Virus record (IMG/VR): IMGVR_UViG_3300022407_005896
Location: 1 to 34,461 of that record
Length of the DNA stretch: 34,461 bases
Reading direction: 5' to 3' (one strand)
DNA from: a virus
Taxonomy: Duplodnaviria > Caudoviricetes
The notes under the pieces: model-generated
Told to the model about the DNA's origin: nothing
Seen by the model: the letters and a program-made list of their open reading frames with translations, nothing else
Databases searched by the model: none
Translations under genes and position numbers: made by a program
Part shown: positions 1 through 34,461 of the stretch, piece by piece
Numbering within the stretch: position 1 is the first letter of the stretch
Layout: each line of letters begins with the position of its first letter

Positions 1-220
1 AAGAAGAAGAGAGAGCAGCCGTCGGAGGTGTCGTCGGAGTGCAGGGAGATGATGCCGTTGAACCACACAGCCAGGATTGACCCGGAATCTGCCGGAATTA
101 CCCGGATACTGGATACCCACTCAAGACGCTCTCAAGGGCAGGTACAGGCGAACTGACCCACTTTTCAGCGATCTGGCGGGTGGTTTGAATACCGGGGCGG
201 GTGTGGCGTCTGTCGGGGCC

Positions 221-1057
221 ATGGAACGAACCAAACCTATTCTTCGCTGGCCCGGTGGCAAAACCCGGCTGCTCTCTGACATCCTCCCCCTGATCCGGCC
301 ACACCGGCTGTACGTCGAAGCCTTCGCGGGCGGCCTGGCCGTGCTGCTCGCCAAGCCGCCATCGCCCGCCGAGATCGTGAACGATCTGAACGGAGACCTG
401 GTCAACCTCTACCGGCACGCCCAGTACCACCTCGATGCCCTGATTCGCGAGGTCGAGTTCACCCTCACAAGCCGGGCGGAGCTGACCGGCCTGATTGAGC
501 AGCCGGGTTTGACCGGCCTTCAGCAGGCGGCCCGCTACCTGCTGCGGAACCGGATCTCGTTCGGGGGCGGCGGCACGTCCTTCGCCGTTTCCAAAACGGG
601 CCAGCCGTCCCGCGAGGGCGTTCTGGAGCTGCTCAGGCGGTTCAACCGGCGCATGGACAAAGTGAGCGTCGAAAACCTGCCCTTCGAGCGGCTCTTCACG
701 AACTACGACAGCCCGGAGACCTACTGGTTTCTCGATCCGCCTTACTCGGTCGGGAAAATCGACGCTTACGACGCCTGGACGGATGCCCGCATGTCGGAAT
801 TCGCGGCCCGTGTGCATGATCTGAAAGGCGACTACATCGTCACGGTCAATGATTGCCCGCACAACCGGGCGCTGTTCGCTCAGGATGAAGTCACGCCGCT
901 GGTGACCAGGTCGGGAGCGGTGAACCGCCGCTTGCGGCCACAGGCCGCGTTTGGCGAGCTTTTGATTCGCCGCCGCATCAAAGCCGCCCGTGCGACGAAG
1001 GCACAAAAAACGGCCCGTTTCCGGGCCGTTGTGCCTGCTCTGAGGCTCGCCGCCTGA
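221..1057 (+). CDS. DNA adenine methyltransferase (Dam-like, D12 class, phage type)
   Basis: PILRWPGGK, YVEAFAGG (SAM binding), IVNDLN and FLDPPY catalytic motif; start placed at ATG 221. Confidence 0.92.
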   Translation: MERTKPILRWPGGKTRLLSDILPLIRPHRLYVEAFAGGLAVLLAKPPSPAEIVNDLNGDLVNLYRHAQYHLDALIREVEFTLTSRAELTGLIEQPGLTGLQQAARYLLRNRISFGGGGTSFAVSKTGQPSREGVLELLRRFNRRMDKVSVENLPFERLFTNYDSPETYWFLDPPYSVGKIDAYDAWTDARMSEFAARVHDLKGDYIVTVNDCPHNRALFAQDEVTPLVTRSGAVNRRLRPQAAFGELLIRRRIKAARATKAQKTARFRAVVPALRLAA

Positions 1058-1093
1058 GCAGCTCGATCGACAAAGGGGTTTTTGTTGTGACAC

Positions 1094-1834
1094 TTACCAG
1101 GGCTCACGAACAGTTTCCTCCGCAGCGAGGGCCAGCTCATCGTTGATCTCGCGCTCTGGATCGGGGCTGAAACGCCGCTTAAAAGGCTCTTCAGAGGCGT
1201 CTGGAGAGGCGGAGCGGAGGGCCTTGGAGCGCAGGCGCTGGCTCTTGTTTCGGTTCTCGGGATCGCCTTTGCCCTGCATGGCATTGGCGCGGCCTGTGAT
1301 GGTGAAACCGAGCTGCTCCAGCTCGTCGGCGTTCAGGGCCTCAATGCGGCGGCCTTGGAACTTATCTTTGGCGATGGAGAGGGCGTAGTTCCACGCGTTT
1401 TGAGCCGCCTGAGCGAGCGTGTTTGAGGCAAGGCCAGGTGTGATGGTCCTCAGGCGTTCGTGACGGGCTTCCAGGGCCTCGGAGAGATGAGCGATCTGGC
1501 CCATCAAACGCCAAGCCATCTGCTTTCGGGCCTCGTTATCGGGGCCGCCGTTGAGGAAGTCATAAAAAGCCTGTTCGAGGTTCCCGATGATCGTGAACCA
1601 ATAACCGCGGATCGGGAGGAAATGCCCCTGGTGAGCGTTCTTTGCAAGGCTGAGGCCGTGGACGCCTGTCGCTTCATCCTGGCCAATTTTGCGCCAAGTC
1701 TCGCGGTCTATTTCGGCATCGGGATTGTGGCGCAGTTTAGCGGCGGCTTGAGCCTGGCCAGCGAGCATGCAGAGCAGCTTGATCTGCACGCCGCTGAGGC
1801 GTCCGAGAAAGCGGGGCTTGGGCTTCGTTTTCAT
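1094..1834 (-). CDS. Hypothetical phage protein, possibly GemA/Mu gp16-like regulator
   Basis: ATG 1834 overlaps the gam stop (TGATG); last gene of early operon; N-terminal LSGVQIKLLCMLA resembles GemA starts. Confidence 0.5.
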   Translation of the reverse strand: MKTKPKPRFLGRLSGVQIKLLCMLAGQAQAAAKLRHNPDAEIDRETWRKIGQDEATGVHGLSLAKNAHQGHFLPIRGYWFTIIGNLEQAFYDFLNGGPDNEARKQMAWRLMGQIAHLSEALEARHERLRTITPGLASNTLAQAAQNAWNYALSIAKDKFQGRRIEALNADELEQLGFTITGRANAMQGKGDPENRNKSQRLRSKALRSASPDASEEPFKRRFSPDPEREINDELALAAEETVREPW

Positions 1835-2418
1835 CACGCGGCTTCTGCCTCCGTTTCGATCCCCTGGGGGGCTTTTTTCGTGGTCTTTGACTTGGCTGTG
1901 CGAGGCTTCGGAGCCGGTTTCACGCTGGCATTTTCCCGCTCTTCGATGCCGAGGCGGTAATGCTGGAACCAATCGGGAGCCGCGTCGTAGTTATCGAGGA
2001 CATACTTCTTATTGATCGCTAGCTTGATCGTGAGCAGCGAGCTGAGAGCGAGCCGTTCATGCAGTTTTTTCGCGGCCTGAAGGTCACGGTAGATGCGGCG
2101 GCAAATATCATCCTCCTCGCCGAGCAGTTCCACGGCTTCACTTTCGGTCACGAGCAGGCGAAGGCCGTTTTCAATAAGGCTGCGGTGGCCTTGTCCGAAA
2201 ATCTCGGGGCCGTGCTGCAAAGCCAGGGCTTTGAGTTCCTCTTCCAGCTCGTCGATGCGGGCCTTTTCTTTGGCGGTGGCCTTGGTGATCGCGGCTTGAA
2301 TGCGTATGGCCTCGGCTTCGTGGGGCGCGATGGCGGTTTTCAGATCGGCCTGAGCGGCGGCGAGATCGGCGAGCAGATGGAGGGCTTGTTCTTTGGGAGT
2401 TTGGGCGGGTGTGTTCAT
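1834..2418 (-). CDS. gam: Mu Gam-like host-nuclease inhibitor (DNA end-binding)
   Basis: N-terminal coiled coil followed by RSL..GL and INKKYVL segments; about 190 aa; position downstream of MuB. Confidence 0.75.
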   Translation of the reverse strand: MNTPAQTPKEQALHLLADLAAAQADLKTAIAPHEAEAIRIQAAITKATAKEKARIDELEEELKALALQHGPEIFGQGHRSLIENGLRLLVTESEAVELLGEEDDICRRIYRDLQAAKKLHERLALSSLLTIKLAINKKYVLDNYDAAPDWFQHYRLGIEERENASVKPAPKPRTAKSKTTKKAPQGIETEAEAA

Positions 2419-2436
2419 GGGCGTTTGAGGCGGGTT

Positions 2437-2796
2437 TTAATAGCCTTCTGTGAGGCTTTGAATGAGGCTCTTTGAGCGAGGAATTAGGCGTTTCCGAACG
2501 CGAGGCTTTGGCATCCGGGCAGGCGGGAGCGTGGGATTCATGATCTCGCGGGCGGCTTGCTCAGCGCCTTTGTCGAGCTGGAAACTGAAGCTGGCCATTT
2601 CCATGCCGTTGCGCATTTCTTTAAGCCTGGTCACGCGGTTGCAGAGTTTCGACCAGGTCTCAGCAGGAATGAACCGCTGAAGCACAATCAAGGTCTGCTC
2701 GGCATCGCTGAGCACATCGCCAAGCCGCTGCTGAACGTCTCGCATGTCGGCGGCGTGCTGATGTAGGGCGCGGGCATCATCAATGGGATCGTTCAT
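2437..2796 (-). CDS. Hypothetical protein
   Basis: ATG 2796 overlaps the upstream stop (ATGA); MNDPIDDARAL... Confidence 0.7.
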   Translation of the reverse strand: MNDPIDDARALHQHAADMRDVQQRLGDVLSDAEQTLIVLQRFIPAETWSKLCNRVTRLKEMRNGMEMASFSFQLDKGAEQAAREIMNPTLPPARMPKPRVRKRLIPRSKSLIQSLTEGY

Positions 2797-3239
2797 GCCT
2801 TCGGAATCAGAGCCTCCATCTCCGCTGGGAGTTCGACGTTGAACCAGCCTTGCTTGCCTTGGCAGGGGAAGAAAGGCAGCTTCACGATACGGTCGATAAC
2901 CCAGCCAAAAGGGCCGGTGAACCACGGGGAGGCGCTTTCAGTCACGCAATCGCTGATGTGGATGGCTCCGATGATGCCGCCTGCTTGCCAGGCATCTTTA
3001 TCGAAGCTCCAGTCCGGTTTTGCCCACAGGAGATTCACAACGGCTTGGTTGTTGAAAAACAATGCTGAATTATCCATAACGAGCCTTCTGGCATTGAGGA
3101 AATCGGCCTGAGACACATCCAGATTGGCGTGAAGCAGAACCCATCCGCGAATATGCGTGCGCCGCGAGCGGTTCTCGATGTCTTTCCCGGCCCCCATAAT
3201 GAGGCCGCCCCAAATCGGGCGTGTCGAGATGGCTTTCAT
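2793..3239 (-). CDS. ASCH domain protein
   Basis: MKAISTRPIW..GKDIENRS..RGWVLLHA (GxKxxExR motif) and C-terminal GKQGWF. Confidence 0.88.
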   Translation of the reverse strand: MKAISTRPIWGGLIMGAGKDIENRSRRTHIRGWVLLHANLDVSQADFLNARRLVMDNSALFFNNQAVVNLLWAKPDWSFDKDAWQAGGIIGAIHISDCVTESASPWFTGPFGWVIDRIVKLPFFPCQGKQGWFNVELPAEMEALIPKA

Positions 3240-4387
3240 CAAGCCGCCCTCCTTTCCATCGCTGGCACCTTGCGGCGGTAGTCTTGGAGAGCCGTCGTGA
3301 AGTGATCCTTGCGCAGGCCTCCGGGCAGTTCAGCCATCAAGCCGACATCACGCAGCACATCACGCACGAGGGACATGCCTCCGCCTTTGCTGGCTTCGAG
3401 GGCGATGGTGTTTTGCAGTTCATCGGCCTGGGGGCAGCGCTGCCAGAGTTTCGGGGCAAAGTCGGCAACGAGGGACTTCGTCACTTCGAGCTTCACCACA
3501 CCCACCGAGCGACCGAGGAACTGCTCGGCGTCTTCATCGCCTCGCTTCGAGCGTCTGACGAGGCGCTCATACTGACCTGGAAAGAGGCAAATGAGGAGGT
3601 TCACTTGAGTCTGGTTTAAGAGCATCTTGAGAAACTCCAGGCCGCGACGGCTGAAGTTCGATAGCTCTTCAATGGCGAGGGTGCCGTGGGCTTTACCGAG
3701 CTTGCTGATGATGCTCTCTTGCAGGCTGGAGGCGGACTTCTCATCGAGATCACGCAGGCGCAGGGCCTTGGCGATGCCGGTGAGGAAGGCACGATAGCTG
3801 CCTTTCAGATCCGGCGTGGCGTTGAGGTGCCAGGCGACTTTGCCTTGAGCCTTCAGCTTCGCAAGCGTGGCGCTCTTCCCACAGCGAGTGCGGCCAATGA
3901 GGAGCACGATGCGCTCTTCGAGTTCCTCTTCGTTGTTCGATTCGGCATCTTCCAGGTACTCGCACACTTCGGTGAACTCCGGGCGCATCACAAAGCGGTC
4001 ACTGAGCGGGACAATCGTTCGACGGCCCTGAGCGGCTTTTTCGAGGCCTTCTTTGCCTTTCGTGATGAGCGTATCGAGCTGCTGCGTGATCTTCACGAGG
4101 CCGCGTTCGGTGCTCGGCACCGGATAGCCACCGTTGAAGAGCTGGTTCCAGCTTGAGCCGGGCATGATGGCCCCGCTGAATTGAGAATCACTCTGTGAAA
4201 GGGCGATTTGCATCTCCTTGGCGCGGGCGATCTTTTCGCGCCAGGCCTCGGGCAGGGCGTGAAACTTCTCAGCGTGTTTCGGCTGCCAGCAGAGCGGCGC
4301 GGCGAGGCGCTCTTCGGCTTCAGGGTGGTTGTGATGGAGGGCGGGCATGGGAGGCGTTGTTGTTGGTTGCATGGAGGGTGTGTTCAC
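3239..4387 (-). CDS. MuB-like AAA+ transposition ATPase
   Basis: Walker A GRTRCGKS, Walker B-like LAIEE; directly downstream of and overlapping the transposase. Confidence 0.85.
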   Translation of the reverse strand: MNTPSMQPTTTPPMPALHHNHPEAEERLAAPLCWQPKHAEKFHALPEAWREKIARAKEMQIALSQSDSQFSGAIMPGSSWNQLFNGGYPVPSTERGLVKITQQLDTLITKGKEGLEKAAQGRRTIVPLSDRFVMRPEFTEVCEYLEDAESNNEEELEERIVLLIGRTRCGKSATLAKLKAQGKVAWHLNATPDLKGSYRAFLTGIAKALRLRDLDEKSASSLQESIISKLGKAHGTLAIEELSNFSRRGLEFLKMLLNQTQVNLLICLFPGQYERLVRRSKRGDEDAEQFLGRSVGVVKLEVTKSLVADFAPKLWQRCPQADELQNTIALEASKGGGMSLVRDVLRDVGLMAELPGGLRKDHFTTALQDYRRKVPAMERRAA

Positions 4388-6534
4388 GCGGCGGCTTTGC
4401 GGAGTTGGCGCAAGGCGGCGCGGGAAAGGGTTTCGCGTTCGCTGGTCGTCGTGGTGGCGATGGCCTGGGCGAGTTCGCGGCTGGCATCGGGGGCGGGCAG
4501 TTCGGGCACGTCATCGGCATCGGCGGGCTGATTCCGCAGCGTGTGAATGGTCTGCGTGAGTTCAGCTAGGTCACCCACACGCTTCTGTGCATCGCGGCGG
4601 CGGTTCGTGAGGCGCTCGGCGATGCCGCTGGCCTGTTTGAGGGCTTTGATCTGCGCTCCGAGCATCTGGTGCAGGCCGTCGATGTCCTCATGCGTGGGCG
4701 TGCCGCTGTGCGTCATGTGGCCCAGGAGCTGGCGGGCCTCATTGAGGATCCACGCACCGCATTCGAGGTGATCGGTGTTCAAGCGGGCGATGACTCGCGT
4801 GCCGATCTCCACGCCTGGAAGCAGGCCGGAGAGACGCACCTTTTGTTTCTCGCGGCCTCGGCGCACTTCGATGTCGAGCACGTCACCGCCTTTGTAGAGC
4901 AGGGCCTCGCCCTTCCAAGTTGTGCCCTCATCAAAGAGCAGATCGAGCATGGCCTCGCGGCTCAGGCGCTGCATGCGCGGCATGTTCAGCGCCATCTTTT
5001 CGGCGGGCGTGATGCAGCGGGGGGAGCCTCCTTGATTGAGCCACAGCTCTTGCAGCTCTTTCGGCACCAGGGAGAAGGTTTTCAGATGCTCTTCAAAGCC
5101 GTGCAGCGTGGCGAGCTGCGGATGGAGAGGGATCATGGCAGAGCCGTGGTCGTAGCTGAAGAAGCGGACTTCCTCGAAGCCTTCAAGCCGGTGATCCTGG
5201 CGATGATTCAGCAGCTCGATGGCATCGCTCACGAGCCAATGCGCTTCACCGGCCCATTCAAAGGGGAGGGCCAGCTTGGCGCGGGTCTCGGCGGTGCATT
5301 TGTCGAGCAGCTTGAGGAGGCGATTGCCGAAGGCCTGGCGGGCATCAAAGGAGCCGGGCTTGCTCCAGTAGTCGCTTCCCATTTGGCCTTTCACGCCACC
5401 GAGCACGATGTCGAGCGCGGCGAACCACACTTCCAGCCAGCGCTTGCCGCGATAGTTTCCCCATCGCTCTGGAAAGCCGCTCAAGGTGAAGTCACCCACT
5501 TGAATGCCGGTGCGTTTGATCTTCACGCGGCCATGCGTCACGAAGCTCACGAGGTTCTCGCACTCGGTGCTGACCGCTGCCGCCGCATTTTCGACAATCC
5601 AGGTCTGCGTGAAATCTTGCGGCACGCCGTAGGTGCCGAGAACGTGAAACATGAGGTGTTGCATGTCCCGGTGCTCAAAGGCCACGAAGGTGCCGTCCTC
5701 ACGTTCAATGCGGGGCTTGAGGCCAAAACTCACAATCATGCGGGTGGCCACGTCCATGACGAAGAGGCCCCACATCTCGACGAGCTGCACGCCGCGCCCT
5801 GGCACATCGACGAAGACTTTGAAGTCAAGGCGATGGTCATCCACGACGAGCCATTCCATCGGCTTGAGCGTGCTCAGATCCACGCGGACTTCCGGCAGAT
5901 GCGGCCAGGCCTCGAAGCTGCCTTTGCGGGCGAGCAGGTTCACCACTTTGGCGGGCTTGTGACGCAGGAAGGTGGAGAGGCTCCATCCTGGAGGCGGGCG
6001 ATGGATCGACCACGGGCACACGGCAGGTGGCTCGCGGAAGGGATAGGCAGCGGCGTAGAGATCCCGCCAGGTGCCCGCGTCTTCGATGCTCTCACCGGAG
6101 ATCAGCTCACGAAGGATGCTCTTCCAGCTTTCGGAGAGGCCGCGCTTGTCATTCGTGGCCACGCGGCCTTGCCAGCGCTGAATCACGGCGGCGGTGAGGA
6201 TGATTTCGCGCTCGGTGGCCGTGCAGCCTTCGAGACCGCATCCACCGCACTTGCGGTGATCGACGAGGCCCGCCGCGCCCAGGATGGCAAAGCGTTTGTA
6301 ATACCACCGGCGGAGCGTTTCCGCCGAGCGGCTCGTGCGCTTCGCGATGGCGGTGATCGCGGGCAGCTTCTTCGCCGCCGCCGCGATCTCCTTCATCAGG
6401 GGGAGCAAGGCGAGGACTTCGTTGCGGGCATCCTGCGGCAGCTTGGGGAGCGCTTCGGAGAAGCTCACACGCGGCACGGTGAGCGCGGTGCTCGTCGTGG
6501 TGATGAGAGCGGGAGAGTGGTCGTCGCGGTCCAT
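4384..6534 (-). CDS. Mu-type (MuA-like) DDE transposase
   Basis: HTH SAETLRRWY, GLVDHR, WLVVDDHRLD, VMDVATRMI, WIVENA, GKRWLEVWF; start placed at ATG 6534. Confidence 0.88.
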   Translation of the reverse strand: MDRDDHSPALITTTSTALTVPRVSFSEALPKLPQDARNEVLALLPLMKEIAAAAKKLPAITAIAKRTSRSAETLRRWYYKRFAILGAAGLVDHRKCGGCGLEGCTATEREIILTAAVIQRWQGRVATNDKRGLSESWKSILRELISGESIEDAGTWRDLYAAAYPFREPPAVCPWSIHRPPPGWSLSTFLRHKPAKVVNLLARKGSFEAWPHLPEVRVDLSTLKPMEWLVVDDHRLDFKVFVDVPGRGVQLVEMWGLFVMDVATRMIVSFGLKPRIEREDGTFVAFEHRDMQHLMFHVLGTYGVPQDFTQTWIVENAAAAVSTECENLVSFVTHGRVKIKRTGIQVGDFTLSGFPERWGNYRGKRWLEVWFAALDIVLGGVKGQMGSDYWSKPGSFDARQAFGNRLLKLLDKCTAETRAKLALPFEWAGEAHWLVSDAIELLNHRQDHRLEGFEEVRFFSYDHGSAMIPLHPQLATLHGFEEHLKTFSLVPKELQELWLNQGGSPRCITPAEKMALNMPRMQRLSREAMLDLLFDEGTTWKGEALLYKGGDVLDIEVRRGREKQKVRLSGLLPGVEIGTRVIARLNTDHLECGAWILNEARQLLGHMTHSGTPTHEDIDGLHQMLGAQIKALKQASGIAERLTNRRRDAQKRVGDLAELTQTIHTLRNQPADADDVPELPAPDASRELAQAIATTTTSERETLSRAALRQLRKAAA

Positions 6535-6535
6535 G

Positions 6536-6575
6536 AGGGTCAAAGGGTCAAAGGTCAAAAAGGTCAATCAGGTCA
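6536..6575. repeat. Short-period GGTCA-core tandem repeat between polX and transposase
   Basis: agggtcaaagggtcaaaggtcaaaaaggtcaatcaggtca. Confidence 0.8.
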
Positions 6576-7190
6576 CCGCTCCCAGGGTTCGAGGTAGGGC
6601 AGGCCAGCGAGGGCGAAGACATCCTGCTCACTGCGAGCGAGGATGAGACCGCCGGGAGAGAGGTCATCACGGCCCGTGGCCGCACAGGCCTTTTCAAGGT
6701 CATCCACCGTGAAGCCGCCGTGATACGGAGCCCAGGCGAGGCCGCGCTCTTGAGCAGCCTGAGAGAGGCGGATGTTATTCTCTTTGCTGCCCGTGCGGCA
6801 CACGAGGTAGTTCCAAAAGCGTGGCACCTGGATCGAGAAGAAATCCAGCGGGATGCCAGAGGCCACATGCACCGCCAGCTTGTTTTGCTTGCCCCAGGCC
6901 ATGCCACCCTGCGCATTGAGGCGCGGCTCAATGATGCGGTCTCTCAAGAGGCTCTCAAGAGCAGCGTCGGTGAGATCCCCTTCGCGGGTGAAGAGGCCAT
7001 CCTTCACCGGGCCAAACGCGGGCGAGTAAACGAATTCGATGTCGCCCACTTCCGCCTTGCGGCGGCGGAGAGATCCCGCCACACGCAGCCAGGGCTTTCC
7101 TTCACCATCTTTGGCACAGGCAGGCTCAAGGTGAGGAAGCAGCTCACGCACCACGGCCTTGGCTTCATCGGCGGAGAAACGGCGCTTCAT
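6573..7190 (-). CDS. polX: Minimal family X DNA polymerase (Pol beta-like palm and thumb only)
   Basis: VAGSLRR..VGDIEFV, IPLDFF, RTGSKENN, SEQDVFALAGLPYLEPWER; 205 aa; no PHP or 8-kDa lyase domain. Confidence 0.9.
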   Translation of the reverse strand: MKRRFSADEAKAVVRELLPHLEPACAKDGEGKPWLRVAGSLRRRKAEVGDIEFVYSPAFGPVKDGLFTREGDLTDAALESLLRDRIIEPRLNAQGGMAWGKQNKLAVHVASGIPLDFFSIQVPRFWNYLVCRTGSKENNIRLSQAAQERGLAWAPYHGGFTVDDLEKACAATGRDDLSPGGLILARSEQDVFALAGLPYLEPWER

Positions 7191-7444
7191 AGAACAGGCA
7201 CCTCCCGCTTGGTGAAGTTGTCTTCGATCAGGCTGAGCACCGAGAAGCCATTCGGATCGCTGGCGCGCTTCTCGTGAAGGTACACAGAGCCACAGCATTC
7301 GGTGCGGAATTCATTGCTCGCGCCATGCTGCACGAAGTCTGGCTGGTATTGACCGCAGATGCATTGGCAGCCTGTGAGAACGCCTCGACGCGTGGCCTCG
7401 GTGATGAGTTCGAGAAAGGGGTGGGTAGGTTCGCCGGAGTTCAT
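7187..7444 (-). CDS. Small Cys-rich (putative Zn-ribbon) protein
   Basis: CQCICG...TECCGS; ATGA overlaps at both ends. Confidence 0.65.
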   Translation of the reverse strand: MNSGEPTHPFLELITEATRRGVLTGCQCICGQYQPDFVQHGASNEFRTECCGSVYLHEKRASDPNGFSVLSLIEDNFTKREVPVL

Positions 7445-7818
7445 TGTTCGGCTCCTTTCTTGGCCTCTTGGAGGGATTCACGCTTCGCGGCGCATTCGGC
7501 GGTGCCGATGTGGGCGCGAAGGTCAGCAGGCTTATCGAGGCAGGCGGGGCAGGTGCCTTCCGCGATGAGCAACGGGGCGAAGTCGGCAAAGGTCCGCGCC
7601 TGGTCACGCGTGGTGAACTCCGCGGCCTGGCGTCCGTAGATCTTCACGAGCCAGGCGGTGCCACTCTTCCGGGCGGCTTTGTAAACGCAGAGATCCACCT
7701 TGGACATCGGAGCGCCGGAGAGGCGGATGGCCTCCACATTGGCGAGCAGGTCATCGACGAGCTGCACGCTTTTCAGGCTCGGGCGGCGTCGGTTCTTGAT
7801 GGAGGCGCGGCACATCAT
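7441..7818 (-). CDS. Hypothetical protein with C-terminal zinc-finger-like motif
   Basis: CPAC...H....C; coupled in the early operon. Confidence 0.6.
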   Translation of the reverse strand: MMCRASIKNRRRPSLKSVQLVDDLLANVEAIRLSGAPMSKVDLCVYKAARKSGTAWLVKIYGRQAAEFTTRDQARTFADFAPLLIAEGTCPACLDKPADLRAHIGTAECAAKRESLQEAKKGAEQ

Positions 7819-8129
7819 GACTCGGCTCCTTTCTTTTCGCGGATGCCCATCGCGGCCAGGCCTTCGATGGTGGGTGTGTAGTTCGCCACGGCTGTCTTGC
7901 GGAGGTAGCCGAGCTTCACGAGTTCATTCACGCGGCGGCGGCCATTGTCATAGACGGTGTCACGAGCCGCGCAGAGCGCAGCCAGACTGTGGATGCGTGT
8001 CTTACCTTGGCAGGCAAAGGCCAGCATGAAGAAGAGCGATTGGCAGCGGGCCTTCAAATTGGCGTGCTTCCTGATGAAGGTGCGGGCGGCCTGCGCGGGC
8101 GTCATGAAAAGTTCTTCGGTGGGTTTCAT
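7815..8129 (-). CDS. Putative winged-helix protein
   Basis: RRRVNELVKLGYLRK..YTPTIEG; ATG 8129 overlaps the upstream stop. Confidence 0.6.
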   Translation of the reverse strand: MKPTEELFMTPAQAARTFIRKHANLKARCQSLFFMLAFACQGKTRIHSLAALCAARDTVYDNGRRRVNELVKLGYLRKTAVANYTPTIEGLAAMGIREKKGAES

Positions 8130-8413
8130 GCAATCTCCTCCTTGAGCTGGTAAAGGTGGCACTTCGCGCCGCGTGGGCTGTGGGTGTGCTCCGTGCCGAT
8201 GACGGCCACGAAACCGGCATTCACCAACGCGGTGAGATGCATCCACGTTTGAGCACGGGACACTTTGAGCAGCGGGGCCAGCTCGTCACAGGTCCAAGCC
8301 TGGTTGTGTGCCAGAAGGAAAAAGAACACACGAAGCTGGCCCATGCCTTGCACGCGGCTCATGATCTGGAGCGCCGTCTCAGCGTGCTCAGGGGTGAAGG
8401 GTTGAGCAGGCAT
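8126..8413 (-). CDS. Winged-helix DNA-binding protein
   Basis: TCDELAPLLKVSRAQTWMHLTALVNAGFV. Confidence 0.72.
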   Translation of the reverse strand: MPAQPFTPEHAETALQIMSRVQGMGQLRVFFFLLAHNQAWTCDELAPLLKVSRAQTWMHLTALVNAGFVAVIGTEHTHSPRGAKCHLYQLKEEIA

Positions 8414-8414
8414 G

Positions 8415-9170
8415 CTACTTCTTCCCTCCTTTCACGCGGGCTTCCGCATCTCTGCGGGTTTTGATGAGGAGGGCGATGTCATGGAGCCATCCTTCGAGCT
8501 GGTTATGTTGAGCGCTGAGCTCGTCGTCATTGAGGTGCTGCCAGGTGCCGCCCTGGCGCATGTCCCGGATGCTCGTCATGTTCTCCAGGGCCGTGCTGCG
8601 CAAAACGGCGGGATCGAGGTCATCCCCGCGATTGTGCGCTCCGCCTTTGAAGTCGTTCTTGGCACTCTTACCACCGGCGGGCGGGGCTTTGGCCTTCTTT
8701 TCCTTCCAGGCTCCAAAGTCGAGCATCATCTGGCTCATGCTGCGACCATCGGCGGCCTTCTCCAGGGCCTTTACCACTTCCTTTTGACGTGCCTCTGGAA
8801 GGGCCGTGAAGGGCTTGTTAAGAACGTCGGCTTGCGTGAGGATCGGGATGTTCTTTTTGCAGGCCTCCGCCAGCTTCATGCAGCGGTCACAGGTGTCGAT
8901 GGAGAGGCCGGTTTGACCCTCGACCATGTCTGCCCAGGGGATAATTACCGCAGACTGCGGTAATTTCTCGGACGGGCGGCCTGCTTTGATGCCAAGCTCG
9001 CCTTTCAGCCTGAGTAGCTCATGCCCCAAAAGGATGCTCTCATGCGTGGCACGGCGGCCATGCTCGATGATGTTGGCGACGTGTTTGCGGGCGGTGTCAA
9101 AAGCCTTGATCGGCTCGCCCTTGATGGTGATGCCTTGCGGCGTGGTGATGGTGGTGAGGGCTTTACTCAT
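8415..9170 (-). CDS. Hypothetical phage protein (DUF3102-like)
   Basis: ESILLGHELLRLKGEL...WADMVEGQTGLSIDTCDRCMKLA; ATG 9170 overlaps the upstream stop. Confidence 0.6.
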   Translation of the reverse strand: MSKALTTITTPQGITIKGEPIKAFDTARKHVANIIEHGRRATHESILLGHELLRLKGELGIKAGRPSEKLPQSAVIIPWADMVEGQTGLSIDTCDRCMKLAEACKKNIPILTQADVLNKPFTALPEARQKEVVKALEKAADGRSMSQMMLDFGAWKEKKAKAPPAGGKSAKNDFKGGAHNRGDDLDPAVLRSTALENMTSIRDMRQGGTWQHLNDDELSAQHNQLEGWLHDIALLIKTRRDAEARVKGGKK

Positions 9171-9394
9171 GGTTCGGTGAGGCTGAATTCGGCGAATTTT
9201 TCCACGGCGCATTTGGCCACCAGGCCCCGCGTCGTGAGGGTGTAGGTTTGCGGCTCCGTTTCGAGCAGCAGGCCGGTGTCCGCCATGCGGCGTGCCAGCG
9301 GGAGGACATCGGAGTCCATCTCCGAGAGATCCATCAGGCGGCCTTCGCAGCGTTCGAGCAGCGTGAGCCAAAGGGTGAGTTCGCGTTCGTTCAT
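9167..9394 (-). CDS. Small putative winged-helix protein
   Basis: MNERELTL..RRMADTGLL..YTLTTRG. Confidence 0.6.
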   Translation of the reverse strand: MNERELTLWLTLLERCEGRLMDLSEMDSDVLPLARRMADTGLLLETEPQTYTLTTRGLVAKCAVEKFAEFSLTEP

Positions 9395-9398
9395 GGCG

Positions 9399-9554
9399 TT
9401 AGGAGGGCAGGTGGTAGCGGCGGCGCACATCGCGGCGGCGGTTGCGGGCACTGCGGCGCAGGGCCTTGTTCACAGCGAGAGCCAGTGCGGCGAGGGCGGC
9501 TGTGATGGGCAGCCAGATGAGCGCGAGAGCGAAGTAGTAAGAGGGATCGTGCAT
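9399..9554 (-). CDS. 51-aa membrane peptide with Arg-rich tail (absent from the ORF track)
   Basis: Hand translation MHDPSYYFALALIWLPITAALAALALAVNKALRRSARNRRRDVRRRYHLPS; fills a gap in the operon. Confidence 0.65.
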   Translation of the reverse strand: MHDPSYYFALALIWLPITAALAALALAVNKALRRSARNRRRDVRRRYHLPS

Positions 9555-9559
9555 GGTCG

Positions 9560-9594
9560 TGAGGTCAGTGAGGTCAAAGGGGTCAGTGAGGTCA
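9560..9594. repeat. 9-nt period GAGGTCAGT tandem repeat (related copy at 10625-10640)
   Basis: gaggtcagtgaggtcaaaggggtcagtgaggtca. Confidence 0.8.
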
Positions 9595-9789
9595 CGCGGT
9601 TGGGCCGATGGGGAGGTGAGCCCATCCGATCACCTTGGTGCGAACGAGTGAGGAGCTAGCCCAGCGCCAGACGTGGCCGTCATGGAAGGCTTCACCCACG
9701 CGGTCATGGTGATCGCAGAGCAGCACGGTGATTTCGGAGTCCGGCAAAGACTTATCCGTGATCCAATGAATGGTTTCGGTATTCTTCAT
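9592..9789 (-). CDS. DUF551-like small phage protein
   Basis: IHWITDKSLPD..VLL..VIGWAHLP. Confidence 0.7.
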   Translation of the reverse strand: MKNTETIHWITDKSLPDSEITVLLCDHHDRVGEAFHDGHVWRWASSSLVRTKVIGWAHLPIGPTA

Positions 9790-9791
9790 GA

Positions 9792-10022
9792 TCACGCGGC
9801 GGGTTTGAAGTTCGGCACCTGCGGGCGGCTAGGCGCATGACGAGCGAGCAGCCGCTTGATCGGCTGGGTGGTTTGAGCCGTGCCGCTTTCGGTGATGATG
9901 CGGCCTGATTTGGCGGCCATCGTGAGAAGGCCGATCACCGCGTGATCAAGGAAGAGAGAACCGGGGAAGGGATGGCTGACGAGCTGAGGCTCTGCGGCTT
10001 GGGGTATGGGACTGGCTTGCAT
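9792..10022 (-). CDS. Hypothetical protein
   Basis: Fits the operon; stop abuts the next gene. Confidence 0.55.
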   Translation of the reverse strand: MQASPIPQAAEPQLVSHPFPGSLFLDHAVIGLLTMAAKSGRIITESGTAQTTQPIKRLLARHAPSRPQVPNFKPAA

Positions 10023-10055
10023 GGGGCGGGTGGTGTTCGGGTTCGTGTTTGGGGT

Positions 10056-10577
10056 TCACGCCACGGCCTTCGGGCTCGGGGCGACTTGGGGGAAAAGGTC
10101 TGAATTGGGATCGAAGGGGATGACGTTCCCCACAGCGGGCTTGGTCTTCTTGGCGGTCTGCTGCCGCGCTTCGATCACTGTGGCCCCGCTGGCGATGCGT
10201 TGGGCGAAGGCCTCCCACTTCGGCAGGATCTCGCGGATGCTCTCCATCAGCAGCGTGCGCGGGTGCGTGTGGGTGATGAGATGGGCCAGCACCGCGCTGG
10301 CGGTGAAGCGCCAAATGTGCTTCTTGCCGCGCTGCCGCGTGATGAGATTGGGGCAGGTACCTTGGCCTCCCTCACTCAGCCAGCGGGCTTGGCGCTTGGC
10401 GTTCTCACTGGCGATGCGGTCGTTCCTCGAGATCCATGAGCATTCGATTTCCCCCGTGATGCAGAGCCGGTGCAAAACGGCGCTGCTGCAATCGAGCACA
10501 TAAGCCACATCCTTCGTGCCCAGCTCGTGAGACGAGCGGGTGACTTCGAGGAAACGTAAGAGGCGGGGATCGTGCAT
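10056..10577 (-). CDS. HTH (excisionase/MerR-like) DNA-binding protein
   Basis: LGTKDVAYVLDCSSAVLHRLCITGEI...WRF; start placed at ATG 10577. Confidence 0.65.
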   Translation of the reverse strand: MHDPRLLRFLEVTRSSHELGTKDVAYVLDCSSAVLHRLCITGEIECSWISRNDRIASENAKRQARWLSEGGQGTCPNLITRQRGKKHIWRFTASAVLAHLITHTHPRTLLMESIREILPKWEAFAQRIASGATVIEARQQTAKKTKPAVGNVIPFDPNSDLFPQVAPSPKAVA

Positions 10578-10587
10578 GGGGAGCGGA

Positions 10588-10620
10588 AATGAGGAAACCA
10601 GAATGAGGAAGGACGAATGA
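10588..10620. repeat. Heptamer-period dispersed repeat (AATGAGG/AAACCAG family)
   Basis: aatgaggaaaccagaatgaggaaggacgaatga. Confidence 0.85.
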
Positions 10621-10636
10621 CGGGCGGTCAGTGAGG

Positions 10637-10834
10637 TCAGATCCACTCGCCGCGACCGAAGGCGACGGAACAGCCCGTGCGTGGGTCGATGAGCGCAATC
10701 AGGCCGTGGACAGGAGTGACGTTGTGCAGGCTGCCAGAGGTGAAGCGGTGACCACTCGTTGTGGTGTAGTCGATCAACAGCTTGATCGGGTGAGCGAGGG
10801 GTCGGTTGGTGAACTGGATGGCGGGGGTTTTCAT
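10637..10834 (-). CDS. Hypothetical protein
   Basis: 65-aa ORF in the early operon. Confidence 0.6.
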   Translation of the reverse strand: MKTPAIQFTNRPLAHPIKLLIDYTTTSGHRFTSGSLHNVTPVHGLIALIDPRTGCSVAFGRGEWI

Positions 10835-10840
10835 GATGGA

Positions 10841-11023
10841 TCAGGCGTCGAGTTGCTCTTGAAGGGCGGCGAGATCGGTGAGGAGCTGCTCGGCGCGGTT
10901 GTGGAGATCGGGGCGGTCACGGGTCGAATCGGCCAGGGCCAGCTCGTCGATGATGCGGGTCATGCTGCGCTCGCAGCCTTCGAGAAGCTCCTGCGCGAGG
11001 ATGAGATGGGGATTACGGGGCAT
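10841..11023 (-). CDS. Hypothetical small helical protein
   Basis: 60-aa ORF in the early operon. Confidence 0.6.
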   Translation of the reverse strand: MPRNPHLILAQELLEGCERSMTRIIDELALADSTRDRPDLHNRAEQLLTDLAALQEQLDA

Positions 11024-11070
11024 GGGGTTTGTCGTGGAAAGTCGTGGTTATTTCGACACGCGTGCAAAAA

Positions 11071-11316
11071 TCATGCAGCGATGCCGAGGTCACCCTTGAG
11101 GAGGGAGCGGACGTAGGCGCTGAAATTGTTGTCGTGTTTCGCCTCGGCCTTTTTGAGGGCAGCGCGGTAGAGGCCGGGATCAAGAGCTAGGGCCGCAACC
11201 ATGCGGGCCTTGATCGGTTTGATACGACGACGCCCGGAAAGGGGCGCGAGAGTGGTGGCAGGCATGGCGGGTTTGATGCGGGGTTTGGAGGCTTGAGTGC
11301 GTGCGGTTGTTTTCAT
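11071..11316 (-). CDS. Ribbon-helix-helix regulator in the Cro/Ner position
   Basis: ALALDPGLYRAALKKAE..NNFSAYVRSLLKGDL; first gene of the early operon. Confidence 0.75.
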   Translation of the reverse strand: MKTTARTQASKPRIKPAMPATTLAPLSGRRRIKPIKARMVAALALDPGLYRAALKKAEAKHDNNFSAYVRSLLKGDLGIAA

Positions 11317-11351
11317 GTGGCGTGTAGGTGGCCGGTTTGTGGCGCGGCGCT

Positions 11352-11379
11352 ATAATGTCGAAAGAGTTTATACGTGCAA
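11352..11379 (-). promoter_or_regulatory. Putative early promoter TTGCAC-16-CATTAT; TTTATAC repeats at 11367 and 11397
   Basis: Sigma70-like hexamers in the AT-rich switch intergenic region. Confidence 0.5.
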
Positions 11380-11490
11380 GCTCGAATGATAAATAATTTA
11401 TACACGAAGTCCCAAAAGACGAAAAGCATTCCCCTTGCAGCCAAGGGTAGGGCGTCGAAACTGCCTCGACATCGTTCCCGCTTTTCCCTC

Positions 11491-11733
11491 ATGGCTACCC
11501 TTCGCAAACCCGCCGCTGTCAGCATGGACCCGCTCCTTTTTGAGCGGGCCAAGGAGCGTGCGGTGGCACTCGGGTTTCCCACATTCTCAGCCTACGTCAC
11601 ACAGCTCATTCGAGCCGACATCCTCGGCGGCGGAGAGATGAGTGTGCGGGAAGGGGCCATCACGCCGCCTGTGACGGAAAGCCGCCGCGAGGTGCTGTAT
11701 CAGAAGATCAAGAAACTGGCGCAGGAGCTTTAA
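11491..11733 (+). CDS. Ribbon-helix-helix regulator in the repressor position
   Basis: AVSMDPLLFERAKERAVALGFPTFSAYVTQLIRADI; divergent from the early operon; ATG 11491. Confidence 0.75.
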   Translation: MATLRKPAAVSMDPLLFERAKERAVALGFPTFSAYVTQLIRADILGGGEMSVREGAITPPVTESRREVLYQKIKKLAQEL

Positions 11734-11754
11734 ACCATCAACGAACTGCCTCCC

Positions 11755-12120
11755 ATGAAGCCCTTCCAGCGTCTCAGCCTCATCATCATCGTCTCTTCGC
11801 TGCTGCCTACGTTCGCGGTGGTGTGGTCGCGTTGCAATGAGAGCCGGGAGAGCGCGGAAGATAAGATCGCTATGGCAGAGCTTCGCCTCACTGTAAAAGC
11901 TCTAATCATCGACCGGGCAGCCGAACCAGAAAAAGGGGATGAGTATGTCGAAGCCAAACTTTCTCGATGGCTTTCTGATCATCCAGGGCATCCATGCGCG
12001 GCCCTCATTCGAGAGCCTTTGCGTCGTATGCGGGAGGAACATCCAAATCTCCGCCCCTACCACTGCGGTGCAGTTGAAGCGGCGGCACGGGCTATTGTTG
12101 GAGCTGATACACCTCCTTGA
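11755..12120 (+). CDS. Membrane-anchored hypothetical accessory protein
   Basis: N-terminal hydrophobic helix; more AT-rich codons than the core phage genes. Confidence 0.6.
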   Translation: MKPFQRLSLIIIVSSLLPTFAVVWSRCNESRESAEDKIAMAELRLTVKALIIDRAAEPEKGDEYVEAKLSRWLSDHPGHPCAALIREPLRRMREEHPNLRPYHCGAVEAAARAIVGADTPP

Positions 12121-12183
12121 CCTGGCTGACATCATTCACCATCCTTCACCACCAACGACAACCCTTCACCTTCCTCCAACCTT

Positions 12184-12639
12184 ATGAAAACCATCTCGCT
12201 CATCCTCCTCTCGCTCAGTGCCATCTCGGTTTCTCTCCCGGCTCAGACCGCCGCTGAAAAAGCCGCTGCCATGAAGGCCTCCGAGATTCGCAACCTCAAG
12301 ATCCATGAGGCCAAGAAAGAGGTCATGGCTCAGGCCGTGCGGTTGTTCGTGCGAGTCAAAGAGAGTGTGCCGGAGGGGCTGCGCTGTGAATGCCGTGAAG
12401 TGGTGCTCGTGCCGACGAATAAGCGAAACCTCGACGGCTCTTACATCTGCACGGAAACCGCCAGCAAGAAAAGCCGTCCAGACATCTTGATTCTAGGGGA
12501 GAAGCCGCACCCCGAGGGTGCTGAGCTGATTCCGCTCACTTTGTATCCCATGCCAAAGCCGATGGGGATGAAAGGCAAGGCCTTGTGCTACGCGCTCAAA
12601 GCGGACGTGGCAGCGGAAGGGATCGTGGCCGCGAAGTAG
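12184..12639 (+). CDS. Secreted/periplasmic hypothetical accessory protein
   Basis: Sec signal peptide MKTISLILLSLSAISVSLPA-Q. Confidence 0.7.
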   Translation: MKTISLILLSLSAISVSLPAQTAAEKAAAMKASEIRNLKIHEAKKEVMAQAVRLFVRVKESVPEGLRCECREVVLVPTNKRNLDGSYICTETASKKSRPDILILGEKPHPEGAELIPLTLYPMPKPMGMKGKALCYALKADVAAEGIVAAK

Positions 12640-12659
12640 AACAACGTGCTTCCTCCTTC

Positions 12660-12688
12660 ACCGCGCTCCTCACGGGCGCGGTTTTTTT
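12660..12688 (+). terminator. Rho-independent terminator closing the repressor operon
   Basis: ACCGCGCTC-ctcac-GGGCGCGGT followed by a T-tract. Confidence 0.85.
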
Positions 12689-12722
12689 ATGCCTGCGAAG
12701 CTCGGAGGCTCTGACCTCGAAT

Positions 12723-12770
12723 TAACGGCGCTTCCGGCGGCGTGAAGTCAGGCCCGTGTGAGGCCAGGCT
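12723..12770 (+). promoter_or_regulatory. Late promoter motif copy 1 (lysis operon)
   Basis: TAACGGCgcttcCGGCGGCGTGAAG then CAGGCT; motif repeated at 20755 and 25384. Confidence 0.7.
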
Positions 12771-12908
12771 CACCTCGCTCCCGCATGGGGCAGCCTTGGA
12801 AACAAGGCGGCGCGGCGTGGGCGTGGTTTTCTCGGGAAGTTTTTCCGCGATCCGCGCCGCGCCGAATGCGGGAAAGATCAAAGCTGAAAGATCAAAGATC
12901 AAACCATC

Positions 12909-13751
12909 ATGCAAACCATCCTCCGCCACTTCATCACCGCCCTGGGCGGTGTTCTCCTCGTCGATGTCACGAACACGCAGAGCTTCGTCTTCGGCCTCGC
13001 GTGCCTCTTCTTCACCTGGCTGTGGAGCCTCGCCTCCAAACTCGAATGGACGGAAGCCATTCATGTGAGTGATGAAATGAAGTCCGTGGCGAAGAAAGCC
13101 CTGGCCGCGCTCGTCTCGCAAGGCCTCGCAGCGCTCTCCGGTTACATGCTCGCGCATGGCTTCGAGGGAGATCCGAATGATCCGGCGGCGGTGATGCTCT
13201 TCCTCGCGAACCTCGGAGCCTCCCGCATGGGATGGCATCAAAAGGCACTCGGCATGAAGCCGGTGCTTCTCTTTGCCCTTAGCTCTTTGCCCTTTGCTCT
13301 CAGCTCCTGTTCGAGCACGTCTCAAGACGCTCTGAAAAAGCGTCTCGAAGCCGCTCTCGTGAGTGCGGGGCGTGAAGTCTCTGCGGTGGCCTTGGAGAGT
13401 ACCATCACCACGCTCCGCCGTGAGCTGGCCCTGCTCGAAGCGAAGCCCGTCGATGAAGATCCGATGCAGCAGCTCCTCGATCAAAACCGCATCAGCGCCA
13501 TCAAGGCGGCCATTCGTCTCGGTGAAGAACGCCTCACCAAGCTCCGCAGCTCGAAGGCCGTCATCGAGGTTAATCCGGTCAGCAGCGTCACAAACGGAGA
13601 AGGATGGCACCGCAGAGATTGGAAGGTCGCGGAGGAGTCCAGAGGTTTGCTGGCTTCATCTTCCCCCCGTCTCCAAGTCTCCAAATCCCCGCGTCTTCAA
13701 CTGCCTCTATACGCGCCGCAGGTCGTCGCTCATTTATCAGCGTCTCATTAG
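12909..13751 (+). CDS. Holin-like membrane protein with internal lipobox and coiled-coil C-terminal region
   Basis: ILRHFITALGGVLL plus several TM helices; MKPVLLFALSSLPFALSSC at 13254; upstream of the endolysin. Confidence 0.6.
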   Translation: MQTILRHFITALGGVLLVDVTNTQSFVFGLACLFFTWLWSLASKLEWTEAIHVSDEMKSVAKKALAALVSQGLAALSGYMLAHGFEGDPNDPAAVMLFLANLGASRMGWHQKALGMKPVLLFALSSLPFALSSCSSTSQDALKKRLEAALVSAGREVSAVALESTITTLRRELALLEAKPVDEDPMQQLLDQNRISAIKAAIRLGEERLTKLRSSKAVIEVNPVSSVTNGEGWHRRDWKVAEESRGLLASSSPRLQVSKSPRLQLPLYAPQVVAHLSASH

Positions 13752-13765
13752 CGTCTCATCAGCGG
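13736..13765. repeat. 11-nt tandem repeat spanning the stop codon (8-nt period repeat also at 13659-13698)
   Basis: atcagcgtctc attagcgtctc atcagcgg. Confidence 0.75.
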
Positions 13766-13794
13766 TTTAAAATCCCCGAACACTCCCACGCTCC

Positions 13795-14370
13795 ATGAAC
13801 CTCACCCCTGACCAGCTCGCCACCGCCATCATCCGGGAAGCCTCGCGCTTCATCGGGCTGCGTGAAGTGCGGCCCAATGCAGACTGGAACAATCCTTCCA
13901 CGCCTGGCCCGGATAGCGTGCTCGTGAATGAGCTGCGGGCTATGATGCGGCCTTCTCCCTGGCAGCCGGGATGGGCTTACTGCGCGGCCTTCGTGGAAGG
14001 GATCGTTGTGCGGGCGCTCAAAGAGCACGCCTCGAAGTTCGCCGCCCTCTTTGGGCCGCACTGCATGACGAACGTGCGAGCCTTCAAACAACGGAAGATG
14101 CTCAATCCACTGCCGGTGCCTGGGGCCATCTGGCTGGCTCGCCATGGCGAGACGGATCAAGGCCATGCGGGCATCGTGACCACCACGGGCACGCTGACAC
14201 GCTCCATGGCCACCATCGAAGCAAACACCTCGCTCGATCCCAGCACGCCAAGCCAGGAACGGGAGGGCGATTGGATCACCACCCGCATGCGCAAGATCAA
14301 CGGCGCAGGCTCGCTGGTCACGCAAGGCTTCATCCATCCGGGTCACCTCATCCAGCTCATCACGAGCTGA
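13795..14370 (+). CDS. Endolysin, CHAP domain
   Basis: WAYCAAFV, GHAGIV, TIEANT. Confidence 0.85.
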   Translation: MNLTPDQLATAIIREASRFIGLREVRPNADWNNPSTPGPDSVLVNELRAMMRPSPWQPGWAYCAAFVEGIVVRALKEHASKFAALFGPHCMTNVRAFKQRKMLNPLPVPGAIWLARHGETDQGHAGIVTTTGTLTRSMATIEANTSLDPSTPSQEREGDWITTRMRKINGAGSLVTQGFIHPGHLIQLITS

Positions 14371-14376
14371 TGAGCC

Positions 14377-14402
14377 AAAGCGGACGAGGGCGTCCGCGCT
14401 CC
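14377..14402. repeat. REP-like palindrome copy 1
   Basis: AAAGCGGACG-AGGG-CGTCCGCGCTCC; identical at 20649, one mismatch at 23912. Confidence 0.85.
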
Positions 14403-14407
14403 TATCT

Positions 14408-14443
14408 GCCATTCCTCATTCGCCATTCTGATTTCCTCATTCC
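14408..14443. repeat. Heptamer-period dispersed repeat
   Basis: gccattcctcattcgccattctgatttcctcattcc. Confidence 0.8.
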
Positions 14444-14451
14444 CTCCCCTC

Positions 14452-14970
14452 ATGCTCGCTGAAACCGACATCTCTGCCGTTCCCGCTGAACTCATCAAGC
14501 ATCTGCTCACGCTGGGCTTGGCGTTCGCGGGCGTGTGGTTTGCGAACAAGCGGGCGTCACGCGGCACAAAGGAAAGCCCGATCACAGTCGAACAGCCTCT
14601 CGATGTGCGAAAGCATGATGCCGCCGCGAAGGCAAGCGATGTGAAGCGTGTCGAAGTCGAGCAGGCGGCCATCAAGGCGGCCCTTGACCAGGTGAAGGCG
14701 CATTTTGATAACAAGCTCGAAATCGTGAAGCGGGAGATCACCACCGCAGGCCAAACGCGGGCCGATTCCATCATGGGCAAGATCGACCGCGAGATCGAGG
14801 CGATGCGTCAGAACACGGAAGCCCGCGTGCGAGAACTGCATGAAAAGATCAACGCCGTGCAGGTGGATAGCGCTTCACACGCTGCCCACATCGAAGATTT
14901 GAAGGTGAGAGACCACGCCCACGAAACGCAGCTCCTCACCCTCCTTAAGTCCGGCAACAAACCCCGTTAA
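14452..14970 (+). CDS. Mu gp25-like (DUF2730-like) membrane-anchored coiled-coil protein
   Basis: N-terminal TM plus coiled coil; located between lysis and terminase genes. Confidence 0.55.
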   Translation: MLAETDISAVPAELIKHLLTLGLAFAGVWFANKRASRGTKESPITVEQPLDVRKHDAAAKASDVKRVEVEQAAIKAALDQVKAHFDNKLEIVKREITTAGQTRADSIMGKIDREIEAMRQNTEARVRELHEKINAVQVDSASHAAHIEDLKVRDHAHETQLLTLLKSGNKPR

Positions 14971-14975
14971 ACACC

Positions 14976-15236
14976 ATGCGCTCCGCACTCATTCTTGCGC
15001 TACTTCAGCAACTTCACGCCATCCACCCCAACGGCATGCGTTCCGCCGATCTCTGCACCGGCGTCAAACTCATGGGCCACCCCAAAGAGACGCCGGAAAG
15101 CATCACGAGCATCCTGCATGACATGGAAGGCGTCGGCCTCGTGAAGAGCACGCCGGACCGCCTGGATGCCTCCGTGACCCTTTGGGCACGCACCGAGGCC
15201 GGGCGCGTCGAACTCGTCAAATACGGGCATGCGTGA
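14976..15236 (+). CDS. Mu gp26-like protein
   Basis: RSALILALL..LHDMEGVGLV..RTEAG; synteny. Confidence 0.6.
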   Translation: MRSALILALLQQLHAIHPNGMRSADLCTGVKLMGHPKETPESITSILHDMEGVGLVKSTPDRLDASVTLWARTEAGRVELVKYGHA

Positions 15237-15288
15237 CCGCCTGCGGCGGAATGACAAAACCAGAAACCAGAAACCAGAATCCTTTCGC

Positions 15289-15861
15289 ATGGCTCATAGC
15301 AAAACGAAGATCACCCAGGAACTCAGCCCGCAAGAGCTGGAGGCCTTCTGTGCCGAACTCGCCGCCGTGCCTCATGGAGACATGGCCGCGAAGATCATCG
15401 AGCTGGCGAAAGAGAAGGGCATCGAGATCGGGCGCAGTGCGGCCTATGAATTCAAGAACAAGGAAGCGCTGCCCTGGCTCCGCCGTTTGCAGCTCCGCAA
15501 GGAAAAGGCCCGCATGGTGGCCGAGGCCGGGGAGGATGACAGCGGACGCACGCTGGCCGATGCCGCTGCGGCTGAACTCGGCCAGATCGCCTTTGACATG
15601 GTCAGCGAGCTGGATGGCCAGATCGACATCACCACCGAGGAAGGTCGCCTTGTCTTTGATGCGGCCACCAAAGGCATCCATCGCCTCCGCACCGGAGACC
15701 GCGCCATGATCACACAGCTCCAGAAGACCGTGAAGGAACTCGAAGATCAACGCCGCGAGGCGGATAAAGCCTTGAAGGCGGCCAGCGGCAAAGAAGGCGG
15801 CATCAGTGACGAAACGATCAAGGCCGTGCGCCAGGCGCTCGGCATGAGCACAGAAGCATGA
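15289..15861 (+). CDS. Terminase small subunit (Mu gp27/DUF3486-like)
   Basis: SKTKITQELS..GIEIGRSAAY..GISDETIKAVRQALG; ATG 15289; overlaps the terL start. Confidence 0.8.
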   Translation: MAHSKTKITQELSPQELEAFCAELAAVPHGDMAAKIIELAKEKGIEIGRSAAYEFKNKEALPWLRRLQLRKEKARMVAEAGEDDSGRTLADAAAAELGQIAFDMVSELDGQIDITTEEGRLVFDAATKGIHRLRTGDRAMITQLQKTVKELEDQRREADKALKAASGKEGGISDETIKAVRQALGMSTEA

Positions 15862-17252
15862 ACATCATCACCCAGCCTGAAACCGAAGCCGCACGCGTGA
15901 AGCGCGTGGAGGCCGCCTACTGGCTGCCCACACAGGAGCGATGGATTCGCAGCAAGGCACGCTTCAAGCTGATGGCGAAGACACGCCGCTATGGTGGCAG
16001 CTATGCGAACAATTACACCATGGTTGAAAAGACCGGGCGGAAGGGGAACATCTTCGATGCGTGGATCGGCTCGCGTGATTTGCTGGCGGCTCGGCTCTCC
16101 GTGAATGACTGCAAGTTCTTCACACGGGACGTGCTCAAGATCGCCGCGAAGGATGCGCAGGAAGTCTTCATTGATGATGACCGCAAGATGAAGGCCTTCG
16201 AGATCGAGTTGGGCAATGGGCGCTTTGTGCGGGGCCTCAGCTCCTCGCCGGATGCCTTCGCGGGCAAGCAAGGCTGGATGTCGCTCGATGAGTTTGCCCT
16301 GCACAAGGAACCGCGCCAGCTCTACGGCATTGTGCAGCCTGCGCTCACGCGTGGGGGGTCCCTGAGCATCATCAGCACGCATCGCGGCACGGCGAATTTC
16401 TTCAACGAGCTGGTCAAGGAGATCAAAGAGAAGGGCAACCCGAAGCGCTTCGATTACTTCGAGATCAATATCGAGGAGGCGGTGAAGGAAGGCTTGTGGA
16501 TCAAGATCAAACAGACGCTCATCAAGAACGGCGTCGAAGATGAACGGCTCCCGTGGAGTGATGAGGACTTCCTGCGCAGCCTGCGCAAGGAGTGCGCCAC
16601 CGAAGAAATGTGGAGGCAGGAGTACATGTGCATGCCCTGCGATGACTCCGCCGCGCTGCTCACCTGGGAAGAGATCACCGCTGCCACACTCACGGCAGAG
16701 CAGATGCGCGCCATGAACATCCCCGCCGATGCGCCGCGCTTCGCGGGCATGGATGTGGGCCGTCACAACCACCCCTCCGTGTATTGGCAGTGGGCACTCG
16801 TCAATGGCTTGTGGATTGAGGAGATCGTCGAGCCCCTGCACAAGATGGACTTCGCCACGCAAGAGGCTCTCTTCATCGAGCGGGTCAGTGCTCGCAATGT
16901 TCGACGCGCCGCCATTGATGCCACCGGCCTCGGTATGCAGATGGCGGAGAATGCCGTGAAGGCCTGCCCTGGGAAAGTGATCCCTGTCACCTTCAATCAG
17001 CGCATCAAACTGGAGATGGCCGTCAAAGCGAAGCGGAAGTTTCAGGATCGCATCGTGCGGCTCACGGATACACCGAAGCACCATTACGAACTCTACAGCA
17101 TCAAGCAGAAGGCCGGGCACGGGGAGAGCATCGTCATCACCAGCGAGGCCGGACTCACTGACGGTCACGCGGACTATGCATGGGCCGGATTTCTGGGCCT
17201 GCATGCCGGGGATGAGTCCACCGCGCCCCCCCTCGAAATGATCCTGATTTAA
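15858..17252 (+). CDS. terL: Terminase large subunit (Mu gp28-like)
   Basis: KTRRYGGS, MSLDEFA, IISTH, QEYMC, GMDVGR, IDATGLG, GHADYAWA. Confidence 0.93.
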   Translation: MNIITQPETEAARVKRVEAAYWLPTQERWIRSKARFKLMAKTRRYGGSYANNYTMVEKTGRKGNIFDAWIGSRDLLAARLSVNDCKFFTRDVLKIAAKDAQEVFIDDDRKMKAFEIELGNGRFVRGLSSSPDAFAGKQGWMSLDEFALHKEPRQLYGIVQPALTRGGSLSIISTHRGTANFFNELVKEIKEKGNPKRFDYFEINIEEAVKEGLWIKIKQTLIKNGVEDERLPWSDEDFLRSLRKECATEEMWRQEYMCMPCDDSAALLTWEEITAATLTAEQMRAMNIPADAPRFAGMDVGRHNHPSVYWQWALVNGLWIEEIVEPLHKMDFATQEALFIERVSARNVRRAAIDATGLGMQMAENAVKACPGKVIPVTFNQRIKLEMAVKAKRKFQDRIVRLTDTPKHHYELYSIKQKAGHGESIVITSEAGLTDGHADYAWAGFLGLHAGDESTAPPLEMILI

Positions 17253-17535
17253 CCCCTTTTCCGAAACCCCGCCTTTTTGCCCTGAGACCCCGTTCCAGCC
17301 GCCATGACAGCCAAAGCACCTCACCCCCCTCTTAAAAACGCTCCCAGCCGCTTAAAAACGGCAGTGGTGGGCGGATCGTCAGCGGGTTTCGCCGCTCGGG
17401 GTCGGATGATCCATTCCCGCCCGCCGGGACGCATCCCGGATAGCATGCCGTTTTTTCCGCTGGTTCCGTGAGGGTTCATTCCTTCAACAATCAGCAATCG
17501 CCATTCCTCAATCGTCATTCCTTCCCCTGCCTGTC

Positions 17536-19725
17536 ATGAACTTTTCTACCCGCTTCAAAGCCGCTCTCGGCACCCTCTTCAATGTCAAAGGTTGGCAGCA
17601 GGCATGGGCACGCGGGGAGGATGTGGGCAGCCTCGGCGGCGGCTCATCATCCTCCCGCTTTCATGAGGCGGCCTCGCAATCCGCGTGGGTTTTCCGCTGC
17701 CTCCAGCTCATCGCCGGTCCCATCCGCAGCGTGCCGCTCGAATGGTATGAGCCTGGCTCCGATGAGCAGGATGAACTCAATGATCCAGAACTGAGCACCT
17801 TCTGGCGACGCCCCGCCATCACGAGCGGCGGTGTGCGCTTGAGCCTCGGGGATTTCATCGAACTTTCCTGCCACTCCATCGGCCTGCATGGGCAGGCGTG
17901 CTGGATTCTGGATGACACCTGGCTGACACGCGGCGGGGTGAAGTCTCCTTTAATCCTGGCCCGTGCGGATCGACTCACAGCCATCAAGCGAAACGACGAA
18001 CTCCTGGGCTGGCAGTTCATCGACGGCGCGGGCCGGGGTTATCAGCTTCTCCCTCAGCAGGTCATCCGGCCCCGCTTCCTCAATCCCTATGATGATGTCG
18101 AGGGCCTCGCCCCGATGGCCGCCGCCTGGAATGCCGCCGCTGGTGATCATGCCGCCGGAGTCTTCGCCCGAAACATCGCCAGTGCGAACGGAGACCAGGG
18201 CGTCTATGTGGTGAGCAAGAGCGGCACACTTACGCCAGAGCAGCGTGACCAGGTCATTGCCCAGCTCCGCCAGAAGGCCGCGCTCGCCAAGCGCGGGGAT
18301 TTCCGCGCTGCCTTCCTCACGGCGGATGTCTCCATTGAAGATCCGAAGATCAAGACGGTGGATGATGCCTTCTTGAATGGCCGCCACTTCTCGCGGGATG
18401 AGATCGCCGCCGCGTTTGGGGTGCCTGCCTCCATGCTGCAAAAGATGGAGAGCTATTCCATCGGCGCGGCCTCGGATCGCTACCGCCTCATTGATGAGAC
18501 CTGCGTTCCGATGGCGGCCCGCCTGGCCGAGGCCATGGGTGAGATTGAGCGACTCCGCACAGCGCGGGACCTGGAAGCCGCCTTTGATTGGTCCGCGCAC
18601 AGCGTCATGAGCCAGGTGCGCAATGAGAAGGTCAAAGCCGCCGCCGATGCCTGGAAGTGCGGCATTCCCTGGAAGGTGCTCAATGAGAGCATGGATCTGG
18701 GGCTGGATGAGTTTCCCGGCTATGACAAGGCGTGGTTGCCGATGAGCTTGGAGCCCGTGCCGGGCAATGAGGAAACCAGAATGAGGAATGAGGAATCAAG
18801 CCCGAAGCCCGAAGAGATCACCGAGCCGAAAGCCCTCCTTCGCTCCAACATCAAGACGCTGGATGGCATGGTGAGCGTGCTCGAAAAGCTCGCCGCACAG
18901 CCGTCAATCCCGTCAACCACGTCAACGAAGTCGGAAGCGAACGCCAAGCGCCTGCGCCTGTGGAAATCCCACATGGCCGCCCGAGCACCTTCGGAAAAGC
19001 TCTTCAAGGCGAAGATCACGAAAGCTCTCATGAAGGCCCGCGCCGAAACGCTGGGGAAGATCGAGAGCAGTGAGAAGGCGCTCGCAGGCATCCGCCAGCG
19101 CGGCGTGCTCGACCTCATCTTCTCGCTCGCCGATTTCACCGCCGCGCTGATCACCGATCTCCGCAAGGCTCACGAGCAAACCCTGGCCGATGCCACGGGG
19201 CAGTTCCTTTTGGAGATCGCCCGCGAGGATGATCCGTGGAAGATGGAAGCCACCCAGGTGCTCAACTTCCTCACTAGCCGCGAGAACCTCATTCGTGACG
19301 CCTCCCGCGAGATGCATCAGGACATCTTAAAGACCCTTGAAGAAGGTCTTCAGAAGGGCGAAACGACGCAGCAGCTCGCTTCCCGTGTGCGCACGGAGTT
19401 CAACGGCCTCAGCAATGAGCGGGCCGTGATGATCGCCACCACGGAGACCGGCGCGGCCTATGGAGCCGTCCGCCATGCGGCCACCGAAGAGCTGGGCATC
19501 CCCTTCAAGCAATGGCTGAGCGCTCAGGATGACCGCGTGCGGGCCACGCACCGCCGCATTGATGGCACCATCGTTCCCACGGGTGAACCCTTCCGCGTGC
19601 CTCTCAAGGATGGCGGCGAGGATCTCATGATGCACCCCTGTGACAGCGGCGGCAGCGCCGAGAACGTGATTCAGTGCCGCTGCGTGGAGATCCCGATGAT
19701 GGAAGAGGATGTGCCGGAAGAGTGA
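17536..19725 (+). CDS. HK97-family portal protein fused to Mu gpF/SPP1 gp7-like head morphogenesis domain
   Basis: VFRCLQLIA, GLAPM, EIAAAFGVPASML (portal); RAVMIATTE, KQWLSAQDDRVRATH, ENVIQCRC (gpF). Confidence 0.88.
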   Translation: MNFSTRFKAALGTLFNVKGWQQAWARGEDVGSLGGGSSSSRFHEAASQSAWVFRCLQLIAGPIRSVPLEWYEPGSDEQDELNDPELSTFWRRPAITSGGVRLSLGDFIELSCHSIGLHGQACWILDDTWLTRGGVKSPLILARADRLTAIKRNDELLGWQFIDGAGRGYQLLPQQVIRPRFLNPYDDVEGLAPMAAAWNAAAGDHAAGVFARNIASANGDQGVYVVSKSGTLTPEQRDQVIAQLRQKAALAKRGDFRAAFLTADVSIEDPKIKTVDDAFLNGRHFSRDEIAAAFGVPASMLQKMESYSIGAASDRYRLIDETCVPMAARLAEAMGEIERLRTARDLEAAFDWSAHSVMSQVRNEKVKAAADAWKCGIPWKVLNESMDLGLDEFPGYDKAWLPMSLEPVPGNEETRMRNEESSPKPEEITEPKALLRSNIKTLDGMVSVLEKLAAQPSIPSTTSTKSEANAKRLRLWKSHMAARAPSEKLFKAKITKALMKARAETLGKIESSEKALAGIRQRGVLDLIFSLADFTAALITDLRKAHEQTLADATGQFLLEIAREDDPWKMEATQVLNFLTSRENLIRDASREMHQDILKTLEEGLQKGETTQQLASRVRTEFNGLSNERAVMIATTETGAAYGAVRHAATEELGIPFKQWLSAQDDRVRATHRRIDGTIVPTGEPFRVPLKDGGEDLMMHPCDSGGSAENVIQCRCVEIPMMEEDVPEE

Positions 19726-19726
19726 G

Positions 19727-19820
19727 GGGGAACGAACCAGCTCTGCCGACGGCGGGCGTAACACCTACGCAACCATGAAAGACACCATTCGAGCCGTTGG
19801 CAGCAGTGTCATTGTTCGGC
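19727..19820 (-). mobile_element. attC-like recombination site 1
   Basis: Minus strand: GCCGAAC-aatgac-ACT[G]CTGCCAACGGC...GCCGTCGGCAGAGC-tggttc-GTTCCCC. Confidence 0.75.
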
Positions 19821-20020
19821 TTCGTCGTCGCCCTTTGCGCGATCAAGTCACCTACTGGCGCGAACTCTGGATGAAAGAGAATGTCGAGCGTCTGAGGCTA
19901 AAGGATGCCATTGAAATCACGCTGCGGCAAAATGCACATCTTACAGACGGTGACGTTTGCACACTCAAGATACTCAAGGACTCCATTCGTGAGCCGAACG
20001 CAGAGGTATCCCACAAATGA
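19775..20020 (+). CDS. Cassette 1 gene, hypothetical 81-aa protein
   Basis: ATG inside the site 1 loop, stop inside site 2; lower GC. Confidence 0.7.
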   Translation: MKDTIRAVGSSVIVRLRRRPLRDQVTYWRELWMKENVERLRLKDAIEITLRQNAHLTDGDVCTLKILKDSIREPNAEVSHK

Positions 20021-20095
20021 CAGCCGCCTCAACGCTTCCGCTTCGCACCAACACTGCCACGGCTGGCATTTGTTGGGATCACCGTCTTGTTCCCC
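19993..20095 (-). mobile_element. attC-like recombination site 2
   Basis: Minus strand: GGGGAAC-aagac-GGT[G]ATCCCA[A]CAAATGCCAGCCG...CGGCTGTCATTTGTGGGATACC-tctgc-GTTCGGC; two extrahelical bases. Confidence 0.85.
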
Positions 20096-20253
20096 TGCGG
20101 GGGGATGGCACGTTGCAGTAGCGCCAGCACGAAGGCCGAATGATCTGGGGTGGACGAGCCAGAGCACCAATCGTAGGCCGTGGATCGCGGCAACCCGAGG
20201 GCGATGAGGTCGGCGGGCTTGACGGGTATGGCAGCAAGAGAGTCGTGAAACAT
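20029..20253 (-). CDS. Cassette 2 small HTH (Cro/XRE-like) regulator
   Basis: KPADLIALGLPRSTAYDWCSGSSTP; ATG 20253. Confidence 0.7.
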   Translation of the reverse strand: MFHDSLAAIPVKPADLIALGLPRSTAYDWCSGSSTPDHSAFVLALLQRAIPPQGNKTVIPTNASRGSVGAKRKR

Positions 20254-20258
20254 GGCGC

Positions 20259-20328
20259 ACCCTACCACCAAAGAAAAATCCGACAATCGGAAAGTCGTTC
20301 TTGCAATGGTCCGACAATCGGACACAAT
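20259..20328. promoter_or_regulatory. Divergent leaderless promoters with two TCCGACAATCGGA operators
   Basis: Palindromes at 20279-20291 and 20310-20322; TTGCAA-16-CACAAT (+) and TTGTCG-16-TAGGGT (-). Confidence 0.7.
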
Positions 20329-20334
20329 ACCCGC

Positions 20335-20595
20335 ATGAGCGAACCAAAATCATTCCAAGAAAAATGCCTTTCAAAATTCAGTGCCGACTTCGAGGCGGCG
20401 GCGGACAAGATCGCGGCGAGGTCCAAGAAAGACCCCGAAGGTAAATTTGTGGTCTTCGTGGACGGCATGGATGGCGATGTGTCTGGGGACTGGATTGCGG
20501 CGACCATCGCGGTCACTTACGCCTTTCGCCACGGGGCCACCGAAGTAGTCCTCAAACGGTGGCCTGAGCAGGGGAACAAAGAGCTGAGCCGCTAG
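20335..20595 (+). CDS. Cassette 2 hypothetical 86-aa protein
   Basis: MSEPKSFQEK...QGNKELSR; ATG 6 nt after the -10 box; stop inside site 3. Confidence 0.7.
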   Translation: MSEPKSFQEKCLSKFSADFEAAADKIAARSKKDPEGKFVVFVDGMDGDVSGDWIAATIAVTYAFRHGATEVVLKRWPEQGNKELSR

Positions 20596-20635
20596 CGAGC
20601 CTTGGCGAGTCTGTCGGCTCCAGCGGGAGTTCTCT
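20571..20635 (-). mobile_element. attC-like recombination site 3
   Basis: Minus strand: AGAGAAC-tccc-GCT[G]GAGCCG...CGGCTCAGC-tcttt-GTTCCCC. Confidence 0.75.
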
Positions 20636-20648
20636 GGGGAATGGTATC

Positions 20649-20674
20649 AAAGCGGACGAGGGCGTCCGCGCTCC
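20649..20674. repeat. REP-like palindrome copy 2
   Basis: Identical to 14377-14402. Confidence 0.85.
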
Positions 20675-20682
20675 ACGATAAA

Positions 20683-20753
20683 TCATTCGGCCTTCCTCAT
20701 TCTGGTTTCGACATTCCCGCCGAAGGCGGGCCGTTCCCGCCTCCGGCGGGCCG
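20683..20753. repeat. Heptamer-period repeat with two CCCGCC-NNN-GGCGGG hairpins
   Basis: tcattcggccttcctcattctggtttcgacattcccgccgaaggcgggccgttcccgcctccggcgggccg; near copy at 25332-25382. Confidence 0.85.
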
Positions 20754-20754
20754 C

Positions 20755-20801
20755 TAACGGCGTTTGCGGCGGCGTGAAGGCTTTCACCCCTGCGGCACAC
20801 T
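20755..20801 (+). promoter_or_regulatory. Late promoter motif copy 2 (protease/capsid), leaderless
   Basis: TAACGGCgtttgCGGCGGCGTGAAG-16-CACACT-6-ATG. Confidence 0.75.
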
Positions 20802-20807
20802 GGCCGC

Positions 20808-21632
20808 ATGTCCGAACGCCTCGCCCGCCTCATCACGCCGGAAATCAAAGTCATCTCCGCGCAAGACTTCACCGTCGATTACATCGCCAGTGATGCCACC
20901 CTAGATTGCTACAACGAGGTGCTCATCGCGAAGGGGGTGAAGTTTGATCGCTTCGCCAAGAATGCGCCCTTTGTGGATTCGCATGATTACGGCACGATTG
21001 AGAAGCTGCTCGGCAGTGTGATCGAGTTCGGCGTGAAGGCCGGGAAGGTCGTGGAGCGCGTGAAGTGGGCGGCGGATGTCTCGCCCCTCGCCGCGCTGGG
21101 CTTCAAGCTCACGGAGAGCGGCCATCTCAGGGCCGTGAGTGTCGGCTTTATCCCGGTGAAGTATGCGTGGAGCGGCTCACCCGAGTTTGCGGCCATGGCG
21201 AAGGAATGCGGCATGGACATCGAGACCGCCGCGCAGTGCCGCTGCATTCACCGTGAGTGGATGCAGATCGAACTTTCCGCCTGCATCATCGGCGCGAACC
21301 CTTCCGCCCTGGCGAAGGCCTTCAAAGACGGCGCTCTTCAAGAGCGAGACCTGGCCGCCATCGGCTTTGCCGGTGACAATGAATTTGAGTTCCTGCAACT
21401 GGCCGCTGGCTCCTATGACGGTGCAGACGCTTTGCAGCGCCTGCAAATCAAGCTCGAACTCCAGCGCATCTACCGCGCCCGATCCCTTTCCTCCGCAAGC
21501 AGCAGCACGCCTCACCATCATGCGCCTGGCGGCGATGGCGAGGCCAAACGCCAGGCTGAACAGCGTGCGGCGGATCTCCGAGAACTCGCAGCGGCCCTGA
21601 AGGCCGTGCCGCGTGTTCCGGCGGCCTCGTGA
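20808..21632 (+). CDS. HK97-family prohead protease
   Basis: IASDATLD, PFVDSHD, LRAVSVGF, IELSACIIGANPSA. Confidence 0.9.
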   Translation: MSERLARLITPEIKVISAQDFTVDYIASDATLDCYNEVLIAKGVKFDRFAKNAPFVDSHDYGTIEKLLGSVIEFGVKAGKVVERVKWAADVSPLAALGFKLTESGHLRAVSVGFIPVKYAWSGSPEFAAMAKECGMDIETAAQCRCIHREWMQIELSACIIGANPSALAKAFKDGALQERDLAAIGFAGDNEFEFLQLAAGSYDGADALQRLQIKLELQRIYRARSLSSASSSTPHHHAPGGDGEAKRQAEQRAADLRELAAALKAVPRVPAAS

Positions 21633-21685
21633 CCGCCCTCACGACGTTAGCGAACCCACCTCATTCAAACTCATCCTTCCATTTT

Positions 21686-22963
21686 ATGAAGCTCAAGCAT
21701 CACCCACTCTTTCATTCCGATCCTGAACTCAACGGCGGCGGCCTCGGTGAGGTCATCGCCGGTGTCAAAGACATCAAAGGCACGCAGGAAACCCTGCTCA
21801 AGAATTACGACCAGCTCGACGGCAAGGTCAAAAAGGCCATGGAGGAATTCACCACCCTCAAGAATCAGCAGGCGGATCAAGGCGAGATCCTGCGCAGCAT
21901 GCAGCGTCTTCAAAAGACGCTCGGCATGGAGCGTCGGAACCTCTTCGGCTCTCCCGCCAAGCGCATCGCTTACGACGAAGAAAAGCGTAACCTCTTTGTC
22001 GCTCGCCTGTGCCAAAGCCTGGAGATCGTCGAGCGTGCGCCGAAACACATCCGCGCCATCTGCAAGGATCTCGACAACGCCAACACGCCCGGCTCCACCT
22101 ACATCGCCAACAACGAGCTGGAGCGAGACATCTACGACCTGCTCGCCACCTTTGGTGTGTTCAATCAGTTCGATGTGCGCATGATCGGGGCGAAGGCCAC
22201 CGAAGTGCGCCTCAAGACGGCCCGCGTGGCTGCCGTGTTCGTGGATGAAGCCGCCGCCATCGGTGCGGATTCCACCAAGGCAGGTAGCAAGGTGGCCGTC
22301 ACTCCCGGCAAGATCGGCGCACTCATCAGTGTGTCGAGCGAGCTGCTTGAAGATGACGTGGGCGGCCTCGTTGAGGACGTGCTCAACGACATCGCCGAGA
22401 GCATCGCCTTCCGCATCGACTGGATCGCCATCGCAGCCGATGGCGGTGCAGACAGCACGGATGGCGGCTTCACCGGCATCATGGGCGGTGGTGGCACGGA
22501 TCGAACCGCAGCCAGTGGCAATGTCAGCATCGCCACGCTCGATTATGAGGACGTGCTGGCCTGCGTGACGAACCTGCCTGTGGGCCTGCTTCAACGCGGC
22601 ACCGCGAAGTGGCTCATCAATCCGACCATTCTCGCGAAGATGCTGCTCATCAAAGGCACGGATGGCCGCCCCATCTTCAACACCCCGCTCGATGCACCCA
22701 GCTACGGTGGCCTGGGCACCATCTTTGGGTTCCCCGTCGTCACCAGCCCTGTGTGCCCCAGCACGGACAGCGCCGGTGCCCGCGTGGCAGCCTTCGGTGA
22801 TTTCAGCGCGGAGGCCATCCGCATCCGCCGAGGCATCACCTTCGACCGCTCGGAGCATTGGGCCTTTGACACGGACGAGGTCACCTTCCGTGGCACTGCC
22901 CGTGCCGGAGCCCGCGTGAAGGCGGCCACCGCCTTCCAGGTGCTCAAGCTGGCCGCCTCGTAA
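21686..22963 (+). CDS. Major capsid protein, HK97 fold
   Basis: N-terminal coiled-coil delta domain, KIGALISVSSELLED, KGTDGRPIF, IFGFPV; ATG 21686. Confidence 0.93.
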   Translation: MKLKHHPLFHSDPELNGGGLGEVIAGVKDIKGTQETLLKNYDQLDGKVKKAMEEFTTLKNQQADQGEILRSMQRLQKTLGMERRNLFGSPAKRIAYDEEKRNLFVARLCQSLEIVERAPKHIRAICKDLDNANTPGSTYIANNELERDIYDLLATFGVFNQFDVRMIGAKATEVRLKTARVAAVFVDEAAAIGADSTKAGSKVAVTPGKIGALISVSSELLEDDVGGLVEDVLNDIAESIAFRIDWIAIAADGGADSTDGGFTGIMGGGGTDRTAASGNVSIATLDYEDVLACVTNLPVGLLQRGTAKWLINPTILAKMLLIKGTDGRPIFNTPLDAPSYGGLGTIFGFPVVTSPVCPSTDSAGARVAAFGDFSAEAIRIRRGITFDRSEHWAFDTDEVTFRGTARAGARVKAATAFQVLKLAAS

Positions 22964-22970
22964 CCATCCG

Positions 22971-23008
22971 GCGCCGCGTGCGTGATCCCCACGCACGCGG
23001 CGCTTTTT
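22971..23008 (+). terminator. Rho-independent terminator after the capsid gene
   Basis: 14-bp stem GCGCCGCGTGCGTG/CACGCACGCGGCGC followed by TTTTT. Confidence 0.85.
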
Positions 23009-23033
23009 CTCCACCTCTTACCCTCCGCATCTC

Positions 23034-23207
23034 ATGGCTAAAAAAGCATCACAGAAACCCACAGGCGACGAATCACCGACGATCACCGTCCGCTGCCTCG
23101 TGAACTCCCTCGGTGAAGGCGACTACACCTATTCCAAGGGCGACGAATTCGAGACCACCGAAGCTCGTGCCGCTGCCCTCGGCGACAGCGTCGAACTCGT
23201 GAAGTGA
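23034..23207 (+). CDS. 57-aa capsid-associated small protein (absent from the ORF track)
   Basis: MAKKASQK..YSKGDEFETTEARAAALG; typical of the post-capsid small gene. Confidence 0.75.
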   Translation: MAKKASQKPTGDESPTITVRCLVNSLGEGDYTYSKGDEFETTEARAAALGDSVELVK

Positions 23208-23215
23208 CCTCCCAC

Positions 23216-23294
23216 ACGGCGCATGCGGTGTCCGCATCGCATGTGCCGTCCTGAGTTCATTTTTCATCCTTCATCTTTCATCCTTCATCTTTTC
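23216..23294. repeat. 15-bp stem hairpin followed by TTCATCC/T heptamer tandem repeat
   Basis: acggcgcatgcggtg-tccg-catcgcatgtgccgt; ttcatttttcatccttcatctttcatccttcatcttt. Confidence 0.8.
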
Positions 23295-23297
23295 CGT

Positions 23298-23906
23298 GTG
23301 AACGCTGGCCTTTCCTCTCTCACCTCCCTGAAGCTCCATGCGCTGCCGCTTGCCCTGCGGGCACGCACGGATTTTGACAGCGCTCTCACGACGCTGGGCC
23401 TCGGTGTGGCGGCGATGATGGAAAGCTACTGTGGCCGTTCGTTTGGCCGCACGGTCAATGCCGTGGCCCGCTGCTCGGCGAACAACCTCAGCTTCTCGCT
23501 GTCGCGTTACCCGGTGGAGAGCCTCACGAGCATCGTGCTCAATGCCGCTGCCAGTGGCGGTGATACCACGATCACCGCCGATGTGGAGCGCACGGACCTT
23601 GCCGCCGGTTTGGTGCATTTTGCCAGCGTGCCCGGCACGCAGCACGATCAAGTCACGATCACTTTCACGGGCGGCTTTTGGTGGGACACCACCGAAGACG
23701 CCAGCGGCACGCAGCCCAATGGTAGTGCCGCACTGCCGGCCGATTTGCTGATGGCCTTCCACCTTCAAGTGAAGGCCGTGTGCGAAGCGCAGAACCTTTT
23801 CGGCACCGCCGCCGCTGGCAGCTCGAAGGATAAGCCTGCCGCGTCGATGAGCTTCGATTTGATTCCGGCGGTGACGAAGATCCTAGATCGGTATCGCAGA
23901 ATGTGA
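23298..23906 (+). CDS. Head-tail adaptor/connector protein
   Basis: MESYCGRSF, YPVESLTSI, ITFTGGF, LPADL, ILDRYRR; GTG start. Confidence 0.8.
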   Translation: MNAGLSSLTSLKLHALPLALRARTDFDSALTTLGLGVAAMMESYCGRSFGRTVNAVARCSANNLSFSLSRYPVESLTSIVLNAAASGGDTTITADVERTDLAAGLVHFASVPGTQHDQVTITFTGGFWWDTTEDASGTQPNGSAALPADLLMAFHLQVKAVCEAQNLFGTAAAGSSKDKPAASMSFDLIPAVTKILDRYRRM

Positions 23907-23911
23907 AAACG

Positions 23912-23937
23912 AAAGCGGACGAGGGCGTCCGCACTCC
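23912..23937. repeat. REP-like palindrome copy 3
   Basis: AAAGCGGACGAGGGCGTCCGCACTCC. Confidence 0.85.
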
Positions 23938-23949
23938 ACGCTCAACGCC

Positions 23950-24477
23950 ATGCTCACCGTCTCCACCACGCCGCTGCAACCTTCGCCCGCGCTGCAACGG
24001 GCCTTGGCAGGCGTGAAGCTGGAAGCCTTGAAGGGCATCGTGGCACGCGGCCTCACACGCGGCACGCTCTTGATGGCGGCGCAGATCCAAGCGAAGCGCC
24101 TCACGGGCAAAGGGCCATTCCCCGTGTCACAGCACAAGCTCGGCGTCGTGAGTGGCCGCCTGCGCCAATCCATCCGGCCCACGGCGGCGCGGATCGAAGG
24201 CGACAGCGTCATCTCGTCCATCGGCTCCGTGGTGAGCTACTTGAAGGCGCATGAATTCGGCTTCAGCGGCGCGGTCAAAGTGCGGGCGCATGAGGTCACG
24301 ATGACATCGCTCTTCGGGAAGAAGCTCGCCGAGCCGCTGCGCTTCTCCCGCCTGGCCTCGACACGCCAGGCGAAGATCCCCGAACGCCGCCCCATCCGCA
24401 CCGGCATCGAAGAAAACGCCCCGCTCCTCAACCGCGAAATCACCCGCGAACTCAAGAGCCACTTCAGCGGCTCTTAA
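23950..24477 (+). CDS. Neck/virion morphogenesis protein (Mu gpG/HK97 gp10-like)
   Basis: SGRLRQSI, IGSVVSYLKAHEFG, IPERRP. Confidence 0.8.
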   Translation: MLTVSTTPLQPSPALQRALAGVKLEALKGIVARGLTRGTLLMAAQIQAKRLTGKGPFPVSQHKLGVVSGRLRQSIRPTAARIEGDSVISSIGSVVSYLKAHEFGFSGAVKVRAHEVTMTSLFGKKLAEPLRFSRLASTRQAKIPERRPIRTGIEENAPLLNREITRELKSHFSGS

Positions 24478-24513
24478 TTCGTCCTTCATCATTCCTCATT
24501 CCTCATTTTCCCG

Positions 24514-25260
24514 ATGCTCTCCCCCTCCCAACTCCAGCTCGACATTGCCGCGTTTCTTCTCGGCCTCGAAAGCCCCGTGGTGAATGGCAGCACGGTGACG
24601 ATGCAAAACGTGACCATCATCACCACGCAGGCCGATGAGAACGCGGGCGATGCCTTGACCTTTGACATCATCATGCAGGCACTCGCAGGCAGCACACCGC
24701 GCAATGGCAAGTTTGGCCTGTCTGTGGTGGTGAACCGTCCCGAGATGGTGAACACGGCCCCCAATAGTGCCGTGCTACTCGAAGACCTCACGATCATCCT
24801 CGAAGTGGTCGAAGACATGGCGCTGAACCGCGCCGCTGCCACGGGCACAGGTGTGACGCTGGATGATGCCCGCAACGTCGTGGCAAACCTGCTGCACGCC
24901 TGGAGTCACGACGGCAAGCATGGCCTCATGTATCGCAAGAGCGATCCCATCCCCGAGGCCGCCCTGGAACCCGGCAAGCGCGGCTGGCAGCTCACCTTCG
25001 AGAGCAAGGCTCATGCGCACACGCCCCCCGCTCGCTGTGCCCGCCCCGTCATCACCGACGGCGGCGCTTTGATGACGATCACCTGCGCCACCTCGGGCGC
25101 GGCGATTTATTACACGCTCGATGGCTCCGCGCCATCCATCACTTCATCTCTCTACTCCGCGCCTGTGGATGTGGATGCACTACCCACAGGCACCCGCGTT
25201 CGCGCTGCTGCCTACAAGGCAGGCCTGCGCCCGAGTGACACGGCGGAGATGGGGATGTGA
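24514..25260 (+). CDS. Putative tail terminator with C-terminal FN3-associated (chitobiase/beta-hexosaminidase C-like) domain
   Basis: Synteny; ITCATSGAAIYYTLDGSAP..YSAP..VRAAAYKAG. Confidence 0.6.
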   Translation: MLSPSQLQLDIAAFLLGLESPVVNGSTVTMQNVTIITTQADENAGDALTFDIIMQALAGSTPRNGKFGLSVVVNRPEMVNTAPNSAVLLEDLTIILEVVEDMALNRAAATGTGVTLDDARNVVANLLHAWSHDGKHGLMYRKSDPIPEAALEPGKRGWQLTFESKAHAHTPPARCARPVITDGGALMTITCATSGAAIYYTLDGSAPSITSSLYSAPVDVDALPTGTRVRAAAYKAGLRPSDTAEMGM

Positions 25261-25382
25261 CCCGGCTCCGCCGGGAATGAGGAAACCAGAATGGCGAATG
25301 AGGAATAGCAGCGCGGACAGCCGCGTTCGCTTCATTCATCCTTCCTCATTCTGGTTTCGACATTCCCGCCTCCGGCGGGCCG
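25261..25382. repeat. Inverted pair of heptamer-period repeats with terminal GC hairpins
   Basis: gaatgaggaaaccagaatggcgaatgaggaat ... ttcattcatccttcctcattctggtttcgacattc. Confidence 0.85.
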
Positions 25383-25383
25383 C

Positions 25384-25430
25384 TAACGGCACTTCCGGCG
25401 GCGTGAAGCTAGGCGGCAAAAGCCTAGCAT
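25384..25430 (+). promoter_or_regulatory. Late promoter motif copy 3 (tail operon), leaderless
   Basis: TAACGGCacttcCGGCGGCGTGAAG-16-TAGCAT-7-ATG. Confidence 0.75.
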
Positions 25431-25437
25431 GGCGGGC

Positions 25438-25617
25438 ATGAGCCAAACCGCCAAAGCCCGCCTCGCTATCACCAAAGAGGCCATCGAAAAAGACCTCGCG
25501 ATGATCCATCCCGATGATCGGAAGGACTACGCGGAGGAACTGCGTGACCTGCTCTCGCGGGCGCTCTCGGCAGCGCGTCGCAGCTCGCATGATCGCCACA
25601 CGAGCGCGGTCGATTGA
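25438..25617 (+). CDS. Small hypothetical protein
   Basis: MSQTAKARL...; start fits the leaderless promoter. Confidence 0.6.
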   Translation: MSQTAKARLAITKEAIEKDLAMIHPDDRKDYAEELRDLLSRALSAARRSSHDRHTSAVD

Positions 25618-25669
25618 ATCCCACGAAGCACCACGAACTCAGAACCACGAACCACGAACGCATTAAGCC

Positions 25670-26587
25670 ATGTCCGCCCTTCAAACCATCCGCGAGCCCG
25701 CTCTCCTCATCCGCAATCCGCTGGAAACAGGCGGCGGCACGGCGTCCTTCTACTTCTTCAAAGATGGCTGCACGCTCAAGCCCGTTCAGCCGCGCTTCGA
25801 CATCATGATCGAGGGGCAGGTCTTTGACACCCGCCCGGAAAGCCAGGTGTGGGAGATCAATGGCCGCCTCACGGGTAACTGGGAGAACTTCGCCGTCTTG
25901 TTTCCGCATCTCAGCGCGAATCTCGGAGCCTCTCTTTTGGGGGCCACGGATGTGATGTGGCGGCTTATCACCGCCAGTGGCCGCCAGTGGACCTTCTACC
26001 GCGCCGCCATCACCAAGCGCCCCAGCCTGATGGCGAAGGTGGGAGATACCCTCCTGGGTGATTTCACGCTCACCGCCGTGCATTCCACGGAAGAGGGAGC
26101 CACGCTAGCCTATGCCACGGAACAAACGCACCCCGGCTTTGCCGCGTTCTCCGATACCTCCATCTTGACCCTGGCCCCGGAGGTGGACTTCGGCTCCGAT
26201 GCCTTCGATGAAATGTGGCCCACCGATGGCGTGGAGATTGATTTCGCCTGGACGCTGGAGCCGGTCATCTACAACCGGCAGATCATCGACTGGACGATCA
26301 AAAGCCAAGACATCACCGCCAAGCTCAAGCCGCAGAATGACGCCACCTGGTCGGAGTGGATGACCAAGCTCGGCCTCGACATCGCCATGGGTGCCAGCCC
26401 GCCGGTGGCCAACCTCAGCGTCTTTTACAACGGCTTCTATGTGCAGCTCTACAACGCCCAATGCCAGCTTGACCAGTTCAATTTCAAGCACGACGCGAAC
26501 TTCATCGAAGGCATCACGGCCCGCGTGATGCAGCGCTTCGCGGGTGGATCTGCGCAGCCTCTCGCTTACGTCGGCACGAGTGACTGA
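25670..26587 (+). CDS. Putative major tail (tube) protein
   Basis: Acidic, beta-rich, 305 aa; position before chaperone and tape measure. Confidence 0.55.
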   Translation: MSALQTIREPALLIRNPLETGGGTASFYFFKDGCTLKPVQPRFDIMIEGQVFDTRPESQVWEINGRLTGNWENFAVLFPHLSANLGASLLGATDVMWRLITASGRQWTFYRAAITKRPSLMAKVGDTLLGDFTLTAVHSTEEGATLAYATEQTHPGFAAFSDTSILTLAPEVDFGSDAFDEMWPTDGVEIDFAWTLEPVIYNRQIIDWTIKSQDITAKLKPQNDATWSEWMTKLGLDIAMGASPPVANLSVFYNGFYVQLYNAQCQLDQFNFKHDANFIEGITARVMQRFAGGSAQPLAYVGTSD

Positions 26588-26688
26588 CCGCCGGAGGCGG
26601 AATGAGGAGCCGAGCAAAGCGAGACAGACGAACGAAGTGAGCCCGAAGGGGAGCGAAGCGAATCAAACCAGAATGAGGAAACCAGAAC
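26588..26688. repeat. Heptamer-period repeat interrupted by a 57-nt insert
   Basis: AATGAGGA[gccgagc...gaatca]AACCAGAATGAGGAAACCAGAA. Confidence 0.75.
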
Positions 26689-26698
26689 CTTTTCCCTT

Positions 26699-27064
26699 AT
26701 GAGTAAAAAAGCCAAAACCAGCGCTGAGTCCGCGCCTATCCCCGAAGCCCTCGCTCCATCTCAGATCAAAGACAAGCTCACCGCGATCGCAGCGGAAAAT
26801 TCTGCCGCTGAAGAGCTGCTGCAAACGCTCTGCAATGACGCTGTACGATGGTCGAAGCTCAAAGCCCGTGCGGTGAACATGGGTTACAATGCGGTGCAGT
26901 TTACCAGCCTGTGCGGAAAGATGGTCCGCACGCGGAAGGAATGGACTCATATCCCTCTGCCCGCCCGCGCCCTGGCGGCTTTTCACGGCCTGCTCATCAC
27001 GCTCGGCGCGAAGCTCACGGAAGCCGATGAGAAAGCCTACGCAGCCGCGCAAAGCGCGGAATGA
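26699..27064 (+). CDS. Hypothetical protein, possible tail assembly chaperone
   Basis: Position between the tail tube and tape measure genes. Confidence 0.45.
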   Translation: MSKKAKTSAESAPIPEALAPSQIKDKLTAIAAENSAAEELLQTLCNDAVRWSKLKARAVNMGYNAVQFTSLCGKMVRTRKEWTHIPLPARALAAFHGLLITLGAKLTEADEKAYAAAQSAE

Positions 27065-27127
27065 GAAAACTAGAATGAGGAAACCAGAACCCCTTCCTTA
27101 TTCGCCATTCTGATTTCGACATTCCCG
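27060..27127. repeat. Inverted pair of heptamer-period repeats
   Basis: aatgagaaaactagaatgaggaaaccagaa / ttccttattcgccattctgatttcgacattc. Confidence 0.8.
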
Positions 27128-27144
27128 CGCAGCGGGGCACTTCC

Positions 27145-28677
27145 ATGGCCGATAACACCACCAACTTTGACATCCGCTTCAAAACGACGGCAGACCTTGC
27201 CGCCGCGAAGCTGACCGAAAACGCGGTGAAGGGCGTGAAGCAGGCCAATGAAGGCCTCGATCAAAGCCAGGGGAAAGTCGCAGGCAGCTCGCGGAACATG
27301 GGGAACGCGCTGCTGCAAGGCTCACGAGCTTTGCAGGATTCTCAATATGGTTTCGCCGGGGTGGTCAATAACCTCGAAGGCATCGCCTCGGCGATGGGCC
27401 TCGGCGCGGGTGTGGCGGGCGTGGTCACGGTGTTGGCGGTGGCGATGCAATCCGCCGCGCCCCACATCGAGGCCTTCTTCGCGAGTCTCGACAAATCGAA
27501 GATCGCCACGGATGCTTTAAAGGCGCTTCAAGATCAACTCACTGGCACCGTGCAGGTGAAGACCTTCGCGGAGAAAAGCGCGGAGGATCTCGCGAAGGCC
27601 ATCCAGGCGGAATCCGATGTCATCGAGGCCGAGAGCACTGCCATCGAACGCAATCTCAAGCTGCTTGAAAAGCGCACGGAAATCGAAAGCCAAGCGGCGA
27701 AGAGTAAACTCGACTCCGACATCGAAGACATCAAGGCCCAGGGCCTGCCACCGGAGCAAGAGGCACAGGCCATCGCCGCGAAAAAGAAGGAAGCGCTTGA
27801 TGAGCAATTCGTGAGGGATCAAGCCGCGCAGGATGCGCGATTGAAGGCCGCTGATGATGAGGTGATGAACCAGGCCAAGGGCGTGGAGCAGGCCAGCGCG
27901 GCCCGTGCGAAGGCTGAGGCGGACTTCAAGCGGGTGATCGACTATGACACCGTGAACAGTCAGATCGCCCAGGCGCAGAAGGAAGCGGACGATGCCAAGG
28001 CGACTCAGCAGGCCACCTTGATGCAAGAGTCTCCCAACCCCGAGGATCTGCAAAGAGCCGAGCAGCAGCAAAAAGACGCCGAGGAAAAAGTGAAAACGCT
28101 TCAGGCTCAAGCGGCTCAGATTTTCACCAGCGGGCCGATGGCGGATAAAGGGACCGCTCAAGCGGCTCTCGCGGCCCGCCAAAAAGAAGAGCAGGAGCGG
28201 GCCGCCGCCTTGAAGAAAGCCAATGAAGAGCGGCTGGCCATGCAGCAGATGGAACAGCTCGACGCTCAAGGCCGACTCAATACCTACAACGCTCAGAACG
28301 TGAAGATCGCACGGGGGGCGAATCCTGGCGTGTATGATCCTGCCAACCTCCAAGGCGGGGCGGAGGCAGGCTCGGTGAATCCTCTCACGGGAAGCGTGGA
28401 AGGCCTGGGCTCACCTTTGGGTAGTGGCACGGCTCGCCCTCTCCCCGCGCCCGTGCAGCCCGCCAATGGGGCCAATCTGGCAGGGCCTCTGCAACAGGCC
28501 GCGAACGCTTTGGAAGGCAATCCTCTGGCGAGCCTGGTCTCGGAACTCGGGAAGCCTTTGCAGAGCGCCGCCAGCAGTATGGAGGCCATGGCTAAGAGTG
28601 CTCAGAATGCCGTGAACCAGGCGAAGACCTTCGATCAACGCATCAAAACTTTGGAGGCTCAGCAAAAAAACCGATGA
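27145..28677 (+). CDS. Tail tape measure protein
   Basis: Ala/Gln-rich coiled coil, RALQDSQYGFAGVVNN, hydrophobic segment. Confidence 0.75.
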   Translation: MADNTTNFDIRFKTTADLAAAKLTENAVKGVKQANEGLDQSQGKVAGSSRNMGNALLQGSRALQDSQYGFAGVVNNLEGIASAMGLGAGVAGVVTVLAVAMQSAAPHIEAFFASLDKSKIATDALKALQDQLTGTVQVKTFAEKSAEDLAKAIQAESDVIEAESTAIERNLKLLEKRTEIESQAAKSKLDSDIEDIKAQGLPPEQEAQAIAAKKKEALDEQFVRDQAAQDARLKAADDEVMNQAKGVEQASAARAKAEADFKRVIDYDTVNSQIAQAQKEADDAKATQQATLMQESPNPEDLQRAEQQQKDAEEKVKTLQAQAAQIFTSGPMADKGTAQAALAARQKEEQERAAALKKANEERLAMQQMEQLDAQGRLNTYNAQNVKIARGANPGVYDPANLQGGAEAGSVNPLTGSVEGLGSPLGSGTARPLPAPVQPANGANLAGPLQQAANALEGNPLASLVSELGKPLQSAASSMEAMAKSAQNAVNQAKTFDQRIKTLEAQQKNR

Positions 28678-29126
28678 ACATCCTCCTCGATGGTGATTTT
28701 GAACTGGCGAACGGCGTCGATATGACGGCGCGCCTGGTCAGTGATGAATCTTGGCAGTGGAGCCAAAACACGCAGCAGGAAACCTATCTCCGCGCCGCGT
28801 GGGCCACCTTCTTCCCCTCCCGTGCCACGCGACAGATTGAGGCGGATCTGCTCATCACCTTTCCGCAGGCGGCGGATGATGAGGCGGCCTTCTCCCTGGC
28901 TCACGAGCTGGCAGCTCTCATCCCCGCGGGCGGCACGATGGAAGTCACGCTCGGCGAGACCACCGTGACCTATGCGCAATTCGTTCCGCGCTCCTGGTCT
29001 CCACAGCGGATCGGCGTGCATGTGGGCCTGCGCATCACGCTGACAGCGGTGAATCCCGATGTGGCCCCGGAGCTTCGACAGCAGTTTGAAAACGGCGGCT
29101 TCATTGAGTTTGAAGACGAGCCTTAG
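28674..29126 (+). CDS. Tail protein (distal-tail position)
   Basis: ATGA-coupled to the tape measure gene. Confidence 0.55.
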   Translation: MNILLDGDFELANGVDMTARLVSDESWQWSQNTQQETYLRAAWATFFPSRATRQIEADLLITFPQAADDEAAFSLAHELAALIPAGGTMEVTLGETTVTYAQFVPRSWSPQRIGVHVGLRITLTAVNPDVAPELRQQFENGGFIEFEDEP

Positions 29127-29151
29127 CGAACCCCTTTCCTGAATCCCTCCC

Positions 29152-31134
29152 ATGTCTAAATGGTCCTCTAAAGCCAGTGTCTCCACCCTCGCCAATTTCA
29201 TGGTTCAGGGCCATGTGAGTGGCGGCCCTTCACGCAATGCGCCGATAGCGCTTTTCGATGCTCGCTTCCAACCTCTCGATGCCGATCTAACCAGCATCGC
29301 GGCGCTCACGACGGCGAGCTATGGCCGTAGCCTCCTCACGCTGGCGGATGCGTCGGCGCTGCGCAATTCGGCGGGGCTGGTCATCGGGACGGATGTGCAG
29401 GCCTATGACGCGGACCTCGCGAGCCTCGCGGGGCTGGCGACTCAAAGCTATGGCCGTAGCCTGCTCACGCTGGCGAATGCGGCGGCGCTGCGAAGCGCGG
29501 CGGGCCTTATCCTTGACGAGCAAGTGGCAGGCGTGACGCTGGAAGGTGTGGCGGCGGAGGTGGTCACGGTGATCGTGCAAACCTTCTCGACGCCATCCTC
29601 GCTGGATGGCGAGTACTTCGACCTTGCCGGGGATGGGGAGATAGTCCGCTTTTGGTTTGACGTGGACGATGCCAGCACGGCCCCTTCCGGCTCCGGCGTG
29701 CGGCTGGTGGAAATCAACATTGCGGGCACGGATGGCCGCTTTGATGTGGCGACGAAGATCAACGCGGCATTGAACGGCGACGCCTTTTTCGGGACGCTGG
29801 GCTTGAATGGCCTCGTCTCGGGCAGTGATCCCATTGGAACGGAAATCGTGTACAGCGAGAACGGGCCACAATCGGCCCCGAGTTCCTCCCAGGGCATCAT
29901 CGAAGTAACGGTGACGACGGCGGGCAGTCTCGGCACGCCGAAACTGAACGCGATGTCCGGCGCACTGCTCACGGATTTGAACGTGGCGGAGATGGCAGGC
30001 CTTGCGGCTTCAGCGACGACGGACACGACGAACGCGAGTAACATTTCCAGCGGTAGCTTGGCTCTGGCACGCCTCGCGCAAGGGGCCGCAACCATTGGGC
30101 AGGTGATGACGTGGAGCGGCTCCGCGTGGGCACCGGCCACGGCGGCAGGCGGCTCGCTCGCCATCGGCGCGGCCATCACGGGCGGCACGAGTGGGCGGCT
30201 GCTTCTCAGTGGCTCGACTCTCGCCGAGCTGGCTCTCGGCTCCGGCGTGCAGACCTGGCTCGGCACGCCGACACTCGCGAACCTCAACGCGGCGCTCAGT
30301 GATGCGGATGTGGCGACTCTGGCCGCAAATACGTTCACCGGGGCGCAGACCATTTCAGCGGGTAGCCTCACCACTTCCGCTCTCTCCTTGGCTCAAACTT
30401 GGAACAGCGGTGGCACAACCTGCCGAGGGCTCGAAATCTCCAACACGGTGACGGCGGCGGCGGCGGCCTCTACACATCTTCGCATCCGAGGCGGCGCGGC
30501 AGGGGCTTCGGATAGGCTCACGTTGACGGAGGATAAGCTCACGGTGACAGGTGCGGAAAGCACGGGCCGTGTTTTAGACCTTGTTAGCCAGTATGGAACG
30601 ACGCCTTTTTGGGTTTCAGGCGGAGGGACGCTGACAATTAACAATAGCCTGACGAGCATTGCCTCATCGGGTGAGGTGCGAAGCACACTCGTTGGTAATG
30701 GTAGTTTTTTTTGCGGCATCGGCTACGAGCAAACGCCAAACGTGGCATATATTCGTTCTTTTGGATCCACCGTGTTACAAGTGGGAGTGAGCGCGGCGGC
30801 TCCTGTGGCGCATATCGTTCGCGGTGCTTCCGCTCGTGCTGGTGCTGACAACAACGCCGCCGGGGCACCCCTCACGCTAGCGGGAGGCAATGGCACCGGC
30901 ACGGGCGGAGGTGGAAAGCTCATCTTTCAAACGGCCCCGACTGGCAGCTCGGGCAACGCTGCAAACACACTCACGACGGCATTAGAGATTGACCGTGACC
31001 GCGTGCTCTTTGTCGCCAATACCGCCGCCGCTCCTAGCGGCACGCCCTCGGGCGGTGGATTCTTCTATGTCGAGTCTGGGGCGCTGAAATTCAAAGGTTC
31101 CTCGGGCACCGTCACAACCATTGCCGCCGCTTGA
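29152..31134 (+). CDS. Tail fibre / receptor-binding protein
   Basis: Gly/Ala/Ser/Thr-rich; DADLTSIAAL..YGRSLL repeats; C-terminal PSGGGFFYVESGALKFKGSSGTVTTIA. Confidence 0.8.
   Translation: MSKWSSKASVSTLANFMVQGHVSGGPSRNAPIALFDARFQPLDADLTSIAALTTASYGRSLLTLADASALRNSAGLVIGTDVQAYDADLASLAGLATQSYGRSLLTLANAAALRSAAGLILDEQVAGVTLEGVAAEVVTVIVQTFSTPSSLDGEYFDLAGDGEIVRFWFDVDDASTAPSGSGVRLVEINIAGTDGRFDVATKINAALNGDAFFGTLGLNGLVSGSDPIGTEIVYSENGPQSAPSSSQGIIEVTVTTAGSLGTPKLNAMSGALLTDLNVAEMAGLAASATTDTTNASNISSGSLALARLAQGAATIGQVMTWSGSAWAPATAAGGSLAIGAAITGGTSGRLLLSGSTLAELALGSGVQTWLGTPTLANLNAALSDADVATLAANTFTGAQTISAGSLTTSALSLAQTWNSGGTTCRGLEISNTVTAAAAASTHLRIRGGAAGASDRLTLTEDKLTVTGAESTGRVLDLVSQYGTTPFWVSGGGTLTINNSLTSIASSGEVRSTLVGNGSFFCGIGYEQTPNVAYIRSFGSTVLQVGVSAAAPVAHIVRGASARAGADNNAAGAPLTLAGGNGTGTGGGGKLIFQTAPTGSSGNAANTLTTALEIDRDRVLFVANTAAAPSGTPSGGGFFYVESGALKFKGSSGTVTTIAAA
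29278..29514 (+). repeat. Intragenic duplication with 129-nt (43-aa) period
   Basis: 29278-29385 resembles 29407-29514 (agctatggccgtagcct.ctcacgctggcg). Confidence 0.8.
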
Positions 31135-31138
31135 TTTT

Positions 31139-31381
31139 ATGACCACCATCCCTCTCTCATTTGACTTCGACGCCGAGCAGCTCGCCGCCATCGATGCCCG
31201 CCTCACGGATGAATTACCCACGCGTGCGGCCTTGCTGTCTAACCTCGTTTCCTCTGAGGTGGCACGCTATGTGGCCGCCGATTACGAAGTGGCGGTGGCT
31301 CGTGTGGCGGAGGCCGTGCGCCCGCTGCCGTATGAGGCGCGGCTGGCTCTCATCTCCCAACTCGAAACCACCACCCCATGA
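31139..31381 (+). CDS. Small hypothetical protein (fibre-associated)
   Basis: MTTIPLSF...; ATGA overlap with the next gene. Confidence 0.65.
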   Translation: MTTIPLSFDFDAEQLAAIDARLTDELPTRAALLSNLVSSEVARYVAADYEVAVARVAEAVRPLPYEARLALISQLETTTP

Positions 31382-31566
31382 ACACAAACTCTCTCGCTGA
31401 ATTAGAAGCCCTTCACCGCCTCGCCTCCGCCCGCATCCAAGCAACGGGCGATGAGTGGGCCGCCATCAACAAAACCTTCGCGACCATCCGCCAAGCTCTC
31501 ACGCCTGCGCCCGAAGCGGTGGTGGAAGCTCCCAAAGCAGCGGTAGAAACTCCTGAAGCGGGCTAA
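31378..31566 (+). CDS. Small hypothetical protein
   Basis: 62-aa coupled ORF. Confidence 0.65.
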   Translation: MNTNSLAELEALHRLASARIQATGDEWAAINKTFATIRQALTPAPEAVVEAPKAAVETPEAG

Positions 31567-31589
31567 AGCCCGAACTACGAACACGCACC

Positions 31590-33458
31590 ATGGCCTCTTG
31601 GACCCTACTACACGTCACCAGCGAAACGGAGCAAACCTTCGCGGCGTGGGGCTTATCCTTGCCGGTCTTTGAGGCGAGGAATCAAATGGCGGGCACGATG
31701 CACGCGGAAGAGGCGGGCGATGCGTGGGCGGACCTGGCTTTCAGCTATGAAGACGAGGTGGTGGTGAAGCTCGATGGCGTGGTGTTTTGGCGCGGCTACT
31801 TCATCGCCCCCGTGCGCGGTATTGGTGAGGATGGGCAGGAAAATATCAGCCTGGAATTTCGCGACGGCTGGCACCTTCTTGAGCGGGTGGATTTTTACCG
31901 GGGCGTCACGGGCGCGGTTTCCTTCAATACAACGCAGGTGGAGCTTTTCGCGGAGGTTATCCCCGGCGTGTCGTTCTCGCGTCATTCCATCGGCTACGAG
32001 CTGGCGGCGGTGACTGCGCATGCGGGCGTGACCATCGGCACCTATCCGGCCTCCTACGCCGTCACGCCGCCGCCGGTCATGCTGCGCTCTCCAACGTGTG
32101 CGGATACCATCCGGGCCATCCTGCGCAAGCTGCCGGACACCATCACGCGCTGGGTGCATGGGGAATCTTCAAGCGTGCTGCATTTCCAACAACGCAGCGG
32201 TGCCACGTCTCGCACCGTGGCGCTCTCTGCCTCCGGCGCGGTGATCTCGAAACGCATCCTGCCGCGCTATGATCTCCAAGTGCGCGGTGTGGTGGTAACG
32301 TGGGTTTATAACACGGAAGAGGGCGAAGTGACCGCCGCCGAAGACACCGCCGGAAGCACGAGCGGGGCGCGGATTTTGCGTGATACCATCACGCTGCCGC
32401 CGCCCGTGGTCATCCCCGCTCAAACTGAAAGCGTGACGGTCCTTTCCGAAACCTACGACGAGAGCACGGCGGCGTTTTGGCAGGCCTATGGCGGCCTGGC
32501 TCAAGATGCGGGCGACATCGTGGTGAATAGCAGCTCCAACTCGAGCAGCTTTTCCAAGGTGCTTTTGGGCGGCTCGATTCCTGGCTGGATGACGCTCTCC
32601 GCCCATGCGGAGACGGCGCAAATCACGGGTGACCTCTCGCTCCGTATCTGGCGCACGCCGGGCACGCCTGCCGATGGCTACACGGTGCAAACAGAGAAGC
32701 GGACGATTAACCTTCCGGTCACGGATTTGAGCGGGACTTACTCGCGCACGATTTTCAGCGGCTCTTTGGTGGTGAGTGATGAGCCAATCACGGGCATCGC
32801 GGCGGCTCTTTATGCGAGCCTTTCGACGCTGGCCTATGAAGGTGAGCTGACGCTTTGCGAGGAGGAAATCACGGGCACCATCCGCCCCGGTGATCTGCTC
32901 AATCTTTCTGGTGGCCGTAGCGAGTGGTCTACGATGGCGGCGCAGGTGCATTCCGTGCAATGGCATCCGCAGACGGGCCGGACGCGCATCTCCTTTGGCC
33001 CGTCGTTGCACCTGTCTGTGGGAGATTTTGCGGACCTACTCCGCGAGGTGAGGCGCGACCCGAACGTGGTGAATCTGGAGAGCCGCTCCGCCGCCCCAGG
33101 AAGCCTCGGCACCACGGAAGTGATGGGCGGCGTGCCCTACTGCCCGCCCACGGCTCCGACGAGTGCGGCCACGCCAGAGGAGTTCAAAGTGGTGGTGAAT
33201 GAATGGGAGTTTAGCTGGAAGGCGGACGGGGGAAAATTGACCATTAAAAAGGAGGGCGACACTTCGCGGCAGTTCCTGGTCAACATGAACGCCGGAACCT
33301 TCGCGGATTGCTTCCAGCTTCATGTGCCTGGCCCCGCCGATGAACAGGTGATTTTGAAGCCGCGACCAACGAAAATTTGCCTGATGGAAGATGACGAACT
33401 CGTTCAAAAAGATGTGCTGATTTTCCGCTCCGATCATGTGGAGGATTTGACCTATTAG
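31590..33458 (+). CDS. Tail tip / baseplate hub-like protein
   Basis: VVFWRGY, FRDGWHLLER, IRPGDLLNL..V.SV.W..GRTRISFG hub-like C-terminus. Confidence 0.7.
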   Translation: MASWTLLHVTSETEQTFAAWGLSLPVFEARNQMAGTMHAEEAGDAWADLAFSYEDEVVVKLDGVVFWRGYFIAPVRGIGEDGQENISLEFRDGWHLLERVDFYRGVTGAVSFNTTQVELFAEVIPGVSFSRHSIGYELAAVTAHAGVTIGTYPASYAVTPPPVMLRSPTCADTIRAILRKLPDTITRWVHGESSSVLHFQQRSGATSRTVALSASGAVISKRILPRYDLQVRGVVVTWVYNTEEGEVTAAEDTAGSTSGARILRDTITLPPPVVIPAQTESVTVLSETYDESTAAFWQAYGGLAQDAGDIVVNSSSNSSSFSKVLLGGSIPGWMTLSAHAETAQITGDLSLRIWRTPGTPADGYTVQTEKRTINLPVTDLSGTYSRTIFSGSLVVSDEPITGIAAALYASLSTLAYEGELTLCEEEITGTIRPGDLLNLSGGRSEWSTMAAQVHSVQWHPQTGRTRISFGPSLHLSVGDFADLLREVRRDPNVVNLESRSAAPGSLGTTEVMGGVPYCPPTAPTSAATPEEFKVVVNEWEFSWKADGGKLTIKKEGDTSRQFLVNMNAGTFADCFQLHVPGPADEQVILKPRPTKICLMEDDELVQKDVLIFRSDHVEDLTY

Positions 33459-33460
33459 CC

Positions 33461-33991
33461 ATGAAATCCGAACACCTCGGCTTTTGCCTCGATTTGGAGG
33501 CGCTGGACGCTCCGAACATCGAAGAGGTGGGTGATGGTATCGGAGAGTGGGCCACGGATGACGCTCTCCACGGCACCTTCACGGCCACTTTTGCGGCGGC
33601 GAACAACTGCACCGAAGGGGAAGAATCGGAGCCAGCGAATGACCCCTCGAACGTGCGATGCACCTTCAAAATCAAGGGATGCGGCAAGCTCAAATTCACC
33701 ATTGCTGGCGATGGCTCAAACAATATGCCGGTGGTGAACGTGCGGAGGCGCTCGTCCTTCGTGGAGCCGCCTTTGACGGTCAACCCGTGGGTGCTCATCA
33801 TGGTGGCCACGGGTGGCTCGGCGGGCGGCTGCAATCCGAGCACGATCAACGCGGTTGTGCCTTCTGGCTCTTTGGAGCTGGAAAAGCTCTTCCCGTGCGG
33901 GGAAGAGTTCGAGCTTCGCGTGTCGGTCGGCTCCTACAATCGGACGGCTGAAATCGTGGTGACTATCGCCGTGGAGGTCATCACGGAATGA
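33461..33991 (+). CDS. Hypothetical tail-region protein
   Basis: 176-aa beta-rich, Cys-containing ORF. Confidence 0.6.
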   Translation: MKSEHLGFCLDLEALDAPNIEEVGDGIGEWATDDALHGTFTATFAAANNCTEGEESEPANDPSNVRCTFKIKGCGKLKFTIAGDGSNNMPVVNVRRRSSFVEPPLTVNPWVLIMVATGGSAGGCNPSTINAVVPSGSLELEKLFPCGEEFELRVSVGSYNRTAEIVVTIAVEVITE

Positions 33992-34461
33992 ATGCGCTGT
34001 CCGACCTCGATTTCGCCCGGCTCTACCGTCGCAAGCTGCGCCCGGTGCCACCGTTTGGCCCGGTGCAATCCCCCGCCTGGCTCGGCACCTGGTCAGCCAA
34101 TGGCCTGCGCTTCCGTGCCACTGGCACGCCGCCGAGCGACGAGGCCCTCGCCTACTGCCCGGACCTGCGCCCCGAATCCGAAGCGGGCGGCCCCTGCCTC
34201 CCGGCAGACTTCGACCTCCTTGCGGGCTTCATGCGCGAGCCACGCAAGGCCCTTGCCACCATCGCCGCCACCGGAACGCCCGTGGTGTCTGCCGCGACTC
34301 TTGAGGCTCGCCTCGCCGCCTGCCTGACTTGCGATGCCTTCACCCCTACCGGACGCCAAGGCCGGGGCCGATGCGAGCACGTCGCCTGCGCTTGCTCGGC
34401 TTTGGCTCTCTGGCACCCCGCCGAGAAATGCCACTTCGAAAGGTGGCCGGAGGCGGTTTTC
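33988..34461 (+). CDS. Cys-rich protein (DUF6171-like C-terminus), truncated by the window end; absent from the ORF track
   Basis: ATG 33988 overlaps the upstream stop; MNALSDLDF...RLAACLTC..GRCEHVACAC..AEKCHFERW. Confidence 0.7.
   Translation, partial: MNALSDLDFARLYRRKLRPVPPFGPVQSPAWLGTWSANGLRFRATGTPPSDEALAYCPDLRPESEAGGPCLPADFDLLAGFMREPRKALATIAATGTPVVSAATLEARLAACLTCDAFTPTGRQGRGRCEHVACACSALALWHPAEKCHFERWPEAVF

Follow-up and report, generated by a model that had tools for sequence, protein, structure and literature searches.

We find that a Mu-like phage carries, within its head operon, what is probably a back-to-front array of three attC sites and two mobile cassettes without an integrase, likely rearranged by an integron integrase (IntI) acting in trans, a reading in which, judged from sequence, we have good confidence. 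Integrons are regarded as bacterial devices, in which the fixed polarity of the cassettes lets Pc read the gene. The DNA analysed here, which we call the window, is the whole of a linear virus record of 34,461 bases without host flanks, and the array lies between the genes for a portal-gpF fusion protein and a head maturation protease, where the first-pass annotation had placed it.

The phage is a transposable one, as had been proposed, since it encodes a Mu-like AAA transposition protein (3239-4387, minus strand; phrog_296) and a Mu-like transposase (4384-6567, minus strand; phrog_310); the Pfam matches to Gam and Gp27 in the window are weak, and a terminase is also encoded. The label ‘prophage’ was not borne out, the record being a linear virus contig from which host flanks are absent, and no Mu-type TG...CA ends with host DNA were recognised in this linear and incomplete record. 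Its right end is cut in the tail region, and its early operon appears to be complete, since this leftward operon meets a gene for a Dam-like methylase (77-1057). The ORF that adjoins the transposase in the early region (6573-7298, minus strand) encodes a thumb domain of DNA polymerase beta (PF14791). In the head operon, the portal protein fused to a Mu gpF-like domain (17536-19725, plus strand; PF04860, PF04233, phrog_2662) has a stop codon that finishes two bases ahead of the first attC site, and beyond the array come the head maturation protease (20808-21632, plus strand; phrog_617) and, directly after it, the HK97-type major capsid protein (21629-22963, plus strand; phrog_4523, PF05065). 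Relatives of the protease were found in 26 genomes, mostly of Verrucomicrobiota, with named relatives from Chthoniobacter and Luteolibacter, and the phage host is probably a member of the Verrucomicrobiota. Relatives in viral contigs were obtained by an alignment-based search, a single-sequence search having given none. L108, which is the window itself, was excluded from all counts.

The three inverted repeats that had been noticed are present at 19727-19820 (site 1, 94 bp), 19993-20095 (site 2, 103 bp) and 20571-20635 (site 3, 65 bp, a short head hairpin), all on the minus strand, which is their top strand, with predicted crossovers at 19732|19733, 19998|19999 and 20576|20577. With three attC sites within 909 bp and no integron integrase in the record, the locus is a CALIN. 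On the minus strand, each site parses as R''(7)-spacer-L''(8, one extra base)-loop-L'(7)-spacer-R'(7), and its R'' and R' boxes contain the AAC and GTT cores. The spacers of sites 1, 2 and 3 are of 6/6, 5/5 and 5/6 bases, and the L boxes pair at 6/7 positions (one mismatch), 7/7 and 7/7. Extra bases are found on the plus (bottom) strand at T19797 and C19804 in site 1 and at T20073 and C20080 in site 2, and a T-N6-C spacing of the extra bases, on the arm opposite AAC, is common to all three sites. As far as the accessible text of the sources goes, this anatomy is that of classical attC sites in its R and L boxes, unpaired spacer and two extra bases on the R''-L'' arm (PMC2727003, PMC5027507, PMC3053210), and in its A|C crossover and the complementary outer boxes of cassette ends (PMC2727003, PMC5027507); sites with T-N6-C spacing are described as efficiently excised by IntI1 (PMC3053210). 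Cury 2016 is a further source on the anatomy of the sites and their polarity. Unlike in classical cassettes, the first extra-helical base is C and not the usual G in all three window sites, and it is also C in 11 of 21 training sites that adjoin intI.

Two scores were used to weigh the sites against chance. A heuristic score was compared with 20 dinucleotide shuffles of the window, of which none reached 14 and about one match per window reached 10; on this scale site 2 (17.5) is far above chance, and sites 1 and 3 taken alone (9.5 and 9.0) are near it. REP-like elements with AAC/GTT ends and a bulged stem, which mimic attC sites, were seen at L029:5878-5974, L151:7828-7904, L228:4857-5018 and L045:3260-3368, and have a high heuristic score but not a high covariance-model score. 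The covariance model (R1) is our own and not that of IntegronFinder, and was trained on 22 intI-adjacent sites from bacterial genome bins, thus avoiding circularity; two-sided changes occur in 12 of the 13 stem pairs of its training alignment (A5), in which one row has the opposite, wrong strand and a few sites come from possibly prophage-borne arrays (L232, L236). This check, which the first-pass annotation had called for, supports the sites: they are the top three of 8 matches in the window, at exact coordinates and all on the minus strand, with 40.5 bits for site 2 (E 6e-9) and 28 bits for site 1 (E 1e-5). Site 3 by itself is weak (9.7 bits, E 0.54; plus-strand fold z +1.1) and is therefore identified by homology to sites elsewhere, its close homologues reaching 17-24 bits. 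The default filters of the covariance model overlook short sites, so that solo sites are possibly undercounted. A search of the window against Rfam gave no match. Site 1 is 70-79% alike to host-type attC arrays with canonical genes in genomes G103 and G178. At the level of sequence, then, the three repeats are confirmed as attC sites.

The ends of the segments between the sites are complementary, as had been claimed, over 8 nt (19814 with 19992-19999) and 10 nt (20089 with 20568-20577). The lengths of the circles predicted earlier, 266 and 578 bp, stand, and their coordinates shift one base to the left with the crossover between A and C of AAC. Cassette A (19733-19998, 266 bp, minus strand) comprises site 1 and the body of ORF A; cassette B (19999-20576, 578 bp, minus strand) comprises site 2, a helix-turn-helix (HTH)-like gene, a divergent promoter-like region and ORF C. 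The reconstituted circle junctions fold with z of -3.3 and -6.5, and none of 200 shuffles was equally stable. The low GC content that had been suggested is true of cassette A (53.8% versus a window value of 61.1%; an equally low content is seen in 2.3% of 266-bp windows) and not of cassette B, which at 58% is unremarkable.

ORF A (19775-20020, plus strand) encodes 81 aa of no known family, with its ATG in the loop of site 1 and its stop in site 2, the AAC of which it reads in frame. As judged from synonymous and non-synonymous codon changes (10/4 and 15/2), its plus frame is under purifying selection, and all three minus frames contain stops. The called ORF was one of 103 aa (19709-20020), whose start we moved to 19775, matching the homologues, and a 34-aa ORF (20017-20121) with an ATG that overlaps the ORF A stop is antisense to the HTH-like gene and unsupported as a gene. 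All Atlas matches to ORF A were under 0.9, and neither ORF A nor ORF C nor the HTH-like ORF could be assigned to a family of Pfam, NCBIfam or PHROGs. The last of these ORFs (20029-20253, minus strand, 74 aa), which is canonical in orientation and has its end within the loop of site 2, likely encodes a small helix-turn-helix regulator; HTH clusters are among its Atlas neighbours (0.89-0.90), which is no more than a lead, and it differs from its relative in L252 by 10/5 synonymous/non-synonymous changes. Two identical 13-bp palindromes (20279-20291 and 20310-20322, plus strand) surround a -35-like TTGCAA and a -10-like CACAAT, and 20279-20328 is likely an operator pair with a rightward promoter. 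Paired palindromes of different sequence are in the same places in L253 and L254, in which the -10-like box is CATAAT; the box of the window is one base worse than in three relatives, and in a promoter scan the 20279-20328 region was below threshold. Across the cassettes with an HTH gene and divergent promoter (window, L252-L254), the palindromes vary jointly with the HTH sequence, possibly marking a mobile family of self-repressed promoters. ORF C (20335-20595, plus strand) encodes 86 aa, belongs to a small family of unknown function and stops in the left arm of site 3, which has no start codon; it reads the AAC of site 3 in frame. Six long proteins among its 23 matches (adhesin, fibronectin and cadherin-type repeat) were dropped as chance. 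In related arrays, 7 of 48 cargo ORFs encode DNA methyltransferases and 1 of 48 an Acb2/Tad1 domain; the latter type of cassette ORF, with an Acb2/Tad1 hairpin domain, lies at L261:6556-6864.

The polarity of ORF A and ORF C is inverted, which the first-pass annotation overlooked. In a canonical cassette the gene is coded on the top strand with attC last, whereas both of these ORFs are on the bottom strand and, unlike classical cassettes, each unit has attC at the 5' end of its rightward gene. Because the units carry attC on the left, the plus strand must be the bottom strand, a conclusion independent of the covariance model. The inversion is partial, since the HTH-like gene of cassette B is canonical. 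Inverted ORFs that start in their own site are found in 32 of 48 phage segments and only 4 of 24 segments of bacterial intI-adjacent arrays, 14 of which have canonical ORFs; 22 of the 32 inverted phage ORFs read AAC in frame. All four segments of L241, an array of unknown context, are inverted. One phage-style inverted cassette also lies in an otherwise canonical bacterial array (L230, between sites 7000-7127 and 6719-6806), hinting at exchange between phage and bacterial pools. Synthetic attC sites in protein linkers (Nivina 2020, PMC7439510, accessible text) similarly double as coding sequence, but the arrangement here is natural, and a site supplies its own gene with the N-terminus and the gene upstream with its C-terminus and stop.

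Each of the two cassettes is found again in other phages, where the homology breaks off at the AAC/GTT core, and the attC reading, the cassette boundaries and the mobility that had been proposed are all upheld by this. Cassette A is present in L193 with 84% identity over 19730-19999 (BLAST) and different neighbours on both sides; L189, L190, L192, L194 and L195 are near-copies of L193. It is also present in L196, where its attC has a 30-nt deletion. L193 and L196 represent two other phage lineages. The homology ends at GAAC on both sides, and six ORF A homologues share a common body followed by six different tails after REPN (codons CCG AAC). P0128, the sole ORF C homologue extending that far, likewise diverges right after PEQGN. 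In all three relatives of cassette B (L252, L253 and L254), homology begins at the AAC of site 2; the HTH-like gene and the pair of palindromes are retained in these relatives, whose rightward genes are different ones. The units thus move with ends at G|TT. The R'' of cassette B covaries with its far end across relatives; more generally, the outer 4 nt of R' match the next R'' in 65 of 76 inter-site segments (22 arrays) and their own in 5, compared to a shuffled expectation with a mean of 3.6 and a maximum of 12 in 5000. One attC family is joined to varied gene bodies in both orientations (ORF A, L113, L188, host arrays), which gives a handle on cassette genesis.

The first-pass annotation had also suggested a comparison of the locus in related phages for empty or different-cassette alleles, and these exist among distant relatives, as solo sites in L109 and L001 and as other cassettes in L113. 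Sites occur at 4 of 117 distinct portal-protease junctions (window, L113, L109 and L001, the window included), and in a quick tree the site-bearing junctions fall in one supported clade of seven rows, three of which (L082, L110, L006) have no sites. The first R box lies at most two bases after the portal stop in the window, L113 and L109. L113 has a head hairpin, one complete cassette and one cassette with a decayed site, and its first site is without a right arm. The site of L001 has no model match and was kept for its likeness to that of L109, and heuristic-only matches in the portal-protease gaps of L029, L087, L095 and L175 were dropped as unsupported by the covariance model. Insertions of 1.7-3.9 kb without supported attC occupy this gap in L085, L087, L091, L095 and L005, and the gap may be a general hotspot for accessory genes.

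Close strains show a different kind of boundary. Their contigs (92-98% identical; runs X2, X3 and X5) depart from the portal gene at 19703 into repeat or other sequence, and in X6 a single 151-letter contig of depth 2.2 joins 19689-19719 to 20683-20733 (19719 to 20683, 55 letters). The breakpoints are thus off the cores, 13-29 nt to the left and 48 nt to the right of the array, and the right piece overlaps a repeat. Breakpoints away from the cores had been named beforehand as grounds for giving up the integron reading, and this is the case only in part: the closest strains diverge off the cores, whereas cassette breakpoints elsewhere are on them. The off-core breakpoints suggest that the block was gained or lost whole, and it likely entered or left the strain group via ordinary phage mosaic recombination. 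No circle, excised allele or cassette-skipping joint was found among the run contigs, which drop rare forms; the cassette bodies are uncovered in runs X2-X6, and absent cover alone proves nothing. Run X1 is not independent of the window and is possibly its source. Short repeats at 18766-18813, 20641-20720 and 25280-25360, the first of them within the portal gene, are common to many contigs of the same runs, and assemblies break at such repeats.

Site 3 belongs to a type of 60-66-bp hairpin with 86-95% identical copies in 10 other loci; a pattern search for the type gave nine viral loci. In two lineages, L197/L203 and L200/L202, it is the only site over 18-19 kb, and in L196, L198, L199, L201, L204 and L205 it stands at the head of an array. 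L200 and L201 form an empty/filled pair in which the flanks match and one 382-bp cassette differs, with both breakpoints at the AAC of a hairpin 94-95% identical to site 3. Similarly, a 727-bp methyltransferase cassette and a swap distinguish L204 from L205, with breakpoints at AAC. IntI is absent from the records of L200, L201, L204 and L205, of which that of L204 is complete. A matching far boundary, exact and mostly with AT-rich attI-like sequence after it, is found in 14 of 14 arrays whose head is a long attC, but in 0 of 13 short-headed loci within 96-696 nt; within 2 kb, 11 of these 13 have no body end, and in one lineage there is a match at 1448 nt, to a GC-rich 7-mer. Beyond site 3 of the window, no matching cassette end or attI-like boundary was found within 2 kb, and without a partner end the hairpin could not be excised as a cassette and would be stranded. 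The far end of the array is a perfect complement of the head R'' in 2 of 7 fully seen arrays and has 1-2 mismatches in the other five, the window included. Short sites also occur as ordinary cassette-borne attCs (L261, L264). On balance we lean towards site 3 being also an entry point that replaces attI.

The array would then work as follows. IntI would fold attC on the plus strand and cut between A and C, and attC x attC recombination would excise circles of 266 and 578 bp, leaving site 3 stranded as the fixed head of the array. With the genes inverted, the cargo would be read from the phage transcript and would be silent behind a host Pc, and cassette B would add a likely self-repressed promoter aimed at ORF C and the protease-capsid genes. 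A broader proposal, for and against which we see about equal weight, is that Verrucomicrobiota phages run a mirror-image branch of integrons, in which cassettes start in their own attC and stop in the next, a hairpin of ~60 bases replaces attI, and the IntI comes from the host or a helper. If this is true, any cassette order would be translated from the phage transcript, and an integrase-free phage would tap a shared pool of methyltransferases, Acb2/Tad1-like sponges and promoter-repressor units. Similarly, if the head hairpin accepts cassettes, phages could sample counter-defence genes free of both attI and integrase. Here phages use the same sites with the gene turned round, and the point of crossover is given exactly by alleles that occur naturally in empty and filled form.

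A rival explanation, which we consider unlikely, is that the block is a relic: its cassettes would have been assembled at a true attI beside intI in another phage and the block moved, after which there was only loss, via attC x attC excision or slippage, and site 3 would be the stranded attC of the last cassette and accept nothing. The off-core divergence of the close strains is in keeping with this, as are the intI and AT-rich attI-like boundary of related Mu-like phages, the decayed sites of L113 (no right arm) and L196 (30-nt deletion), and the empty/filled pairs, which give no direction as between insertion and loss. Furthermore, no insertion into resident attC was seen in Vibrio cholerae among 15 sequenced clones in the accessible text of 10.1101/2022.09.11.507474, so that empty alleles may be excision products only. 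However, different cassettes abut the same head hairpin (L204/L205; window/L113), which on loss alone needs long ancestral arrays with different losses; a matching far boundary is found in all long-headed and no short-headed loci; and the solo hairpins L109, L197/L203 and L200/L202 retain perfectly paired outer boxes. Nor do they resemble, on the published description, the products of attG insertion, which would leave a target-derived R' and a cassette body, whereas the solo site-3 hairpins have no matching body end.

The preferred reading, exchange by an IntI in trans, requires a source of the enzyme. The array is integrase-less as had been stated, tyrosine recombinases being absent from the record (no PF00589 match), which is linear with its right end cut. 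With the TIGR02249 cut-off as the definition of IntI, the expectation of intI in the host group was partly borne out: it is encoded in 12 of the 26 genomes with a related protease, and in G002, which has the closest prophage, none is over the cut-off. In the family of G002, a likely host family, 47 of 121 genomes have IntI over the cut-off, as does G103, whose array is like site 1. It was found in 0 of 14 virus records tested alongside the 26 genomes and, from 50 of 79 loci, in 2 of 50 related virus records, with two weaker. A Luteolibacter marinus prophage contig encodes an IntI of 254 bits, below the 265 cut-off, with IntI4 (2A3V) as the best solved relative. In L240 (1920-11467), L257 and L258, the early operon holds, in this order, the transposase, the AAA protein, inverted cassettes and intI, followed by genes that we take to be GemA/Mor-like; in L256 this arrangement can be followed as far as intI, and nine sites adjoin intI in L255. 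The earlier suggestion of a host integrase in trans therefore stands in that integrases are common in the host group, but since related phages carry integrases, the trans-acting enzyme need not be chromosomal. We would place about two thirds of the likelihood on a host chromosomal IntI, the other source being a co-resident integron-bearing phage. If the head hairpin accepts cassettes, they would plausibly be sampled when host IntI is induced by the SOS response.

Much less probable than the relic is that attC-derived hairpins are recombined by something other than IntI, through short homology or slippage at GAAC cores or a phage recombination protein. At the L200/L201 junction the CGAAC core amounts to a microhomology of 5 nt, IntI was found in none of the 14 virus records tested, and Qi et al. 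raise illegitimate recombination for the capture of phage attC (PMC9892861, accessible text). Against this, exchanges occur at the same base in unrelated contexts and at both ends, the position and strand of the extra bases match integron sites, the same cassette style adjoins intI in related phages, and in the same source 5 of the 6 phage attC sites tested were recombined by IntI1. That the hairpins are REP-like host repeats or chance palindromes without cassettes is largely refuted, and very improbable, since 2 of 145 host-family genomes contain the site-3 type, at one copy each, not the many copies of a REP-like element, and there are model matches, end complementarity and mobile units with exact ends, even though REP-like inverted repeats, some mimicking AAC/GTT hairpins, flank the locus (20641-20717) and the heuristic puts sites 1 and 3, each by itself, near chance.

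Integrase-less attC clusters in phages have already been published, with 17 CALINs in 10,705 phages (Qi 2023, PMC9892861, accessible text). The window resembles these in its attC cluster, small ORFs and absence of an integrase in the phage, and the related arrays resemble them in DNA methyltransferase cargo; the inverted polarity seems to set it apart, the published main text describing typical cassette structure or divergent sites. That main text contains no inverted polarity, attC start codons, empty/filled alleles or transposable phage, its CALINs being listed in the supplement. Our search of the literature, outside which most subscription journals fall, yielded no report of inverted cassettes in phages or of a head hairpin that stays fixed. 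Isolated attC sites or small CALINs away from the integron, with IntI in trans, have been described as SALINs (10.1101/2022.09.11.507474, accessible text), and the locus is like these; it is unlike a complete integron in that the record has no intI, attI or Pc. What the locus would add is a late-operon position in a transposable phage and empty/filled evidence at an apparently attI-free head hairpin.

Further features were noted at array ends and head hairpins of the related phages. The array ends of L188, L193, L253, L254, L257 and L258 have AT-rich attI-like boundaries with a shared look after GAAC, and several of the phages with such boundaries have no intI. Tandem short repeats of 9-10 bp directly follow the solo hairpin of L001 (8320-8445). 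L113 has the head hairpin once more in its tail region (12680-12819), half-decayed and with an identical flank on the downstream side.

Follow-up and report, generated by a model that had tools for sequence, protein, structure and literature searches.

Three hairpins between the portal and protease genes of a Mu-like phage appear to be integron attC-type sites whose genes lie on the recombining ("bottom") strand. We consider it probable that two gene cassettes were inserted there, one after another, between A and C of the AAC of the third hairpin, and that the integron integrase responsible was supplied in trans. Comparison of sequences is the source of the anatomy, polarity, crossover position, mobility and frame bias described below, as well as of the phage IntI genes seen behind other arrays.

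The window, meaning the whole stretch of DNA analyzed, is a linear virus record of 34,461 nt (IMGVR_UViG_3300022407_005896) whose ends may be missing. By its gene content, the record is a Mu-like transposable phage, with a transposase and a transposition protein on the minus strand and terminase, portal–MuF fusion, protease-like, capsid, and neck genes on the plus strand (Pfam, PHROG). Relatives of the protease with ~50% identity are named in Chthoniobacter and Luteolibacter, which points to a Verrucomicrobia host; a single-protein search for protease relatives returned none, and an alignment search did retrieve such relatives. The cassette array is placed between the portal stop at 19725 and the protease start at 20808 (Table 1). 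Elsewhere in the record, a 241-aa ORF with a DNA polymerase beta thumb domain (6573-7298, minus strand; PF14791, E 9e-9) lies just upstream of the Mu-type transposase, and a D12-class adenine methyltransferase at the left end (77-1057, plus strand) faces the early genes.

Table 1. Features of the cassette array and its two flanking genes in the window
Feature	Position	Strand	Details
Portal/Mu-F fusion gene, left neighbor	17536..19725	+	Pfam PF04860 + PF04233, PHROG 2662
Relay ORF, predicted, 18 codons	19722..19778	+	GTG overlapping portal TGA, in the frame of AAC 19731
Site 1, attC-type hairpin	19731..19816	- (top strand)	Spacing 9/9, extra base C19804, predicted crossover between 19732 and 19733
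Cassette 1 (266 bp)	19733..19998	+	Site-1 body + core
Cassette-1 gene, 81 aa	19775..20020	+	Starts in site-1 loop, ends in site 2
Site 2, attC-type hairpin	19997..20091	- (top strand)	Spacing 8/8, extra bases T20073 and C20080, predicted crossover between 19998 and 19999
Cassette 2 (578 bp)	19999..20576	+	Site-2 body + core
34-codon ORF from site-2 loop ATG	20017..20121	+	In-register antisense of HTH gene; GTT 20089 in frame
HTH-like regulator, 74 aa	20029..20253	-	Tail antisense in site-2 body; conserved in 10 viral loci
Two 13-bp palindromes, predicted operators	20279..20322	.	At 20279 and 20310
Cassette-2 gene, 86 aa	20335..20595	+	Crosses AAC 20575 in frame, stop from site 3
Site 3, short, apparently resident terminal hairpin	20575..20631	- (top strand)	Spacing 8/7, extra base C20621, predicted crossover between 20576 and 20577
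Prohead protease-like gene, right neighbor	20808..21632	+	PHROG 617/4523; between portal and capsid genes

Anatomy of the hairpins

A finder pattern consisting of AAC, 8 or 9 nt, and a 6-bp stem, followed on the other arm by the stem, an extra base, 7-9 nt, and GTT, matched the 34 kb exactly three times, all on one strand (AAC at 19731, 19997, and 20575). Twenty order-2 Markov controls of the window yielded no match on either strand. All coordinates and frames given in a preliminary description of this array were correct on recheck. Each site has an R box with AAC and GTT at the hairpin foot and a paired 6-bp L-box stem, with one G-T pair in site 1; this stem, which the pattern constrains only loosely, was perfectly paired in 125 of 133 sites of the first viral set. 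Extrahelical bases in attC sites number two or three, lie on one arm, and usually begin with G; the R and L boxes are separated by a spacer of 5-6 nt. All three hairpins have an unpaired extra base on the right arm of the plus strand, with two such bases in site 2 and one clear base each in sites 1 and 3. The first extra base is C in every case, where attC usually has G; C also occupies this position in 85 of 195 viral and 28 of 128 bacterial sites. The R–L spacers measure 6/6, 5/5, and 5/4 nt in sites 1, 2, and 3, and the overall spacing of sites 1 (9/9) and 3 (8/7) is one base off the commonly quoted value.

In the available text of PMC5027507, cleavage occurs between A and C of the bottom-strand AAC, and the extra bases lie near L''. 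On that anatomy, an extra base on the right arm of the plus strand marks plus as the bottom, recombining strand. Folding energy relative to shuffled sequences was significant in site 2 only (z -3.6 on plus; site 1, z -1.75; site 3, z +0.6) and did not separate the two strands, nor did loop purine content separate viral from bacterial sites (0.57 vs 0.56). Site 1 belongs to a family with members in four other viral contigs (L140, L150, L207, L228), and near-identical copies of site 2 follow different upstream genes in five loci (L003, L008, L012, L025, L062). Taken by their anatomy, the three hairpins would be classed as integron attC-type sites with genes on the bottom strand.

Polarity of the genes relative to the sites

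The preliminary description had read the sites as reversed relative to late transcription, a claim that is borne out by a larger collection. We compared 195 distinct sites from 124 viral loci, chance matches having been removed by the finder, with a bacterial control of 128 sites from 75 loci in a sample of prokaryote genomes (2 of 64 parts). To assign genes to the flanks, we used a codon model of our own that had learned from the long ORFs of these loci and that classified 101 of 104 test segments of window genes correctly. Among the 195 viral flanks, 58 upstream and 53 downstream received no call and 13 and 18, respectively, were too short; among the 128 bacterial flanks, 79 upstream and 91 downstream received no call. 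With the bottom strand written as plus, upstream genes were 114 plus vs 10 minus in the viral set and 7 vs 36 in the bacterial set (Fisher p 2e-20), and downstream genes were 117 vs 7 and 7 vs 20 (Fisher p 1e-13), p-values that overstate independence because site families are related. The intI gene of five bacterial loci (L255, L259, L266, L271, L279) likewise lies on the strand written as plus. On these counts, the reversal of genes relative to sites appears real.

One way to obtain such an arrangement would be the backward insertion of ordinary host cassettes by top-strand recombination, followed by drift. Top-strand insertion does happen at low frequency, according to the accessible part of PMC5027507, and a Verrucomicrobiae genome (L246) contains host-type sites of 8/8 spacing that have antisense genes. 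Backward insertion, however, would invert site and gene together, whereas these genes run opposite to the orientation expected from their own site; moreover, the start lies inside the loop in 72 of 113 genes, and array sites and intI share one polarity. We regard this origin as highly improbable, and the comparison largely excludes it.

Cassette boundaries and mobility

Each cassette combines a site body with the core that follows it, and the core ends form inverted repeats of 8 bp in cassette 1 (19814-19821/19992-19999) and 10 bp in cassette 2 (20089-20098/20568-20577). Across 69 viral cores, 5.36 of 7 bases pair between the two ends vs 3.84 within a site, and 42 bacterial cores give 5.38 vs 4.13 of 7. 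Complementary core ends of this kind would be the mark of excised circles. Both cassettes of the window show them, and both occur in different neighborhoods. Three loci (L157, L158, L225) match 19730-19999 at 84% and diverge at AAC, while in L541 the cassette 1 core sits between other sites. Gene-1 proteins continue differently after EPN in every case (seven homologs with seven tails; 6 homologs of the cassette-1 gene at 83-93% identity, all with different tails), and site 2 is preceded by a different gene in each relative mapped.

The position of insertion can be read from portal–protease junctions. Of 89 distinct junctions, only three contained a site that the finder could detect. One is that of the window; the others belong to the closest two relatives, L442 (61%) and L363 (60%), which each carry a single short hairpin of the site-3 type without cassettes. 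The portal TGA lies 5 nt ahead of AAC 19731 in the window, and the empty junction of L442 has the same TGA, 5 nt, and AAC. A further locus missed by the junction count, L447, has other cassettes ahead of a near-copy of site 3. The empty junctions together with L447 indicate that cassettes were added at the AAC end on the plus strand, with the resident body pushed toward the protease, so that the short hairpin of site 3 appears to be the resident one, with the two cassettes of the window inserted between A and C of its AAC. These empty junctions and the seven tails also support the earlier proposal that a cassette carries its site in front and takes its tail and stop codon from the site that comes next.

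The linkage between body and core is incomplete. When two sites had nothing but their downstream flank in common, the bodies were less than 80% alike in 8 of 15 pairs, and linkage by flank sharing is a weak test (7 of 15 vs 1 of 4 pairs). The loop of gene 1 in the window differs from that of L157, and the HTH core lies under other bodies in L535 and L536; such changed bodies before a given core suggest that exchange also occurs on the GTT side. No excision joint was found among the contigs of 4 of 5 listed sequencing runs. Three of these runs contained relatives ~91% alike, with portal and protease covered, the array not covered, and no joining contig, and they are not counted as evidence.

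A 140-nt contig from run X1, which may be the source sample of the window, aligns to 20574-20626 and represents a second body of the site-3 type with other sequence joined just before AAC. The portal–protease junctions in L363-L511 form a general insertion spot in this phage group, with gaps ranging from overlap to 1.7 kb (median, 131 nt); in most of them, no hairpin was detected. Between genes, the record contains REP-like repeats, which are dispersed, and short purine/pyrimidine tandem repeats (20649-20779, 23912-23945, 25261-25408, 18763-18796, 15247-15280); similar intergenic repeats follow several site-3-type hairpins in other phages, where they break assemblies.

Reading frames through the sites

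With duplicate flanks removed, the 114 plus-strand upstream genes were examined for how they enter a site. Seventy, including two from the window, cross AAC in frame, a single gene crosses out of frame, 35 end at the TAA of TAAC, and 8 end earlier; where no T precedes AAC, 44 of 44 genes cross in frame. The suggestion that AAC is read in frame therefore extends to the collected sites, where 70 of 71 crossing genes conform. Its stronger form, that every gene entering a site crosses AAC in frame, is correct for the plus-strand genes at 19997 and 20575 and has no such case at site 1, which the portal gene does not enter, its stop being at 19725. The minus-strand HTH gene had been offered as a further case and does cross the reverse-complement AAC at 20091 in frame, but this is the trait of a single core family and adds no independent instance.

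Frame statistics were computed on 142 viral sites deduplicated by body and 74 bacterial sites. A stop of the AAC frame lies inside the body in 132 of 142 viral sites (101 and 75 for the other frames) and in 46 of 74 bacterial sites. That stop takes the form of ATGA in 51 of 142 viral sites (5 and 21 for the other frames) vs 2 of 74 bacterial sites, which matches the enrichment anticipated in the preliminary description. The TGA falls in the AAC frame for 63 of 102 occurrences of any ATGA (p 4e-9) and, when ATGA overlaps a start, for 32 of 47 deduplicated sites, with one third expected (p 1e-6). Where the loop has an ATG, it is in the same frame as the gene downstream in 72 of 113 cases, compared with 46 of 226 for the wrong frames. 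These 72 loop-start genes include 29 that overlap the stop as ATGA and 22 more that begin 4-11 nt before or 2-8 nt after it. The exit GTT, by contrast, had been proposed to be in frame as well, and as a rule this was rejected: the three frames are occupied 31/14/18 times among 63 loop-start genes and 17/3/18 times where no stop closes a frame. A crossover at AAC predicts exactly this difference, with the AAC frame common to all cassettes and the GTT frame private to each.

These biases could arise in the same reversed cassettes with no selected coupling, the frame bias reflecting the need for a stop and ATGA being a common phage overlap. ATG followed by A is common at gene starts, only the 29 genes above have ATGA, 35 of 114 upstream genes terminate with a TAA of their own, and cassette 2 has a predicted promoter. 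Such a reading is possible, though we lean against it: the start-overlapping ATGA would not be expected to favor the AAC frame at 32 of 47 sites, and the 22 additional starts also lie close to a stop. Under the preferred reading, the overlap likely couples translation, but the claim that any order of cassettes gives a coupled operon overreaches. The overlapping arrangement exists in 29 of 72 loop-start genes, while 35 of 114 upstream genes bring their own TAA; within the window, cassette 2 has its own predicted promoter and the GTT of site 2 is an antisense shadow of the HTH gene.

Genes of the array

The AAC-19731 frame ends at TGA 19776-19778, which overlaps ATG 19775, and the exit GTT at 19814 is in frame with that ATG. 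The relay ORF terminates at this TGA, and the same GTG frame is present in the empty relative L442; the ORF is predicted to link translation of the portal to that of gene 1. No Shine-Dalgarno-like motif is evident before ATG 19775. The cassette-1 gene then crosses AAC 19997 in frame and ends at TGA 20018-20020, overlapping ATG 20017 in the loop of site 2.

The 34-codon ORF opened by this second ATG received no coding call from the codon model. It is antisense to the HTH gene, so its in-frame GTT and the in-frame AAC of the HTH gene are one fact. The ORF shares its frame with the gene at 20335, from which a single TAG at 20119 separates it, and its counterparts in relatives extend for 96-219 codons. 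Across the window and relatives including L529, L530, L534, and L535, 5 of 6 mapped HTH cassettes have the loop ATG in frame with a plus-strand gene ~250 nt away, and 4 keep this frame open through the antisense HTH gene and the operators; in the window, a single TAG interrupts it. The frame may serve read-through, or the spacing may be inherited.

Cassette 2 has a divergent layout, with an HTH-like gene on the minus strand, two palindromes, and a plus-strand gene that differs between relatives. None of the four array ORFs matched Pfam or PHROGs; the HTH fold of the 74-aa protein is a lead only, from Atlas neighbors HTH_3/HTH_23 at 0.89-0.91. The palindrome pair recurs in 6 of 6 mapped cassettes, and a weak sigma-70-like promoter that would serve the gene at 20335 has the copy at 20310 in its spacer. 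A sigma-70 consensus scan of 19650-20850 gave no match, the promoter of 20335 being unscored. The plus-strand gene ends at TAG 20593 without an ATGA overlap, and its homolog P0128 differs right after the Asn. As a separate observation, operator sequence and predicted HTH recognition helix change together: PRST occurs with TCCG..CGGA (window, L025, L062) and PRGT with TCGG..CCGA (L003, L012), the five cases being related.

Source of the integrase and the role of site 3

No tyrosine recombinase was found in this linear record, the ends of which may be missing (no PF00589 match at E<=1), and a tblastn search with 8 phage IntI proteins returned nothing below E 0.6. Fifty site-bearing viral records, chosen among the longer ones, were screened for IntI. 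A full-length TIGR02249 match occurred in 8, with 5 over the cut-off, and 42 had none. All 8 IntI genes start 31-65 nt behind the AAC of the last core on the strand of the cassette genes, and a non-hairpin, attI-like end lies ahead of IntI in each of the 8 records. By position, these arrays appear to keep the bacterial intI-attI-attC geometry with only the cargo flipped. A control of 50 protease-relative records, less complete than the test set, gave 0 over the cut-off, 1 full-length, and 2 truncated matches. Among Mu-like relatives, L522 has an intact IntI-like gene and two others have truncated copies. In the window, the attI-type double-stranded site beside intI is absent and the array ends in a hairpin, site 3; the enzyme that swaps cassettes here is likely a borrowed integrase.

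Several observations surround these genes. Phage-encoded IntI-like genes stand behind the array and co-directional with it in L512-L519 and L522-L524, and those of L519 and L522 have a shortened IntI insertion and a long branch. In record G028 (L062/L534, L514), a second attI-like end far from intI terminates the HTH cassette, and cassette 1 of L157 is closed by a comparable non-hairpin sequence, followed by a terminase-like gene. A tree of IntI proteins groups 8 of 9 phage proteins (99/97); with its long branches and a sample without close host IntI, the tree does not establish a phage-specific IntI clade. A broader proposal holds that phages run a mirror-image branch of the integron. In it, a phage-adapted IntI clade would be transcribed as the last array gene, the hairpins would also provide start, N-terminus, and, in a fixed frame, the stop of the neighboring gene, and short stop-only docks would let IntI-free phages load cassettes into the late operon with whatever IntI the cell contains. 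This proposal strikes us as evenly balanced between right and wrong.

Movement of the hairpins by homologous or illegitimate recombination between arms, or by a non-IntI recombinase, would account for a record without a recombinase, for the 42 of 50 site-bearing records without full-length IntI, and for the loops and arms exchanged on the GTT side in some relatives. It would not account for breakpoints at the AAC triplet between otherwise unrelated sequences, for core ends that pair as in excised cassette circles, or for IntI genes behind arrays in 8 records with bacterial-type geometry of intI and site. We consider such movement quite improbable and retain insertion by an integron integrase as the preferred reading; the location of breakpoints at AAC, on what is predicted to be the bottom strand, indirectly supports recombination of a folded bottom strand by IntI.

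A scan for hairpins of the site-3 type returned 30 loci with 25 distinct matches, of which 7 failed the stem test and 18 were kept. All 18 have a stop in the AAC frame, and one has an ATG. A downstream site within the fetched flank was found in 0 of 18 (17 with >=800 nt) vs 39 of 88 ordinary sites. The paired 6-bp stem persists in the class despite different sequences, and the empty hairpin of L442 is self-complementary at its core. No IntI over the cut-off was found in 28 dock-class records, 5 of them near complete and some of them chance matches. Site 3 is thus likely a resident hairpin dock for a borrowed integrase, the weaker part of our account. Instead of a dedicated dock, site 3 could be a decayed cassette site or a gene-less cassette, as its weak fold (z +0.6), its short spacer, and the upstream site detected for 3 of the 18 hairpins of the class would allow. 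We find this unlikely given that the stem stays paired across different sequences, that no member is followed by a site, that the stop is always supplied, and that the core of L442 is self-complementary when empty.

Proposed mechanism and significance

In the mechanism that we propose, an integron integrase, likely provided in trans, would have inserted two cassettes successively behind the portal gene, at the AAC of site 3. Since a cassette would comprise a site body and the core behind it, a gene may start in its own loop in any frame, and the following site, whichever it is, would supply the final codons and the stop. The AAC frame would be the sole shared convention, in which sites keep a stop, often as an ATGA overlapping the next start; without this overlap, the hairpin would hinder translation, which is likely coupled across it in this way. 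What we infer comprises the acting enzyme, ongoing activity, translation and its coupling, and the use of site 3 as a dock.

Integrons have been treated as bacterial devices, and their strand choice has been seen as pointing genes away from the integrase. The same chemistry appears to have been reused by phages with the genes flipped. The result would be an order-tolerant, shared pool of accessory genes, including many DNA methyltransferases, regulators, and small unknown proteins, that plugs into phage operons with the frame maintained. This offers a testable mechanism for part of phage mosaicism and would explain the variable N- and C-termini of many small phage proteins. It also provides natural examples of protein-coding attC sites and suggests that annotation tools expecting the canonical orientation may misread such arrays. 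According to the available portion of PMC2095811, attC sites, unlike attI, are recombined by several integrases; on that basis, a hairpin dock would let an integrase-less phage borrow any host IntI.

Comparison with known systems

A search of openly accessible main-text literature retrieved no account of reversed, translated sites or of co-directional phage intI. The closest precedent is Qi et al. 2023 (PMC9892861), who described intI-less attC clusters in phages with DNA methyltransferase cargo, mostly typical of bacterial arrays, and found that IntI1 recombined five of six tested phage sites. The main text of that work is silent on reversed genes, in-frame crossovers, loop starts, a hairpin dock, and phage-specific intI. 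With three sites in 900 bp by our own finder, the present array corresponds to a CALIN, defined by at least two attC sites within 3-4 kb and no intI. As a complete integron it would require intI in cis, which is absent from this record, the ends of which may be missing. It also departs from the canonical cassette order of a top-strand gene followed by attC, its genes being on the bottom strand and preceded by the site. The array therefore appears to work like an integron cassette array and passes as a CALIN but fails the canonical gene orientation.

With bacterial integrons, the array shares the hairpin with an AAC/GTT core, the L-box stem, the extra bases on one arm, the complementary core ends, and a crossover that, by the part of PMC5027507 available, splits the bottom-strand AAC between A and C. 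Where intI is present, it lies on the bottom strand in both systems and is directed away from the array. The phage array differs in having its genes on the bottom strand, with the same direction as intI in phage arrays, and each site ahead of its gene. The crossover falls inside coding sequence in one frame, and starts and stops are written in the loops. Read-through from the phage operon seems to make a Pc unnecessary. Translation across a site has a parallel in ORF-11 of attI1, which, in the available text of PMC8876359, takes its stop from the neighboring cassette; short ORFs in attC and translational coupling are documented there as well. As far as that text goes, both systems have a reading frame that crosses the crossover and a stop from the neighboring cassette, but ORF-11 is a short platform leader, or the ORF an occasional one on the top strand, whereas here, at most sites, the cargo genes themselves cross, on the bottom strand. 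Finally, the accessible part of the attG study (bioRxiv 10.1101/2022.09.11.507474) reports that IntI can place cassettes at genome sites outside the integron; unlike a plain genomic site, the target in this phage is a folded, conserved, and reused hairpin.
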